A DNA stretch of 64,000 nucleotides, from the NCBI GenBank assembly GCA_965261085.1, contig OZ253442.1, positions 1,792,001 to 1,856,000 of the forward strand. Reading direction: 5' to 3'. This DNA comes from a bacterium (GTDB taxonomy: Bacteria; UBA8248). The translations under genes and the position numbers were made by a program. Shown here piece by piece: positions 1 through 64,000 of the stretch; positions within the stretch are counted from its first letter, which is position 1; each line of letters opens with the position of its first letter. Below the pieces are notes generated by a model, which worked only from the letters and a program-made list of their open reading frames with translations, ran no database searches and was not told the DNA's origin.

Positions 1-1
1 C

Positions 2-358
2 GGCCTGACGGTCGGGCGCGTCCGCTACGTGGATCGCCCCGGTTCGCTGCGAGGCTCCATCGTTTTTCAAATACCGCCGCAGGGGCGGCGCGTCCTGGTG
101 GGCCACCGGGTGCATGTGGACGTGGCGCGCGGCGCGGACCAGATTGCGGGGAATTTCATCGTCTTGCGCTACCGCGTGCCGCACGGAAAACCCAGGCGCA
201 CGCTTCGCGTGGAAATGGAATCGAACGGCGAGACGCGAGAGGAACTCTCCCGCGAGGTGAGCGCGGGCGAGGAGATTCATCTGCTGGTGCGGGTGAAGGG
301 TGCAGCTATGGCGCGTATATTTCTGGATGGCCGTCTGGTCGAAGAGCAACAGCACTAG
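2..358 (+). CDS. PASTA domain-containing protein (3' part, truncated by window start)
   Basis: Frame is open from base 2: GLTVGRVRYVDRPGSLRGSIVFQIPPQGRRVLVGHRVHVDVARG fits the PASTA repeat pattern. Lies directly upstream of rpe, a common arrangement. Confidence 0.65.
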   Translation, partial: GLTVGRVRYVDRPGSLRGSIVFQIPPQGRRVLVGHRVHVDVARGADQIAGNFIVLRYRVPHGKPRRTLRVEMESNGETREELSREVSAGEEIHLLVRVKGAAMARIFLDGRLVEEQQH

Positions 359-373
359 GAGAGAGGAATCGAT

Positions 374-1051
374 ATGTCCAAGCCGGATATGGCGCCTGGG
401 AAAATACGGGTGGCGCCCTCTTTGCTCTCCTGTTCTTTCGAGAAGATGGGTGAAGAGATAGCGGCGATGCGCGAAGCCGGAGCGGACTGGCTGCATTTCG
501 ACGTGATGGACGGCCATTTCGTCCCCAACATTTCCGTGGGGCCTTTGGGTGTCCAGGCGGCCAGGAGAGCTTCGCCCGACATGGTGCTCGACGTGCATTT
601 GATGATCGCGGATCCGGATCGCTACATCGAAGCGTTTGCGGATGCGGGCGCGGACATTTTGACGGTTCACGTGGAGGCCCCGACGCACATTCACCGAACC
701 CTCGAGAGCATACGCGGGCTTGGTTTGGGGGTCGGACTGACGCTCAACCCCGGAACGCCGCTTTCGGCGATAGAAGGCCTGTTGCCAGAAGTGGATATGG
801 CCCTCGTCATGAGCGTCAATCCAGGCTTTGGCGGGCAGAAATTCATCCCGGCCTCCCTGGATCGGATTCGGTGTCTGAGGGGGATGATTGAGGAGCAGGG
901 GGCTTCGGTTCTGATAGAGATCGACGGCGGCGTAACGCCGCAAAATGCGGCGGATGTACGCGCAGCGGGCGCAGAGGCGCTGGTGGCCGGTTCCGCCGTG
1001 TTCGGGGCGAAAGACTATGCGGAGGCCATACGCGGCATCAGGGGCGGTTGA
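374..1051 (+). CDS. rpe: Ribulose-phosphate 3-epimerase
   Basis: APSLLS, HFDVMDGHFVPN, DVHLMI, MSVNPGFGGQKF and IDGG motifs. Confidence 0.97.
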   Translation: MSKPDMAPGKIRVAPSLLSCSFEKMGEEIAAMREAGADWLHFDVMDGHFVPNISVGPLGVQAARRASPDMVLDVHLMIADPDRYIEAFADAGADILTVHVEAPTHIHRTLESIRGLGLGVGLTLNPGTPLSAIEGLLPEVDMALVMSVNPGFGGQKFIPASLDRIRCLRGMIEEQGASVLIEIDGGVTPQNAADVRAAGAEALVAGSAVFGAKDYAEAIRGIRGG

Positions 1052-1074
1052 GGTTTGATGTGAGCGGGCCTCTC

Positions 1075-1468
1075 GGGGCTGTTGAAAAATTCCTGATTTC
1101 GTGACTCGGCGTATGTAGCCGACCGGGGAGGGAGGAGACAACACTCCCCCCTTGAGGGGAATTTCCTCTGCAGAGAAAAATCTATATTCACTCCCCCCTT
1201 GAGGGGGAGTCGGCAAGGCAAGGACGGAGTCCGCAGCCGCGCCGGTTGGGGGGTGCTTATATTTTGTGCGTACCCTACATTTTAGAATCATACCCCCCAC
1301 CAGTTCGCTTGCGGGCTTAAGCCCTTAGCTCACGGACTCCCCCTCAAGGGGGGAGTGTTGTCTCCTCCCGCATCGGTTGGCAATGCCGCTTCATGGGGGA
1401 GTCATTTCATAAGCGTATGTCGATTGAGAAATCCATTCCCTGTATTTGGGGGCTATTTCAACAACCCC
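1075..1468. mobile_element. MITE-like non-autonomous element with nested internal inverted repeats
   Basis: Imperfect terminal inverted repeats GGGGCTGTTGAAAAA (1075-1089) and TATTTCAACAACCCC (1454-1468). Perfect 30-bp internal inverted repeat at 1130-1159 / 1340-1369. No credible ORF inside. Confidence 0.6.
1130..1369. repeat. REP-like palindromic units CTCCCCCCTTGAGGGG in inverted arrangement
   Basis: Forward copies at about 1143-1159 and 1189-1211, inverted copy at about 1335-1357. Each unit is self-complementary. Confidence 0.85.
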
Positions 1469-1528
1469 CTATCGTGGCGGCTTTTTTCATTTGGCCTTGG
1501 ACGGAGTGGCCGGGCGATCTATACGTGG

Positions 1529-1558
1529 TTGACACTTGAGGCATAAAATCCTTATAAG
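1529..1558 (+). promoter_or_regulatory. Putative sigma70 promoter of the ffh operon
   Basis: TTGACA (1529-1534), 18 nt spacer, TATAAG (1553-1558). Confidence 0.45.
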
Positions 1559-1630
1559 TTGGGTTTCCTCACTCGGCCTTGTGGGTGGAAATTCGAAAAC
1601 ATATTGAATATCAATTAGTTGGGGTGTTCG

Positions 1631-2965
1631 ATGTTTGATGGCTTGAAAGAGCGTCTGGGCGGTATCTTCAAGGACTTGAGAAGCCGGGGCGTATTGGGAG
1701 AAAAACAGGTCGATTCCGCGCTTCGCGAGATTCGCCTGGCGCTGCTCGAAGCCGACGTGAACTTCCGGGTCGCCAAGGAATTGGTGGCGAAAATCCGCGA
1801 AGATTTGCTTGGTGTGGAGCGCGTTGCGCACCTCGATCCTTCCCAGCAGGTCATCAAGACGGTTCAGAATCGTCTTACGGAACTCATGGGGACCAAGAGC
1901 GCTCCGCTCGAGCGCGCCACGAGCGGCGTCACCACCGTGATGCTTGTCGGCCTGCAGGGTTCGGGCAAAACGACGACAGCCGGCAAGATCGCACTAAGAT
2001 TAAGAGGCAAGGGGTTGCGCGTTCTTCTCGTGCCTGCGGACGTCGCGCGGCCGGCGGCCATCGCCCAGCTCAAGAGGCTGGCTGAACAGACGGGCGCCGA
2101 CGCATTCGATTCGGAAGGCATGTCGGATCCCGTGGAAATCGTCCGGCGAGCTTCCGAAAAAGCCCGGCTCGAGCATTTCGATTATTGCATCGTGGACAGC
2201 GCGGGCCGGCTGCACATCGATGATGCGTTGATGGACGAGTTGAAGCAGATGAAAGAAGCGGCGCGGCCCGACGAGGTGCTCCTGGTTGCCGATGCGATGA
2301 CGGGCCAGGAGGCGGTGAACCTGGGACAAGCGTTTTCCGAGCGAATCGGCATCACGGGCGTCGTGCTCACGAAGCTGGACGGAGACGCCAGAGGCGGCGG
2401 CGCCCTCTCGCTGCGCTCGGTGACGGGCGTGCCCGTCAAGATGGTCGGTGTGGGCGAGAAGCTCGATGCGCTCGAGGAGTTTCATCCCGAGAGGATGGCC
2501 TCGCGCATTCTGGGCATGGGGGACGTCATGTCCCTCATCGAGAAGGCTGAAGCCGCCATCTCCCCCGATGAGGCGCAATCCATGGTGGAATCCCTCGGCA
2601 AGGGTTCGTTCACCCTGGTGACGATGAAAGAGCAGATTCTTCAGATGCGGAAGATGGGTTCGATGGGCGAGGTCATGTCCATGATACCGGGGCTGGGAAA
2701 CAAGATGCCCGACGTGGATATCGACGATAAGGAACTCTCGCGCACGGTGGCCATCATCGATTCGATGACGCCCACCGAGCGCATGAAGCCTGAAATCATC
2801 AAGGGCAGCCGCAGAAAGCGCATCGCCACCGGGAGCGGAACCCGGGTGCAGGACGTGAACCGTCTGCTCAAGCAATTCTCGCAAACGCAGAAACTGATGA
2901 AGCAATTTTCCAGGGGCGGCAAGAAAAAACAGATGCAGAGAATGCGTCAAATGCTTAATTTTTAA
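1631..2965 (+). CDS. ffh: Signal recognition particle protein
   Basis: [25 protein letters not shown] motifs and a Met-rich M domain. ATG 1631 preferred over TTG 1619. Confidence 0.97.
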
Positions 2966-2976
2966 GGAGAAATACT

Positions 2977-3222
2977 TTGGCCGTAAAGATCAGACTTGCC
3001 CGCGGGGGTATGAAAAAAGCGCCGCGCTACCGCGTCGTCGTGCAGGATGAGCGCATGCCGCGCGATGGTCGTTTCATCGAAAGCATCGGCCGCTACGATC
3101 CGTCGCAAGACCCCGCATTCGTTCATATCGATCTCGAGAAGGCGAAGGCCTGGATGGAGAAGGGCGCCATTCCGACCCGGACGGTCAAGAACCTTCTCGA
3201 CAGGGCGGGCATCAACGATTAG
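2977..3222 (+). CDS. rpsP: 30S ribosomal protein S16
   Basis: [11 protein letters not shown]...[15 protein letters not shown]; TTG start after AAGGAG. Confidence 0.97.
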
Positions 3223-3231
3223 GGACGCCCC

Positions 3232-3738
3232 GTGAGCGGCAAGGTGGCCGTGGGCGTCGCACTCAAGCCGCACGGTCTCAAAGGCGCCGTCCGGGTGGAG
3301 CCCTGGATCGATGGCTTGGACGCCTACGGGCGAATCGAAGAAGTCTTCTCACAGGATGAGCCTTCGAGAAGATTCGAGGTGGCGGTCTGCCACCGGGGCG
3401 GCAGGGGAGCCGTTGTCTGGAAGTTTGCGGGAATCGACACCCCCGAAGACGCCGAGGCGCTGCGGGGGATTGTTTTTCTGGCGGACAGAAAATTCCTGGA
3501 TGGCCCCGATGAGGGGGTTCTCTATTTCGAGGATTTCGAAGGCTGCGAAATCGCCGACGAACAGGGGCGTCTTCTCGGGCGTGTGGTGGACATGTTCGGA
3601 GCCGGCGGAAACGACGTTATCGTCATCCGCGCGCCGGGGGGAGAAGAGTTGCTCATGCCCGCAACGCGCGAGGTCGTATTGAGGCGCGAGGACGGGCGCT
3701 GGATTTTCCGTCCGCCTAAGCTCGATGTCGAGGATTGA
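3232..3738 (+). CDS. rimM: 16S rRNA processing protein RimM
   Basis: KPHGLKGAVRV motif and PRC barrel (GGNDVIVI); lies between rpsP and trmD. Confidence 0.92.
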   Translation: MSGKVAVGVALKPHGLKGAVRVEPWIDGLDAYGRIEEVFSQDEPSRRFEVAVCHRGGRGAVVWKFAGIDTPEDAEALRGIVFLADRKFLDGPDEGVLYFEDFEGCEIADEQGRLLGRVVDMFGAGGNDVIVIRAPGGEELLMPATREVVLRREDGRWIFRPPKLDVED

Positions 3739-3747
3739 GGAGTTTCC

Positions 3748-4476
3748 ATGCGCATCGACATTCTTTCCGTGCTTCCTCGCATGGTGGAAGAGGCGTTCCG
3801 GGAGGGCGTCGTGGGACGCGCGGTCCAGCAGGGCGTTCTGGAGCTGAAGGTCTGGAATTTGCGCGATTTCGCCGAGGGGAAATATCAACAGACCGACGAC
3901 GCTCCCTTCGGCGGCGGAGCGGGCATGGTCATGAAGCCGGAACCCATCTTGAAGGGCGTTCGGGCGATTCGCGAAGACGGCGATGCCGAACCGCTCAAGG
4001 TCCTGCTCACGCCGCAGGGGCGGTTGTTCGATCAGGCGGCCGCGCACAGGTTCTCCAAGTCTCCCAGGCTGCTCCTCATCTGCGGGCGCTACGAGGGCGT
4101 GGACGAGAGGGTGAGCGAATTGTGCGTGGATGAGGAGATCTCCATCGGCGACTACGTGCTCTCGGGAGGGGAGATTCCTGCCATGGCCGTCATCGACGCC
4201 GTCGGCAGGCTCATACCCGGCGTGTTGGGCAACGATGATTCGGCGGCGCAGGACAGCTTCACGGATGGCCTGCTCGATCATCCCCACTACACTCGGCCGG
4301 CGGAGTTCGAGGGAATCCGCGCGCCCGACGTGCTCTTGTCCGGTGACCACGAGGCGGTTCGCCTCTGGAGGAGGCGCCAGGCGCTCGAAAGAACGCGCGA
4401 AAGGCGAGAGGATCTGTTCGAGCGGGCCGAATTGAGTGATGAAGATTTGCGCTTGCTGAAATCTCCGCGGACTTAA
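3748..4476 (+). CDS. trmD: tRNA (guanine37-N1)-methyltransferase
   Basis: DDAPFGGGAGMVMKPEP, CGRYEGVDER, SIGDYVLSGGE and PHYTRP motifs. Confidence 0.97.
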   Translation: MRIDILSVLPRMVEEAFREGVVGRAVQQGVLELKVWNLRDFAEGKYQQTDDAPFGGGAGMVMKPEPILKGVRAIREDGDAEPLKVLLTPQGRLFDQAAAHRFSKSPRLLLICGRYEGVDERVSELCVDEEISIGDYVLSGGEIPAMAVIDAVGRLIPGVLGNDDSAAQDSFTDGLLDHPHYTRPAEFEGIRAPDVLLSGDHEAVRLWRRRQALERTRERREDLFERAELSDEDLRLLKSPRT

Positions 4477-4481
4477 AAAGA

Positions 4482-5063
4482 TTGGGAGTATTGGGCAACG
4501 TCTATCTCGCGCTGATCCACTACCCTGTGCTCAATCGCGAAGGCGGCGTGGTGACCTCTTCGGTCACGGGCCTCGATATGCACGATCTCGCCCGCGTGGG
4601 CCGCACCTATGGCGTCTCGGGCGTATTTGTGGTACATCCTTCTGCTCCCCAGCGGGCGTTCGTCGAGCGGGTGATAGGGCATTTCGTAGAGGGCCCGGGC
4701 CGCACGTTGCACCCGCAAAGGAGCGAGACGCTCGAATTCCTGGAAGTTCTGCCGTCTTTGGATGTGCTCATCGAAGAGGTGGAACGCAAGGAATCAAAAA
4801 AGCCGCGATGCGTGGCCACGACGGCCAGGCGAGTCCCGGGCGCCGTGGGGTATGAAGCGCTGCGCGGCGAGATGAAGGAGATGGACGCCCCGTTCATCGT
4901 TTTGTTCGGCACGAGTTGGGGTCTGGCGGATGAGGTGTTGGAGATGTCCGAGGTGGTTTTGCTTCCCGTGGAGGCGGAAGATGATACGGGTTTCAACCAT
5001 CTGTCGGTTCGCGGTGCGGCGGCGATTGTGGTAGATCGCATTCTCGGCAAAAGAGAGGTATAG
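4482..5063 (+). CDS. SPOUT RNA methyltransferase (TrmD-associated C-terminal-domain family)
   Basis: YLALIHYPV, DMHDLARVGRTYG, LFGTSWGL and FNHLSVRGAAAI motifs. Start uncertain (TTG 4482 or 4491). Confidence 0.8.
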   Translation: MGVLGNVYLALIHYPVLNREGGVVTSSVTGLDMHDLARVGRTYGVSGVFVVHPSAPQRAFVERVIGHFVEGPGRTLHPQRSETLEFLEVLPSLDVLIEEVERKESKKPRCVATTARRVPGAVGYEALRGEMKEMDAPFIVLFGTSWGLADEVLEMSEVVLLPVEAEDDTGFNHLSVRGAAAIVVDRILGKREV

Positions 5064-5093
5064 TGCCGATTTTCCAGTACAAGGAGCGGGCAG

Positions 5094-5441
5094 GTGAACA
5101 TTATCGATAAAATTGAGCGCGAGGGCATGCGCAAGGACGTTCCCGAATTCGATTCGGGAGATACGGTGCGCGTTCACGTGAAAATCGTCGAGGGCGACAA
5201 AGAGCGCATCCAGGTGTTCGAGGGCGTCGTCATGGGAAGGCAGGGCGGCGGTCTTCGCGAAAGATTTCGCGTTCGCAAACTCTCGTACGGAATCGGCGTG
5301 GAGCGCATCTTCCCGTTGCATTCCCCGAGAGTCGACAAGATAGAAATCACCCGAAGAGGCCGCGTGCGCCGTGCGAAGCTCTACTACTTGAGAGATCGAA
5401 AGGGCAAGGCGGCCCAGGTGAAAGAGCGGCGCAGAAGATAA
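5094..5441 (+). CDS. rplS: 50S ribosomal protein L19
   Basis: [30 protein letters not shown] and RRAKLYYLR motifs. Confidence 0.98.
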
Positions 5442-5601
5442 AACAAAACGGAATTTCCCGTTTTCGGGTCTCAATATCTATTCTTGTCCATCGCCGTTTG
5501 TTCCACTAGAATTTCTCCCGCCCAACATATAGACGCGCAACAGGACCCGATTCAGGCGTAGTGCGTTTCAATCTTAACTCTTACGAGGGGAGCATAAGAA
5601 A

Positions 5602-6483
5602 ATGGGACGAATTTCGGCGGTTTTGCTCACGACAATTCTTCTATTCGGGTGTGGAGGAGATGAGAAGTCCAAAGCTCCCGCCGCCATGCCTGGAAACGGC
5701 TCGGATACGGGCGTCGTGCTGGATGAGCGTGCGGCGTTGTCCATAAGCAACAGTTATCTTCGCGTTCAAGCTGCTCCGGGGCTGCCACCTGCGGAATTGA
5801 CTCTCGAATCGCAATGCGACGGGCAGTCCTGCACGATTACGGAACCGCGTACAGGTATCAGTGAATCCGTATCTCTGCAGGAACTCCAATCTACCGACAC
5901 GGACAGCATAGAGAATCTAAGACAGGTAGTACATTTCAGCCTGACGAAGAGGGACGTCGCCGTCTATGGTGGCTCCGTCGGCTTCGAATTGGGGGAGGGC
6001 AGTTCCGTCCACGCCACGGCTTATGGCGGCTGGATGGTCTACAACTATTTCCTCGCGGCTTGGGGAGACTATTCCGATACGACCTACCCGTCGGCCGAAG
6101 TCGGCGTGGGGCTTTCCGTGGGCAACGCGACGGGAAGCCATCCCGACGCGTCGGCTACCTATAACGGCCTCATTCTCGGCGTGGACACCGCAGGAGCCGA
6201 CCAGGGCGACGCTGTGGAAGGAGATGCAACGCTTGAGTTCAGCATGGCGAATCCCGGAGGCGCTCAAATGGATGTCTCTTTCACCAACATAACGAATCGA
6301 ACAACGAAAAGTGCATATAACCCCATCGAATGGAGCAACATCCAGGTCCGGGCCGACGGGACTTTCAATAAGAGAAACGACATGGAAAAAATCCACGGGA
6401 GCTTTTACGGGCCGAATCACGAAGAGATAGGCGGCACTTTCAATCGAGACGGCGTCACCGGCGCTTACGGCGCAAAGAGGTAG
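5602..6483 (+). CDS. Lipoprotein with transferrin-binding-protein-like (TbpB/HphA-type) C-terminal beta-barrel
   Basis: Lipobox LLFGC. ATYNG start of the barrel and C-terminal GSFYGPNHEEIGGTF...GAYGAKR signature. Confidence 0.75.
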   Translation: MGRISAVLLTTILLFGCGGDEKSKAPAAMPGNGSDTGVVLDERAALSISNSYLRVQAAPGLPPAELTLESQCDGQSCTITEPRTGISESVSLQELQSTDTDSIENLRQVVHFSLTKRDVAVYGGSVGFELGEGSSVHATAYGGWMVYNYFLAAWGDYSDTTYPSAEVGVGLSVGNATGSHPDASATYNGLILGVDTAGADQGDAVEGDATLEFSMANPGGAQMDVSFTNITNRTTKSAYNPIEWSNIQVRADGTFNKRNDMEKIHGSFYGPNHEEIGGTFNRDGVTGAYGAKR

Positions 6484-6842
6484 GTGATTCTTCCGGCTTA
6501 GAAGAAATTCGTTCACTCGACCCAGGAAACGCTAGCGCACCGTGACGACGCGAGCAAAAGAATGCGACCCGCCGCGCGAAGCTCTAAGACTTGAGAGATT
6601 GCAAAGGTAAGGTAGTTACGATTTTCTCCTTTTCAAAAGACGATGTGTAGTCACGGCATTTGCTGTTGCTAATTGGTTGGAGTAGCAATTCGGTTTGACG
6701 GGTCGAAAATCTATCCGATGTCATATTCTTCATCGATTAACTCTTCGAAATTTGTGCTATAAACCACAAGGGATTAATGTATCCCAGAGTGAATAGATTT
6801 TTTTACTTTCACGAAAATGTGGGGGTGTAGGGGGAAATAATA

Positions 6843-7097
6843 ATGGAAAGAAGAAAAAAGGTGCGAGATAGCAAAGGTGTCGAAACGGAAGGAATTGTAG
6901 TTGGCGTAGTAGAGTCTACGGAACGTTGGAGTGATGTGCTTCTTGAGGATGGCACGAGGTTAAGCGTCAAAGTAAATATTGCGGAGGCGATCCGTGTTGA
7001 CAACGATTATGATGCAGACGGAAATCCTGTTTATGCCATCGCTAGTAGCCTTATATCGAGAGTTGTGGATATAGATGAAAAATATAAACGGAAATAA
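6843..7097 (+). CDS. Hypothetical small beta-rich protein
   Basis: 84 aa with a purine-rich RBS (GGGGGA). First gene of an AT-rich three-gene run; contains ERWSDVLLEDGT and DADGNPVY. Confidence 0.7.
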   Translation: MERRKKVRDSKGVETEGIVVGVVESTERWSDVLLEDGTRLSVKVNIAEAIRVDNDYDADGNPVYAIASSLISRVVDIDEKYKRK

Positions 7098-7112
7098 TGA
7101 ATAGAGGCTAAG

Positions 7113-7667
7113 ATGAAAGTTAATATTCCACTTGAAATCACCTATCCCTTTGATGTTTCTCGCACTCCAATCGGGATGCGAAAAATTGAACCTGAGATAA
7201 GTATCCCTAATGAAATAGTCACCCCCGATGTACAGCCAGACTCTACCGAATGGCCTTTTGAAATTGTTTGTCCGAAGACGATACATGAAATTTATGAGAA
7301 ACGAATTGAAGAATTGAATGTGTTTGCTTCAGAAGAAGAAGATCATCCTGGTGTGAGGGATGAATCAACAGGGGACTTTTGGAAATTCATGGGTTCGGTT
7401 TTTTTTGAACAAGAAGTAAGTGTGGTGCTTATGGATAATGGTAATTTGGGTGCCACATGGGAAATGGATAACGAAGGGAAAAATGTAATCGAAATAGATT
7501 TTCTTGGTGAAAATCTAGCGAATTATTTACTTGTAAGAGAAGGAGCATCCCTCCCCCAAATATTTCATGCCTCCGGCACTGATACTCTAGAAGGGGTCAA
7601 GGAACAAATTAGAGTCTTCATCAAACAGATGCCGGAAAGTGATTATGCCCTACGATTTATTGAATGA
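7113..7667 (+). CDS. Hypothetical acidic protein (candidate antitoxin/partner)
   Basis: 184 aa, GAGG RBS, Pro-rich N-terminus and acidic body. Overlaps the next gene. Confidence 0.7.
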   Translation: MKVNIPLEITYPFDVSRTPIGMRKIEPEISIPNEIVTPDVQPDSTEWPFEIVCPKTIHEIYEKRIEELNVFASEEEDHPGVRDESTGDFWKFMGSVFFEQEVSVVLMDNGNLGATWEMDNEGKNVIEIDFLGENLANYLLVREGASLPQIFHASGTDTLEGVKEQIRVFIKQMPESDYALRFIE

Positions 7668-8064
7668 TTCCCACAATGTTGTGCGCTATGTAAAGCCCTC
7701 ATTAGTCGGAAAAAACCAGAAGATCGATAGCCGAGCTTTTGAACTTCGTGAAACGGATGACGGTTTGTCCGTGAATTGGCTCGAATACTTCGAGGGAAAA
7801 ACGAAAGAGCAACAGTTGGAGGAAGTAAAAGCGCATTGCGAATTGACAATAAGCAAAAATGGAAAGTTCGCTGAACTTAGTGTAGGAGAAACGAAACAAA
7901 GTCTTGCCGAATATGAGGAGTCTGTTTGTTTCGTGCGGAAACCTACAGAATCTGACCCCTCGCATTGCGAGCTTTTTTTTAGCAGACATAGAAAAATGGC
8001 TGAAAGGTTGCGAAGACGTTTGTTATTGAGTTGTATAAAGACGATTCATCCAGTCCCAAGTTAG
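7645..8064 (+). CDS. Hypothetical protein, putative ADP-ribosyltransferase-like fold
   Basis: Motif order VVRY...AF.LR...GLSVNW...DPSHCE resembles the R-S-(H/E) arrangement of ART-fold toxins. ATG 7645 overlaps the upstream gene by 23 nt. The function is inferred. Confidence 0.6.
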   Translation: MPYDLLNDSHNVVRYVKPSLVGKNQKIDSRAFELRETDDGLSVNWLEYFEGKTKEQQLEEVKAHCELTISKNGKFAELSVGETKQSLAEYEESVCFVRKPTESDPSHCELFFSRHRKMAERLRRRLLLSCIKTIHPVPS

Positions 8065-8075
8065 ACTTTCCCTAC

Positions 8076-9113
8076 TCAACCCTCCAGGAAATTCTGCACC
8101 TCGTTGTATAAAGCCTCGCGGCGCCATTCGTACTGGGCGAAATGCGTGGCGTCGCCCAGGACGACCGAGCGCTTCCCGCGGCTGTTGACGAGCGCGCGGT
8201 ACACGGCGGCGAAAATGGGGTCGGTCGAGCTTCTGTCGTGATCCCCCCGGATGGTCAGAACCGGACAGGTGATTCTGCTCGCATCGTAAAGCGGCTTGTT
8301 GCGCGCGCGGTCGTAGCCGTCCGCCATCGCGCCGTTGGGCACGCGGACGGCAGGGGTTTTTCTGCGCGCGCCTTCGGGGTCGAATTTGAGTTGTTCGCTC
8401 CAGAAGCGCTTGATCGCCTTTTCGGTTCTCCATTTCTCGTGCTGCCCCTTGGGGATGCTGCCGTCCCAGCGCTCGCGCTGGTAGGCTTCCGTGACCCAGC
8501 GCCACGCCCCCTTTCGAGGGTCCCAGCGTCCGGGGCGCGCGGGGTCTTCCGAGAGGGCCGCCGCCTGGGGGTTGTCGTATGCGTAAAACGGAGCGTAGAG
8601 CGCGAGGTGGCGGATGCGTGCCTGTTTTCCGGCCGTGAAGGCGGCCGTGGTCGTCGTGCCCCACGACCAGCCGAGGAGGTTCAGCTTGTTGATGGCGTTT
8701 TGCTCGCAGATGAATCGCACGGCGGCGTCGATGTCGCGCACCGCGGTGATTCCCCTTACGGCCGGCGGTTGGCCTGCGGGGCTTTTCAGCATTTCCGGGG
8801 GCCGCGTGGAGGGGCCGTATCCCCGGATGCAAAGGGCGTAGACGTGAAAACCACGAGCGGCGGCGAAATCCATCCACGAGTAGCCGGGCAGCGGCAGGTC
8901 GAAGGCGACGGGCGCCGGGGTGCTTTGCCCGTGCACCATGAGCAGCGTGTCGGCCGCTTCCGACTTCTGCATTCCGAGTGGTTTTTTTTCTCTCAAATGC
9001 AGCTTGATGCCTTCGTCGTGCGAGTCGATGAGGTGGTCTTTTTGAAAAATGTCTTTCTTTGCCAATGTATTTTCTCCAGTCGGTATTTTCTTCGGTTCAG
9101 GGAATATATTCAT
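8076..9113 (-). CDS. Alpha/beta fold hydrolase
   Basis: LMVHG oxyanion motif, GWSWG nucleophile elbow, GDHD and GDATH catalytic triad positions. Start uncertain. Confidence 0.85.
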   Translation of the reverse strand: MNIFPEPKKIPTGENTLAKKDIFQKDHLIDSHDEGIKLHLREKKPLGMQKSEAADTLLMVHGQSTPAPVAFDLPLPGYSWMDFAAARGFHVYALCIRGYGPSTRPPEMLKSPAGQPPAVRGITAVRDIDAAVRFICEQNAINKLNLLGWSWGTTTTAAFTAGKQARIRHLALYAPFYAYDNPQAAALSEDPARPGRWDPRKGAWRWVTEAYQRERWDGSIPKGQHEKWRTEKAIKRFWSEQLKFDPEGARRKTPAVRVPNGAMADGYDRARNKPLYDASRITCPVLTIRGDHDRSSTDPIFAAVYRALVNSRGKRSVVLGDATHFAQYEWRREALYNEVQNFLEG

Positions 9114-9133
9114 CTTCTCAGATTTTCGGGCAT

Positions 9134-9169
9134 CCCCCAAGCCGGATGGGCGACCCCCAAGCCGGATGG
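9134..9169. repeat. Direct repeat CCCCCAAGCCGGATGG x2 (20-bp period)
   Basis: Exact 16-mers at 9134-9149 and 9154-9169. Confidence 0.8.
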
Positions 9170-9240
9170 CGGGTTTGCGCCTTGAGAACTCCCGGGTTCA
9201 TCGATATATTAGGGCAATCCACCGCCCTGTATGGTCTTTC

Positions 9241-9843
9241 ATGTATTCCATCGAGCTTGATCTCGCAAGAGAAGGCGTCTTGATCGTCGCAGGCGTGGAC
9301 GAGGCCGGGCGCGGCCCCTTGGCGGGCCCGGTGGTGGCCGCCGCCGTGGTGCTGGACCCGGAGAATCCAATCGAGGGTCTCGACGACAGCAAAAAACTGT
9401 CCCCGCGCCAGAGGGAGGCGTTGTTGCCCGAGATTTTGGCGAAAGCGCGCGCCGTCGCCCTGGCGGCGGCTGGGCCGCGTGAAATCGAAAGAATCAACAT
9501 TTTGCAGGCATCGCTTCGCGCGATGGCGACCGCCGTGGAGGGGCTCGGAGTAGCACCCGCGCACATACTTATCGACGGAAACAAGAGGATTCCCGTCCCG
9601 TTGCCGCAAACCCCACTCGTGAAAGGGGATTCGCGGTGCGCCTGCATCGCCGCGGCAAGCCTGGTCGCCAAGGTGTATCGGGACCGGGTGATGGCCCGGA
9701 TGGATATGCGTTTTCCAGGCTATGGCTTCGGGAAGCACAAGGGCTATCCCACGCGGGAGCATCTGGCCGCCCTTGAGCGTCATGGTCCATGCCGCATTCA
9801 TCGGCGCACTTTCCGGGGCGTGCCGGCCGTGGCCGGAGCGTGA
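9241..9843 (+). CDS. rnhB: Ribonuclease HII
   Basis: AGVDEAGRGPLAGPV, DSKKL, IDGN, KGD and HKGYPT motifs. Confidence 0.96.
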   Translation: MYSIELDLAREGVLIVAGVDEAGRGPLAGPVVAAAVVLDPENPIEGLDDSKKLSPRQREALLPEILAKARAVALAAAGPREIERINILQASLRAMATAVEGLGVAPAHILIDGNKRIPVPLPQTPLVKGDSRCACIAAASLVAKVYRDRVMARMDMRFPGYGFGKHKGYPTREHLAALERHGPCRIHRRTFRGVPAVAGA

Positions 9844-9850
9844 GGACGCG

Positions 9851-10210
9851 ATGAGCCGCGAAAGCGGAAAAATCGGAGAAGACGTGGCCGTGAAATTCCT
9901 GCGCCGCCACGGGTATCAAATCATCGAGCGAAACTACCGTGGTTCGCGCTATGAGGTGGATATTGTCGCGCGCGAAGGCGGGGTTCTCTCGTTCGTCGAG
10001 GTGAAGACCCGCGCGCCGGGCAAGTCCTTAAGCGGCGCGGAATCCATCAATCGCGAGAAACAGCGGAGAATCGCCCAAGCCGCGCAGCACTACCTGATGA
10101 CGCACCCGCAAGAGCAATCTTCCGTATGCCGCTTCGACGTGGTGTTACTGGAGGCGGAGACGGGGAAAAAACCAAAGGCGAAAGAACTTATCCGGAATGC
10201 GTTTCAGTAA
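9851..10210 (+). CDS. yraN: YraN family endonuclease-like protein
   Basis: GEDVA...ERNYR...EVDIVA...FVEVKTR...RFDVV; follows rnhB. Confidence 0.9.
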   Translation: MSRESGKIGEDVAVKFLRRHGYQIIERNYRGSRYEVDIVAREGGVLSFVEVKTRAPGKSLSGAESINREKQRRIAQAAQHYLMTHPQEQSSVCRFDVVLLEAETGKKPKAKELIRNAFQ

Positions 10211-10262
10211 CGTAGGTTCCCCGATTGTATCTTGCTGATGGGAGAGTCGGCGGTCGTCTCTT

Positions 10263-11042
10263 TCATGGGTTTCGAGAGGCGATCAGGCGCAGACCCAGAA
10301 GGGTCAAATCAGGGTTGATCAGGTCGAAAACCCCTTCTTCTTCATTGAAAGCCAGGCTCTGGCCGCCCGTTGCGACGACTTTCGTTTCGCGCCCCAGTTC
10401 GGTTTTCATGCGGTCGACGATTTCCCGGACAAGGCCACGGTAGCCGTACGCGATGCCGGATTGAATGCTGTGGACCGTGTTTTTTCCGATGACAGAGGGT
10501 GGAACGGCGGTTTCGACCCGGGGAAGCCGGGCCGTTTTGTCGATGAGCGCCTCCAGGGCGATTCCCATGCCTGGCGAAATGGCGCCGCCCAGGTATTCTC
10601 CCCGGGCGGATATCGCATCGAAGGTGATGGCCGTTCCGAAATCGACGATGACCAAGGGTCCGCCGTACAGATGGTGACCGGCGACGGCGTTGACGATTCT
10701 GTCCGCTCCCACCTCACGGGGATTGTCGTATTTTATGGAGATTCCCGTCCGTATTCCCGGGCCGACGACCAGTGGTTTGACGCCGAAATAGCGTATGGCC
10801 ATTTCCTCGAGATTCGGCCCCAGGGGAGGGACGACGCTCGCCATCACCACACGGCCCACGTCCGACATCTGGTGTCCCCCGAGCCGGAACAAGCCTTCCA
10901 TGAGAATGGCCAGTTCATCCGTCGTGCGGCGGGCCACGGAGCCGAGCCTCCAATTCGATATGAGGTCCTCCCCGTCGAAAAGCCCGACGACGGTTTGCGT
11001 GTTGCCTACGTCGATGGCCAACAAGTAGGCGTTTTCGCTCAT
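10263..11042 (-). CDS. coaX: Type III pantothenate kinase
   Basis: AIDVGNT, GADRI, VDFGTA, GGAISPG and ATGG motifs. Confidence 0.95.
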   Translation of the reverse strand: MSENAYLLAIDVGNTQTVVGLFDGEDLISNWRLGSVARRTTDELAILMEGLFRLGGHQMSDVGRVVMASVVPPLGPNLEEMAIRYFGVKPLVVGPGIRTGISIKYDNPREVGADRIVNAVAGHHLYGGPLVIVDFGTAITFDAISARGEYLGGAISPGMGIALEALIDKTARLPRVETAVPPSVIGKNTVHSIQSGIAYGYRGLVREIVDRMKTELGRETKVVATGGQSLAFNEEEGVFDLINPDLTLLGLRLIASRNP

Positions 11043-11806
11043 GGGAGTTCCACCTCGCCGGAGTTTATCCTCTCGATCGACCCGTCGGGTTTTTCCAGGA
11101 GCAGGCAGCCCGCCTCGTCAATCCCGTTGTTTTTTCCAACACACTTCTCATCCCCAACGCGAACGGAAATTCTCTCGCCTATATTATCGCATAAGTGAAG
11201 CCACTGGTTCCGGAATTCACCGAAACCACTTGTTTTATATTCCTTGAGTCGGGCGTCGATGCGCCCTAGAAGGAGATGGAGAAGATGCTCCGCGTCAGGA
11301 ACCCGCCCTCCCGAGAGAAGAACCGAGGATGCTGTTTCTCGCAGTTCGGGGGGGAAATCGACCCGCTGCGTCGTGAGGTTGACGCCTAAGCCTGCGACGA
11401 CGGCGGGGGGCTGATTCGGGGGGCTGATATATTCGCACAGGATTCCACCGATTTTTCTTCCGTCTACCCTCAAATCGTTCGGCCATTTGAGCCCGATACG
11501 AAGGCCCGTCGCCTCTCGGAGGCCCTCTGCGGCGGCGACGCCGAGGAGTAGTGTCACGACGGGTGAAATTTCGGTTTCGCCATCCGGACGAAGCAGGGCC
11601 GAGAAGTAGAGTCCGCCCCCCGGCGGTGAAAACCAGGAGCGCCCCAGCCGTCCTCTTCCTTTGGTTTGGGATATCGCCCGTACGACGAGGCCGCTCGCTT
11701 CGCCTTGCCGCGCACGGGCCGAAACCAGATCGTTGGTGGAACTCGCCTCGTCAATCGTTTCGACCCGCCAGTCCAGCACCTTTTGGTTGGCGCCGATAGA
11801 ATCCAT
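11039..11806 (-). CDS. birA: Biotin--[acetyl-CoA-carboxylase] ligase (no HTH)
   Basis: STND, QTKGRGRLGRSW, KWPND and KIGGIL motifs. Confidence 0.94.
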   Translation of the reverse strand: MDSIGANQKVLDWRVETIDEASSTNDLVSARARQGEASGLVVRAISQTKGRGRLGRSWFSPPGGGLYFSALLRPDGETEISPVVTLLLGVAAAEGLREATGLRIGLKWPNDLRVDGRKIGGILCEYISPPNQPPAVVAGLGVNLTTQRVDFPPELRETASSVLLSGGRVPDAEHLLHLLLGRIDARLKEYKTSGFGEFRNQWLHLCDNIGERISVRVGDEKCVGKNNGIDEAGCLLLEKPDGSIERINSGEVELP

Positions 11807-14428
11807 CTAGTTTTGGAACTCCGATATGCGCTCTGCGCTCTCGCGGAGTTTTTCCGCGCGCTCCTGGGTGTCACGCAGACGGTTTTTGTCCTTATCCACG
11901 ATTTCAGCGGGCGCGCGTTCGATGAAGGAGGGGTTGGCGAGTTTTTTCTCCAGACTCGCTATCGTATCGCTTGCGTCGGCGATTTGTTTGTCGAGACGCT
12001 TCAGTTCTTCTTCGATGTCGATGAGGCCGCCGATGGGGACGAACGCCTGTCCATAGCCGAAAACGGTGTGGGCCGACGCCTTGGGCCGCTCCACGTCGGG
12101 ACCGACCTTCCAGTCGGGCGAGAGCTTCGCCAGTCTCCGTATCCATTCGGATTCGCGCATGATGATGTCGAGTTTCTTGGAGTCGTGCACCTGAATATGC
12201 GCCTCCATCTCCTTGTTGGGGGGAATGTTCAACTCTCCCCGTATGTTCCTGATGCCGCCGATCATGTCCATCAGGGCCTCGAATTCCGCTTCCGCCTCGG
12301 GGTCGTCCCACCCATCCTGCGGCCTCGGCCATTCGGCTATCATGATGCTCTCGCCCTTGCGGTTCGGGAGTTTCTGCCAGATTTCCTCGGTGATGAAGGG
12401 GATGATCGGATGCAGAAGGCGAAGCGTGCGCTCTAGAACTTCGGCGAGCACCGCGCGGCTCTCGTCGCCGCGCTCATCCGAGGTGAGGGCGGGTTTGATG
12501 ACTTCCAAGTACCAGTCGCACAATTCATGCCATGTGAAATGGTACAGCGCCAGCGCGGCGTCGTTGAAGCGGTATTCCTCGAGCGCCTTGTCCACCTGGC
12601 GCGTCAGGTTGTTCAAGCGGCTCATTATCCACCTGTCACCTAGAGAGAGCGCCTCTCTGGGCGGCATGGGAGGAACTTGCTCGCCCAGATTCATCAGGGT
12701 GAAGCGGGCCGCGTTCCAGATTTTGTTGCAGAAATTCCGGTACCCGGCGATTCGCTCCATGGACAGGCGTATGTCGCGCCCCTGGGCGGCCATGGCGGTG
12801 AGCGTGAAGCGCAGCGAATCCGTGCCGTATTCCTCGATGATCTCCAGCGGATCGATAATGTTTCCCCGCGTCTTACTCATCTTTTGTCCCTGCTCATCCC
12901 GCACGAGGGCGTGAATGTAGACGTGGCGAAAGGGGACGTCGTCCATGAACTTGAGTCCCGTCATGATCATTCTGGCGACCCAGAAGAAGATGATGTCGAA
13001 GCCCGTGACCAGAACGGACGTGGGGTAGAAGTATTTCAGGTCGGGATTGTCGTCCGGCCAGCCGAACGTCGAAAAAGGCCAGAGCGCGGAACTGAACCAG
13101 GTGTCGAGCACGTCGGTTTCGCGTCTTAGGTTCGGGTCGCCGGGGTCTTCGCGCGAGACGATGACCTCCCCGGTTTCGTCGTTGTACCAGGCGGGTATCT
13201 GGTGACCCCACCAAATCTGGCGGCTGATGCACCAGTCGCGTATGTTGCGCATCCACTCGAAATAGGTGGATTCCCACTGTTTGGGAATGATTTTGATGCG
13301 TCCATCCTCTACGGCGCGAATCGATTCCTCCGCCAAGGGTTTCGCGCGCACGAACCATTGTTTCGAGAGATATGGCTCGATCACGGTGCCGCAGCGGTAG
13401 CATCCCCCCACGGCGTGGCGATGGGATTCCACCCCGCGCATCAACCCTTGCGCTTCCATGTCGGCGATGATGCGCTTCCGCGCCTCGAACCTGTCGAGCC
13501 CCTCGTAAGGTCCTCCGTTTTCGTTGATTTTCGCACCCGGGGTGAGGATGTTGATTTGCGGCAGATCGTTTCTGAGGCCCGCCTCGAAGTCGTTCGGGTC
13601 ATGCGCGGGCGTGATCTTCACGGCGCCGGAGCCGAACTCGGCGTCCACGAAAGAATCCGCGATGACGGGGATTTTTCTGTCCAGAAGCGGCAGGCGGAGA
13701 TGTTCGCCCACGAGGTTCTTGTATCTCTCATCATCGGGATGAACGGCCACGGCCGTGTCGCCGAGCATGGTCTCGGGGCGCGTCGTCGCGATGGTGACGC
13801 CATCCCCGCCGTCCCAGAGCGGATAATGGAATTCCCAGAGGTGGCCGTCCTGATCTTCGTGATCGACTTCTAAGTCGGAGACGGCCGTCTCGCATCTCGG
13901 GCACCAGTTCACCAGATAATTGTCGCGGTAAATCAGTCCCTCTTCGTAGAGCCTCACGAAGGCTTCGCGCACGGCGCGGGAGAGTCCCTCGTCCATCGTG
14001 AATCGCTCGCGCTCCCAGTCGCACGAAGCACCCAGGCGGTGAAGCTGGCGAATGATGGTTCCGCCGCTCTCGGCTTTCCAGTTCCAGACGCGCTCGATGA
14101 ATTTCTCACGCCCCAGGGATTCTCGTGAGAGGTTCTCCGCGGCGAGTTGGCGCTCCACCACGTTCTGGGTGGCGATGCCCGCATGGTCGGTGCCCGGCAT
14201 CCAGCAGACGCTCAGGCCGCTCATGCGCTTCCAGCGGACAAGGATGTCCTGCAAGGCGTTGTTCAGGGCGTGGCCCATGTGCAGGGAGCCCGTCACGTTC
14301 GGTGGCGGGATGACGATGGAATACGGTTCTTGGCTCTCGCTGGGCGCGCCGTGAAAATATCCGCGCTTCAGCCATTCGGCATACCAGCGATCTTCGGCCC
14401 CTTTCGGGTCGTAACGAGGTTCCAGCAA
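11807..14428 (-). CDS. valS: Valine--tRNA ligase
   Basis: PPPNVTGSLHMGH (HIGH), KMSKT (KMSKS), WCISRQ and a C-terminal coiled-coil arm. Confidence 0.98.
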   Translation of the reverse strand: MLEPRYDPKGAEDRWYAEWLKRGYFHGAPSESQEPYSIVIPPPNVTGSLHMGHALNNALQDILVRWKRMSGLSVCWMPGTDHAGIATQNVVERQLAAENLSRESLGREKFIERVWNWKAESGGTIIRQLHRLGASCDWERERFTMDEGLSRAVREAFVRLYEEGLIYRDNYLVNWCPRCETAVSDLEVDHEDQDGHLWEFHYPLWDGGDGVTIATTRPETMLGDTAVAVHPDDERYKNLVGEHLRLPLLDRKIPVIADSFVDAEFGSGAVKITPAHDPNDFEAGLRNDLPQINILTPGAKINENGGPYEGLDRFEARKRIIADMEAQGLMRGVESHRHAVGGCYRCGTVIEPYLSKQWFVRAKPLAEESIRAVEDGRIKIIPKQWESTYFEWMRNIRDWCISRQIWWGHQIPAWYNDETGEVIVSREDPGDPNLRRETDVLDTWFSSALWPFSTFGWPDDNPDLKYFYPTSVLVTGFDIIFFWVARMIMTGLKFMDDVPFRHVYIHALVRDEQGQKMSKTRGNIIDPLEIIEEYGTDSLRFTLTAMAAQGRDIRLSMERIAGYRNFCNKIWNAARFTLMNLGEQVPPMPPREALSLGDRWIMSRLNNLTRQVDKALEEYRFNDAALALYHFTWHELCDWYLEVIKPALTSDERGDESRAVLAEVLERTLRLLHPIIPFITEEIWQKLPNRKGESIMIAEWPRPQDGWDDPEAEAEFEALMDMIGGIRNIRGELNIPPNKEMEAHIQVHDSKKLDIIMRESEWIRRLAKLSPDWKVGPDVERPKASAHTVFGYGQAFVPIGGLIDIEEELKRLDKQIADASDTIASLEKKLANPSFIERAPAEIVDKDKNRLRDTQERAEKLRESAERISEFQN

Positions 14429-14431
14429 AGG

Positions 14432-15205
14432 TTATTCTCCGCGTTTGATTTTTTCGATTTCTCTAAGAACGATTTGCTCTACGATATCAGGGAGTTGCGC
14501 CACCACGATGGATTCGATGCGGCGCAACAATGTGGGGACGATCTTTTCCGCGGCTTCTTCCAGGTATTTATGGATGATGGGATCGAGTTTTTCGCTGTCC
14601 AGCCCAGGAGCGGAAAAGGGTGGTTGTTCTTCCTCCTCGCTCGCAGATGGCGCACTCTCTGCGTCGGCGAGAGCCTCTTCCGTTTCTTCGAGCGCTTCTT
14701 CCGCGACTGGAGCGGGAGGGGTTTCTTTGGACTCCCCTATGATGTCCCCTGAAGGCTGGGGCGCTTTCTCCTCCATTGCTTTTTCCGGGAAATCTGGCTC
14801 CGCCTGTTCTTTGCGGTCTGGAGTCGGTACGCCAGCCCCCGGGCCGAGAATGCGCTCCACCTCCGTCGTGAATACAATCGGCTTGAACGGTTTTTCGATG
14901 TTTCCTGTCGCACCCACTTCCTGGATTTTTTCATCACTGACGCTGTTGCGCGTGCTCGTCAAAACGAGAAGAGGCACTTGGGATAATCCCGGTTTTTCGC
15001 GCAGGCGTCGACAAAAGTCCAAGCCATCGGAATTCTCCATGTCCAGGCTGGCAACGACGATGTCCGGTGGCGCATTCTCCGCCATTTCGAGGGCTGCATC
15101 GGCATCCTCCGCCATAAGGGTATCAACGCTCGTGTTTCTAAAAGCCAATTCCACGACCCGCTGCACCAGAAGGCTTTCGTCGAGGAGAAGTAATCTGGTC
15201 GCCAT
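14432..15205 (-). CDS. RomR-like protein: atypical receiver domain, acidic Pro/Glu linker, C-terminal helix
   Basis: Receiver fold (LLLLDES...PDIVVASLDM...DGLDFCRRL...IEKPF). C-terminal IESIVVAQLPDIVEQIVLREIEKIK. Immediately upstream of valS. Confidence 0.65.
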   Translation of the reverse strand: MATRLLLLDESLLVQRVVELAFRNTSVDTLMAEDADAALEMAENAPPDIVVASLDMENSDGLDFCRRLREKPGLSQVPLLVLTSTRNSVSDEKIQEVGATGNIEKPFKPIVFTTEVERILGPGAGVPTPDRKEQAEPDFPEKAMEEKAPQPSGDIIGESKETPPAPVAEEALEETEEALADAESAPSASEEEEQPPFSAPGLDSEKLDPIIHKYLEEAAEKIVPTLLRRIESIVVAQLPDIVEQIVLREIEKIKRGE

Positions 15206-15362
15206 GTGTTCGGGTCCTCGTCCGGGCGTTCGCTGGATGAGCCGAATGGAGGATAAGAATCAGGAGTCTGCGCTTAAATATCTCTAGAACTTTTGCGCCT
15301 TCTTGCACCAGGGAACTAATTGACAATCATGCCACTACCATAATTCCGGGGTCAACCTGTAT

Positions 15363-16430
15363 CTATTTGCGTTGGTATTGATTCACGGCGCGGCGATGTT
15401 CGCGGTAAGTGCGAGAAAACCGGTGGCCGCCGTTCTTGGTGGCCACGAAATACAGATATTTCACTTTGGCGGGGTTCAACGCCGATTTGATGGATTCGAG
15501 CCCCGGACTGGCGATAGGGCCTGGGGGGAGTCCCCGGTAGAGGTAGGTGTTGTAGGGTGAATCGTATCGCAAATCATTCTTTGTGATGTTTCCATCGAAG
15601 TGAGGCAGTCCGTATATGACGGTGGGGTCGCTTTGAAGGCGCATTCTTCGCTTGAGCCGATTGGTGAATACGGCTGCGATGAGCGGGCGCTCACTGCTCA
15701 GGGAAGTTTCTTTTTCGATAATCGAGGCCAGCGTGAGCGCCTGGTGGACGGTGAATCCCATCGTTTTCGCTTGTTTTCTAAGAGAGGGCGAGAATTTTTT
15801 CCGCATCGTGCGAACCATGAAGCGCAGGATTTTTTTCGCCGAAGCGCCCACCGGGAAATGGTACGTGTCGGGGAACAGATATCCCTCCAGAGAAGCCGCG
15901 GTAATGTTCAGTTCTCGAAGAAAAGAAGGGTCGCGCGAAATTCTGAGAATTTCCCCTGCACTGGCGAGTTTGGCGCGCTGGATCGTTCGGGCAATCTCCC
16001 GGATGTTGTAGCCCTCGGGAATAGTAAAGGTACGCCGGGCGACTCTGCCCTCCGATAAATCTCGGTATATCTCTCGTGGCGACTTGGATGCTTTGAGCGC
16101 ATAGACGCCGGCTTGAATGCTATTGGCGCCGCCCCTGAGTCTGGCCTGGAGGTGGAACAACCCCGGGTTTCGAATTAAACCGCTTTTATCCAGCAATTCC
16201 AGAATCTGGGCGAAGGACATTCCCGAGCGGACGTGAATGAGCTTCGTTTCATTTGCCTGCGGGTTGGCGGGCCGGTTGAATTCGTCGTCGAGATATTGAT
16301 AGCCGACAAAAGTGCTCAGGATCATGAGGGAGAAAAGCGCGACGAGTAATTTCCCGAGCCGCCGCTTTTCGGCGGGAGGCTTTGTTTCCGGCGCATCGCT
16401 TTCTTCTGAAAGATTTTCGTTTTCAGCCAT
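15363..16430 (-). CDS. mltG: Endolytic transglycosylase MltG
   Basis: N-terminal TM helix; TIPEG, LEGYLFPDTY, ASIIEKET, LQSDPT and SPYNTY motifs. Confidence 0.95.
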   Translation of the reverse strand: MAENENLSEESDAPETKPPAEKRRLGKLLVALFSLMILSTFVGYQYLDDEFNRPANPQANETKLIHVRSGMSFAQILELLDKSGLIRNPGLFHLQARLRGGANSIQAGVYALKASKSPREIYRDLSEGRVARRTFTIPEGYNIREIARTIQRAKLASAGEILRISRDPSFLRELNITAASLEGYLFPDTYHFPVGASAKKILRFMVRTMRKKFSPSLRKQAKTMGFTVHQALTLASIIEKETSLSSERPLIAAVFTNRLKRRMRLQSDPTVIYGLPHFDGNITKNDLRYDSPYNTYLYRGLPPGPIASPGLESIKSALNPAKVKYLYFVATKNGGHRFSRTYREHRRAVNQYQRK

Positions 16431-16866
16431 GGGAGGTCGGGCGCTTCATGTTCTGATGATCCAGGTACGCCTGTAGAATGAGTTGCGCCGCGATGACGTC
16501 GCGCTTTTTTATCTTCCGGCTCGGTTTGGTTTCCATTTCGTTCAAGACCCGGTCCGCCTGCGTCGTGCTGAGTCGCTCGTCCCATTTTTCGACGGGAATA
16601 TCGAGATTTTCCCGGAAGAATTTCACGATCCTTCTGGTGCGCTTCGCCCTGGACGTATCCCGGTTCGATAGGCCGACGGGGTGTCCCACGACCAGCAGAT
16701 GAACATCACGCTCACGGATGATGCCGCCCAACTCGTCGAGCAGTTGCTTATCACTTTGTCTTTCAATGAGGCCGAGCGGTTGGGATGTCAGACCCAGAGA
16801 ATCGCTGATGGCGAGGCCTACCCGCTTTTCGCCGAAGTCCATTCCCAAAATTCGGGGATGACTCAT
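16423..16866 (-). CDS. ruvX: Pre-16S rRNA nuclease / Holliday junction resolvase-like RuvX (YqgF)
   Basis: ILGMDFGEKRVGLAISD, WDERLST and AAQLILQ motifs. Confidence 0.93.
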   Translation of the reverse strand: MSHPRILGMDFGEKRVGLAISDSLGLTSQPLGLIERQSDKQLLDELGGIIRERDVHLLVVGHPVGLSNRDTSRAKRTRRIVKFFRENLDIPVEKWDERLSTTQADRVLNEMETKPSRKIKKRDVIAAQLILQAYLDHQNMKRPTSHG

Positions 16867-18497
16867 TTTTGGGTAGGTTTCGCTTTGGTCGGTTTCGTCT
16901 TGGCCTCGCCGGGATAGAACATTTCGATCTGGAATCGCTCGAGAGTGGAATGTGTCGCCCTGTCCAATGAGGCGAGGGATTTGCGGTAGTCGATGAGCGC
17001 CCGGGTTTCTTGCGCCAGCGCGTTGGCCAGCCTTTCCTGGTCTTCGAGAATGTCTCTGCTCGTCGAGAGCCCGACCTTGAATTTTTTCTCCTGGGCGTCC
17101 AGGCGTTCTTCCGCCAGCCTTCTGGCGACGCGCGTGGCTTGGATTCTTTTGACGTCCAGGCGAATCCGGCGCGCGCTTCGGTGAACTTTTTCCATGATGG
17201 ATTGCCGCGTTTGGTGGTAGGAGGCCACCGTTTTAGCGTGCCTGAGTTGCGCCTGGCGGTAGTCCGCCTTCGCTCTCCTGTTTCCGAGGGGAATACGGAA
17301 CGAGATTCCACCGGAGAAGCTGTATCTCTTGTTTTTGAATTGCTCCTCGAAGGCCTCTCCCTGGTCATCCGCGAGAGCGTTGTTGGACGCCGATGCGTTC
17401 AGATTGACTTCGGGCAATAGATTTTGTTTCGCTACTTTCAGGTCGATTCGCCTTTTGTCGATTTCGATGCGGGCTTTTTCAAGTTCCGCGTGCTTACGCA
17501 AGGCGTCGAGTATGAGTTGCATCTCATCTACTTTGACGGCCTTAAACTTCGGCTTTTCGGTCGGTAGAATCTCGATGCCCCAGGAAGAAGGCGTATCCGT
17601 GACGTTCAGGAGCATTTTCAGGATGTCTTCCCGGTCTTTGACTTGTTGCTGCGTCACGAGAAGGGCTTCTTCCCGGGAGGCGACGGTGGCTTGCGCTTCC
17701 GTTATCTCTATCGGGGCGAGGGTGCCGACCTCGACTTGAATCTTGTTTCGTCTCAAGAGGTCCTTGGCGAGATCGAGAGATTTTTGCCTGAATTGGAGGA
17801 TTGCAATGGAGAAGACGAGGTCCCAATAGGCTTGTTCAACGGCGTCTATTGTATCGATGACCCTGGTTCGGTATGTGTGGAGCGTTTGTTCTTTCGTGGC
17901 CATGGCCACCTTGATTCTGGCTTGATTGAGATCGATGCCGAAATTTTTGAGCAGGGGTTGTTCGATGGTGAAAGTGAGACTGGTTTGAAAGTTCGGATCG
18001 AAAACATTTTGCGGAGAATTAGACGATTCTCTAATGCTTCGCAGGATAAGTGAATACTCTGCTCCCGTGATGAGCCTTTGGCGAATGCCGGCCGCTACCC
18101 CCAGGGTGTCGGTTTCCCGTATTCCCCCTGTCCTATTGAATACGCTGTTCGCCGAGCCGAGCTTTGATTTGCTGATGTTCGTATCCACGACGGCTTGGGG
18201 ATCGAAGGCGGAGCGTTCTCTGATGACGTTGCTTTCCGCGATGTCGGGGTCGAACCCGGCGATAGTGATGTCGAAATTGCGCGCAAGGGCGATGCTTACG
18301 GCTTCTCGTATGGATAGCGCGAGGCGAAGTCCTTTGATGGTCGGCGGCGCCACCTTGCTGCGCGGACGTTCAAAAGAAATTTCCGCAGACATGGTGGATT
18401 CTGCGGCGGAGGCTACGTCCGCGAGAGGAGATGAGGATAAGGAAATGAGAATTGAAAGCGCAATACAGTGACAAGCTAATAATTTGGGCGGTTTCAT
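16863..18497 (-). CDS. TolC family outer membrane efflux protein
   Basis: Signal peptide; LSIREAVSIALARN, QPLL, VEQAYWDL and LPEVNL motifs; KFKVGLST duplicated OEP pattern. Confidence 0.85.
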   Translation of the reverse strand: MKPPKLLACHCIALSILISLSSSPLADVASAAESTMSAEISFERPRSKVAPPTIKGLRLALSIREAVSIALARNFDITIAGFDPDIAESNVIRERSAFDPQAVVDTNISKSKLGSANSVFNRTGGIRETDTLGVAAGIRQRLITGAEYSLILRSIRESSNSPQNVFDPNFQTSLTFTIEQPLLKNFGIDLNQARIKVAMATKEQTLHTYRTRVIDTIDAVEQAYWDLVFSIAILQFRQKSLDLAKDLLRRNKIQVEVGTLAPIEITEAQATVASREEALLVTQQQVKDREDILKMLLNVTDTPSSWGIEILPTEKPKFKAVKVDEMQLILDALRKHAELEKARIEIDKRRIDLKVAKQNLLPEVNLNASASNNALADDQGEAFEEQFKNKRYSFSGGISFRIPLGNRRAKADYRQAQLRHAKTVASYHQTRQSIMEKVHRSARRIRLDVKRIQATRVARRLAEERLDAQEKKFKVGLSTSRDILEDQERLANALAQETRALIDYRKSLASLDRATHSTLERFQIEMFYPGEAKTKPTKAKPTQK

Positions 18498-18796
18498 GAA
18501 AAAAATTGCTCCACGTTACTGGCGGCGCAAAACGCAAATCGCTTTTACCGTGAATCTGCACATCATTCTCGTGGTCCAGTTTTCCGGTTTCTTGAAGAAT
18601 ATACTACTCGTATCGGGGTAAAAAGGGAAATGAGTTTTGCTTTACCATCGGTTAGTCTTTGTAAATACGGGAGATAGAGCGTCGCCCTTTCTTTTCTTGC
18701 GCAAGTGCGTGGCGCTCTGTTAGAAAGATTTCTGCAAGTAATCTTCGGTCCGTAGTGGCTTCGTGCAAGGCGAAATTCTTTTGAGGTGAGCGAGCG

Positions 18797-19729
18797 GTGG
18801 AAGTTTTCGAGGGAGTAGATGCCTATGATTGTGAGGATTCTCCCTCTGTATTGAGTATCGGGAATTTTGACGGTGTTCATCTCGCTCACAGAGAGATTTG
18901 CCGGTTCATCAAAGAAGAGGCCGCCCGACGAGGCGGCCGGAGCGTCATCCTGACGTTCGAGCCGCACCCCCTCTCCGTGGTTGCTCCCGAAAGACGCCCC
19001 CCTCTGATGACGACCCTCGAAGAGAAGCTGGCCCGCTTAGAAGCCCAGGATATTGACGCCGTGGTGATTGAAAAATTCACGCCCCGTCTGGCGCAAACCG
19101 AGGCGAGGGATTTCGTGGGGCAGATTATCGGCGAAGGCCTAAAAGCTTCGCTCGTGGCGATCGGCTTCAACTTCCGTTTCGGGAAAGGGCGTGCGGGAAA
19201 CGTCGAACTCCTGCAGGAAGAGGGAGCTAACACCGGCTTCGAAACACACGTGCTGGAACCTTATATGTTCGAGGGGAGGCGGGTCAGCAGTACGGAGATA
19301 CGAAAACTGCTTCTGAGCGGGGCGGTGGAGGAGGCCGCTCGCCTGCTGGGGCAGCACCATATGATAGGAGGAAGAGTGGTTCGTGGCGACGGGCGGGGCC
19401 GGCAAATCGGCATACCGACGGCCAACGTGGATTATCCGCCCATCCTGATTCCCGAAAACGGGGTGTATGCCTGTCGGGTGCAGCTCGATGGAAGAGAGGG
19501 ACTCCGGCATCCCGCCGTGACGAACATCGGGAATCGACCCACGTTCGATAAAAAAGAAGTGACTCTCGAAACACACTTGCTGGATTGGGAAGAGGATATT
19601 TATGGAAAATCTATTCGGGTGGAATTCGTCTCCCGCTTGCGCGAAGAAAAAAAGTTTTCAGGCCCCCAAGAACTCGTCAATCAGATTCATTTGGATATTG
19701 AAAACGGACGGGAAAAGTTGGGCAGCTAG
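18797..19729 (+). CDS. ribF: Bifunctional riboflavin kinase/FAD synthetase
   Basis: IGNFDGVHLAH, VSST, GIPTAN, NIGNRPT and ETHLL motifs. Confidence 0.96.
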   Translation: MEVFEGVDAYDCEDSPSVLSIGNFDGVHLAHREICRFIKEEAARRGGRSVILTFEPHPLSVVAPERRPPLMTTLEEKLARLEAQDIDAVVIEKFTPRLAQTEARDFVGQIIGEGLKASLVAIGFNFRFGKGRAGNVELLQEEGANTGFETHVLEPYMFEGRRVSSTEIRKLLLSGAVEEAARLLGQHHMIGGRVVRGDGRGRQIGIPTANVDYPPILIPENGVYACRVQLDGREGLRHPAVTNIGNRPTFDKKEVTLETHLLDWEEDIYGKSIRVEFVSRLREEKKFSGPQELVNQIHLDIENGREKLGS

Positions 19730-20352
19730 GCCAGCAGAGCCACTAGACCGTCGTAGATGAAGAAAACCCCGAAGCCCAGCATCACCCACGCGCAGCCCTG
19801 CTCGATTCTTATCCACCCGGTTTCACCGATCATGCGGCTCCCCTGGTTCGATGACCAAGTGATGAAAACGGCCCATACCGCATCCGCCAGCAAGTGAACG
19901 ACGATCATTCCCGCCAAACCGGCCAACCACCCGAATTTGCTCGTTCGCGCGATGAGGTTCGCGCCAATGGTGAGCCACCACAAAACCCAGTAGGGGTTCA
20001 GGACCGTGAGCAGGACGCCGCCGGTGAGGGCGTTGCACTGAAGAACGCTCTTTTGCTCGGGGGCGGCGGTCCTGAAAATTTTGAACACGCCGCTTCCTAG
20101 ATAAACGAGGACGCCCCCGCCAAGCAAAGAGACGCCCTCGCGTATCCCCTGGATTTCAAAAAAAGGCTGCAACCCGGCGTACAGGGCGATGATGAGCGGG
20201 ACTTCGGCCAGGGCGTGTCCGAGGGTAACCCAGATTCCGGCCCACGGGCTTTGTTTGCCGCGCGCGATGAGAAATGCCGTAAGAGGACCCGGCGACATGA
20301 CGCCGCTCAGGGAAATGACGGTGATGAATCCGTAAAACGCGAGCAGGTTCAT
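19726..20352 (-). CDS. LysE family translocator
   Basis: SGVMSPGP and LNPYW motifs; six hydrophobic segments. Confidence 0.85.
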   Translation of the reverse strand: MNLLAFYGFITVISLSGVMSPGPLTAFLIARGKQSPWAGIWVTLGHALAEVPLIIALYAGLQPFFEIQGIREGVSLLGGGVLVYLGSGVFKIFRTAAPEQKSVLQCNALTGGVLLTVLNPYWVLWWLTIGANLIARTSKFGWLAGLAGMIVVHLLADAVWAVFITWSSNQGSRMIGETGWIRIEQGCAWVMLGFGVFFIYDGLVALLA

Positions 20353-20594
20353 TTCTTTGGTTCTGGTTCATCGAGCAGGCGGCGCAGTCGCTTGACGTCT
20401 AAATGAAATTTGAAAACTTTAATTTTCCCCAAGAAGCCGACGGGCACTTCCTCGCCGTACAGGCGCTTTAGTTCCGGGTCCCTATCCACGTCGACCTCAT
20501 CGATGATGAGGTCCGGGAAATGGCGCATTATCGCCGCTTTCGCCTCATGGCATAGATGGCACTCGCTTCGCGTATAGAATGTGATTTTCCGCAT
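20349..20594 (-). CDS. Glutaredoxin-like protein (DUF836 type)
   Basis: FYTRSECHLC motif and YGEEVPV. Confidence 0.85.
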   Translation of the reverse strand: MRKITFYTRSECHLCHEAKAAIMRHFPDLIIDEVDVDRDPELKRLYGEEVPVGFLGKIKVFKFHLDVKRLRRLLDEPEPKK

Positions 20595-20684
20595 ATATCA
20601 AAAAGCCTAGTTGGATTAGGGGCTGTTCCGTTGCCCAGCGAGTATATCAAATGACGGGATAGTTTTATTCATCGACTCGAATCC

Positions 20685-20713
20685 TTGACAACGCATCCGC
20701 CCCCCGATATAGG
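20685..20713 (+). promoter_or_regulatory. Putative sigma70 promoter of tRNA-Leu
   Basis: TTGACA (20685-20690), 17 nt spacer, TATAGG. Confidence 0.5.
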
Positions 20714-20733
20714 AAGTGACTACCAATCTTCTC

Positions 20734-20820
20734 GCCGGAGTGGCGGAACTGGTAGACGCGCTAGATTCAGGTTCTAGTGGGCTTCGGCTCGTGGAGGTTC
20801 AAGTCCTCTCTCCGGCACCA
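20734..20820 (+). tRNA. tRNA-Leu (anticodon CAG)
   Basis: GCCGGAG/CTCCGGC acceptor stem, CTAGA-TTCAGGT-TCTAG anticodon arm, long variable arm, GGTTCAAGTCC T arm, encoded CCA. Confidence 0.97.
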
Positions 20821-20875
20821 TTAAAATAATTCTCATTCAGGTGAAGGTTCGCGCTTTCTCAATTCAGGAGGCCTC

Positions 20876-22129
20876 ATGAAGATTGTCGAGGATAAACTTT
20901 CCAACGGGATTCGCGTGGTGACGGCGGAACGCTCCGAGTCGGCGGCGGTGGCGTTCCATATTTATTTCGGCTGTGGTGGTCGCCATGAGCGCGATGAAGT
21001 AGTGGGTGTTTCCCATGCGCTGGAGCATATGGTTTTTAAGGGCACGCCTTCGAGAACAACGCTCGACATCGCGCGTGAGATGGAAGGCAACGGCGCATCC
21101 ATCAACGCGAATACGGCGTCCGAGCGCACTTGCTATCACTTTACGGCGCCGGCCGATGCGTTCGCCACTGTCTTGGAAGTCTATGCGGATGCGGTGAATA
21201 ACTGCCTGTTGGATAAAGACGAATGGGCTCGGGAGCGGATGGTCATCCTCGAAGAGTTGAAGATGTATGAGGACATGCCGCGCATCTGGGTGTCGGATAT
21301 GCTGGAGACCACCATCTACAACCTGCAGATGGGCGTCATCGGGAACCGGGAGACCATCAGCGCGATTGAGCCTGAACACATGCGCGAGTTGATAGAGAAA
21401 TGGTACGTCCCCGGCAACACGGTGATTTCCGTGGCGGGCGGCGTGAAGCACGAAGACGTGATGGCGCTGTCCGAGAAACACTTTGGTGATCGGAGCGGCA
21501 GCGAGGATAAGCCTTTTCCTCCCGGCTTGCCCGAAGCGAGCAAGGCAAAAATCGTGGATCAGGCCCGCCAGACGGATCAGGTGAATCTCGCACTCGGGTT
21601 TCGCGCCTTCGGCCTGAACCACGAAGACGCCGCTCCCCTCCGGGTGATGTGCAACATATTGGGCGGGAAGATGAGCAGCAGGCTATTCACCGAAGTGCGG
21701 GAGAAGCGGGGTCTTGCCTACAGCGTGGGCGCCGCGCCGCACCGCTACACCGATACGGGCATGGTTGAGCTGAAGGCGGGAGTGGCTCTCGAAAAGGCGG
21801 TGGAGGCGACCGGGGTGATGCTCTCCGAAACGGGAAAGTTCAAGAGCGAACTCGTCACGAGCCAGGAACTGGCCGAAGCGAAGCGATACATCAAGGGAAA
21901 TCTCCAGATACACGAGAGTTCGGAATATCATGCGGGGCGAAACGGCTCGAATCTCATGCTGAGAGGAAAGGTGTATTCCGTGGAGGAGGAGTTGGCGGAT
22001 ATAGACTCCGTGGGCGAGGAAGACATTCAGCGCGTGGCCAACGAGGTTTTTCAGGAAGATAGACTCACTGGCGCCGTGATTGCCGAAAAACCACTCGGTT
22101 CCGAACTAGAGGCGGTCCTCAAGATTTAG
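20876..22129 (+). CDS. M16 family (pitrilysin-like) zinc peptidase
   Basis: HALEHMVFKG inverted zinc motif, NANT, and SRLFTEVREKRGLAYSV. Confidence 0.93.
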   Translation: MKIVEDKLSNGIRVVTAERSESAAVAFHIYFGCGGRHERDEVVGVSHALEHMVFKGTPSRTTLDIAREMEGNGASINANTASERTCYHFTAPADAFATVLEVYADAVNNCLLDKDEWARERMVILEELKMYEDMPRIWVSDMLETTIYNLQMGVIGNRETISAIEPEHMRELIEKWYVPGNTVISVAGGVKHEDVMALSEKHFGDRSGSEDKPFPPGLPEASKAKIVDQARQTDQVNLALGFRAFGLNHEDAAPLRVMCNILGGKMSSRLFTEVREKRGLAYSVGAAPHRYTDTGMVELKAGVALEKAVEATGVMLSETGKFKSELVTSQELAEAKRYIKGNLQIHESSEYHAGRNGSNLMLRGKVYSVEEELADIDSVGEEDIQRVANEVFQEDRLTGAVIAEKPLGSELEAVLKI

Positions 22130-22149
22130 CCTTTTATACCCGGAAAATG

Positions 22150-24657
22150 CTAGGGGGTTGTCGCTGCAGCTTTCGGGGTGCGATTGCTCAGCAGTATATC
22201 GGTTCGTCTGTTCTTGGCGCGGCCATCTCCGGTGTCATTGCTCGCCACGGGGCGGTAAAACGAATGCCCGGTCCCCGACATGCGCGCAGGCGATATGTTA
22301 TTCGATTCCAGGAATTTGACGATGGAAACGGCGCGCGCGAACGAAAGTTCCCAATTCGAGGGATAACGATCGAGCAAATTGCCTTTGATGGGCTGATTGT
22401 CCGTATGTCCTTCTACTCGTATCACTTTGTCTTTTTGTTTCTGGAGAAACTCCGCAACACTTAGAAGCGCCTCTAAGCCTTTTTCTTTGAGTCTGGCGCT
22501 TCCGGAATCAAACAAAAGACTGTTCACGAAGGTGACGCGGAGCAAGTCTTTGGTCTGCTGCAGACTGACGAACTGTTTTTTCAGCTTTTTGTTCATCTCG
22601 TTCAGGTCAGATTCCAGTTTTTGGGCCCGCTCGGCCTCTTCGCGCGCTTTTTTCTCGAGTATTTTTGAACGCGCGATTACCAGCGTGTGTTTTTTGATCG
22701 TTTCCGACAGGCTCAAGTTTGTCTGATCCAGCTTGTTTTTGATGAGTTCGGACACGGAAGTTTTCTCCGCGATGAGTTGGCTCATCTCCTGGACCTGTGC
22801 CCCGAGAAGCTCTTTGGCTTTTGCGAGGCGATCCGTCTCCTCGGTGCGCATCTTGAGTGCATTTTCGATGTTTTGGGTTTTCGCTTTTTGCTGTTCGATG
22901 CCGGAGTTTTTCTCCGCAATGAGTTGGCTCATCTCCTGGACCTGTGCCCCGAGAAGCTCTTTGGCTTTTACGAAGCTCTCTATCTTTTTGGTTTGATTTC
23001 TCGCGAATTCGGCGATTTGCGCATTTGCTTTTTCCGCCTTCGCTCGCGTCTTGCGCTCAGCATCGAGGGTTCCACGGATTTGATTGAGCGCGAGTTCGAG
23101 GTTTTGGGCCTTCGTTTTTTCGCGCACGATGCCGGCGTTTTTTTCCGCAATCAGCCGGCTCATCTCCTGAACCTGGGTGTTGAGGACCATCCTGGTTTTT
23201 TCGAGGCGGGCTATTTCCCCGGCTTGTTTTCTCGCGAGATCGCCATTTTGCGCCTTTTCTGTTCCCACCTTTGCTGTTGTATTGCGCTTATCGGTGACAC
23301 CATGATCTTTCGCTTTTTTCTGCTCGGACTCGATGAGTCGATCCATCCTCGCCACTTGGGTCTCGAGAATACCCCTGACTTTTTCGAGGCGTTTTATCTC
23401 TTTGGCCCGGTCAGCTGCGAACTCGAGGTTTTGTTTGCTCAATTTGTCGACGAACGCTTGTGTTTTGCGATCGCTCTTGAGGCTTGCCTGGATTCGGCTG
23501 AGGGCGATTTCGAGTTTTCGGGTTTTCGCTTTTTCCTGCTCGAGACCGGCGTTTTTCTCGGCGATGAATTGGTTCATATCTTTGGTTTGGGCTTCGAGGC
23601 GTTTTTTCTCCTCGGCTCGCTTGGCGGCTAGTTCTAGGCTTTCTTTGTTTGCTTTTTCCGCCTCGGCGCGCATTTTGAGCTCGTTATTGAGAGAGTTGTT
23701 GATTATGTCGAGTGTGGTTTTGAGGTTTCGAATTTCAGCTTTTTCCTGCTTGATGTCGGTGTTTTTCTCCGTGATGAGTTTGCTCATCTGTTTGGCTTGG
23801 GTATTGAGACGCTTTATCTCTTCGGCTCGCTTGGCGGCTAGTTCTAGGCTTTCTTTGTTTGTTTTTTCCGCCTCTGCGCGCATTCTACGCTCGTTATTGA
23901 GAGAGCCGTTGATTATGTCGTGTGTGGTTTTGAGGTTTCGAATTTCAGCTTTTTCCTGCTTGATGTCGGTGTTTTTCTCCGTGATGAGTTTGCTCATCTG
24001 TTTGGCTTGGGTATTGAGACGCTTTATCTCTTCGGCTCGCTTGGCGGCTAGTTCTAGGCTTTCTTTGTTTGCTTTTTCCACCTCGGCGCGCATTCTACGC
24101 TCGTTATTGAGAGAGCTGTTGATTATGTCGTGTGTGGTTTTGAGGTTTCGAATTTCAGCTTTTTCCTGCTTGATGTCGGTGTTTTTCTCGGTGATGAGTT
24201 GGCTCATCTGTTTGGCTTGGGTATCGAGACGCTTTATCTCTTCGGCTCGATTCCCGGCGAGTTCGGTGTTCTGTTGATTTGTTTTTTCCGCCTCTGAGCG
24301 AGCCTTACGCTCGTCATCGAGGGTCGTCTGGATTTGCTTGAGCGTAATTTCTAGGTTTTGGACTTTCGCTTTTTCCTGATCGAGGCTGGCGCTTTTCTCC
24401 GCGATTTGTCGGCTCATCTCTTGAATCTCGGTTTTCGCGGAGGTCCCCTCTTTATCGAGTCGGGACTGCAAACCCTTCATCTGCTGCTCTATTGTTTTGA
24501 AACGAAGGTTCAGCTTAGCGGTATTGTCTTTTTCCGCTGAAAGCTGGATCTCTCGTTTTTGCAACTGATTTTTCGTTGTATGGGATTCCTGAGCGAAATA
24601 TCCTGTTCCACCAAGGAGTACGGCGATAATCGCCCCAATAGCGATGCGAATGCCCAT
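22150..24657 (-). CDS. Membrane-anchored long coiled-coil protein with C-terminal OmpA/MotB-like peptidoglycan-binding domain
   Basis: N-terminal hydrophobic anchor, about 670 aa of heptad-rich sequence, then LLFDSGSA, VEGHTD, NWELSFARA and NRRTDI. Confidence 0.85.
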   Translation of the reverse strand: MGIRIAIGAIIAVLLGGTGYFAQESHTTKNQLQKREIQLSAEKDNTAKLNLRFKTIEQQMKGLQSRLDKEGTSAKTEIQEMSRQIAEKSASLDQEKAKVQNLEITLKQIQTTLDDERKARSEAEKTNQQNTELAGNRAEEIKRLDTQAKQMSQLITEKNTDIKQEKAEIRNLKTTHDIINSSLNNERRMRAEVEKANKESLELAAKRAEEIKRLNTQAKQMSKLITEKNTDIKQEKAEIRNLKTTHDIINGSLNNERRMRAEAEKTNKESLELAAKRAEEIKRLNTQAKQMSKLITEKNTDIKQEKAEIRNLKTTLDIINNSLNNELKMRAEAEKANKESLELAAKRAEEKKRLEAQTKDMNQFIAEKNAGLEQEKAKTRKLEIALSRIQASLKSDRKTQAFVDKLSKQNLEFAADRAKEIKRLEKVRGILETQVARMDRLIESEQKKAKDHGVTDKRNTTAKVGTEKAQNGDLARKQAGEIARLEKTRMVLNTQVQEMSRLIAEKNAGIVREKTKAQNLELALNQIRGTLDAERKTRAKAEKANAQIAEFARNQTKKIESFVKAKELLGAQVQEMSQLIAEKNSGIEQQKAKTQNIENALKMRTEETDRLAKAKELLGAQVQEMSQLIAEKTSVSELIKNKLDQTNLSLSETIKKHTLVIARSKILEKKAREEAERAQKLESDLNEMNKKLKKQFVSLQQTKDLLRVTFVNSLLFDSGSARLKEKGLEALLSVAEFLQKQKDKVIRVEGHTDNQPIKGNLLDRYPSNWELSFARAVSIVKFLESNNISPARMSGTGHSFYRPVASNDTGDGRAKNRRTDILLSNRTPKAAATTP
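22762..22969. repeat. Intragenic direct repeat, 147-bp spacing (AKELLGAQVQEMSQLIAEK x2)
   Basis: GAGTTGGCTCATCTCCTGGACCTGTGCCCCGAGAAGCTCTTTGGCTTTT occurs at 22774 and 22921. Confidence 0.85.
23612..24249. repeat. Intragenic tandem repeat, 210-bp (70 aa) unit, three near-identical copies
   Basis: TCGGCTCG anchor recurs at 23612, 23822, 24032 and 24242; the protein unit RAEEIKRL...KESLELAAK is repeated. Confidence 0.95.
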
Positions 24658-24781
24658 AAGGTTATGCTCCTATGAGGGCGATTATGGGCGTTTCTTCTAT
24701 CATTAATCTCATTATAGCACTCATTTTCGGGAAATTAAACAGGCGGGTTATAGATTCTCAGTAAAGCTTTCACTATAGCGA

Positions 24782-24804
24782 AGCCGGGGCCTTAAGCCCC
24801 GGCT
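24782..24804 (-). terminator. Hairpin downstream of the yccA-like gene
   Basis: AGCCGGGG-CCTTAAG-CCCCGGCT perfect stem; only a weak U tract. Confidence 0.45.
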
Positions 24805-24824
24805 CATGGATGAAGACACTTTCT

Positions 24825-25535
24825 TCAATCGCGCGAGGCGCCCAGAAGGTGTGTAAGGTAAATAAACATCATGATGAAATCGAGGTAGAGTTCGAGCGCC
24901 GCCATGATGGAGGCGCGCCTGCCCGTTTCATTATCCGTGTCCTGGGTGTAGGCGTATTCCTTCATCTTCTGGGTGTCATAGGCCGTAAGTCCCGCAAAGA
25001 TGAGAACGCCCAGAACGCTGATGGCGAAATGAACGGCGGAACTGGCTACGAAGATGTTAACGACGCTGGCGAGGATGATGCCGATAAGGCCCACCATGCA
25101 GAAATTGCCCACGCCCGACAAGTCTTTTTTTGTGACGAAAGCAAAAAGGGTCAATCCGCCGAACGCGCCGCCGGTGACGAAAAACGCCTGAGCCACGGAA
25201 GTGAGCGTGTAGCGCAAGAGCAGGGTGGAAACGGTAACGCCCAGCGTCGCGCTGTAGAGCAGGAACAGAATCGCGCCCGCTTGCCAGCCTTTGCTGCGCA
25301 TCACCGGCCTGATGGAGAAAACCAGGGCGAGTTGAACGCCGATGACCAGAAATACCGAGATGGAGCTTCCGAAGATGAATTGAATGGCGGCGGGGCTGGA
25401 TGCGACGTAGAGCGCGCTGAAACCCGTGACGAAGAGCCCCAGCGTCATCCATCCATAGACGCGCTGCATGAATGCGGCGGCGTCTTGTGCGATGACTCGT
25501 TGCCCGGTCGAGCGAGTGAAGTCTTGAGAGCGCAT
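24825..25535 (-). CDS. Bax inhibitor-1/YccA family membrane protein
   Basis: FMQRVYGWM, TKKDLS, AYDTQK and ALELYLDF motifs; seven TM segments. Confidence 0.92.
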   Translation of the reverse strand: MRSQDFTRSTGQRVIAQDAAAFMQRVYGWMTLGLFVTGFSALYVASSPAAIQFIFGSSISVFLVIGVQLALVFSIRPVMRSKGWQAGAILFLLYSATLGVTVSTLLLRYTLTSVAQAFFVTGGAFGGLTLFAFVTKKDLSGVGNFCMVGLIGIILASVVNIFVASSAVHFAISVLGVLIFAGLTAYDTQKMKEYAYTQDTDNETGRRASIMAALELYLDFIMMFIYLTHLLGASRD

Positions 25536-25750
25536 TTCAGAAATCCTCCTGGATATTCAATCATTCAGCATCTACGGCGAAGCGGCCAAAGTAGATTCAT
25601 CAATCTCTGGATAGATATCCTTTATTTTTCAGGATATCAACATCTTCCTGATAGTATATCCCATTCGACGGATATGCCAGTACCCCAAAAACGTAATTTC
25701 TTCCGCCATCGTCGTATTTTCATTATGAAACATCAACAGGAAGCCGCCGG

Positions 25751-25790
25751 TTGACTGGGATTGTAAGGCCCCATATAATTAGGCCCCATA
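25751..25790 (+). promoter_or_regulatory. Sigma70 promoter of marR with two candidate operator boxes
   Basis: TTGACT (25751-25756), 17 nt spacer, TATAAT (25774-25779). TAAGGCCCCATA (25764-25775) and TTAGGCCCCATA (25779-25790) flank and overlap the -10 box. Confidence 0.65.
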
Positions 25791-25814
25791 GCATTTAATT
25801 CTCGGAGCAAAACC

Positions 25815-26357
25815 ATGTTCTACATGAAAGAACTGCCCAACGAGGAAGATTTCAGGCCCCTCGTGCCGGAGTATTCCTCGCTGGATACTTCCTCGGTCAT
25901 GCTTTTTTATCTTTTTTTGCAGGTCGGTAGTGATATGCTCACCGCCTTTGAAACGTATCTGGCCGACCACGGCGTATCGCAGGGCAGGTTCATCGTTTTG
26001 CTGTTGTTGCTGCGCTCCCAAGTCAGAAACAACGGGTCGGGCCTCAGCCCATCGGAGCTGGCCAGACAAGCGGGTGTAACGCGTGCGACGATGACCGGGT
26101 TGATGAAGGGCCTTCAGCGCGATGGACTCATCGAGCGCTTCAGCCACGATGGCGATAGAAGGAAAATCATTGTCCGTCTCACATCAAAAGGAAAAGAGAG
26201 CCTGAATTCTATTTTTCCAGACTATTATTCGCGCATCGCGGAACTCATGAATGATCTAGAGGATGAGGAAAGAGAGAAATTATCGATGCTCCTCCATAAA
26301 GTGAAAAATAAAATGTATTCATCAAAACAAGCGCCGGCCGCCGGCGCCCAAAGGTGA
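25815..26357 (+). CDS. MarR family transcriptional regulator
   Basis: SPSELA...VTRATMTGLMKGL...DRRKIIVRLTSKG winged HTH. Confidence 0.92.
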   Translation: MFYMKELPNEEDFRPLVPEYSSLDTSSVMLFYLFLQVGSDMLTAFETYLADHGVSQGRFIVLLLLLRSQVRNNGSGLSPSELARQAGVTRATMTGLMKGLQRDGLIERFSHDGDRRKIIVRLTSKGKESLNSIFPDYYSRIAELMNDLEDEEREKLSMLLHKVKNKMYSSKQAPAAGAQR

Positions 26358-26418
26358 AGAATATCTTTGCTCGGATGCTTTAAGGAGCAAATCCCTGTCG
26401 AGGAAGGAGAAGAAGGCG

Positions 26419-27663
26419 ATGGCGAAACCCAAAGTGATTGTCCAGCTATACCCCATGCTGCCGACGGAAAGCCGAGAGGAGCGCGAGCAGAAAAGGCCCC
26501 TGGCCAGGGACAAGGATTTGTACCATCACGTGCTTCATGAATGGGTCGACATCGTGAAGGCCGCTGATGAGATGGGCGTATGGGGCATCAGCACCATTGA
26601 GCACCATCTGCACTCCGAGGGCTATGAGGTAGGCCCCAATCCGGGCGTTCTCAACGCATGGTGGGCCGCTCAGGTGAAAGACGCGAGAGTGGGCGCGCTC
26701 GGTTACGTTATGGCGACGCAGGATCCGATTCGCGTGGCCGAGGAGACGGCCATTCTCGACCACATCACCAAGGGCAAATTCTTCTGCGGCGTGGCGAGGG
26801 GGTATCAGTCCAGGTGGGCGAACATCCTGGGCCAGTTCAGCGACACCCGCGCCACCGTCTCCTCGGACTTGGGCGGCGCCGACGACGTGAAGAACCGCGA
26901 CATCTTCGAAGAGCGCGTCGAGATGCTGCTTAAATTCTGGCAAGAAGATTCGGTGGAAGTGAAAGGAGCGCATTACGAGATTCCCTATCCCTATGAGGAT
27001 GGAATCGATTATCCGGCCTGGAGGAGCGCTCGGGATGCCGGTGCAATCGGCGAGGTCGGCGATGACAATCGGGTGCGAAGGGTGAGCGTTGTTCCCAAAC
27101 CTTACCAAGAGCCTTATCCACCCATGTTTCAAGCCGTGAGCGCGAGCCCGGATTCCATAAAATTCGCGGCGAAACACGGATTCCGGCCCGTGTATTTCAC
27201 CAAGCTGGAAAAGATGGAGGAATTCTCCTATCTCTACATGGAGGAGGCGGCCAAGGCGGGCCACAACTTCGCCCATGGTGAGAGACAATGCGTTTGCCGC
27301 TGGATTCATGTGACGGATACCGAAGAAGAGTACAACGAAAAACTCAGGAAATACGATCAGGATATCTACCAGAACTTCTACGTGCCCTTCTTCCCCCAGT
27401 TCCCGGACGACACGGAAAGCATCGACTGGATCCAGAACATCAAGGAAAGTGGAATATTCCTGGGAGGTACGGTAGATACGCTCAAGCGCGAATGGGAGGA
27501 AACGTATGAAAAAGTGCCTTCGGAGTTCATCACCTTGATCTGGCACTATGCGCAGTGCCCCAAGGAAGAAGTCATTTATGAGTTGGAGACGTTCATGACG
27601 AAAGTGTGGCCCGACCTCGAGTGTCCGGTCTCGAACGGCGTCACTGTCGGCGGCGTCTCCTGA
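26419..27663 (+). CDS. LLM class (luciferase-like) flavin-dependent oxidoreductase
   Basis: EHH, DPIRVAEETAILDHITKG, GVARGY and PKPYQEPYPP motifs. Confidence 0.9.
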   Translation: MAKPKVIVQLYPMLPTESREEREQKRPLARDKDLYHHVLHEWVDIVKAADEMGVWGISTIEHHLHSEGYEVGPNPGVLNAWWAAQVKDARVGALGYVMATQDPIRVAEETAILDHITKGKFFCGVARGYQSRWANILGQFSDTRATVSSDLGGADDVKNRDIFEERVEMLLKFWQEDSVEVKGAHYEIPYPYEDGIDYPAWRSARDAGAIGEVGDDNRVRRVSVVPKPYQEPYPPMFQAVSASPDSIKFAAKHGFRPVYFTKLEKMEEFSYLYMEEAAKAGHNFAHGERQCVCRWIHVTDTEEEYNEKLRKYDQDIYQNFYVPFFPQFPDDTESIDWIQNIKESGIFLGGTVDTLKREWEETYEKVPSEFITLIWHYAQCPKEEVIYELETFMTKVWPDLECPVSNGVTVGGVS

Positions 27664-27680
27664 TTATCGTTAACGATGAA

Positions 27681-27707
27681 GCCCCCGCATGCGCATGCGG
27701 GGGTTTT
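27681..27707 (+). terminator. Rho-independent terminator-like hairpin
   Basis: GCCCCCGCAT-GCGC-ATGCGGGGGT followed by TTT. Confidence 0.6.
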
Positions 27708-27726
27708 GCGGATCGTATTTTAGGAG

Positions 27727-28446
27727 ATGAGCATGTATGAAATCATCGATCTGAGCCAGGAAATCTACACCGGCGCACCCCGGTTTCCCGGGCATCCGGC
27801 GACGACGATCGAATACGTCGCCAGGCACGAAGACGCGGCCAACGCGCCGATTCGGCCCAAGGACATCACCTATGCGGCCATGATGCTCCACATGTGCGAC
27901 CACGGGCCGACACATACCGATTCAGTGAGCCATATCGATGAACGCGAAACGGCTCCGAACATCGATCAGGCACCGCTCGAGTGGTTCATCACCCGGGCGA
28001 TTGCGCTGGACTTCACGGGCAAGGTGGAGCCGATGGAGGAGATTTCCTTGCAGTTGCTGCAGGATGAGCTTTCGGCGGCGAACCTGACGCCGCCCAAAGA
28101 CGGCACGCTTCTTTTCACGGGCGGGCATTTCAAGCGCACTTATCCTACGGACGATTATCTCACCACGTACCCGGGCTTGGGGTATGACGCCGCGAACTTC
28201 CTCTATCGCGAATGCGGCGTGGTGAATATCGGCCAGGATGCGCCCAGCATCGACGCCGGCGTGAACACCACGGAACTGACGTTTCCCTGCCATGTGCTTT
28301 GCCGGGAGCTTCAGCGCCACAACACGGAAAATCTGGCGAATATCGAAGCGGTGGCGGGGAAGGAGTTTCTCTACGTGGGGCTCCCACTGAAAATTCGCGC
28401 AGGCACGGGCTCTCCCGTGCGCGCCGTCGCCGTGATGAACCTTTGA
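27727..28446 (+). CDS. Cyclase family (kynurenine formamidase-like) metal hydrolase
   Basis: IIDLSQ, HGPTHTDS (HxGTHxD variant), ENLAN and PLKIRAGTGSPVRAVA motifs. Confidence 0.88.
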   Translation: MSMYEIIDLSQEIYTGAPRFPGHPATTIEYVARHEDAANAPIRPKDITYAAMMLHMCDHGPTHTDSVSHIDERETAPNIDQAPLEWFITRAIALDFTGKVEPMEEISLQLLQDELSAANLTPPKDGTLLFTGGHFKRTYPTDDYLTTYPGLGYDAANFLYRECGVVNIGQDAPSIDAGVNTTELTFPCHVLCRELQRHNTENLANIEAVAGKEFLYVGLPLKIRAGTGSPVRAVAVMNL

Positions 28447-28570
28447 GCAAACGGTGGCATTCTCGCCTTCATCATGAGTCTGTTGAGGGCGAGAAACTCT
28501 CGAATCATTTTGCCGCCATCATGGTTGTTCCAACGAGAGGGATTCTCGTTTCGTGAGGTGATTCAGGAAA

Positions 28571-28921
28571 ATGCCGAAGGCAGTGGATTGGTATTATCAT
28601 CGATCCGGCTGAAAGACTTGCGCTAAAACGCAAGCGTTTCTTGCGGATAAAGGTATCGGGGTGTCCGAGCAGGCCAGCTCCAAAAAAGACGTGGTGGATG
28701 AAGGCAACGTCGATTCTGTTCTGGATGGCGTGGCGGATGTGTATTCGACCAGGGGCAGAAAGGTGATTCACCTGAATATCGAAGATAAAAAACCTGCGCG
28801 AGAAGACGTGCTGGCTCTTTTGATGGGTCGTTCAGGCACGCTCAGAGCCCCTGTCATCAAACACCAAAGCACCCTCATCGTCGGCTTCGATGAAGAAACA
28901 TACGCACAGGTTTTGACGTAA
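28571..28921 (+). CDS. ArsC/Spx-like thioredoxin-fold selenoprotein (U-x-x-C)
   Basis: ATG 28571 gives MPKAVDWYYHRSG-UGA(28610-28612)-KTCAKTQAFL, in frame with the 28661 ORF. C-terminal GTLRAPVI...LIVGFDEE is ArsC-family-like. SECIS-like hairpin follows the UGA. Confidence 0.85.
28629..28645 (+). promoter_or_regulatory. SECIS-like hairpin
   Basis: CGCAAG-CGTTT-CTTGCG; the loop starts 22 nt after the UGA and has G-U at loop positions 2-3. Confidence 0.55.
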
Positions 28922-28937
28922 ATCTTATCTGGGCGAC

Positions 28938-30392
28938 TTAGAGGGCCAACTGGCCCTGGGTGGGCTCTGCTCAGCAAAACCACGATTCGCTCAAACGAGG
29001 CGGGCGGATTCGATCGGGCGCAAAAACGGCTTTTGCCTGCGCCTGGTCGGGGCGCTCCAGAATATCGGCCGCCAATTCGCGAATCCTCATGAATGTTGTG
29101 GCGGCATCCTCAAGGCGTGCAGCCGCATCTTCAGCGAGGATGAGCGCTTCTTCGTGCAGTTTGTCCATTCTCGCGTCCGGATGATCCCAGCGGTAGATGA
29201 AATTCTGGGCGTCGAGCTCTTTGATGTATCCCTCCATCTGTGTGGAGCCGAGTAAATCGGAACCGGGCGGCACCAGAAGCCTTATGGCCATTTGAATCGG
29301 GTCGACCTCGTCGATTAAGGCGTAGTCTTCGATAAAATCCAGTAAATCAAAATAATCCTGGTCGGTTGTCCAAGGCGTGAATGCGACCAGGGATGGTCTG
29401 ATGGAAACATTCGCCTCCCGGGCGGCTTTCACCACGCGAAAGACGTCTTCCCTGTTGTGTCCTTTGTCCAGATGAGCGAGCACGAGGTCGCTCAAGGACT
29501 CCACCGCTGTGACGAAAAACGCGCACCCGTTTTCCCGGAATTCAGGCAGAAGAGCCTCATGTTTGATCAGGTGCTCTATTTTGGCCGTAAAATCGAAGGA
29601 AAGGGCGGGGAATCTCTCGTGTAAGGCGCGAGCGACTCGAATCGCATGAGACGGGCCGTTCAGAAAATCGGGATCCGCAAAGGTGATGTGGCGCGCGCCT
29701 TGCGCGGCCAAATCTTCGATATCCTCCAGAACCTTCTCTTGGGGCACGATGAAGAAACGGCCTTCATACACTGGCGGAATGGGGCAATGGAGGCACAAGT
29801 GCTTGCAGCCCCGGCTCGCCTCGACGGCCCCGGCGGGATAGTGGTTCTCCCCGCTTATGAGATGCGCGTATGCCTCAAGCGCGGGCAATCCCCTTCGTTC
29901 GGGCTTGAGCAAGGGAATTTTTTCGAGATACGGGCCCGATGTGTGCTCTCTCGTGGCCGCGCCCGGAACCTGGGTGACTTTGGAGGATTGGGACAGCTCC
30001 TGAACGAGCTTGACGAGCGGCCATTCGAACTCTCCACCTATGGCCGAATCCGCGCCGTTTTCGAGAAGATAGTCCTTGTTGAGCAGGCCATAGAGGCCAT
30101 AAAAGCAAATATGGCATTTCGGATTCGTCTCACGTATTTTCGCCGCCACTTCTACGCCGAGCCTGAGCGCCGTGTGCATCGGTACGCTGATGCCGACGAA
30201 TTTCGCATTCGCTATTTTCTCTTGGGAGAAATCCTCCGCCGCCACGTCCATCGCCCAGGGCTGAAAGCCCGCTTCGCGCAAAAAAGCCAGGGGAGAGGCG
30301 ACGGCAATGGGCTGGTGTCCCAACTCGTAGCAGGAGATGAGAACGACGGCGCCGGGTGATTGCCACTTGGATGTCTTATCGTTTCGACTCAC
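28938..30392 (-). CDS. CUAEP/CCAEP-tail radical SAM selenoprotein
   Basis: CKHLCLHC radical SAM motif and N-terminal ISCYELGHQP. After SESWFC the UGA (28973-28971) continues as AEPTQGQLAL-TAA, giving a C-U-A-E-P tail. Confidence 0.88.
28942..28957 (-). promoter_or_regulatory. SECIS-like hairpin
   Basis: Minus strand AGGGCC-AGTT-GGCCCT; the loop starts 19 nt after the UGA and has G-U at loop positions 2-3. Confidence 0.6.
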
Positions 30393-30414
30393 GGCGAATT
30401 CTCTCGGTAGCCAT

Positions 30415-30447
30415 AAAAAAAGCCCCGGACTTATGACGCCCGGGGCT
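30415..30447 (-). terminator. Rho-independent terminator after the iscA/erpA-like gene
   Basis: AGCCCCGG...CCGGGGCT stem with a run of T residues on the minus strand. Confidence 0.7.
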
Positions 30448-30464
30448 CGTAAGGCATTGTTTCA

Positions 30465-30848
30465 TCAAGTGGTGAAAGATTTGCCGCAACCGCACATGCT
30501 CATGGCGTTGGGGTTGTTGATCTTGAAGCCCGAGCCTTGGAGGCCATCGACGAAATCAATTTCCGTTCCCGCGATGACGGGATAGCTCTGGGGGTCCACG
30601 AACACGTCGAGCCCATTGGCGGAGAATACCTTATCTTCCGGATTGGCGGATTCCTCGAAATAAAGGCCATAGTTGTAACCGGAGCACCCGCCTGCGGTGA
30701 CGGCCAGGCGCAGGCCGTAGCCGGTTTTTCCTTCCGCTTCCAGAATCTCGGCCACCTTGCCGTTGGCGGTCAGCGTAACCGAAATGCCTTCAATGGCTTG
30801 CGGTTTCTTTTGAGATTGATCGAATAAATTGATCGTTCCATCCGTCAT
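30465..30848 (-). CDS. A-type iron-sulfur cluster carrier (IscA/ErpA/HesB family)
   Basis: GGCSG and NPNA...CGCGKSF motifs; ATG 30848 has an AAGGAG RBS. Confidence 0.93.
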   Translation of the reverse strand: MTDGTINLFDQSQKKPQAIEGISVTLTANGKVAEILEAEGKTGYGLRLAVTAGGCSGYNYGLYFEESANPEDKVFSANGLDVFVDPQSYPVIAGTEIDFVDGLQGSGFKINNPNAMSMCGCGKSFTT

Positions 30849-31068
30849 CTGTTGTTTCTCCTTGACCTTGATGAGGGCCATTGAAATTTGTTTTTGTCTC
30901 TACAGTTTTGAATATTACTCTTTTTTTGTTTTTTTGCAAAGTCTTAAAACCCATATATCCTTGAAATGTGGGCTTGTTTACGGAGGAAACCGCCTTTTCC
31001 CCGCCGAGTGAGCGGGGGCTTTCCTGTACAAGGGCTGAATATTTCTGCATATTTTGTTATTATAAAAC

Positions 31069-31097
31069 TTGACAATAATAGACTAAGATAATATATT
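31069..31097 (+). promoter_or_regulatory. Sigma70 promoter of the clpB-dnaK cluster
   Basis: TTGACA (31069-31074), 17 nt spacer, TATATT (31092-31097), in an AT-rich intergenic region. Confidence 0.6.
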
Positions 31098-31224
31098 TTT
31101 CTTGTGTCAGGAGCCTTGGCCGCCTCCGCCATGCGGAATTGACGAGGTTTTCGGCGCCGAGAAATTTATGGAAATTTATCGAATTTTTCATAAATTTTCA
31201 CATAAAAATCCGGAGCACACGTTC

Positions 31225-33855
<2,631 letters not shown>

Positions 33856-33963
33856 ATGCTAGCGGATGCGGATGCACCTTTCCATTCCGCGTCCATGAGA
33901 GCGAACAGACTTGGAACTTGGTTGAAAAATTTTGATTGTTATTCCCGATAAGGAGAAAGGTTG

Positions 33964-35877
33964 ATGTCGAAAGTAATCGGAATCGATTTGGGTACCACCA
34001 ACTCGGTCGTCTCGGTCATGGAGGGTGGGCAGCCTACGGTCATTTCCAACCAGGAGGGGAACCGCACGACGCCCAGCGTCGTCGCGTTCACCGACGATGG
34101 AGAGAAACTCGTCGGTCTCGTGGCCAAGCGCCAGGCGGTGACGAACCCGACCAGGACCATCTATTCCGTCAAGCGCTTCATGGGCAGGCGTTTCGCCGAG
34201 GTGCCCGAAGAAGTCACCATCGTTCCCTACGAGGTCGTGAAATCGGACAACGGCGCCGCGCGCATCAAAATCGACGGCAAGGAACACGCCCCTCCCGAGA
34301 TATCTGCGAGCGTGCTGCAAAAGCTCAAGCAGGCCGCGGAGGATTATCTGGGCGAGAAGGTGAACGAGGCGGTCGTCACGGTGCCCGCGTATTTCAACGA
34401 CAGCCAGCGCCAGGCGACGAAGGACGCCGGGAAAATCGCCGGCCTCGACGTGAAGCGCATCATCAACGAGCCGACGGCCGCCGCTCTCGCCTACGGACTC
34501 GACAAGAAGACGGATCAGACCATCGCGGTATATGACTTCGGCGGCGGCACGTTCGACATCTCCATCCTCGAGGTGGGAGACAACGTGGTCGAGGTGAAGG
34601 CCACGAACGGCGATACGCATCTGGGCGGCGACAACATCGACCACCGGATCATCGAGTGGATGGCGGAGGAGTTCAAAAAAGATCAGGGAATCGACATCTC
34701 GGGCGACCCGATGGCGCTTCAGCGCCTGCGCGAGGAATCCGAAAAGGCGAAGATCGAACTGTCGAGCTCGATGGAGACGTCCATCAACCTGCCGTTCATC
34801 ACGGCGGACGCCTCGGGTCCCAAGCACCTGAACTTGAAGCTCACGCGCGCGAAACTCGATCAGTTGATCGGCGATCTGGTCGAGAAGACGCTGGCTCCCT
34901 GCCGCCGCGCGCTCGATGACGCGAAGCTCCAGCCCGGAGACATCGACGAGGTGGTGCTGGTGGGCGGTTCGACGCGGATGCCGCTGGTGCAGCAGACGGT
35001 GGAGAAATTTTTCGGGAAAGAGCCCCACAAGGGCGTGAATCCCGACGAGGTGGTGGCGGTAGGCGCGGGTGTTCAGGGCGGCGTGCTCGCCGGAGACGTC
35101 AAGGACGTTTTGCTGCTGGACGTAACACCGCTCTCTCTGGGCATCGAGACCCTAGGCGGCGTGTTCACCAAGCTGATCGAGCGCAACACGACCATACCGG
35201 TCAAGAAGAGCGAAACCTTCTCCACGGCGGCGGACAACCAGCCCTCCGTCGAGGTGCACGTCCTCCAGGGCGAGCGCGAAATGGCCGGGGGCAACCGCTC
35301 GCTGGGCAAGTTCCACCTGGTCGGCATTCCCCCCGCTCCCCGGGGCGTTCCCCAGGTGGAGGTGACGTTCGACATCGACGCCAACGGCATCGTGAACGTC
35401 TCCGCCAAGGACCTGGGCACCAGCAAGGAGCAGGCGATCACCATCACGAGTTCGAGCGGCCTCTCCGAGGATGAGATCAACAACATGGTGTCCGAGGCGG
35501 ATGAGCACGCCGAGGAGGACAAGAAGCGGCGCGAGGCCGTCGAGGCGAGGAACCTGGCCGACAGCATGGCGTACAACACGGAGAAGATGCTCAAGGAGAA
35601 CGAGGACAAGGTGTCGGCCGAGGACAAGAAAGAGATAGAAGACGCCATCGCCGCGCTCCGGGCGGTTCTGGAGAAAGAGGACGCGACGGCGGATGAAATC
35701 AAAGAAGCGCAAGAAAAACTCGAGGCGGCCTCGCACAAGCTCGCGAAGGCGATGTACGAACAGGCGAGTCAGGCCGGCGCCGCCGGCGCCCCGGAGTCCG
35801 GCGGTGGGGAGAACGGCGCGCCCGCGGACGACGTCGTGGATGCGGAGTTCGAGGAAGTGGATAAGGACAAGCCCTAA
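33964..35877 (+). CDS. dnaK: Molecular chaperone DnaK
   Basis: [32 protein letters not shown] and DAEFEEV motifs. Confidence 0.98.
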
Positions 35878-35901
35878 AAGTCTTGCCCGCATGAGGATGG
35901 T

Positions 35902-36840
35902 ATGCCCAAGCGTGATTATTACGAGGTGATGGGAATCGACCGGAGCGCTTCGGAAACGGAACTGAAACGTGTCTTCAAGAAGCTGGCGCGCAAGTATCAC
36001 CCCGACGTCAACCCGGGGGATGCCAAGGCGGAGGAGCGCTTCAAGGAAATCAGCGAGGCGTACGCCGTCCTCTCAGACTCGGATAAGCGCAGGAAATATG
36101 ACGCCATGGGACATGCCGCCTTCGGCGGGGGCAGCCCCTGGGGCGAGGGCGCGCCCCCCGGAATGGAAGACATCCTGCGCGATATTTTCGGCGGAGTTTT
36201 CGGCGGCGCGCGCGGCGGGGCGGGGCGCGGCGGCTTCCACGCGCAGCCCCAGGCCCCCCGGCGGGGTCAGGACGTGAATTACTCGATGGAGATTGGTTTC
36301 GACGATTCCCTGAAGGGGCTCAACACCACCATCACCGTGCCCAAGACCATGCACGAGAATGGGAAAATCCGGCACACCACGGAGCGCATTCAGGTGAAGA
36401 TACCGCCCGGCGTCTCGAACGGCTCGCGCATCCGTCTGGCGGGCAAGGGAGAAGCCTCCCTGAACGGGGGGCCGCAGGGGGACCTCTTCATCGTCACGAA
36501 GGTGCGGGAGCATCCTTTCTTCGAGCGAAAAGGGAATAATCTGTATCTCGATCTTCCCGTCAGCCTCGGCGAGGCGCTGCTGGGCGCGCGCGTGGAGATC
36601 AACACCTTCGAGGGGGTGACGAAGATGACGATTCCCCCCTCGACCCAGAACGCCCAGGTTTTCAGGCTTTCGGGAAAGGGCGCTCCGAAGCTCAAGGGCT
36701 CGGGCAAGGGCGATTTGTTCGTCAGGGTCCAGGTCTTGCTGCCGGAGAAGATGGATGAGGAAAGCAAGGAAATGGTCCGCGAACTCGAACGGCGCAACCC
36801 CACGTCGCCGCGGGCGAAAATGACCGGCGTGAGTCTATAG
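35902..36840 (+). CDS. DnaJ-class co-chaperone without zinc finger (CbpA-like)
   Basis: J domain with HPD, G/F-rich region and C-terminal domain; no CxxCxGxG repeats. Confidence 0.9.
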   Translation: MPKRDYYEVMGIDRSASETELKRVFKKLARKYHPDVNPGDAKAEERFKEISEAYAVLSDSDKRRKYDAMGHAAFGGGSPWGEGAPPGMEDILRDIFGGVFGGARGGAGRGGFHAQPQAPRRGQDVNYSMEIGFDDSLKGLNTTITVPKTMHENGKIRHTTERIQVKIPPGVSNGSRIRLAGKGEASLNGGPQGDLFIVTKVREHPFFERKGNNLYLDLPVSLGEALLGARVEINTFEGVTKMTIPPSTQNAQVFRLSGKGAPKLKGSGKGDLFVRVQVLLPEKMDEESKEMVRELERRNPTSPRAKMTGVSL

Positions 36841-36905
36841 GTATGTACGGATGCAGGTACGGGCGGGAGTGGACGATATGATGATGGTGGGATCCGGAGA
36901 AGGCA

Positions 36906-37313
36906 ATGGCGCGTAGAAGCGTGAGAAACGGGCGCTACACCATCAGCGCGGTGGCCGAGATGTTCGGGGTTCATCAGCAGACGCTCAGGATGTACGAGCG
37001 CGAGGGCCTCATCGAGCCGGACCGCAGCGAGGGCAGGACGCGCTATTACTCCGAAGATGACCTGGAGCGGCTCGAAATTATCATGGCGCTTACGAGGGAC
37101 ATGGGCGTGAATCTGGCGGGCGTGCAGGTCATCATCGAGCTTCGCGAGAAGCTCATGCGCGCGCTCGATCGCCTGGGTGAATTCGAGGAATTACTCGAGA
37201 GTCAGGCGTTCGAGGATTTACGCGAGCGGATGAACAACGCGACGCCGGATATGCAGGCCATGATCCCTGCGTTCTCCGCCAAACTCGTGCGTGTCAGGAG
37301 GAGACGGGCATGA
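36906..37313 (+). CDS. hspR: MerR family heat-shock repressor HspR
   Basis: [25 protein letters not shown]...TRYYS...GVNLAGV; lies inside the dnaK cluster. Confidence 0.85.
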
Positions 37314-38170
37314 GCACGAATTCCATCAAATCCTTTTTACTGCTCGGTTTGTTGACGGGGCTGATTCTGCTCATCGGGAATCTGGTCGGCGGCACGACCG
37401 GGTTGGTCATCGCCCTGGTGCTGGCCGTGGGGATCAATGGATACAGCTATTGGTATTCGGACAAAATGGTTCTCGCCAGCACGGGCGCGAGCGAGGTGCT
37501 TCCCGAACACGCGCCGGAACTCTACGGCATGGTGGCGGACCTGGCGCGGCGCGCGAACCTGCCCATGCCGCGCGTATACGTCATTCCCGAGAGTGCGCCG
37601 AACGCCTTCGCCACGGGCAGAAACCCCGAGAACGCCGCCGTCGCCTTCACCGAGGGGCTTTTGCGGGACCTGAACCGCGAGGAACTCGAAGGCGTGGCCG
37701 CGCACGAACTCGCCCACATCAAAAATCGGGACATTCTTCTGAGCACCATCGCCGCCTCCCTGGCGGGCGCCATCATGTATCTCGCGCATATGGCGCAGTT
37801 CGCCGCGTTTTTCGGCGCCTACGGCAGGGGCGACGATGAGGAGGGCGGTGGCGGAGGCTTGCTGGGAATCATCGTCGCCGCGATAGTGGCTCCCATTGCG
37901 GCGACGCTCCTTCAGATGGCGGTGAGCCGCTCGCGCGAGTATCTTGCCGACGCCACGGGCGCGCAAATCGTGGGCACGCCGGTCGGGCTGGCGAACGCCC
38001 TGCATCGCCTGGATGAGGCCTCACGTCGTGAGGAACTCCACTGCGCGAGCGAGGCGACGGCCCATATGTATATCGTCAACCCGCTATCGGGCGGGGGTAT
38101 GGCGAGTCTTTTCAGCACGCACCCGCCGATGGAGGAGAGGATTCGGCGGTTGATGGAAATGAGATACTAG
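37310..38170 (+). CDS. htpX: Zinc metalloprotease HtpX
   Basis: [21 protein letters not shown] and FSTHPP motifs. Confidence 0.95.
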
Positions 38171-38192
38171 GTATTTGGGAGGAAGTCGTTTC

Positions 38193-38885
38193 ATGAAAGC
38201 GAAGGATGTGAAAGTCGAGACGGGCAAGGGGGAAGGGGTGAAGGCCGAAGCCGCAGAGCCGGTGGATGAAGGCCGCGCGGAAGAGGAAGCCAAGGAGAAG
38301 CCGCGCGTCGTGGACAGGCGGCGCGTCCGCGAAGACGGCGAGGTGAGCGAGGAGGGGGCCGGGGAGACCGAAGAGACCCCGCGCGTGCCCGCCTACGTGG
38401 AGCAGCTCCAGGCGAAGGTCGCCGCCGCCGAGGAGAAGCTCAGAGAGCACATCGATAAAATCGACAAGGAGACGGCCGATTTCAGGGCCCGGCAGGAGCG
38501 CGAGATGGAGCGCAGGACCCGGGAGGTGAAAAAACAGGCCGTATCGGGCTTTTTGAGCATCGCCGATGATCTGGCGCGCGCCACGGCGGCCGTGGACGGC
38601 GGCGCTTCCAAGGGGGAGGAGGGCGGAGTTCTCGAAACCCTGGTGCAGGGGGTGCGGATGATTCAGGGCCGGTTCTTTCAGGAACTCTCGAACCTGGGGG
38701 TGGAGCCTCTCTCTGCGATGGGCGTCGCCTTCAACCCCGAAGAGCACGAGGCGGTGCGCATGGTCGAGGTGAGCGAAGAGGCGCTAGACGGCATGGTGGT
38801 GGAGGAACTGGCTTGCGGCTATAGGCTGGGCGACGCGGTTCTAAGACCCGCGCGCGTCTCGGTGGGCAAGTATGCGGGCGAATAG
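38193..38885 (+). CDS. grpE: Nucleotide exchange factor GrpE
   Basis: Coiled coil, DDLARA, FNPEEHEAV and GYRLGDAVLRPARVSV motifs. Confidence 0.9.
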   Translation: MKAKDVKVETGKGEGVKAEAAEPVDEGRAEEEAKEKPRVVDRRRVREDGEVSEEGAGETEETPRVPAYVEQLQAKVAAAEEKLREHIDKIDKETADFRARQEREMERRTREVKKQAVSGFLSIADDLARATAAVDGGASKGEEGGVLETLVQGVRMIQGRFFQELSNLGVEPLSAMGVAFNPEEHEAVRMVEVSEEALDGMVVEELACGYRLGDAVLRPARVSVGKYAGE

Positions 38886-38962
38886 TCGGTCTCGCGCCCT
38901 TGTACCAGATTCGTGCTCATAGTATCGTCGCGTGTTTTCGATTTTCGGGGTGAAGGGAAAGC

Positions 38963-40099
38963 ATGAGCAAGCGTGATTACTACGAAGTGCTGGGCGTAGG
39001 CCGCGATGCGGGCGACGCCGAGATCAAAAAGGCGTATCGCACGCTGGCGATGAAGCATCATCCGGATCGCAACCCGGGCGATGTGAAGGCCGAGGAGTTG
39101 TTCAAGGAAGCATCCGAGGCCTACCAGGTGTTGAGCGAGCCCGATAAGAGGAGCGCGTATGATCGCTTCGGCCACGAGGGGCTCCGGGGAATGGGGCATC
39201 AGGGGTTTTCGAGTTTCGACGATATCGTCTCCTCGTTCGGGGATTTGTTCGGCGGCGTTTTCTCCGGCGCGCGCACGCGCCGCGACGGTCCGCGCAAGGG
39301 CCGGGACCTTGCCTATCAACTGGAGATGACTTTCGAGGAAGCGGCGACGGGCATCGAGCGCGAGCTCGAGTTCGAGCGGCCTACGGAGTGTGTTTATTGC
39401 GGCGGCAGCGGGGCCAAGTCGCCCGATGCGGTTCGCAAATGCCCATCCTGCGGCGGCAGCGGCCAGAGGACCTATCGACAGGGGTTCATGACTTATTCCA
39501 CCACCTGCTCGGATTGTGGCGGCGCAGGCAGGCAAATCCTCGAGCACTGCGCGGAATGCGATGGGGCCGGACGCCGCCTGGAGCAGAGGAAGGTGAAGGT
39601 CAAGATTCCCCCCGGCGTGGACGAGGACGCCAGGCTGCGTCTACGCGAAGAGGGAGAAGGAGGCGCCAAAGGCGGGCCGGCGGGCGATTTGTTCGTCGTC
39701 GTCTCCTTGCTCGCGCATGAGGAATTCGAGCGCAACGGGGCGGACGTGGCGAGCCAGGTGTACGTCACCTTCTCGCAGGCGGCGCTGGGCGACACTGTGA
39801 GGGTGCGGACGCTCTATGGAGAATCCGAACTCGAGATTCCCAAGGGAGTGCAGTCCTCGGATGTTCTCAGGCTGAGGGGCGAGGGATTCCAGCGCCTCGG
39901 CAGGAAAGGGCGCGGCGCTCACATGTTCCTGCTTCACGTCCAGACGCCGACGAAATTGACGCCGGACGAGGAAAGAATCTTTGGCGAATTGTTGGAGATC
40001 GAACGTGAAAAGGCGGAAAAAAATGGGACTGGAAGAGTCGAGGAAAATGGCGCCGGGAAAAAGGGTATTCTCGGCAAGTTGAGTTCTCTTTGGGGATAG
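38963..40099 (+). CDS. dnaJ: Molecular chaperone DnaJ
   Basis: J domain with HPD and four CxxCxGxG repeats. Confidence 0.96.
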   Translation: MSKRDYYEVLGVGRDAGDAEIKKAYRTLAMKHHPDRNPGDVKAEELFKEASEAYQVLSEPDKRSAYDRFGHEGLRGMGHQGFSSFDDIVSSFGDLFGGVFSGARTRRDGPRKGRDLAYQLEMTFEEAATGIERELEFERPTECVYCGGSGAKSPDAVRKCPSCGGSGQRTYRQGFMTYSTTCSDCGGAGRQILEHCAECDGAGRRLEQRKVKVKIPPGVDEDARLRLREEGEGGAKGGPAGDLFVVVSLLAHEEFERNGADVASQVYVTFSQAALGDTVRVRTLYGESELEIPKGVQSSDVLRLRGEGFQRLGRKGRGAHMFLLHVQTPTKLTPDEERIFGELLEIEREKAEKNGTGRVEENGAGKKGILGKLSSLWG

Positions 40100-40169
40100 G
40101 CGCGCATTCAGGCGAAATGAAAAGAGGCGGGGTCCGATAGTCCCGGCATCCGGCGCGGGAGGGTAAGCG

Positions 40170-40694
40170 ATGGAAGAAGAAAACATAGAAAATAAGGGAT
40201 TCAAGGTTTCCGACCGAAGATTCTCCGTGAGGGGATATGAGGATGAAGAGCCGCCTGCTTCGGGTGGTGAGGGCCAGGCTCTTTCCCCGGATGCGGTTGA
40301 TGAAGAAATAGGTCCACAATCCGGCGCGTTTTCGTCCGGGCCGGAGGCGATGGAAACAGAGCCGGCTCCATCCCGGGAGGTTCCGCAACCACAGGCCGAG
40401 GAGCAAGCGCAGCCTCCGGGCGAGGAGGCGGACGATGACGAGGAGGAAGACAGGAGTTTCGAGATGCTCGTCGCTATCGTGCAGCAAAACGCTTTGGCGG
40501 CGATGGGCATTAATCCCCAGACGGGTGAGCGCATCGGGACGGCGGACCCGAGAAGTTCAAAAATTTTCGTCGATCTGTTCGCCGCCCTCAAGGAGAAGAC
40601 GAAAGGCAATCTTTCTCCGGAAGAGGAGCAACTCCTGAATCAGGTTCACTCCGATTTGCAAATGGTATATGTTCGGGAAGTAGGGTTCGGTTAG
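40170..40694 (+). CDS. DUF1844 domain-containing protein
   Basis: GFKVSDRR N-terminus, acidic linker, LKEKTKGNLSPEE motif. Confidence 0.8.
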   Translation: MEEENIENKGFKVSDRRFSVRGYEDEEPPASGGEGQALSPDAVDEEIGPQSGAFSSGPEAMETEPAPSREVPQPQAEEQAQPPGEEADDDEEEDRSFEMLVAIVQQNALAAMGINPQTGERIGTADPRSSKIFVDLFAALKEKTKGNLSPEEEQLLNQVHSDLQMVYVREVGFG

Positions 40695-40774
40695 GTCCGA
40701 GTGATCGGCGAGGCGCGGGTTAGATGCGCGTCATCCCCGATCATCCTTTTTGTTCACCTCATGCGGGGGATTAT

Positions 40775-41050
40775 ATGGCCGTGCCAACGTCCTATGACGA
40801 GATGTTCGAAGAAGCGCTCGGTATCGTCAAGAATCGCTTTTTGCTTTCGGTGCTGCTCGCCAAGCGGGTGGCCCAACTCAGGCGGGGTGCGGAGCCTCTG
40901 GTAGCCTCACAGCCCAATGAGACGCCCGAGCAGATCGTGTTCCGCGAAATTATCGAAGAAAAACTGGAATGGAGAAAGACCGCGTCGGCGGTTGATTTGA
41001 CTGATATGGACCAGGGATTCATGGATGGCGGATTCGACGACGAAGAATAG
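40775..41050 (+). CDS. rpoZ: RNA polymerase omega subunit
   Basis: NRFLLSVLLAKRVAQLRRGAEPLV...FREI. Confidence 0.85.
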   Translation: MAVPTSYDEMFEEALGIVKNRFLLSVLLAKRVAQLRRGAEPLVASQPNETPEQIVFREIIEEKLEWRKTASAVDLTDMDQGFMDGGFDDEE

Positions 41051-41073
41051 TTTCGCTTGAAATCGCACGCTGG

Positions 41074-41105
41074 CCGCTGCCCGATCCACCGGGCAGCGGT
41101 TTTTT
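41074..41105 (+). terminator. Rho-independent terminator
   Basis: CCGCTGCCCG-ATCCAC-CGGGCAGCGG followed by TTTTTT. Confidence 0.85.
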
Positions 41106-42255
41106 ATCGCTCCCTCAAAAACGTCCCTACTTTTTCGAGGCCGGCTTCGATGTTTTCGACGGAGTTGCAGTAGGAGAACCGGAGGAATCCTTCTCCTCCG
41201 GGCCCGAAATCCGCTCCTGGTGCTACGGCCACGCCGGTGGCTTCCAGAATTTCCCTGGCCAGTTCCAGGCTGTCCGCGCCATAGGCGCGCGCATCGGCGA
41301 AGGCGTAGAATGCGCCCGTTGGCTCGTGGAGCATTTTGAGGCCGATATCCTCGAGGCGCGCGAGCATGATTTTGCGTCTTTCGTCATAAATGCCGCGCAT
41401 GCGCTCCGCTTCCGGCAGGCCTTCTTTCAGAGCGGCGATCGCCGCGTGCTGGACAAAAGAATTGGGCGAGACGAAATAGTTTTGCTGCAGTATCTCCAGC
41501 GGGCGGACATATTCGGGGGGCACGATGAGATAGCCGATGCGCCAGCCCGTCATCGCGAAATACTTGGAAAAACCGTTGATGACGAAACAATCCTCCGCAA
41601 AGTGAAGCGCCGTGTATTCGGCATCCACGTAGCTGAGTCCGTGGTATATCTCATCCGAGATAATGGGCTTACCCAGTTCGGCGAGCGCCGCCATATCCTG
41701 GCGCGAGAGCGATGCGCCCGTGGGGTTTGACGGCGAGTTGATGAGGATGGCTCTGGTTTTCGGGTTGAGGAAGTCGCGAACAGCCTCGGCTTTCAGTGCG
41801 AAGCCATGCTCCGCGCGGGTGGGCGCCCGTATGGGTATTCCGCAGGCGGACTGAATGAAAGCCGGGTAGCAGGCGTAGTGGGGGTCTGAAATGATGACTT
41901 CATCGCCCTCATTGACGAGGACGGAGAAGAGCATCAGCAGGCCCGGGCTCGTACCGTTCGTCACCACCACGCGCTCGGGCGATACGGATACTCCATATTT
42001 TTGGTTGTAAAAATCCGCTATCGCCTCGCGCAGTTCGGGAATCCCCAGTGCCGCCGTGTAGTGGGTGTGGCCGGCGCGAAGGGCATCCTCGGCGGCGCGG
42101 GTGATGACCTCGGGCGTGTCGAAATCTGGTTCCCCCACTTCCAAGTGGATCACCTCGCGGCCTTGCGCCTCCAGTTGATGGGCGCGCTCCATGATATCCA
42201 TCACCAAGAAGGGCTTTATGCCAGAGATTCGCGCCGGTACGGATAGTTCTTTCAT
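41104..42255 (-). CDS. PLP-dependent aminotransferase class I/II
   Basis: GEPDF, NSPSNPTG, SDEIY and GFSKYFAMTGWRIG motifs. Confidence 0.94.
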   Translation of the reverse strand: MKELSVPARISGIKPFLVMDIMERAHQLEAQGREVIHLEVGEPDFDTPEVITRAAEDALRAGHTHYTAALGIPELREAIADFYNQKYGVSVSPERVVVTNGTSPGLLMLFSVLVNEGDEVIISDPHYACYPAFIQSACGIPIRAPTRAEHGFALKAEAVRDFLNPKTRAILINSPSNPTGASLSRQDMAALAELGKPIISDEIYHGLSYVDAEYTALHFAEDCFVINGFSKYFAMTGWRIGYLIVPPEYVRPLEILQQNYFVSPNSFVQHAAIAALKEGLPEAERMRGIYDERRKIMLARLEDIGLKMLHEPTGAFYAFADARAYGADSLELAREILEATGVAVAPGADFGPGGEGFLRFSYCNSVENIEAGLEKVGTFLRER

Positions 42256-42443
42256 CTTGCTTGACCCTTCAATATTGATATTTTAAAATGGTTGCTCACC
42301 TGCAAGGCTAGTGGTAAACTTCATTGAACTCAAGGTGTTACCGATATCTTTGATAAGAAGGCAGCCAAAGAGTTGGAGAATTTTTTGCCCCGGATTGTTC
42401 ATCTTGAACGAGGTTCGAGGCTCCGAGGAAGGGGAGGAGTCCT

Positions 42444-42737
42444 TTGACTAAAATCGATATCATCAATCTCGTGTCGGACGATACGGGCCTCAGTAAAGTC
42501 AAGGCGGAAGAAGCAGTCGAGATGATTATCCAGACCATCAAGGAATCCCTCCAGAGCGGTGAGTCCGTCATTTTAAGGCGCTTCGGCTCCTTCCAGATGA
42601 GAGAGAAGAACGCTCGCGTGGGACGCAACCCGAAGACGGGTCAGGAAGCGCCCATCAGCGCGCGCCGGGTCGTGCGCTTCAAGGCGGGAAAACACTTCAA
42701 GGAAGCGGTGAACGGCGCCGAGGTGAAATTTCATTAA
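42444..42737 (+). CDS. HU/IHF family DNA-binding protein
   Basis: FGSF...ARVGRNPKTG...VVRFKAGK; TTG start after GGAGG. Confidence 0.92.
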   Translation: MTKIDIINLVSDDTGLSKVKAEEAVEMIIQTIKESLQSGESVILRRFGSFQMREKNARVGRNPKTGQEAPISARRVVRFKAGKHFKEAVNGAEVKFH

Positions 42738-42761
42738 ACTTTTTTGTTCACCGCCTTTCAG

Positions 42762-43793
42762 CTAGTCTATCAGCATGGCGTCTCCGTAGCTGTAGAATCG
42801 ATAGCCCTTTTCAATCGCCTGCGTGTATGCGCTCAGGATTTTCTCCTTGCCCGCGAACGCCGCCACGAGCATGAGCAGGGTCGAACGTGGCAGGTGAAAG
42901 TTAGTCAGCATCATGTCCACCACCTGAAACTGAAAACCCGGCCTGATGAACAGGCGGGTGCTGAACTCCCCCGCCTGTAGCGTCTGGCCGCGCGCGGCCG
43001 CCTCGATATATGCGGATTCCAAGGCCCGAACCACCGTCGTTCCCACGGCCAGGATGCGGCCGCCATCCGCTTTCGTATCGTGGAGCGAGGCGACGGCGTC
43101 TTCCGGCAAAATGTAGGTTTCCGCGTCCATCTCGTGTTCTTCGATATTTTCCGTTTGAACGGGCCGGAACGTCCCGGCTCCCACGTGGAGGGTGAGCTGG
43201 GCGATGCGCGCGCCGGCGGCCGAAATGTTTTCGAGCATCCTTGCGCTCAGGTGCAGGCCCGCCGTGGGTGCGGCGACGGCCCCTGGGTTTCGGGCGAAAA
43301 TGGTTTGGTAGCGCTCCTTGTCGATGGCCTCGGCGCTTCTGTCCAGATATGGCGGGATCGGCATTTCCCCGAAAGATTCCAGCCACTCGGCGAGACCATG
43401 CGGGGAGGAGAATTCGAGTTCTCTCTCCCGGCCCTGCGGCCCTAGCGTGGCGTGGTGCTCCTCGTCGAAAACGATGGTTTCTCCCTCGGGCAATGGGCGG
43501 TTGGCGCGCACCATGGCGCGAAATTTTCCGGGAGAGAGTTGTTTGAGCAAGAGGGCTTCCACCCGGCCTCCGCTCTCGCGCCTGCCGCGAATTCTCCACG
43601 GGTTGACCTTCGTGTCGTTGAGAACAAGCAGATCCCCCGGACGCAGATGGCGCGGCAGATCGGTGACCTTGAGATGCGCAAGCGCTTCGCCCGCTTTGGG
43701 GAGATGGAGGAGCCTCGCGTCCTCGCGGTTCGGCGGCGGGTACCGGGCGATGAGATTCCGGGGCAGGTGATAGTCGAAGTCATTGAGTTTCAT
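42762..43793 (-). CDS. queA: S-adenosylmethionine:tRNA ribosyltransferase-isomerase
   Basis: FDYHLP, PIPPY, AAPTAGLH, LHVGAGTF, TNFHLPRST and FYSYGDAM motifs. Confidence 0.96.
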   Translation of the reverse strand: MKLNDFDYHLPRNLIARYPPPNREDARLLHLPKAGEALAHLKVTDLPRHLRPGDLLVLNDTKVNPWRIRGRRESGGRVEALLLKQLSPGKFRAMVRANRPLPEGETIVFDEEHHATLGPQGRERELEFSSPHGLAEWLESFGEMPIPPYLDRSAEAIDKERYQTIFARNPGAVAAPTAGLHLSARMLENISAAGARIAQLTLHVGAGTFRPVQTENIEEHEMDAETYILPEDAVASLHDTKADGGRILAVGTTVVRALESAYIEAAARGQTLQAGEFSTRLFIRPGFQFQVVDMMLTNFHLPRSTLLMLVAAFAGKEKILSAYTQAIEKGYRFYSYGDAMLID

Positions 43794-43838
43794 ACGGCTC
43801 ACTTCCTGACCAGGTTTCCTTCGGGACGGCGCGCGAAG

Positions 43839-44666
43839 CTAGCTTTCTTCATCCGCTTGATCGAGGCGAGAGGAATCTTGTGACCCGTCTTTTTCCCCGG
43901 GATGAAAAAGTTTCCAAATCGCTTGTCGCAGCACGCCCCGCATTACCCGAACCTCCCTCTCGTCGGGCCCCAGCCTGTCGAGCATCCTCCTGAAGGTCCG
44001 GGCCACGCGATCCGGGTCGTTATGGGGTACGAAACCTATCTGTTCCATGGATTCGAGCAGATGATCCACCAGTCCCTCGATTTCCTCGCGAGATGCGGAT
44101 TCATACTCGTTCGCGCGCTCCGGCTTCGCATCGCTCTTTCGGGCAGGAGGGGTCACCTGGTTTTGGCTGAAAAGCTCCCAAAGGACGATCAGGACGGCTT
44201 GGGAGAGGTTGAACGATTCGCCGCTGGGCAATGCCGGAATGAGGAGTCTTTCCTGGCACAGGCTCAACTCCTCCGTGAACAGGCCCTTGTCCTCCTGCCC
44301 GAACACCAGGCCGACCTTCGTGGTCGATGCGCGCTCGAGCAGAGCGCCCGCATCCTCTCTCGGGCGCATGGTGGGCTGTCGTTTTCTGCCCAGACGCCTC
44401 GACGTGCCCACCAGCCAGCCGCAATCGTGCGAGGCCTCGCGAAGGCTGGCGAAATGCTTCGCGCTCGCCAGCAAGGGCTGCGCGTTCATGGCCATCGAGC
44501 GGGCGTCCACGCTTTTCACGTCGCATTGAGGTGAGACGAGGCGCAAGTCCGATACGCCGAAGTGCGACATGACGCGCGCGATGGCGCCCACGTTGCGCGC
44601 ACCCCTCGGGCGCACGAGAATGATGGCGAAATCGACGTTTTCTTCCAAAGAAACTGGCTCGACCAT
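43839..44666 (-). CDS. trmJ: TrmJ/TrmH family SPOUT RNA methyltransferase
   Basis: NVGAIARVM, VFGQEDKGL and SFNLSQAV motifs, plus the TrmJ-type C-terminal helices. Confidence 0.8.
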   Translation of the reverse strand: MVEPVSLEENVDFAIILVRPRGARNVGAIARVMSHFGVSDLRLVSPQCDVKSVDARSMAMNAQPLLASAKHFASLREASHDCGWLVGTSRRLGRKRQPTMRPREDAGALLERASTTKVGLVFGQEDKGLFTEELSLCQERLLIPALPSGESFNLSQAVLIVLWELFSQNQVTPPARKSDAKPERANEYESASREEIEGLVDHLLESMEQIGFVPHNDPDRVARTFRRMLDRLGPDEREVRVMRGVLRQAIWKLFHPGEKDGSQDSSRLDQADEES

Positions 44667-44936
44667 AAAATGAAATCAGTGTGTGAGGGGAATAGGGACA
44701 TTTGCATTCTTCCGCGCCGGAGGCCTTGTTCGTCATGCCGCCCCGGTGCGGACGCGCTCTTTTCCCTCTCATAGCACGAAGAGGCCCAGCCTGTCATAAA
44801 CGAATCGGGTGTGAGCGCAGAAATGCCGACAATAGGCGTTTGCGAATTGGTGTCCCGGGCCTTGGCGCGACGGATTCGCTCCGAAAGCCCGCGCGGCGGT
44901 GTCATCTGCTCCATTTGGGCGTAATATGGACACGCT

Positions 44937-45329
44937 ATGAGTTCCGACATCACACGAACATTCGAAGGCGGGAACCTGCACGAGTTGTCCGCTTTTCTCG
45001 TGACGCCCGCTCGCTCGGGCATATTCCTCACGCGAAGCCGCATCCGCGCCCTGGCGCTGGAGATGGGACTGCGCGCGGGCGTCCAGAACCGCGCCAGAAT
45101 GCTGGAAAATCTTTTCCGCGAGGCGGGTTCGGACGGCCGGGTCCAGGAACTGCTCGGGCGAATCGATGACATCGCAGGGGAGAACCTTGCCCGGTACCGC
45201 GCTTGGGCGAAGGCGTGCCCGCCCTCGAAGGCCACGTGGCGCGATTGGTCCAGGAAAACGCGCGCGCTCAGACGCCACCTCTCGCAAGCCCAGAAATGGG
45301 CGCGCGCCATGAAAGAAGATGCCCCATAG
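44937..45329 (+). CDS. Hypothetical helical protein
   Basis: 130 aa, host-like codon usage, GGA upstream; fills the gap between trmJ and the torD-like gene. Confidence 0.6.
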   Translation: MSSDITRTFEGGNLHELSAFLVTPARSGIFLTRSRIRALALEMGLRAGVQNRARMLENLFREAGSDGRVQELLGRIDDIAGENLARYRAWAKACPPSKATWRDWSRKTRALRRHLSQAQKWARAMKEDAP

Positions 45330-45383
45330 GCGGATTTTGATGCGGGGTGAAAAAGCCGCGTGGCGGAATCGCCGTCCCCTCTC

Positions 45384-46022
45384 CTAAAGTATCCCGGCGA
45401 TGTATTTTCTGTCCGAGAAGGCGAATTCGCGTATCCATTTGGCGAGTTCACGGTACAGATGCGTTTCCGCGTCCTCTTCCATGCTCGACGTGTAGATGGG
45501 CATCCAGCCCATGAGATGCTCATCCATGAACCGCGCGCTTAAAGATAGTTTCTCCCGCGCGAGGTCGGCGTTTTCATCCTCCCAGGCGTCCGCTTCTTCG
45601 CTAGCGAGCCGGGCCAGGAATTCAAGCTCTACGCTTAAATGATCCATCGCCAGCACGCTGGGGTGGGCGAGGCCGGCGCTGCCCCGTCCGGGGTTGTAGC
45701 CGCACGCCCGGTAGAAATCGGCCACCTCATCCGTCCTCTTCGAATTCAGATGTCCGCTTTCATCCATCAGGGCGGCTTCGTAGGGAGGAGAGGAGAGCAC
45801 GAACAGGTTTGTGAAATCGACCCTGAGCTTTTGGAGGGCTTCTTCGGTGGGATTGAATCTTTCCGGGAATAAAAACGGGTAGTTATCTTGTAAGAACGCG
45901 GCTAGTTCCGAGTCGAGCGGGTCGAGCATCGCCCGCGCCTGAACCCGGTAGAGTTGCGCGCGGAGCCTCGCCTGCTCGGCGTTTTCAGAGTGTGAGGCGT
46001 GGCGCTTCCAGCGAAGACTCAT
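45384..46022 (-). CDS. TorD/DmsD family molybdoenzyme maturation chaperone
   Basis: PPYEA, DHLSVELEFL and FMDEHLMGWMP motifs. ATG 46022 overlaps the upstream stop (ATGA). Confidence 0.88.
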   Translation of the reverse strand: MSLRWKRHASHSENAEQARLRAQLYRVQARAMLDPLDSELAAFLQDNYPFLFPERFNPTEEALQKLRVDFTNLFVLSSPPYEAALMDESGHLNSKRTDEVADFYRACGYNPGRGSAGLAHPSVLAMDHLSVELEFLARLASEEADAWEDENADLAREKLSLSARFMDEHLMGWMPIYTSSMEEDAETHLYRELAKWIREFAFSDRKYIAGIL

Positions 46023-48895
46023 TCGGAGATGGTGTAGGCCTCGGCCTGGGGCTTGTTGGGCCGGGCGAACCACAGCGGGCGCCTGAGGTTGTCGGGGCCG
46101 GGCGCGGGCTTCGTCATCTCGAGCCATTGCTTGTAGTGCTCGAAACTCTTCTTCGTATCGACGCTGATGTCGCCGTAGCGATCCGCCGCCCCCGCTTTCG
46201 TGACCCGCACCTTCTGGTGCCAGCAGTGCATTCCGCTCACCGGATCGGGGTTGACCGGGAAGGTGAGGTTCTGGTTCACGCCCACCTCGCGCCACCATAT
46301 GCGCTCCGTGTCGGGGTCGTCGCTCTTGAAGGGCTGGACGCCGTGCACCTGGCGCATGGTGTATTCCCCATCACCCTTCTCATCGAGGCGAACGACGGCG
46401 GAGGCGATCCTGGGCGCGCCCTGGTCTTCGCTCAGACGCCAGCGGCCCAGGTGATGCGCCATGGCGACGATGCCGGGTTTCAAGCCCTCCGTCACCCAGC
46501 ATCTCGTGACGAAATGGCCTATCTTGGTCTCGACTTTCGCCAGGTCGCCCGTCTGGATCCCTAAGCGCGCGGCGTCGTTGGTGTGGAGCCACAGCGGGTT
46601 GTTGTGGGTGATCTCGTAGAGCCACTTCACGGCCGAGCGCGTGTGGACGAGGGTGGCGAGGCGATAGTTCGGCAACAGGTCGAACTCGTTGTTCCCCCGT
46701 TCCATGTCGCGCCAGTAGACGTGGGTCTTCATGTATTTTGGGATGGCCTCATCGCCCCAGTCCCAGGCCGCCATGGTCGGGCTGTAGAATTCGAGTTTCT
46801 TAGAAGGCGTGTGGAAGCCCTCCCTCGCCTTGCCCCGGCTCATGTTGCCGATGAGCGCGCCGTCTTTCCAGACCGAGCCCGTCGTCTCATCCACGTGGGC
46901 GTCGTGCATCGCCTCATCCGATAGCTCGTGCATGTGGGGTTCGTATATGTTTTCCTCTACGGCGAAAACACCGTATTTGCGCATGTATTCCAGCGCTGTG
47001 AGTCCTTCTTTCGCGGCGGCTTCGGGCAATCCCGGAACGCCGTTCTCGAACATCCACTGGTAGTATTCGTTCACCGTAATCTTCGCGCCCGGCCTGTAGG
47101 GACTCTCGAAATACTGCCGGATGCCGAGCGAACCGTCGGGGTCGATGCGCCAGGAGAGTTCGATGTGGAGCTCGTTTTCCTCCCACACCTCGCCGGGGTT
47201 CGTCTCGCGCGTAGTTTCGAACGTCTCGCCCATCTTCTCGCGCAACGCCCGCAGGACGGGCTGGCGGAAGCCCACCCATTTCGTGGGGTGCGTCTCCTGG
47301 CTCTGGTTGTCGTGGCGTTCCGTCGCGATGCCCATGGGCAGAATGTAGTCCGCGAACCACGCCGTCTCGCTCCAGGTGGGGGTGAGCGCCACGTGGCAGC
47401 CTATCTTGTCGTGGTCTTTGAGCATATCCACCCACATGAAGCCGTCGGGGTTCGTCCACACCGGGTTATAGACCCGCGTAAAGTAGACGTCGACGCTGTG
47501 GCCCTTGTCCTTCACGAGGTGGGGCATCAGGAAACTCATCTCGAAGAAGGCGAGGGGGTATTCCCGGGGAAAGAGGAGTTCGTTCCAGTCTTTGGGTCCC
47601 GGAGCGGGGTTGGGGTGTTTGGGCACGAATTTGTGCGTGCTCGCCAGATGGGTTCCGCCCACCGTGCCCACCGCGCCCGTCAGCGAAGGCAGAAAGTGCA
47701 GACACCGCGCCACCTGCCAGCCGTGCAGGTTGCCGGTGGCGGCAGCGCGCCAGACGTGGATGCAAAGGCGGCTCCCGGCGCGGGCGACGACCTGGGCGAC
47801 TTCGGCGATGAGGTCGACGGAAACGCCCGTCTCCTCCGCCGCGTACTCGAAGGTGAACTCCGCGTATTCTTGTTTAAGTTTCTCGATGAAGTTATCGAAA
47901 CTCGCCTCATCGTCGGGATGAACGGTCCGCATGTATTCGGTCCAGTTCATCCACTCCTCGACGAACTGCGCGTCGAACTGCCCGGTATCGAGCAGATAGC
48001 GCGCGATGGCGAGCAGAATCGCGCTCTCGGTTCCGCTGTAGGCGGGCAGCCAGTAGTCGGCCTTCGCCGCCGTGTTGGAGAGCCTGGGGTCTATGACGAT
48101 GAGCTTCGCCCCGCTCGTCTGCGCCTCGATGATGCGCTGGGCCGAGGGGTTGTAGTAGTGGCCCGTGTCGAGGTGGCTGCTGATTAGCAAAATGGCGTCG
48201 GCGTTGGTGAAATCGGGCGAAGGCCTGTCCGATCCGTTCCAGAGGAACTGGCCGATGCGGGCCGAGGAGCTGCACACGTTCGTGTGGCTGTTGTGTCCGT
48301 CCACGCCCCAGCCGGCGAGGGTCTTGAACATGTAGCCGTCCTCGCCGGGACGCCCCACGTGATAGATGATGCTGTTTCGCCGTTCTTCCTGGATCGCCTT
48401 TCTGATGCGCCCGGCGATGTCGTCGAGCGCCTCGTCCCAGCTCACGCGCTCCCACTTGCCCTCGCCGCGCTCGCCCACGCGTTTCAAGGGATAGAAGATG
48501 CGGTCGGGGTCGTACACCTGGTTGAGCGTCACCCATCCCTTGGCGCAGTTTCGCCCGCGCGAGGCGGGGTGGAGGGGATTCCCCTCGATTTTTCTGATCT
48601 TCATGTCGTCTTTGTCGACGTAGGCCAGAAGTCCGCATCCCGCCTCGCAGTTGAAGCAAAGCGTCGGAACCAGCGCGTAGTTTCTCGCTACTTTCTGCGG
48701 CCACTTGGTGCTTTCATATTCCGTCCAGTTGTCCCATTTGTCGGGACTCGGGTAGGAAGTGAGAGCGCCGTTCGTGTTGGTGTAGTTCAGTTGGCCTGCG
48801 GGGGCCGCGGGCGGGGCTTTGGTCAGCAGATCGGGGCGGCCCAGAGAGGCGATGTCGCGCGCGCCCTTGCCGGCTTGAAGATGGCTTGTGCTCAT
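46019..48895 (-). CDS. Molybdopterin (bis-MGD) oxidoreductase catalytic subunit, Psr/Ttr/Arr-related
   Basis: CFNCEAGC...CAKG Fe-S motif, HTNVCSS putative Mo-ligand Cys, IDPRLSNTA and SETAWFAD; no twin-arginine signal. Confidence 0.9.
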   Translation of the reverse strand: MSTSHLQAGKGARDIASLGRPDLLTKAPPAAPAGQLNYTNTNGALTSYPSPDKWDNWTEYESTKWPQKVARNYALVPTLCFNCEAGCGLLAYVDKDDMKIRKIEGNPLHPASRGRNCAKGWVTLNQVYDPDRIFYPLKRVGERGEGKWERVSWDEALDDIAGRIRKAIQEERRNSIIYHVGRPGEDGYMFKTLAGWGVDGHNSHTNVCSSSARIGQFLWNGSDRPSPDFTNADAILLISSHLDTGHYYNPSAQRIIEAQTSGAKLIVIDPRLSNTAAKADYWLPAYSGTESAILLAIARYLLDTGQFDAQFVEEWMNWTEYMRTVHPDDEASFDNFIEKLKQEYAEFTFEYAAEETGVSVDLIAEVAQVVARAGSRLCIHVWRAAATGNLHGWQVARCLHFLPSLTGAVGTVGGTHLASTHKFVPKHPNPAPGPKDWNELLFPREYPLAFFEMSFLMPHLVKDKGHSVDVYFTRVYNPVWTNPDGFMWVDMLKDHDKIGCHVALTPTWSETAWFADYILPMGIATERHDNQSQETHPTKWVGFRQPVLRALREKMGETFETTRETNPGEVWEENELHIELSWRIDPDGSLGIRQYFESPYRPGAKITVNEYYQWMFENGVPGLPEAAAKEGLTALEYMRKYGVFAVEENIYEPHMHELSDEAMHDAHVDETTGSVWKDGALIGNMSRGKAREGFHTPSKKLEFYSPTMAAWDWGDEAIPKYMKTHVYWRDMERGNNEFDLLPNYRLATLVHTRSAVKWLYEITHNNPLWLHTNDAARLGIQTGDLAKVETKIGHFVTRCWVTEGLKPGIVAMAHHLGRWRLSEDQGAPRIASAVVRLDEKGDGEYTMRQVHGVQPFKSDDPDTERIWWREVGVNQNLTFPVNPDPVSGMHCWHQKVRVTKAGAADRYGDISVDTKKSFEHYKQWLEMTKPAPGPDNLRRPLWFARPNKPQAEAYTISE

Positions 48896-48913
48896 GTTCT
48901 TGAAACTCCCGGA

Positions 48914-50434
48914 TTACGAAAGGGGAATGGCCTGTCCGGCCTTCACCCAGATTTTGTCCCAAAGATAGGCGCCCGCCATGGCCATGATGCCGGCCAGCAC
49001 CGCGCCGAAGCCGCCGAAGCCGCCCGCCCAAAGCAGGAACAGTGGAACGAGGCATCCCACGATGATGGCGCCTCCCCAGAAATCGTTCTTGAACGGTCCG
49101 CTCGTCAGCAGGTGGATCGCCCGCTCATGCGCCACGGAGCCGAAGCGATGCACGAGAATCGAGAACACGAGGATGCTCAGGTGCAGCAGGATGAGAATGG
49201 TGAGCAGCCCGCCCAGAATGTTCAGGACGGACGCTTGATTCGCGATGGGGAAGAGCGTGGCGAAGAGAATCAGAATCGCCGCGCCCTTCAAGCCCGATTG
49301 CACGCCGATGTCGAGGGTGTTCTCGCTTCCTTTCCACAGGTCGCGCGCCGAGGCTTGGGCGAAGAAAAAGCCGGTGTATATCGAGGAGAGCACGCCCATG
49401 ATGATAGTGGGCCAGAGAATGAGGCCCATGAAGCCCGTTGCGCCGAACATGGCTCCCAGCACCCAGAGAAGGGTGAGGGCGCCGTCGAGCGCGATGAACC
49501 ACGTGCCCCACGCCATCCAACTGCCCCAGTTCGAGCGCAGCATGATGTAGTAGAACCGCTCGGGCCGCTTGAGGTCGGTGACGAGCACCGCTCCCGTGGC
49601 GGCCAGAAGGATTCCGCTCAGTGCGGGCATCCAGAAAGAGAACAGCGAACTTTTGAAGCCGAACGCCCACAGAAACAGGCTGATGACCAGAAGACCCGTG
49701 CTCGCGCCCTTGGTCAGCAGATAGGTGATGATCTTCGTCTCCCAGGGAACCTCGTGGAAGGTGTCGTAAACGGTGCGGCTATCGCCTGGCTTGTTCTCCC
49801 ACTCGGGTACGACGTCTTCTCTTTCCATGTCCATCTCGCCCTGCTTGTAGATGCCCGACTGGCTCGCTTCCGTGGGGTCTAAGAGTTGGCGGCTGCCCTC
49901 GAGATAGTAGATGTTGGGTGCCGTGTTGTATTCGGGCTTTCTCACCTGGTAGGGGCGCTGCGTGGTGAGTTTCGATATCTTCGAATCCGCATCCTCCACG
50001 TCGCCGAACACGCGGCACTGCGTGGGACAGACCACCACGCAGGCGGGCTCCAGGCCCACTTCGAGGCGGTTCGCGCAGAAATTGCATTTTTCCGCCGTCA
50101 TCGTATTCGGATCGATGAAGAGTTGATCATACGGACACGCCGCGATGCAGGATTTACACCCGATGCACCAATCCGGGTCCAGGTCCACGATTCCGTCGCT
50201 GCGCCTGAAGAGCGCCTTCGTCGGGCAAATGTTCTGACACGGCGCGTCGTCGCACTGATTGCACAGGACGGGCAGAAATTCCCTTCTGGTGCTCGGAAAG
50301 ACGCCTTTCTCGACTTCTTTCACCCAGCATCGCCAGACGCCGATGGGAATATCGTGTTCAGATTTACACGCGATTGTGCAAGCATGACATCCTATGCAGG
50401 ATTCCAGATCAATCGCCATTGCATACTTGGTCAT
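48914..50434 (-). CDS. Fused 4Fe-4S electron-transfer (NrfC/PsrB-like) and NrfD/PsrC membrane anchor subunit
   Basis: CIGCHAC, CNQCDDAPCQNICP, CIGCKSCIAACPY and KCNFC motifs, then DLKRPERF, SWMAWG and about 8 TM segments. Confidence 0.9.
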   Translation of the reverse strand: MTKYAMAIDLESCIGCHACTIACKSEHDIPIGVWRCWVKEVEKGVFPSTRREFLPVLCNQCDDAPCQNICPTKALFRRSDGIVDLDPDWCIGCKSCIAACPYDQLFIDPNTMTAEKCNFCANRLEVGLEPACVVVCPTQCRVFGDVEDADSKISKLTTQRPYQVRKPEYNTAPNIYYLEGSRQLLDPTEASQSGIYKQGEMDMEREDVVPEWENKPGDSRTVYDTFHEVPWETKIITYLLTKGASTGLLVISLFLWAFGFKSSLFSFWMPALSGILLAATGAVLVTDLKRPERFYYIMLRSNWGSWMAWGTWFIALDGALTLLWVLGAMFGATGFMGLILWPTIIMGVLSSIYTGFFFAQASARDLWKGSENTLDIGVQSGLKGAAILILFATLFPIANQASVLNILGGLLTILILLHLSILVFSILVHRFGSVAHERAIHLLTSGPFKNDFWGGAIIVGCLVPLFLLWAGGFGGFGAVLAGIMAMAGAYLWDKIWVKAGQAIPLS

Positions 50435-50578
50435 GAAGAATCCTCACTTGTGGTGAAACGTGTTTCTAATCATTTGGCTTAGCCCATTACTAGAACTTTG
50501 CGGCGGGCGTGTCAATTGAGGCAGGGTGATCCAGATTTTTCACGTTGTGGGGCGGCTTGAGGCTTGGGAGGAGTCCGG

Positions 50579-51157
50579 ATGACGGAGGGAAGCTTTATCA
50601 AGCCGAAACTCGCGTGCCTGGCAAGAGGCCTCACACTCGCCCGTATACTGGCGATTCCTGCATTCTTATGGGTTTTCTTCCGCTTGGAGTCCGCTCCCGA
50701 CCTTAGGTGGCGGATGTTGCTCATCGCCGTTTACGCCTACGCGATCCTGAGCGACTTGTTCGACGGCCCCTTGGCGAGACGCGCAGGCGCCGTGCGTTAT
50801 TTTTGGGGACTGGTGGACGCTTTTTCAGACGTCGCCTTCAACGCGGCGGCGCTTTCGGCCGCCGCCTGTACGGGGCGCATCGGCCCCTGGGCGCCCTTGG
50901 GCGTCTTGGCGCTGGGTGCGCAGTTCCTGTGGCGCTGCCGAGGCGGGGCCGGGAGCGCGGGCGATTCGTTGCCCGAAGATACGGCGGGCAAGTGGGCGGG
51001 GGTCTTTTTCTATGCGTTGGTGGGCGGCGTCGTCTTGGAGATGTGTTTCTCGTGGAACTGGCTCAAGCCCATCCTGTTCTGGCTCGGCCGCCTGGTTTTT
51101 CTCTACGCTTTATATTTACTCATCCGAAACGCGCGCTTATCTCAAAGACGCCTTTAG
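50579..51157 (+). CDS. CDP-alcohol phosphatidyltransferase family protein
   Basis: LTLAR and SDLFDGPLARR...GLVDAFSD (DxxDGxxAR...GxxxDxxxD) motifs. Confidence 0.85.
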   Translation: MTEGSFIKPKLACLARGLTLARILAIPAFLWVFFRLESAPDLRWRMLLIAVYAYAILSDLFDGPLARRAGAVRYFWGLVDAFSDVAFNAAALSAAACTGRIGPWAPLGVLALGAQFLWRCRGGAGSAGDSLPEDTAGKWAGVFFYALVGGVVLEMCFSWNWLKPILFWLGRLVFLYALYLLIRNARLSQRRL

Positions 51158-52098
51158 GTAATCTGCTTCTTTTTTCCGAATAAATCCGCATACGCTTTCG
51201 GCATGAACAACAAGCCGATCGTCCCGTTCGCCAGCATGAAGGTCAGGTGGGAGACGAGGCTGTAGGCGAGGAGGTCCGCTTCCGCCGCATAGTCCTTGAA
51301 AAAGAATATCCATGCCGCCTGGGAGGTGCCCAGATGCGCCACCGTCACCGGAAGCGCCCCTATCATGAAAACAAGCGGCAGGAACGTCAGAAGCCGAAAC
51401 AGCGGTATGTCCATCCCGAAGAGCGTCAGGGCGTATTTGTGCACGAATAAAGATAGCAGGAAAACGGAGCCCTTGAGCGCGAGGACGATGAGACCCTGTT
51501 TGAAGCGGACCGCCCGGAAGGTTTTGAGCAGGGTGTGGCCGCCGATTTTCTCGCCGATGACGCCCAGACCGCCTCGCGCCACCTGGGTGATGAAAATCCA
51601 GAAACACGCAAGTCCCAGGGGCAGAGTGATGAGAATGATCGGTGCGCCGCCTGGAAAGGCGATGAGGCCGACCGTCGCGAAGGAGATCAGGTTCGTGACT
51701 TCTAACAGGATGAGCATGGCGACGGTGCTGGTGATCTCGGCGAGCGGGGTCTGGAACCTGCGGTGAAAATAGAGCGCCAGCGCCACCTGGGCGAGTTGGG
51801 TGTTGATGATGGAGACGACGTAGGTGACGGCGCGCACGGGCAGCAGGGTCCGAAAAGTCAGCGGGCCGTGGAACCAGCGGATCATCTTGCTTAAGACGAA
51901 AGTATCCATCAGGAAAAAACAGATCGAAAAACACGCCATCAGCACGAGGAAGGGCGCAAGCCTCGCCTTCGATATGGCGAGGACGAACTCGTTGAAGGGG
52001 ATTCGCCAGAAAATGATGAGGAATATCACCACCGTCAGGCCGATGGGGATAAGTTGTCCGGCTTTGCCTGATTGATGAGAATCCTGGTTTTGCTCCAA
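51154..52098 (-). CDS. Lysylphosphatidylglycerol synthase TM / UPF0104 flippase-like membrane protein
   Basis: About 8 TM segments and LPVTVAHLGTSQAA (LPitpgGlG-type motif). Confidence 0.65.
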   Translation of the reverse strand: MEQNQDSHQSGKAGQLIPIGLTVVIFLIIFWRIPFNEFVLAISKARLAPFLVLMACFSICFFLMDTFVLSKMIRWFHGPLTFRTLLPVRAVTYVVSIINTQLAQVALALYFHRRFQTPLAEITSTVAMLILLEVTNLISFATVGLIAFPGGAPIILITLPLGLACFWIFITQVARGGLGVIGEKIGGHTLLKTFRAVRFKQGLIVLALKGSVFLLSLFVHKYALTLFGMDIPLFRLLTFLPLVFMIGALPVTVAHLGTSQAAWIFFFKDYAAEADLLAYSLVSHLTFMLANGTIGLLFMPKAYADLFGKKKQIT

Positions 52099-52124
52099 AG
52101 CGAAACTCCTTTGAAGAGGCGTGC

Positions 52125-53030
52125 TTATTCTTGATTTGGCAGCGAGAGGTCCAGAGTTTCATCGACGCCGGTGGAGGTGATGGAGGTGGCGTTTCTGGGT
52201 TCCTCATCACGACACAGATGCTCGTAAAAAATAATGTCGAATACGGTGCGGCTCATGGCGGAAGAAGGAGAGAAGCGGCTGATGATGCTCGAAGCGGCCC
52301 GGGCCGGCCCTCTGGGGATCGTCAGGATGCGGGGTTGTTTCCCGAGCCTTTTCCCGGCGCGCATCAAGAGTTCGGAATAGAGCAGGGTGTCCGGCCCCAC
52401 GAGGTTCATGCGCTTGAGCGGCGCCTCGGGATGAAGGAGCGACCACTCAACCGCACTCAGAACGTCGCCTAAGTAGATCGGCTGGATTCGAATCGCTCCT
52501 CCCGCCACAAGGGGGATCACTGAAGAGCGGAGCAGGTGTTTTATCTGGTTCATCGCCGGGGTATCGGGCCCCAGAATCATGGGCACGCGAAATATGGCGC
52601 CCGACGCGAAATTCCCTTCAATCAAATCTTCCGCCTGCCCTTTTGTCCGTAAATACTCGTTTTCTGACTCAGAATCCGCATCTGGAAAACTCAAGTACAC
52701 AAAGGATTTTACGCCGCGGGCGATGCTCGCCTCCACCATGTTTTTCGTGGTGATCAGATTCGCTTGAAGGAGGGAGTCGCCCGCTCTCGGAACGAGGGAA
52801 CCCGTCAGGTGCGCCACGCAGTCAGCACCTTCCACGGCGCGGCTGAGGCTTCCCGCGTCGCCGTAGTCCACCTGTATCAATTCGGCGGGGAGATCGCGCA
52901 GGTTCTCGCTTCGTCCCATATCCCGGACGAGCGCCCGCAGGCGAGCCTGCCCGAAGGGCGAATCCGCCCCGAGACGTTCGATGAGCGCTTTGCCGACGGC
53001 GCCGTTCGCGCCCGTGATGGCGATGTCGAT
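52125..53030 (-). CDS. NAD(P)-binding SDR/epimerase-like protein (NDUFA9-like), probable ATC start
   Basis: The Rossmann motif IAITGANGAVGKAL is in frame upstream of ATG 52919. YLRTK and QPIYLGDV motifs. GGGAG lies 7 nt before ATC 53030. Confidence 0.75.
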   Translation of the reverse strand: MDIAITGANGAVGKALIERLGADSPFGQARLRALVRDMGRSENLRDLPAELIQVDYGDAGSLSRAVEGADCVAHLTGSLVPRAGDSLLQANLITTKNMVEASIARGVKSFVYLSFPDADSESENEYLRTKGQAEDLIEGNFASGAIFRVPMILGPDTPAMNQIKHLLRSSVIPLVAGGAIRIQPIYLGDVLSAVEWSLLHPEAPLKRMNLVGPDTLLYSELLMRAGKRLGKQPRILTIPRGPARAASSIISRFSPSSAMSRTVFDIIFYEHLCRDEEPRNATSITSTGVDETLDLSLPNQE

Positions 53031-53112
53031 GGGTTTTCTCCCGTCAGGTCGAAAGGCGTCCGTGCGCGACGGGTTCTTGATCGTCCGCCGCGACTTGGTT
53101 GCGGTCTCCGGC

Positions 53113-54351
53113 CTAGACCGTGAGCATTTCGTGGGTCGGCGCGGTCATCTTCTCGATGGGCAGTCCGTGCGTGCAGGCGCCTGCGCAGCTTTGGTGGCTG
53201 CATGTGAGACATGCCGATGCGCCCGCGCCCAGGAGGGAGTACTCGGCTTTGGCGAATCGCACGTCTTCATAGTCTGTCGCATACATGCGGGTGCGGAGCA
53301 CGTCCGCGATGGGGACGTTCTCCGGACACGCGCCCTCACAATCGTTGCACGCATGGCGGCAGTAGGAAGCTCCGTTGAGCCGCGCGTATTTTTTGAGGAT
53401 CGGCATTTCACGGCGCGATATCTTCTTCCAGCCCGAGCCGCCCACGAACTCTGTGATGTTCTCCTTGCTCGTCATCGAGATGATGAGGGAGTCCACGTTG
53501 GGGTTCGAGAGCACCCAGCGGAAGGCGGCCTGCGAGTAAGTGGCGCCTCCTTTCTCATAGAGCCGCATGTCGTTTAGGCGCGCGCCCATGAGCGTTTTCA
53601 TGGCGACGACGCCGATGCCCTTGGCCTTCGCCCTTGCGAGGACCCCGGGCAGTTTCGGGAATCTGGCGATGAAATCGAAACCGCGCGTGAACCTCTGGTA
53701 GAAGGCCGGGTCCTGGCCGAAATTGTACGCCACCAGGAATACGTCCACCGCACTGTTGTCGATGCAGTAATCGAGGCACTCGATCAGGTTGCCCGCATGG
53801 CCGGACATGCCGGAATACCGGATTTTCCCCTGTTTTTTCGCAAGCGCCACGAACTCGCCCCATTCGGGGTTCTTCAACCTGTCCACGTCGTTCACCGCGT
53901 GGTTGAAATAGACGTCCACATAATCGGTCTGGAGTTTTCGCAGGCTTTGTTCGAGAGAGCGCATCATCGACTCTTTTTTGTCCGTGGAACTCGTATGCGT
54001 CTTGGAAGTGAGGTAGACCTTGTGGCGTTTTCCCTTGAGCGCGCGGCCGATGGTGGTCTCGGATTCTCCCCAGGAGTAGCTCTCTGCGGTGTCGAAATAG
54101 TTGATCCCTGAATCGAGGGCGTGGAGAACGAGGTCTTCCTCGCCTGCGCCCAATCGGCTGCCGCCGAATGAAATGTCCGACATCTTGATGTCCGTTTTGC
54201 CCAGGGTGACGTAGCGGCGAACCCGGTTCTGCGCGGCGTCCGCTTCCATGGCGCGCGCGAGGGGCAGGAGTCCTGCGCCGAGACCGGCGAAAGCGCTTTT
54301 TCGGATAAAATCGCGTCTTGGTAAAAAGTCGGAATGATGGGGCATCGGCAT
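53113..54351 (-). CDS. Aldo/keto reductase with Tat signal and C-terminal 4Fe-4S dicluster domain
   Basis: PRRDFIRK twin-arginine motif; YFDTAESY, LQTDYVD and VVAMKT; CRHACNDCEGACP and CLTC...CAGAC. Confidence 0.88.
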   Translation of the reverse strand: MPMPHHSDFLPRRDFIRKSAFAGLGAGLLPLARAMEADAAQNRVRRYVTLGKTDIKMSDISFGGSRLGAGEEDLVLHALDSGINYFDTAESYSWGESETTIGRALKGKRHKVYLTSKTHTSSTDKKESMMRSLEQSLRKLQTDYVDVYFNHAVNDVDRLKNPEWGEFVALAKKQGKIRYSGMSGHAGNLIECLDYCIDNSAVDVFLVAYNFGQDPAFYQRFTRGFDFIARFPKLPGVLARAKAKGIGVVAMKTLMGARLNDMRLYEKGGATYSQAAFRWVLSNPNVDSLIISMTSKENITEFVGGSGWKKISRREMPILKKYARLNGASYCRHACNDCEGACPENVPIADVLRTRMYATDYEDVRFAKAEYSLLGAGASACLTCSHQSCAGACTHGLPIEKMTAPTHEMLTV

Positions 54352-54537
54352 TCTCCACGGTAGAGAAAGGTGGCGACCCGCCTATCTCACCTTATTTTTT
54401 CGTTCCGGTCAATTCGCGGGATTTGCTCGCTCATCAAGTCTTTGCGCCAGCGGATCCCGGACGCGAAAACGGCCTCTCTCCGCACGCGACGCCATTTTCA
54501 AATACCGGCCTGTAGAACAAGCCTTACCTCATGAAAA

Positions 54538-55770
54538 TCATGCGTCGATGACCCGGAAGCTCCTGTCCTGCGGGATGAGCATCTCCCAGCCGTTTTCCTT
54601 CACGATCACCGAGTATTCGATCTGGTATCCCCCGAAGCCGAACGTGCCGATGGGCGCCTCGATGTTGATCACCGAATCGACGGGGAAAGGAATCTCGGAG
54701 GTTTTTGGGTAGAACGGCTGGTCGTGCTTCGATTCAGGACCCAGGATGAACGGGAATTCCCTCGCTTCGAGGCCAATCGTGTGGCCGGCGAAGGGTGCGT
54801 CGAACTCGGCGAAGCGCGACTGGATTCCCTTGAGCAGGGCCTGATATATCTGGTTGCCCGTGCAGCCGGCCTTTATCACTTCCAGGCATTCGTGGAATCC
54901 CTCTTCGACCCCCTTCCATTCGCGCTGCGTCCGCGCGCTCGGCTCGCCGATGGAGCCGCAGCTTCCCGTGTCGGCGTTGTAGTTTCTATGAAAGAGCCCC
55001 GCGTCGAACATGAAGCCGTCGCCCTTTTGGAGTTTTCTGTCGGTGGGGGGAAAGATGAAGACGCCCCTCGGGCCGCTGTTGAAGTGGAACCAGTGCCACA
55101 TGCCGCCGGGCCGGGCCACCTCCTGGCGCCAGACCTCGGCCACCTCGCGCTCGCTCACGCCCTCGCGCACGAAGTCGAACACCTCGGAGATGGCGTCTTC
55201 ATTCACCTGGGCCGCCTCGCGCAGGCGGTCGAGTTCATCCGCCGTCTTGACGAGGCGCGTCATGAGGAACAGGCCCGAACCCGGGATAAATTCACAATGG
55301 GGGAGTTTTTCCTTCAAGGTGGCGAACAGGCTGTCCGGGCAGCCCTCCTCATCCAGGGCGATTTTGCCGGAAGTGATGCCCCGGTCCCTGAGCGCGGCGA
55401 GGAGCCCGTCGAGAAGGGTCGCGTGCTTGCCTCCGCTCGCATGAAGCTCCCGGTAGCGCCTCATCTCGTCGTCGTGCGGCTCATAGCCTTCCGGTTCGAT
55501 GTGATTCGCCTGTCCTCCCCAGACGTAGACGTTCTCCGCGTGTCCGCCATAGGCGGCGTAATAGGTGTTGTCCGCGCGGTTCATGATGAGGTCGGTGCCC
55601 GCGTCGGGGTTGTTGGTGATCACGCCATAGCTTTTGCGCGCGCGGTAGACCCGCTGCGCCCAGCCGATGTGGCCCGTCAGATAGGTGACGTTCTCAAGCG
55701 TCGTGCCGATCATGGCGACCACGTCGTGTTCTTTCATCAGTTCCAGCGCGTGTTCCCTGTTGTAAAGCAT
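54538..55770 (-). CDS. M24 family (Xaa-Pro peptidase/creatinase-like) hydrolase
   Basis: ENVTYLTG, RLVKTADE, and metal-ligand positions DAG, ADT, GHTIG, IEAP and IEYS. Confidence 0.85.
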   Translation of the reverse strand: MLYNREHALELMKEHDVVAMIGTTLENVTYLTGHIGWAQRVYRARKSYGVITNNPDAGTDLIMNRADNTYYAAYGGHAENVYVWGGQANHIEPEGYEPHDDEMRRYRELHASGGKHATLLDGLLAALRDRGITSGKIALDEEGCPDSLFATLKEKLPHCEFIPGSGLFLMTRLVKTADELDRLREAAQVNEDAISEVFDFVREGVSEREVAEVWRQEVARPGGMWHWFHFNSGPRGVFIFPPTDRKLQKGDGFMFDAGLFHRNYNADTGSCGSIGEPSARTQREWKGVEEGFHECLEVIKAGCTGNQIYQALLKGIQSRFAEFDAPFAGHTIGLEAREFPFILGPESKHDQPFYPKTSEIPFPVDSVINIEAPIGTFGFGGYQIEYSVIVKENGWEMLIPQDRSFRVIDA

Positions 55771-55943
55771 GGTTTTCTCCCTGAAAAAATTCTTTTGCTT
55801 CATGAAATTTTGTTGGAAAGTGTCCTGGGGGGAATATGTATCACAACCAAAGCGTTTCAGGCGAGGCGATGCGCCTTGACAGAAACGTCCCGAAGCGCAA
55901 GGTTTAATAACAGCAAGAGCATTTGGGTTATCATCATGAGGAG

Positions 55944-56531
55944 ATGGAGTTGAGCGTGGAACTGGATCGCCCGAGCGCCGAGGCGCTTTTATTCGAGTGG
56001 ACGAAAAGCCCCGGCTTGAGAGCGCATGCCCGGGCGGTGGAGGCCGCGCTGCGCGCCTACGCGAAGAAATTCGGAGAAGACGAGGCGCTTTGGGGAGTCA
56101 CAGGCCTGCTGCACGACATGGATTACGAGAAACATCCATCGCCCGAAGAGCACCCCGAGACCGGCTGCGCGGCGCTCCGTGAGGCGGGCTATCCCGAAGA
56201 GATGATACAGGCCATCCTGGGACATGCCCAGTATCTGGACGTTCCCCGGGAGACGCGCCTGGCTCAAGCGCTTTTCGCCGTGGATGAGTTGGTGGGCCTC
56301 ATCACCGCCGTCTCTCTGGTGAACCCGGCGAAAGACATCCGCGAGGTCAAGCCGAGAAGCATACGGAAAAAGTGGAAGGACAAGGCTTTCGCCAAGGGTG
56401 TGAATCGCGAGGACGTGGAGACGGGAGCCTCCGAACTGGGGGTGCCTTTGGAGGAGCACGTCGCCTTTACGCTGGAAGCTATGCAGGGCGCGGCTGAGGA
56501 TTTGGGCCTCGATGGCTCGCGCGCTCGTTGA
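55944..56531 (+). CDS. HD/HDIG domain metal-dependent phosphohydrolase
   Basis: HARAVE, GLLHDMDYE, ILGHA, DELVG and FAKGVNR motifs. Confidence 0.88.
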   Translation: MELSVELDRPSAEALLFEWTKSPGLRAHARAVEAALRAYAKKFGEDEALWGVTGLLHDMDYEKHPSPEEHPETGCAALREAGYPEEMIQAILGHAQYLDVPRETRLAQALFAVDELVGLITAVSLVNPAKDIREVKPRSIRKKWKDKAFAKGVNREDVETGASELGVPLEEHVAFTLEAMQGAAEDLGLDGSRAR

Positions 56532-56569
56532 TGTGTTTGTTTTTTTTTGTAAAAAAGGTTGATTTCACG

Positions 56570-56598
56570 TTGACGGCTTTGATTGATTTAAGCATAAT
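56570..56598 (+). promoter_or_regulatory. Putative sigma70 promoter of korAB
   Basis: TTGACG, 17 nt spacer, CATAAT. Confidence 0.45.
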
Positions 56599-56751
56599 TC
56601 GCGATCGGCTGGTTGGTCGATGAATCGCCACTCGGACTCAAAAAAGATATGCCCAAAAAAGACATGCACGACTTATGGTATTTCTCAGTGAATGAAACCC
56701 TCCACGTATTTTCCGACACCAGGTCAATCCAACTAAAGGACATCCAAACCA

Positions 56752-58608
56752 ATGGCTGAGTCTTCAGGTAAAAACGGGGCTGAGAAGCAGCTTGTTGAAC
56801 TAGAAACGGTGGCGATCCGCTTCGCCGGGGACTCCGGCGACGGAATGCAGCTTACCGGAGACAGGTTCACGAACGCGGCGGCCATTGCCGGGAACGATCT
56901 GAGCACGTTCCCCGATTTTCCCGCCGAGATTCGCGCGCCTGTCGGGACTCTCGCCGGAGTGAGCGGGTTCCAGATCAATTTCTCGAGCAAGGACATTCAT
57001 ACGCCGGGCGACGCCGTGGACGTTCTGGTGGCGATGAACCCCGCCGCGCTCAAGACGAGCATCTGCGATTTGAAGAGCGGCGGCATCATCATCGCCAACG
57101 TCGACAACTTCGGCCCGAAGAATCTCGACAAGGCCGGCTATGCGTCGAACCCCCTCGAGGATGAGGAGTTCAAGAGCAACTATGATGTCCACGAGGTGAA
57201 GATCACCTCCATGACGCGCCGGGCCCTGGAAGACATGGAGCTTCAGTCCAACCTGGCGGATCGGTGCAAGAACTTCTTCGCGCTGGGTCTGATGTTCTGG
57301 ATGTATTCGCGCCCCATCGAGCCGACCAAGCAGTGGATCGAGGAGAAATTCGGAAAACGCCCCGAGTTCGTGCAAGCCAACACGCGCGCCCTCGAGGCGG
57401 GTTTTTTCTTTGGTGAGAACACCGAGGTCTTCACCAGCAACTACATCGTGCGCGAAGCGACCTATCCGCCCGGCAAATACAGAAACATCTCGGGCAACGT
57501 CGCCCTGGCCTTCGGCTTCATCGCGGCGACGAAGAAGATGGGGATCAACCTTTTCTGGGGTGCCTATCCGATAACGCCGGCCAGCGACGTTCTCCACGAA
57601 CTCTCCCGCCACAAGAATTTCGGTGTGCAGACCTTCCAGGCGGAAGATGAAATCGCGGCCGTCTCCTCCGCTCTGGGCGCTTCGTTCACAGGCTCTCTCG
57701 GCGTGACGTGCTCCAGCGGTCCCGGCATCGCCCTGAAGGCCGAAGCCATGGGGCTGGCCGTGATGACGGAGCTTCCCATGGTCATCGCCAACATCCAGCG
57801 CGGCGGCCCGAGCACGGGCCTTCCCACGAAGACCGAGCAGGCCGACCTTCTCCAGGTGATGTTCGGGCGCAACAGCGAGAGCCCGCTGCCGGTCGTGGCG
57901 GCGGCCACGCCGGGGGATTGCTTCTGGACGGCGATAGAAGCGTGCCGCCTGGCGGTGAAATACATGACGCCCGTGGTGGTTTTGAGCGACGGTTATCTGG
58001 CCAACGGTTCCGAACCCTGGCTGCTGCCCAAGGCCTCCGACATCCCCGAGATGCCGGTAGCCTTCCGGACGGACCCGGAAGGGTTCCTGCCCTACCAGCG
58101 GGACCCCGAAACGCTGGCCCGTCCGTGGGCGATTCCCGGGACGCCCGGGCTCGAGCACAGAATCGGCGGAATCGAAAAAGAGGACGGGACCGGCAACGTC
58201 AACTACGAGCCCGAGAACCACGAATTCATGGTGCGCACGCGCGACGCGAAAATTGCGGGCATTGCGAAGGACATCCCGCCCGTGGAGGTCATCGGCGAGA
58301 AGAGCGGCAAGGTTCTCGTCATCGGTTGGGGTGGAACCTTCGGCGCCATCACGGCGGCGATGGAGGCTCTACAAGCTCGCGGCGCCTCCGTATCCCAGGT
58401 TCACCTCCGGCACCTCAACCCCTTCCCGGCGAACCTCGAAGAAGTGATGAGCGGTTTCGAAAAAATTCTCATCCCCGAGCTGAACCTCGGGCAACTCTCC
58501 AAAATGCTCCGCTACCAATATCTGGTCGACACGATCAGCTTCAATAAAGTACAAGGAAAGCCCTTCAAGGTCGGCGAACTGATTACCAAGATTGAGGAGT
58601 TACTCTAA
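56752..58608 (+). CDS. korA: 2-oxoacid:ferredoxin oxidoreductase subunit alpha (gamma-alpha fusion)
   Basis: FAGDSGDGMQLTG, YPITPAS, QAEDEIAA and QRGGPSTGLPTK motifs. Substrate not determinable. Confidence 0.9.
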   Translation: MAESSGKNGAEKQLVELETVAIRFAGDSGDGMQLTGDRFTNAAAIAGNDLSTFPDFPAEIRAPVGTLAGVSGFQINFSSKDIHTPGDAVDVLVAMNPAALKTSICDLKSGGIIIANVDNFGPKNLDKAGYASNPLEDEEFKSNYDVHEVKITSMTRRALEDMELQSNLADRCKNFFALGLMFWMYSRPIEPTKQWIEEKFGKRPEFVQANTRALEAGFFFGENTEVFTSNYIVREATYPPGKYRNISGNVALAFGFIAATKKMGINLFWGAYPITPASDVLHELSRHKNFGVQTFQAEDEIAAVSSALGASFTGSLGVTCSSGPGIALKAEAMGLAVMTELPMVIANIQRGGPSTGLPTKTEQADLLQVMFGRNSESPLPVVAAATPGDCFWTAIEACRLAVKYMTPVVVLSDGYLANGSEPWLLPKASDIPEMPVAFRTDPEGFLPYQRDPETLARPWAIPGTPGLEHRIGGIEKEDGTGNVNYEPENHEFMVRTRDAKIAGIAKDIPPVEVIGEKSGKVLVIGWGGTFGAITAAMEALQARGASVSQVHLRHLNPFPANLEEVMSGFEKILIPELNLGQLSKMLRYQYLVDTISFNKVQGKPFKVGELITKIEELL

Positions 58609-59631
58609 ATGTCTACAACGACAGCCAAGAACGGCGGTGGGTTGGGCCTCACCCGCAAGGATTTTAAGTCCGACCAAGTCGTGCGCTGGTGCCCGGGTTG
58701 CGGAGACTACGCGATTCTCGCCCAGATGCAGAAGGTGCTGCCGAACCTCGGGATTCCGCGCGAGAAATTCGTTTTCGTCTCCGGCATCGGCTGCGCGGCG
58801 CGCTTTCCGTATTACATGGATACCTTCGGTTTCCACACCATTCACGGGCGGGCGCCTGCGTTCGCCACCGGCGTGAAGGTGAGCAATCCGGAACTTTCCG
58901 TCTGGGTCATCAGCGGCGACGGCGATGCGCTGAGCATCGGCGGAAACCATCTGATTCACTCCATGCGCCGCAACGTGGGCGTCAAGATTATTCTCTTCAA
59001 CAACCGCGTCTACGGATTGACCAAAGGCCAGTATTCGCCCACCTCGCTTATGGGCTCGCGCACGAAATCCACGCCCATCGGCTCGGTGGACTATCCGCTT
59101 CACCCGCTGACGCTGGCCCTGGGGGCGGAGTGCAGCTTCGTCGCCCGCACCTCGGACAGGGATCAGAAGCACATGGCTGCGATGTTCGAGGAGATGGCGA
59201 ACCACGAGGGAACCTCTCTGCTGGAGGTGCTGCAGAACTGCATCGTGTTCAACGACGGCGCGTGGCATAAATACACCGAAAAAGGCATGAAAGAGCAGAA
59301 CGTGATTTATCTCGAAGACGGCCAGCCTCTCGTCTATGGCCCGGCGGATGATCGCAAGGGAATTTCTCTCGATGATTACAAGGTTCGCATCGTCGAGGCC
59401 GATTCTCCCGACGTCACCGTCCACCGCGTGCATGATGAGGCGGGCGGCTACGCCCACATCCTGAGCCGGGTCGAACTCGAAGGCGGCCCCGTGCCCCTGG
59501 GCGTTCTGAGAAAGGTGGAGCGTCCGCCGTTTGAGGAATTGATGGGCGAGCAGGTCGCCGCGTCCCAGGCGAAAGGCGAGGGTGATATCGACGCGCTCCT
59601 CAATTCAGGAGATACCTGGGAGCACCACTAG
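58609..59631 (+). CDS. korB: 2-oxoacid:ferredoxin oxidoreductase subunit beta
   Basis: WCPGCGD, GDGDALSIGGNH (TPP motif) and YGLTKGQYSPT. Confidence 0.9.
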   Translation: MSTTTAKNGGGLGLTRKDFKSDQVVRWCPGCGDYAILAQMQKVLPNLGIPREKFVFVSGIGCAARFPYYMDTFGFHTIHGRAPAFATGVKVSNPELSVWVISGDGDALSIGGNHLIHSMRRNVGVKIILFNNRVYGLTKGQYSPTSLMGSRTKSTPIGSVDYPLHPLTLALGAECSFVARTSDRDQKHMAAMFEEMANHEGTSLLEVLQNCIVFNDGAWHKYTEKGMKEQNVIYLEDGQPLVYGPADDRKGISLDDYKVRIVEADSPDVTVHRVHDEAGGYAHILSRVELEGGPVPLGVLRKVERPPFEELMGEQVAASQAKGEGDIDALLNSGDTWEHH

Positions 59632-59645
59632 TATTCGTCGCCTCC

Positions 59646-59681
59646 AAAGGGCCGTCGGGATTCGCTCCGACGGCCTTTTTT
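59646..59681 (+). terminator. Rho-independent terminator
   Basis: GGCCGTCGG...CCGACGGCC stem followed by TTTTTT. Confidence 0.85.
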
Positions 59682-59707
59682 CGCGTTTCCAAACGCGCTT
59701 GGAACCC

Positions 59708-60577
59708 ATGTCCAAAACCTTCACCCTTCTTATCGTTCACGCGCACCCCGATGATGAGTGCAGCAGCACGGGCGGTCTGATTCTCAAGAGCGCGCGGGAA
59801 GGCCACCGCGTCATACTCATCACCTGCACCAACGGCGAGATGGGCGAGATGAAACATCTGGACATGAATCTCGACCCCGATTCCGAGGCCGACAGGCAAA
59901 GGCTCGGGGAAATCAGAAGAGAAGAACTCACCCGGGCGGCGCAGATATTGAACGTCTCGCAGGTTCACACCCTGGGCTATCGCGACTCCGGCATGGACGG
60001 CTGGGAGGGCAACGGGCATCCCGAGGCGTTCAAAAACGCCGATGAGGAAGAAGTCGTGGGCAAGATAGTGGGCTACATACGCCGCTATCGTCCGGACGTG
60101 GTCGTCACCTACAACGAGCAGGGCGGATACGGCCACCCCGATCACGTGATGACCAACAAGGTCACCACCGAGGCGATAGAGGCGGCCGCAGACCCCGACA
60201 GATTCCCCGAAAGCGGAGGAGAGGCCTGGCGGGTCCCCAAGCTCTACCACACGGCGTGGGCGCGCTCGAATATGCTGCGCGCCTGGCGCTGGATGAGGCT
60301 ATTCGGACAAAAAACACCGCTCGATGATCCGGACTTCAGGGAGGACAAATACGGGACGCCGGATGAGCTCATCACCACCCGCGTGAATATCAGCAGATAC
60401 CTTCGCCGCAAATGGCGCGCGCTCACCTCGCACAAGAGCCAAATCAACGGGAATTTCTTCTGGTGGTTCGTCCGCATGACGGGGCGCTGGCTCTACTACG
60501 AGGAGTCCTTCGTTTGCGCCCGCTCGCAGACGGAGGTGAGAGGCGATGAGAGGTCGGTGTTCGAGGGCCTATCCTGA
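59708..60577 (+). CDS. PIG-L family deacetylase (MshB/Mca-like)
   Basis: HAHPDDE, GYRDSGM, GGYGHPDH and HKSQ motifs. Confidence 0.88.
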   Translation: MSKTFTLLIVHAHPDDECSSTGGLILKSAREGHRVILITCTNGEMGEMKHLDMNLDPDSEADRQRLGEIRREELTRAAQILNVSQVHTLGYRDSGMDGWEGNGHPEAFKNADEEEVVGKIVGYIRRYRPDVVVTYNEQGGYGHPDHVMTNKVTTEAIEAAADPDRFPESGGEAWRVPKLYHTAWARSNMLRAWRWMRLFGQKTPLDDPDFREDKYGTPDELITTRVNISRYLRRKWRALTSHKSQINGNFFWWFVRMTGRWLYYEESFVCARSQTEVRGDERSVFEGLS

Positions 60578-60967
60578 GCCGCCTGAAAGGGGCCTGCTGA
60601 CCTCGATCAAAAACCCGTTCGGGTCCTTCAGCATGAACATGCGCACGCCCCAGGGGACGTCGCGGGGCGCGAAGATGACATCCGCCCCCTTTTCGGTGAG
60701 CGCGTCATAGGCGCGGTCGACGTCCTCAGGCGTGAGCGTCACCACGACGCCGGAACCCCGGGGCTCCCGGAGGGGTTCGAGATTCCATTTCCTCATCTCC
60801 TCATCCGGGATCGGCGCGTGGATGATGAGCGAGGTTCCTCCCAGTTCATAGCGAACGTGGTCTTTCGCCCGGCTCGCTTCTTTCAATCCCAGCGTTTCGG
60901 TATAAAAACGACAAGACGCCTCGTAGTCTTTGGTGATGAGAAAAACGGCGGGCAGCGACTCGAACAA
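60569..60967 (-). CDS. VOC (glyoxalase/bleomycin resistance) family protein
   Basis: FYTETLGL and PWGVRMFMLKDPNGFLIE motifs; TTG 60967 after GAGG preferred as start. Confidence 0.85.
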   Translation of the reverse strand: MFESLPAVFLITKDYEASCRFYTETLGLKEASRAKDHVRYELGGTSLIIHAPIPDEEMRKWNLEPLREPRGSGVVVTLTPEDVDRAYDALTEKGADVIFAPRDVPWGVRMFMLKDPNGFLIEVSRPLSGGSG

Positions 60968-61013
60968 GATGAAGACCTCTTGATGTTCTTGAATTTGCGT
61001 TTGGAGAAAAGGT

Positions 61014-61697
61014 ATGCGCCATCCTCTGGTCGAGTTGAAAGAGGTCTCCAAAACCTACGTCGCGGGTGACGCGCTCGTCCACGCGCTCAAAGACGTCAGC
61101 TTCCGGGCGGAACAGGGCGAGTTTATCACGGTTTCGGGCCCGAGCGGGTCGGGCAAGAGCACGTTTCTGCACTTGATGGGCGCGGTCGACGCGCCATCGA
61201 GCGGCGAGGTCTTTTTCGACGGACGGGACATATCGGGCCTCAGCGACGAAGGTTTGAGCGAAATTCGCCTGAAAGAAGTGGGTTTCATCCATCAGTTTTT
61301 CCATCTCATGCCGACGATGACCGCGTACGAAAACGTCGCCCTGCCCCTCGTGCTCCAAGGCCAAAAACGGGCGCAGGCCAGGGAAGTAGTCGAAAACGCT
61401 TTGGCGCGCGTGGGGCTTACGAACCGGATGCGCAGCTTCCCGAGGCAACTCTCGGGCGGTGAGATGCAAAGGGTGGCCGTCGCGCGCGCCATCATCCACA
61501 AGCCCCGCCTCATCCTCGCCGATGAGCCGACGGGGAATCTCGATTCCGAGAACTCGCAGAAAGTCCTGGAACTCATCTCGGAACTCCACAAAGAAGATGG
61601 TTTCACGATCGTCATGGCGACGCACGACCAGATGCCATTGCGCTACGCCACGCGGAGTGTCGGGATAACCGATGGCCGCCTGGAGGCGGCGGTATGA
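61014..61697 (+). CDS. ABC transporter ATP-binding protein (LolD/MacB-like)
   Basis: GPSGSGKST, LSGGEMQRVAVARA, ADEPTGNLD and ATHD motifs. Confidence 0.95.
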   Translation: MRHPLVELKEVSKTYVAGDALVHALKDVSFRAEQGEFITVSGPSGSGKSTFLHLMGAVDAPSSGEVFFDGRDISGLSDEGLSEIRLKEVGFIHQFFHLMPTMTAYENVALPLVLQGQKRAQAREVVENALARVGLTNRMRSFPRQLSGGEMQRVAVARAIIHKPRLILADEPTGNLDSENSQKVLELISELHKEDGFTIVMATHDQMPLRYATRSVGITDGRLEAAV

Positions 61698-64000
61698 TGA
61701 GCGTCTTAGGCGCGCTCTTGCGTCTTCTCGCTTGGCGCCGCCTGAAGGAAGAGCCGTTTCGCCTGCTGCTCACGCTGGTGGGGGTGGCCTTGGGCGTCGC
61801 CGTGTTCATTGCCATCAAGCTCGCTAACGGTGCGTCCACCCAGGCGTTTGAGAACAGCCTCACGGCCATTTCCGGCAAGACGCAACTGGAAGTTTCCGCA
61901 GGCGGTCTGGGCGTGAATGAAGAGTTGATTCTGCGGCTCCGGGCGATGAGGGAGGTGAAAAGAGCAGCGCCCGTCATCCAGCAACACGCCTGGGTGAAGA
62001 GGGCGGACGGCTCAGGCGCCAGGTGGCGGCGCGGCGCGCCTTCTCAAGGACGCGCCGTTCTGGCTTTGGGGCTCGACTTGCTGGGGGATAATGATTTCAG
62101 GGGCTATGCGTTCGAGAATAAATACTCGCGCGAAGAAATACTCTCGCGCATCGCCGACCCGCAGGGCTTGTTCATCGCCCGGGGCGTAGCCGATGCGCTG
62201 GGCGTCGGTGTAGGCGACTTCGTCGAACTCGAGGCCGCGCGGAGAATGCGCTTGCGCGTCCGGGGCGTCCTGAAGCCCGAGGGCATGGCGAAATCGATGG
62301 ACGGCCGCCTCCTCATCATGGATATCGGCGTCGCGCAAAAAGTTTTTGAGCGTTTCGGTCGTCTGGACAGGATCGATCTGATTTTTGGGGATAAGGGCGA
62401 AATCGAATCGATCCGCAAAAAGATTCAAAATTTCCTGCCGTCCGGCGTGGTGGTCGCGCGGCCTGCGCGGCGCGGAAGCGACGTGGAGAAAATGCTGGCG
62501 TCGTTTCAGTTGAACCTCACGGTGCTGAGCGTCATCGCGCTGCTGGTGGGCTGTTTTCTGATCTACAACACGATGTCGGCTTCGGTCTTGCGGCGTAAGG
62601 GTGAAATCGCCACCCTGCGCTCTCTGGGCATGACGTCAAGGGGAATCATCTTTCTCTACGGGGCGGAGGCGTTTTGCATCGGTCTAGCGGGTTCCTGTCT
62701 GGGCGTTGCGATGGGGGTGTTCATGGCCCAGGGCGCGCTTTGGTTCATCACCCAGACGATCCGCAACCTGTACGCATTTCTGGAAGTGCGTCATGTCCCC
62801 CTGGGTCCCGAGGCGCTCCTTTGGGGATTCGGCGTAGGGCTCGGGGTTTCTCTCGTTTCGGGTCTTTTCCCGGCGGTGGCGGCGTCGCGTCAGACTCCGC
62901 GCCAGGGCGTCGTGGACAGGCAGGGAAAAGTGGAGGTGCGGCCTGCGGTCACCGCTGCCCTGGTTGCAAGCGCTCTGCTCGTCGCCATCATCGCCTACTG
63001 GCTGAATTTGCAGGCGCTGGCGCGAGGAACCCCTCTGCCCGGCTATCTATCGGCGGCGGCGGTCATTCTGGCCACCGCGCTCGCGAGCCTGCCGGTCGTC
63101 TTGTTCGGTTCTTTCCTTGTCAGGCGCATGCTGGGCGGAAGCGCCAACGCCTGGCTTGCCGCGCACGGTTTGGGTAGGCATCCGCATCGCAACGGTGTCA
63201 CGCTGTCTTCATTGGCGATCGCCGTGGCCATGCTGGTGAGCCTCATTATCATGATCGAGAGTTTCAGGTCCACGGTGGAAATCTGGACGCATCAGACGCT
63301 CAAGGCGGATTTCTACGCAGCACCCGCATCGCGCTTCATCAAGGGCTCACGGGCGAGCATCTCGGAAGATGCGCTCGGAGTCATCAGGGGTGTTTCGGGC
63401 GTCGCGGCGGTCGATGGCTTCAGGGCGATACGCCTGCCCTGGCGCGGGAGGCGCATCACGCTTGCGGGTGGGGATTTTCGAATCGTGGCCGAAAGGGGCC
63501 GGCTGCTGTTCGTGGACGGCGACTCGAAAGAAACGCTCACCAGAGCGAGGACGCGCGGCGAGGCGATTATCACGGAGACTTTCGCAAACCTCTACGGCGT
63601 GAAAAAAGGAGACCTCCTCCGTCTCCCGGCCCCAAAGAGTGAGATTTCGGTTCGCGTGGCGGGCGTTTATTACGATTACACTACGGATGGTGGATTCGTC
63701 GTGGTGGATCGCGGGTTTCTGAAAAAACACTGGGGCGATGATCGCCTGAGTTCCCTGGCGATATATCTCGAAAAAAATGCGCGGCCAGAAGATGTGCGCA
63801 AATCGCTCGAAAACGTCCTGGATTCCACCATGGTGCTGATTTCAAACGCCGGTCTCAAAAAACGCGTGCTCAGCATCTTCGACCAGACGTTCGCCATCAC
63901 GTATGCGCTGGAGTTCATCGCCGTCGTGGTGGCCTTGCTCGGCGTGGCCACGGGCTTGAGTTCCAACATCCTGGAGCGCGTGCATGAAATCGGTACACTG
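61694..64000 (+). CDS. FtsX/MacB-like ABC transporter permease (truncated by window end)
   Basis: Not in the ORF track because no stop occurs before the window end. Begins MMSVLGALLRLLAWRRLKEEPFRLLLTLVGVALGVAVFIAI; later EIATLRSLG and ERVHEIGTL FtsX motifs. Confidence 0.88.
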   Translation, partial: MMSVLGALLRLLAWRRLKEEPFRLLLTLVGVALGVAVFIAIKLANGASTQAFENSLTAISGKTQLEVSAGGLGVNEELILRLRAMREVKRAAPVIQQHAWVKRADGSGARWRRGAPSQGRAVLALGLDLLGDNDFRGYAFENKYSREEILSRIADPQGLFIARGVADALGVGVGDFVELEAARRMRLRVRGVLKPEGMAKSMDGRLLIMDIGVAQKVFERFGRLDRIDLIFGDKGEIESIRKKIQNFLPSGVVVARPARRGSDVEKMLASFQLNLTVLSVIALLVGCFLIYNTMSASVLRRKGEIATLRSLGMTSRGIIFLYGAEAFCIGLAGSCLGVAMGVFMAQGALWFITQTIRNLYAFLEVRHVPLGPEALLWGFGVGLGVSLVSGLFPAVAASRQTPRQGVVDRQGKVEVRPAVTAALVASALLVAIIAYWLNLQALARGTPLPGYLSAAAVILATALASLPVVLFGSFLVRRMLGGSANAWLAAHGLGRHPHRNGVTLSSLAIAVAMLVSLIIMIESFRSTVEIWTHQTLKADFYAAPASRFIKGSRASISEDALGVIRGVSGVAAVDGFRAIRLPWRGRRITLAGGDFRIVAERGRLLFVDGDSKETLTRARTRGEAIITETFANLYGVKKGDLLRLPAPKSEISVRVAGVYYDYTTDGGFVVVDRGFLKKHWGDDRLSSLAIYLEKNARPEDVRKSLENVLDSTMVLISNAGLKKRVLSIFDQTFAITYALEFIAVVVALLGVATGLSSNILERVHEIGTL

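Follow-up and report, generated by a model that had tools for sequence, protein, structure and literature searches.

The two genes that meet tail to tail in the stretch of DNA analyzed here (the window, 64,000 nucleotides) each contain an in-frame UGA that is recoded to selenocysteine. Both proteins belong to families that have already been catalogued, NF041106 and NF040546. We consider it probable that the genes are independent of one another, that they came to lie side by side through the inheritance of a single clade, and that they do not form an arsenic-handling unit. The first gene (28571–28921, forward strand; 116 amino acids) encodes an ArsC/Spx-fold selenoprotein with a UxxC motif, and the second (28938–30392, reverse strand; 484 amino acids) encodes a radical SAM selenoprotein with a CUAEP tail. 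Both end in TAA (28919–28921 on the forward strand and 28938–28940 on the reverse strand), and only 16 nt (28922–28937) separate the two stop codons. A search of this spacer for a terminator-like site found none. As the genes are convergent, they share no operon and cannot be co-transcribed. The first-pass annotation of this locus had described the same layout and had read it as a selenium-dependent module for handling arsenic or other metalloids. Its hidden selenoprotein genes, its placement of the radical SAM protein in an ArsL-like family, and its upstream Fe–S carrier were all borne out, while the module and the metalloid role were not.

The UGA of the ArsC-like gene is found at 28610–28612 (forward strand) and is read as U14 in G-U-K-T-C. 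That of the radical SAM gene is found at 28971–28973 (reverse strand) and is read as U474 in W-F-C-U-A-E-P-T-Q-G-Q-L-A-L. These are Cys-type positions, as had been proposed. That both are selenocysteine codons follows from the presence of the selenocysteine machinery in the host, together with aligned Cys homologues and conserved hairpins with a GUU loop. The first-pass annotation had called for a check of this machinery, and the host genome carries selA (579 bits), selB (384 bits), selD (336 bits, itself with an in-frame TGA), and tRNA-Sec. The check that it suggested on the alignment of the UGA with Cys or Sec was also positive, with Cys-type forms aligning at both sites. In the small protein, Cys replaces U14 in the full-length homologues P0172 and P0180 (115 and 117 amino acids), and one in-frame TGA is present in all 34 of the above-cut-off matches from the host phylum. 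Of 102 radical SAM tails, 79 have TGA at the recoding site and the other 23 have TGC or TGT. Within the host phylum, the radical SAM match has a single TGA in 48 of 49 genomes. The prediction that gene callers would cut both genes also held. Among database homologues of the radical SAM protein, 82 of 120 stop at ...WFC, and an entry that is 99% identical to the protein described here (P0004; 473 amino acids) is cut at the UGA. The ArsC-like protein has 69 such homologues, of which 67 have lost N-terminal sequence and are 63–102 amino acids long.

A hairpin whose loop contains GUU lies 17–20 nt downstream of each UGA, so the SECIS-like elements of the first-pass annotation could be confirmed, strongly for the radical SAM gene and as a conserved hairpin with weak covariation for the ArsC-like gene. 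In the radical SAM gene the hairpin is AGGGCC-AGUU-GGCCCU (28942–28957, reverse strand), the loop of which begins 19 nt past the UGA. To evaluate it, hairpins were counted sequence by sequence, with Cys-type genes as the control. Of 74 distinct Sec-type genes, 72 had a hairpin of at least five pairs at this fixed position, as opposed to 2 among 23 genes of the Cys type. Pairing was retained through compensatory changes in over 40 stem variants, and the mean folding energy was −15.3 versus −8.2 kcal/mol. A count of pairs in a single register was set aside: 73.4% were paired, and a slide by +1 did just as well because the stem occupies two registers. The hairpin of the ArsC-like gene, CGCAAG-CGUUU-CUUGCG (28629–28645, forward strand), has a loop that starts 22 nt past the UGA. 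In 31 orthologues, 98.4% of its cells are paired, with one compensatory change only (A-U to G-C), and 12 of 500 shuffles do equally well. The weak covariation is due to the overlap of this hairpin with the conserved TQAFLA codons. Another hairpin, at 28617–28634, shows no conservation. An Rfam scan of 28300–30700 (E ≤ 10) returned no SECIS family, just weak matches to the terminator region. In two studies, RNA-library contigs extend over both UGA sites and over parts of the two genes and the neighboring Fe–S carrier gene, and one of these contigs crosses the gene junction (28874–29077). Strand, ends, and level are not readable from such contigs, DNA carry-over is possible, and the uncovered stretch at about 29350–29775 proves nothing.

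The ArsC-like protein matches NF041106, the family of ArsC selenoproteins, at 118.9 bits (curated cut-off 85) and Pfam ArsC at 35.4 bits. Nothing sets it apart from NF041106, whose UxxC motif and approximate length (115 amino acids) it shares, and the family is entered as "Arsenate reductase-like protein, UxxC" in PMC13188914. The protein has a Spx/ArsC (thioredoxin-like) fold with a U-x-x-C redox center. All of 25 orthologues compared keep residues W7, R11, U14, C17, R92, A93, and P94. Its best solved relative is Spx of Bacillus subtilis (PDB 7f75 and 1z3e; E 4e-6), while PDB chains named "arsenate reductase" match at E 0.016–0.33. The redox switch of Spx, C10-x-x-C13, aligns with U14 and C17, and the LRRP of Spx aligns with LRAP. 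It differs from Spx in lacking some 15 C-terminal residues, and the Spx family models give it 28–43 bits against cut-offs of 75–159 (for example, 43.4 versus 75.05 bits for TIGR01617 and 34.7 versus 123 bits for NF002459, the Spx/MgsR models). TIGR00014, the glutaredoxin-type arsenate reductase, was absent among its NCBIfam matches at E ≤ 0.01. These likenesses suggest a general selenol/thiol oxidoreductase or a redox sensor rather than an arsenate reductase. The gene stands alone in varied contexts, and its neighbors elsewhere include photolyase, DUF2867, GT9, DUF1501, and ECF sigma genes.

The radical SAM protein is a full match to NF040546, at 663.7 bits (curated cut-off 500), with residues 16–483 covering model positions 1–467 of 468, and to Pfam Radical_SAM (PF04055) at 53.9 bits. 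Its N-terminal domain is Rossmann-like and precedes the radical SAM core, and its C-terminus carries the Cys–Sec tail, which is flexible in part. The CxxxCxxC motif (C196, C200, and C203) is invariant in 59 of 59 sequences. This motif, the WFC-U-AEP tail, and the alternation of Sec and Cys at one position are shared with NF040546, and no family-defining feature differs in the protein from the window. Tails other than CUAEP and CCAEP include CUTEP, CUSEP, CCVEP, and CCSEP. The CUAEP/CCAEP-tail family is mentioned in Haft 2022 (bioRxiv 10.1101/2022.07.06.499078). Our literature search turned up no study of what NF040546 does, nor any that pairs it with NF041106. A structure model of a natural Cys-form homologue from the database had a pLDDT of 92.7, with 60–68 in the last 16 residues. 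The folds closest to this model are those of AprD4 (E 4e-19, TM 0.69/0.72), TsrM, and OxsB, all of them radical SAM enzymes whose N-terminal domain is Rossmann-like. The resemblance is to B12-binding enzymes (TsrM and OxsB) as well as to AprD4. These enzymes have 14–18% sequence identity and, unlike NF040546, no Cys–Sec tail. A PDB search by sequence gave distant matches only (9ccb, RimO, and TM_1862).

Among characterized families, the nearest is ArsL (NF040542), to which NF040546 is a sister family. ArsL is the second-best match, at 304.9 bits over residues 17–423, and in both the domains come in the same order and an otherwise complete radical SAM enzyme ends in a Cys-rich tail. The score nevertheless falls below the ArsL cut-off of 450, and the match stops at residue 423 of 484, ahead of the tail. 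The tail of ArsL is RCCLKC, while that of NF040546 is PRL[ST]ExWFC-U-AEP on about 60 additional residues. The protein also differs from ArsL in having no arsM or other arsenic-resistance gene among the recurrent neighbors scanned in 80 loci, and its family is near-universal in the host phylum (49 of 51 genomes).

The genes are adjacent in 27 of the 49 host-phylum genomes that bear the radical SAM gene, all within three related genera (23/23 in g1, 3/4 in g2, and 1/1 in g3), and nowhere else among the 49. The tail-to-tail position is best explained by one clade of the host phylum having inherited both genes inside a syntenic block. In this block, genes for MarR, a luciferase-like monooxygenase, and a cyclase are followed by the ArsC-like gene, the convergent radical SAM and IscA genes, and an oppositely oriented ClpB gene. 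Genus g2 has the block without the cyclase, and the spacer within the pair ranges from 16 to 220 nt across the three genera. Outside the phylum, an ArsC-like gene was found beside the radical SAM gene in 0 of 72 loci. NF041106 was above its cut-off in 12 of 50 genomes searched, drawn from the 80 behind the radical SAM loci; one of the 12 (G010) is a member of the host phylum, and the other 11 carry the NF041106 gene elsewhere (0/11 adjacent). Within the phylum, 13 of the 49 genomes gave no ArsC-like match at E ≤ 1e-5, which is no proof of absence, as many of the genomes are incomplete MAGs; the same 13 retain Sec in the radical SAM tail. In G004, a single contig, the two genes are 438 kb apart, and G008 lacks the radical SAM gene but carries the ArsC-like one. 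In G037 (completeness 88%) the syntenic block is retained together with a Sec-type radical SAM gene, and no ArsC-like gene is found anywhere in the genome at E ≤ 1e-5; only an empty gap of 190 nt separates its cyclase gene from the end of the radical SAM gene, and no ArsC-like remnant was detected in this gap at E ≤ 100. The pair is thus neither co-directional nor kept adjacent across distant lineages, as a conserved two-gene module would be. Adjacency in one lineage only is also the outcome that the first-pass annotation itself had named as counting against its module.

Two observations sit less easily with independent inheritance. The adjacency has survived in three genera despite a changed far flank, which is somewhat beyond what bare synteny would predict. 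In addition, both proteins have a Sec redox center, and a Cys–Sec selenenylsulfide could plausibly be reduced by a UxxC protein. This raises an alternative, which we consider unlikely, that the UxxC protein of the three pair-retaining genera acts as a dedicated reductant, reopening the selenenylsulfide of the radical SAM tail after each turnover. The alignment of the UxxC motif with a known redox switch would fit such a couple, as would a tail that carries a Cys–Sec dyad and, judging by the Cys-form model, is partly flexible. Convergent adjacency in 27 genomes, including those of g2 with their different outer flank, points the same way, as do the RNA-library contigs over both UGA sites and the junction, with DNA carry-over possible. 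However, the genes lie on opposite strands and are never adjacent outside the host phylum, the small protein is missing in the 13 genomes that keep the tail Sec, and it is found without the radical SAM protein (G008) and in heterogeneous neighborhoods.

The recurrent genomic partner of the radical SAM gene is neither the ArsC-like gene nor an arsenic gene but Fe–S cluster supply (IscA, Nfu, IscU, and SufBC). As the first-pass annotation had noted, an A-type (IscA/ErpA-like) carrier gene lies upstream on the same strand (30465–30881, reverse strand; TIGR00049, 115.8 bits), and it is one of two in the host genome. A terminator-like hairpin, matched by consensus only, with 11 pairs followed by a T run, lies between the carrier and radical SAM genes (30420–30448, reverse strand), so these two may not form a single transcript here. 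The carrier adjoins the radical SAM gene in 29 of 30 host-phylum loci. Across many different phylum labels, it is a neighbor in 30 of 80 loci by clustering and in 3 more by tblastn. IscU, SufBD, and SufC-like genes also recur nearby, and in some phyla the neighbors include ATP-grasp ligase, DUF169, and exporter genes. This context brings up another reading, an improbable one in our estimate, in which the radical SAM protein is a cluster-consuming enzyme that inserts sulfur or selenium from an auxiliary Fe–S cluster, the adjacent carrier rebuilds the cluster, and the Cys–Sec tail relays the chalcogen. Along with the recurrent carriers, four conserved Cys beyond the radical SAM triad (C21 in 58, C93 in 51, C96 in 58, and C290 in 55 of 59 sequences) are consistent with it, as are H94 (58/59), a below-cut-off match to the B12-binding domain PF02310 (23.1 versus 32.1 bits), and the presence of MiaB and RimO among the fold and sequence matches. 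Yet AprD4, TsrM, and OxsB are nearer in fold than MiaB, and in ArsL, the closest relative to have been studied, the tail showed no auxiliary cluster.

Under the preferred explanation of two independent genes, the radical SAM tail can still be given a tentative function. By analogy with the RCCLKC tail of ArsL, the Cys–Sec dyad could work as an arm, positioning a soft atom or an intermediate at the SAM-derived radical, and Sec in the dyad would give higher nucleophilicity. This analogy is with a family whose match ends before the tail. A more elaborate proposal is that the host clade recruited the UxxC ArsC-fold selenoprotein as a dedicated recycler of the Cys–Sec tail, with the ArsL-like enzyme attaching the SAM-derived 3-amino-3-carboxypropyl group to a soft atom (S, Se, or As) borne by the tail. 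We regard this as quite improbable. If true, it would be a selenium-dependent two-protein system that makes carbon–chalcogen or carbon–metalloid bonds and takes its clusters from its own A-type carrier.

An arsenic context was sought around the locus. None of arsM, acr3, arsB, arsA, or arsD was among the recurrent neighbors scanned in 80 radical SAM loci, and no Acr3 was found in the host genome. The sole match of the host genome to NF008823, which we take to be an arsenite methyltransferase family, is about 451 kb from the radical SAM locus. The presence of the radical SAM gene in 49 of 51 phylum genomes and in at least 598 species, including nitrite oxidizers, Planctomycetota, Poribacteria, and Acidobacteriota, is more in keeping with a housekeeping function than with arsenic chemistry. 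In the original proposal, the C-U tail would hold a substrate on which the radical SAM enzyme makes or breaks a carbon–metalloid bond, and the ArsC-fold protein would act as the reductase for this substrate. The proposal finds some encouragement in the second-best match to ArsL, in the As(III) binding by the C-terminal cysteines of ArsL and its use of an ACP radical (bioRxiv 10.1101/2024.02.01.577332 and 10.64898/2026.04.29.721666), and in the recurrence of CU motifs in heavy-metal proteins (noted by Haft, bioRxiv 10.1101/2022.07.06.499078), but we give it very little credence given the below-cut-off ArsL score, the different tail, the absence of arsenic genes from the scanned neighborhoods, and the closeness of the small protein to Spx rather than to arsenate reductases.

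For annotation, the consequence is that both genes, which are stored truncated in the host genome and in most of its relatives, should be read through the UGA. The pairing of the two genes carries little biological weight. The radical SAM family is of note in its own right, as the closest relative of ArsL, which forms C–As bonds, with a Cys–Sec tail and a distribution over hundreds of species. Its recurrent neighbors (Fe–S carriers, and the ATP-grasp ligase, DUF169, and exporter genes) are a better guide to experiments than the ArsC-like gene.

We favor an account in which the window holds two independent selenoprotein genes, each recoded by SelB at a SECIS hairpin, that are neighbors by descent in one clade, and we consider this account probable. 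The layout described in the first-pass annotation, with two genes interrupted by in-frame TGA codons, a 16-nt spacer, and an upstream carrier, is borne out by the window sequence. The small ArsC-like gene (28571–28921, plus strand, 116 aa) carries its TGA at 28610–28612, inside G-U-K-T-C, while the large radical SAM gene (28938–30392, minus strand, 484 aa) has its TGA at 28971–28973, inside W-F-C-U-A-E-P and 12 codons before the TAA; the stop codons are separated by the 16 nt at 28922–28937. The radical SAM gene is preceded on its own strand by an A-type Fe-S carrier gene (30465–30881, 138 aa; TIGR00049, 115.8 bits). Given the strong terminator-like hairpin between them (minus strand, 30448–30420; 11 pairs including 8 G-C, with a T run following), transcription of these two may be separate or may pass through an attenuator. 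A luciferase-like monooxygenase gene (26419–27663) and a putative cyclase gene (27727–28446), both on the plus strand upstream of the ArsC-like gene, remain syntenic with the selenoprotein pair across the genus (window 26419–28446). RNA-library contigs from two studies cover both UGA sites, one of them spanning the junction, and neither strand nor transcription is certain from them.

The UGA codons of both genes encode selenocysteine, as had been proposed: the Sec machinery is present, Cys homologs occur at both UGA sites, and hairpins follow. The host genome, one contig of 4.27 Mb, encodes tRNA-Sec, selA (579 bits) adjoining selB (384 bits), and selD (336 bits; G000:C1:3459–4421, outside the window). 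One in-frame TGA interrupts selD, so selenophosphate synthetase is itself a selenoprotein here. Among 120 database homologs of the radical SAM protein, 82 end in ...WFC, where the gene caller stops, and 36 run on as C-C-A-E-P; in gene tails from related loci, the codon at the Sec site is TGA in 79 of 102 and TGC or TGT in 23. The residue after Sec or Cys varies (CUTEP, CUSEP, CCVEP, and CCSEP, across six loci), so the family name CUAEP/CCAEP is slightly too narrow. Each of the 34 above-cut-off matches to the ArsC-like family in the host phylum has one TGA. The N-terminus is cut in 67 of 69 database homologs of this protein, and Cys occupies the U position in the two that are full length.

The radical SAM hairpin has an AGUU(N) loop and starts 19–20 nt 3' of the Sec codon. 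Of the distinct Sec-type sequences, 72 of 74 form stems of at least five pairs, versus 2 of 23 Cys-type ones, with mean folding energies of −15.3 versus −8.2 kcal/mol, and the stem shows compensatory variants (GGGCC/GGCCC, GGGUC/GACCC, GGACC/GGUCC, GAGCC/GGCUC, and GGAUC/GAUCC). Because it occupies two registers, a single-register pair count was uninformative. For the ArsC-like hairpin (CGCAAG-CGUUU-CUUGCG, 28629–28645), 98.4% of cells are paired across 31 orthologs, with one compensatory change only and 12 of 500 shuffles equal to the real alignment; it overlaps conserved codons, and its support is consequently weaker. An alternative ArsC-like hairpin at 28617–28634 was rejected, conservation being absent.

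The comparative evidence speaks against the proposal that the two genes form a module. Across the 51 genomes of the host-phylum collection, the radical SAM gene is present in 49, with one TGA in 48 of these and the remaining match truncated where a contig ends; ArsC-like matches exceed the cut-off in 33. By coordinates, the two are convergent neighbors in 27 of the 49, from three genera (23/23 of g1, 3/4 of g2, and 1/1 of g3). Thirteen of the other 22 lack any ArsC-like match at E ≤ 1e-5, four (G003, G004, G042, and G044) have an above-cut-off copy away from the radical SAM gene, three (G005, G006, and G045) show nothing beyond weak or partial matches at other places, and in two (G013 and G048) contig ends make the pairing ambiguous. 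The single contig of G004 has 438 kb between the two genes, and G008 has the ArsC-like gene without the radical SAM gene. The pair sits in a syntenic block of MarR, luciferase-like monooxygenase, cyclase, ArsC-like, radical SAM, IscA, and ClpB genes. In the same block of G037, the cyclase is 190 nt from the end of a radical SAM gene that retains its TGA, and a search of this gap found no ArsC-like gene or remnant. In G008, G042 (two ArsC-like copies), and G044, the ArsC-like gene lies beside photolyase-like, NAD-binding/DUF2867, and DUF4174 genes, not the radical SAM gene.

A one-genome-per-species scan gave at least 598 radical SAM relatives, with 80 loci returned. Eight belong to the host phylum, including one with the source label Tectomicrobia that is the same place as G010, and seven of these have an ArsC-like neighbor; none of the other 72 does. 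NF041106, the ArsC-like family, was sought in the genomes of 50 of the 80 loci and was above cut-off in 12, one being G010. In the other 11 it is on another contig or at a distance of 0.28–1.8 Mb, and the 1.5 kb around it contains no radical SAM gene. All 11 have a Sec-type radical SAM gene, a co-occurrence expected from a shared Sec trait by itself. Elsewhere, the genes around ArsC-like copies follow no shared pattern (photolyase with DUF2867 and DUF4174, GT9, DUF1501, ECF sigma, and others). We regard a clade-specific redox couple as unlikely.

The small protein belongs to NF041106, "ArsC family (seleno)protein" (118.9 bits, cut-off 85). Among solved proteins, Spx proteins match it best (E 4e-6), with U14 and C17 aligned to the Spx redox switch C10-x-x-C13; it falls below every Spx family cut-off and matches chains named arsenate reductase only at E 0.016–0.33. 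By sequence, it is thus classed as an Spx/ArsC-fold protein whose redox center is UxxC, and we infer that its probable role is that of a general UxxC oxidoreductase or redox sensor. In a 2026 review (PMC13188914), the family appears as "Arsenate reductase-like protein, UxxC".

The large protein is a member of NF040546, "CUAEP/CCAEP-tail radical SAM (seleno)protein" (663.7 bits, cut-off 500), which Haft (bioRxiv 10.1101/2022.07.06.499078) terms uncharacterized. It is most likely an ArsL-sister radical SAM enzyme. ArsL is the second-best family (304.9 bits, under its 450 cut-off), and the match stops at residue 423, ahead of the tail. ArsL uses an ACP radical and its RCCLKC tail binds As(III), according to two preprints (bioRxiv 10.1101/2024.02.01.577332, 10.64898/2026.04.29.721666); the tail seen here lacks homology to RCCLKC. 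By analogy, the probable role of the Cys-Sec tail is to bring a soft atom or intermediate to the active site. The predicted model of a natural Cys-form homolog (55% identity) has a pLDDT of 92.7, with 60–68 over the last 16 residues, and its nearest solved folds are AprD4, TsrM, OxsB, MgmA, and MiaB. All nine Cys/Sec positions are conserved, four of them outside the radical SAM triad and tail. Beyond triad and tail, C21, C93, H94, C96, and C290 are kept in 51–58 of 59 homologs and could build an auxiliary site, metal or Fe-S, within the domain usually labelled B12-binding.

The most likely genomic partner of the radical SAM gene is Fe-S cluster supply. Of 30 host-phylum loci, 29 have an A-type carrier next to the radical SAM gene and 22 have the ArsC-like gene there, and one of the two A-type carriers in the host genome is at this locus. 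Clustering placed an IscA- or Nfu-type carrier beside the gene in 30 of the 80 loci, and tblastn added three; among the labels given by the sources are Poribacteria, Acidobacteriota, Planctomycetota, Methylomirabilota, Nitrospirota, Ignavibacteriales, Bacteroidetes, and Elusimicrobia. Other repeated neighbors are IscU-type, SufBD, and SufC-like genes. These neighbors and the conserved residues would suit a cluster-consuming enzyme with an auxiliary cluster; we think this unlikely, and regarding the pair it is compatible with two independent selenoprotein genes.

Representatives of the four largest neighbor clusters and of 30 of 40 further clusters seen in at least three loci were scanned, the other ten being host-phylum synteny genes, one previously scanned without a Pfam match, and overlapping-frame artefacts. 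The suggested arsenic module is very improbable, with no ArsM, Acr3, ArsB, ArsA, or ArsD among the scanned clusters and no Acr3 in the host genome. One HTH regulator cluster (3 loci) gave a weak ArsR-type HTH match amid general HTH matches. That genome has one match, about 451 kb away, to NF008823, which we take to be arsenite methyltransferase.

Both families are already catalogued, and our literature search found no paper on NF040546 function or its pairing with NF041106; added here are negative results for the pairing, along with a sharper view of the recurrent Fe-S neighbors of the radical SAM gene. Its neighbors also include an ATP-grasp ligase (26 loci), DUF169 (18), and an Atg22-like exporter (7). 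The Acidobacteriota-type order is ATP-grasp (L-amino-acid-ligase-like), radical SAM, Nfu, and Atg22-like MFS exporter (seven loci), and the Nitrospirota-type order is radical SAM, DUF169, and ATP-grasp, plus a 145-aa protein without a Pfam match (seven loci). These small conserved clusters outside the host phylum look like a small-molecule, amino-acid-like pathway, and they may be the best lead to the function of NF040546.
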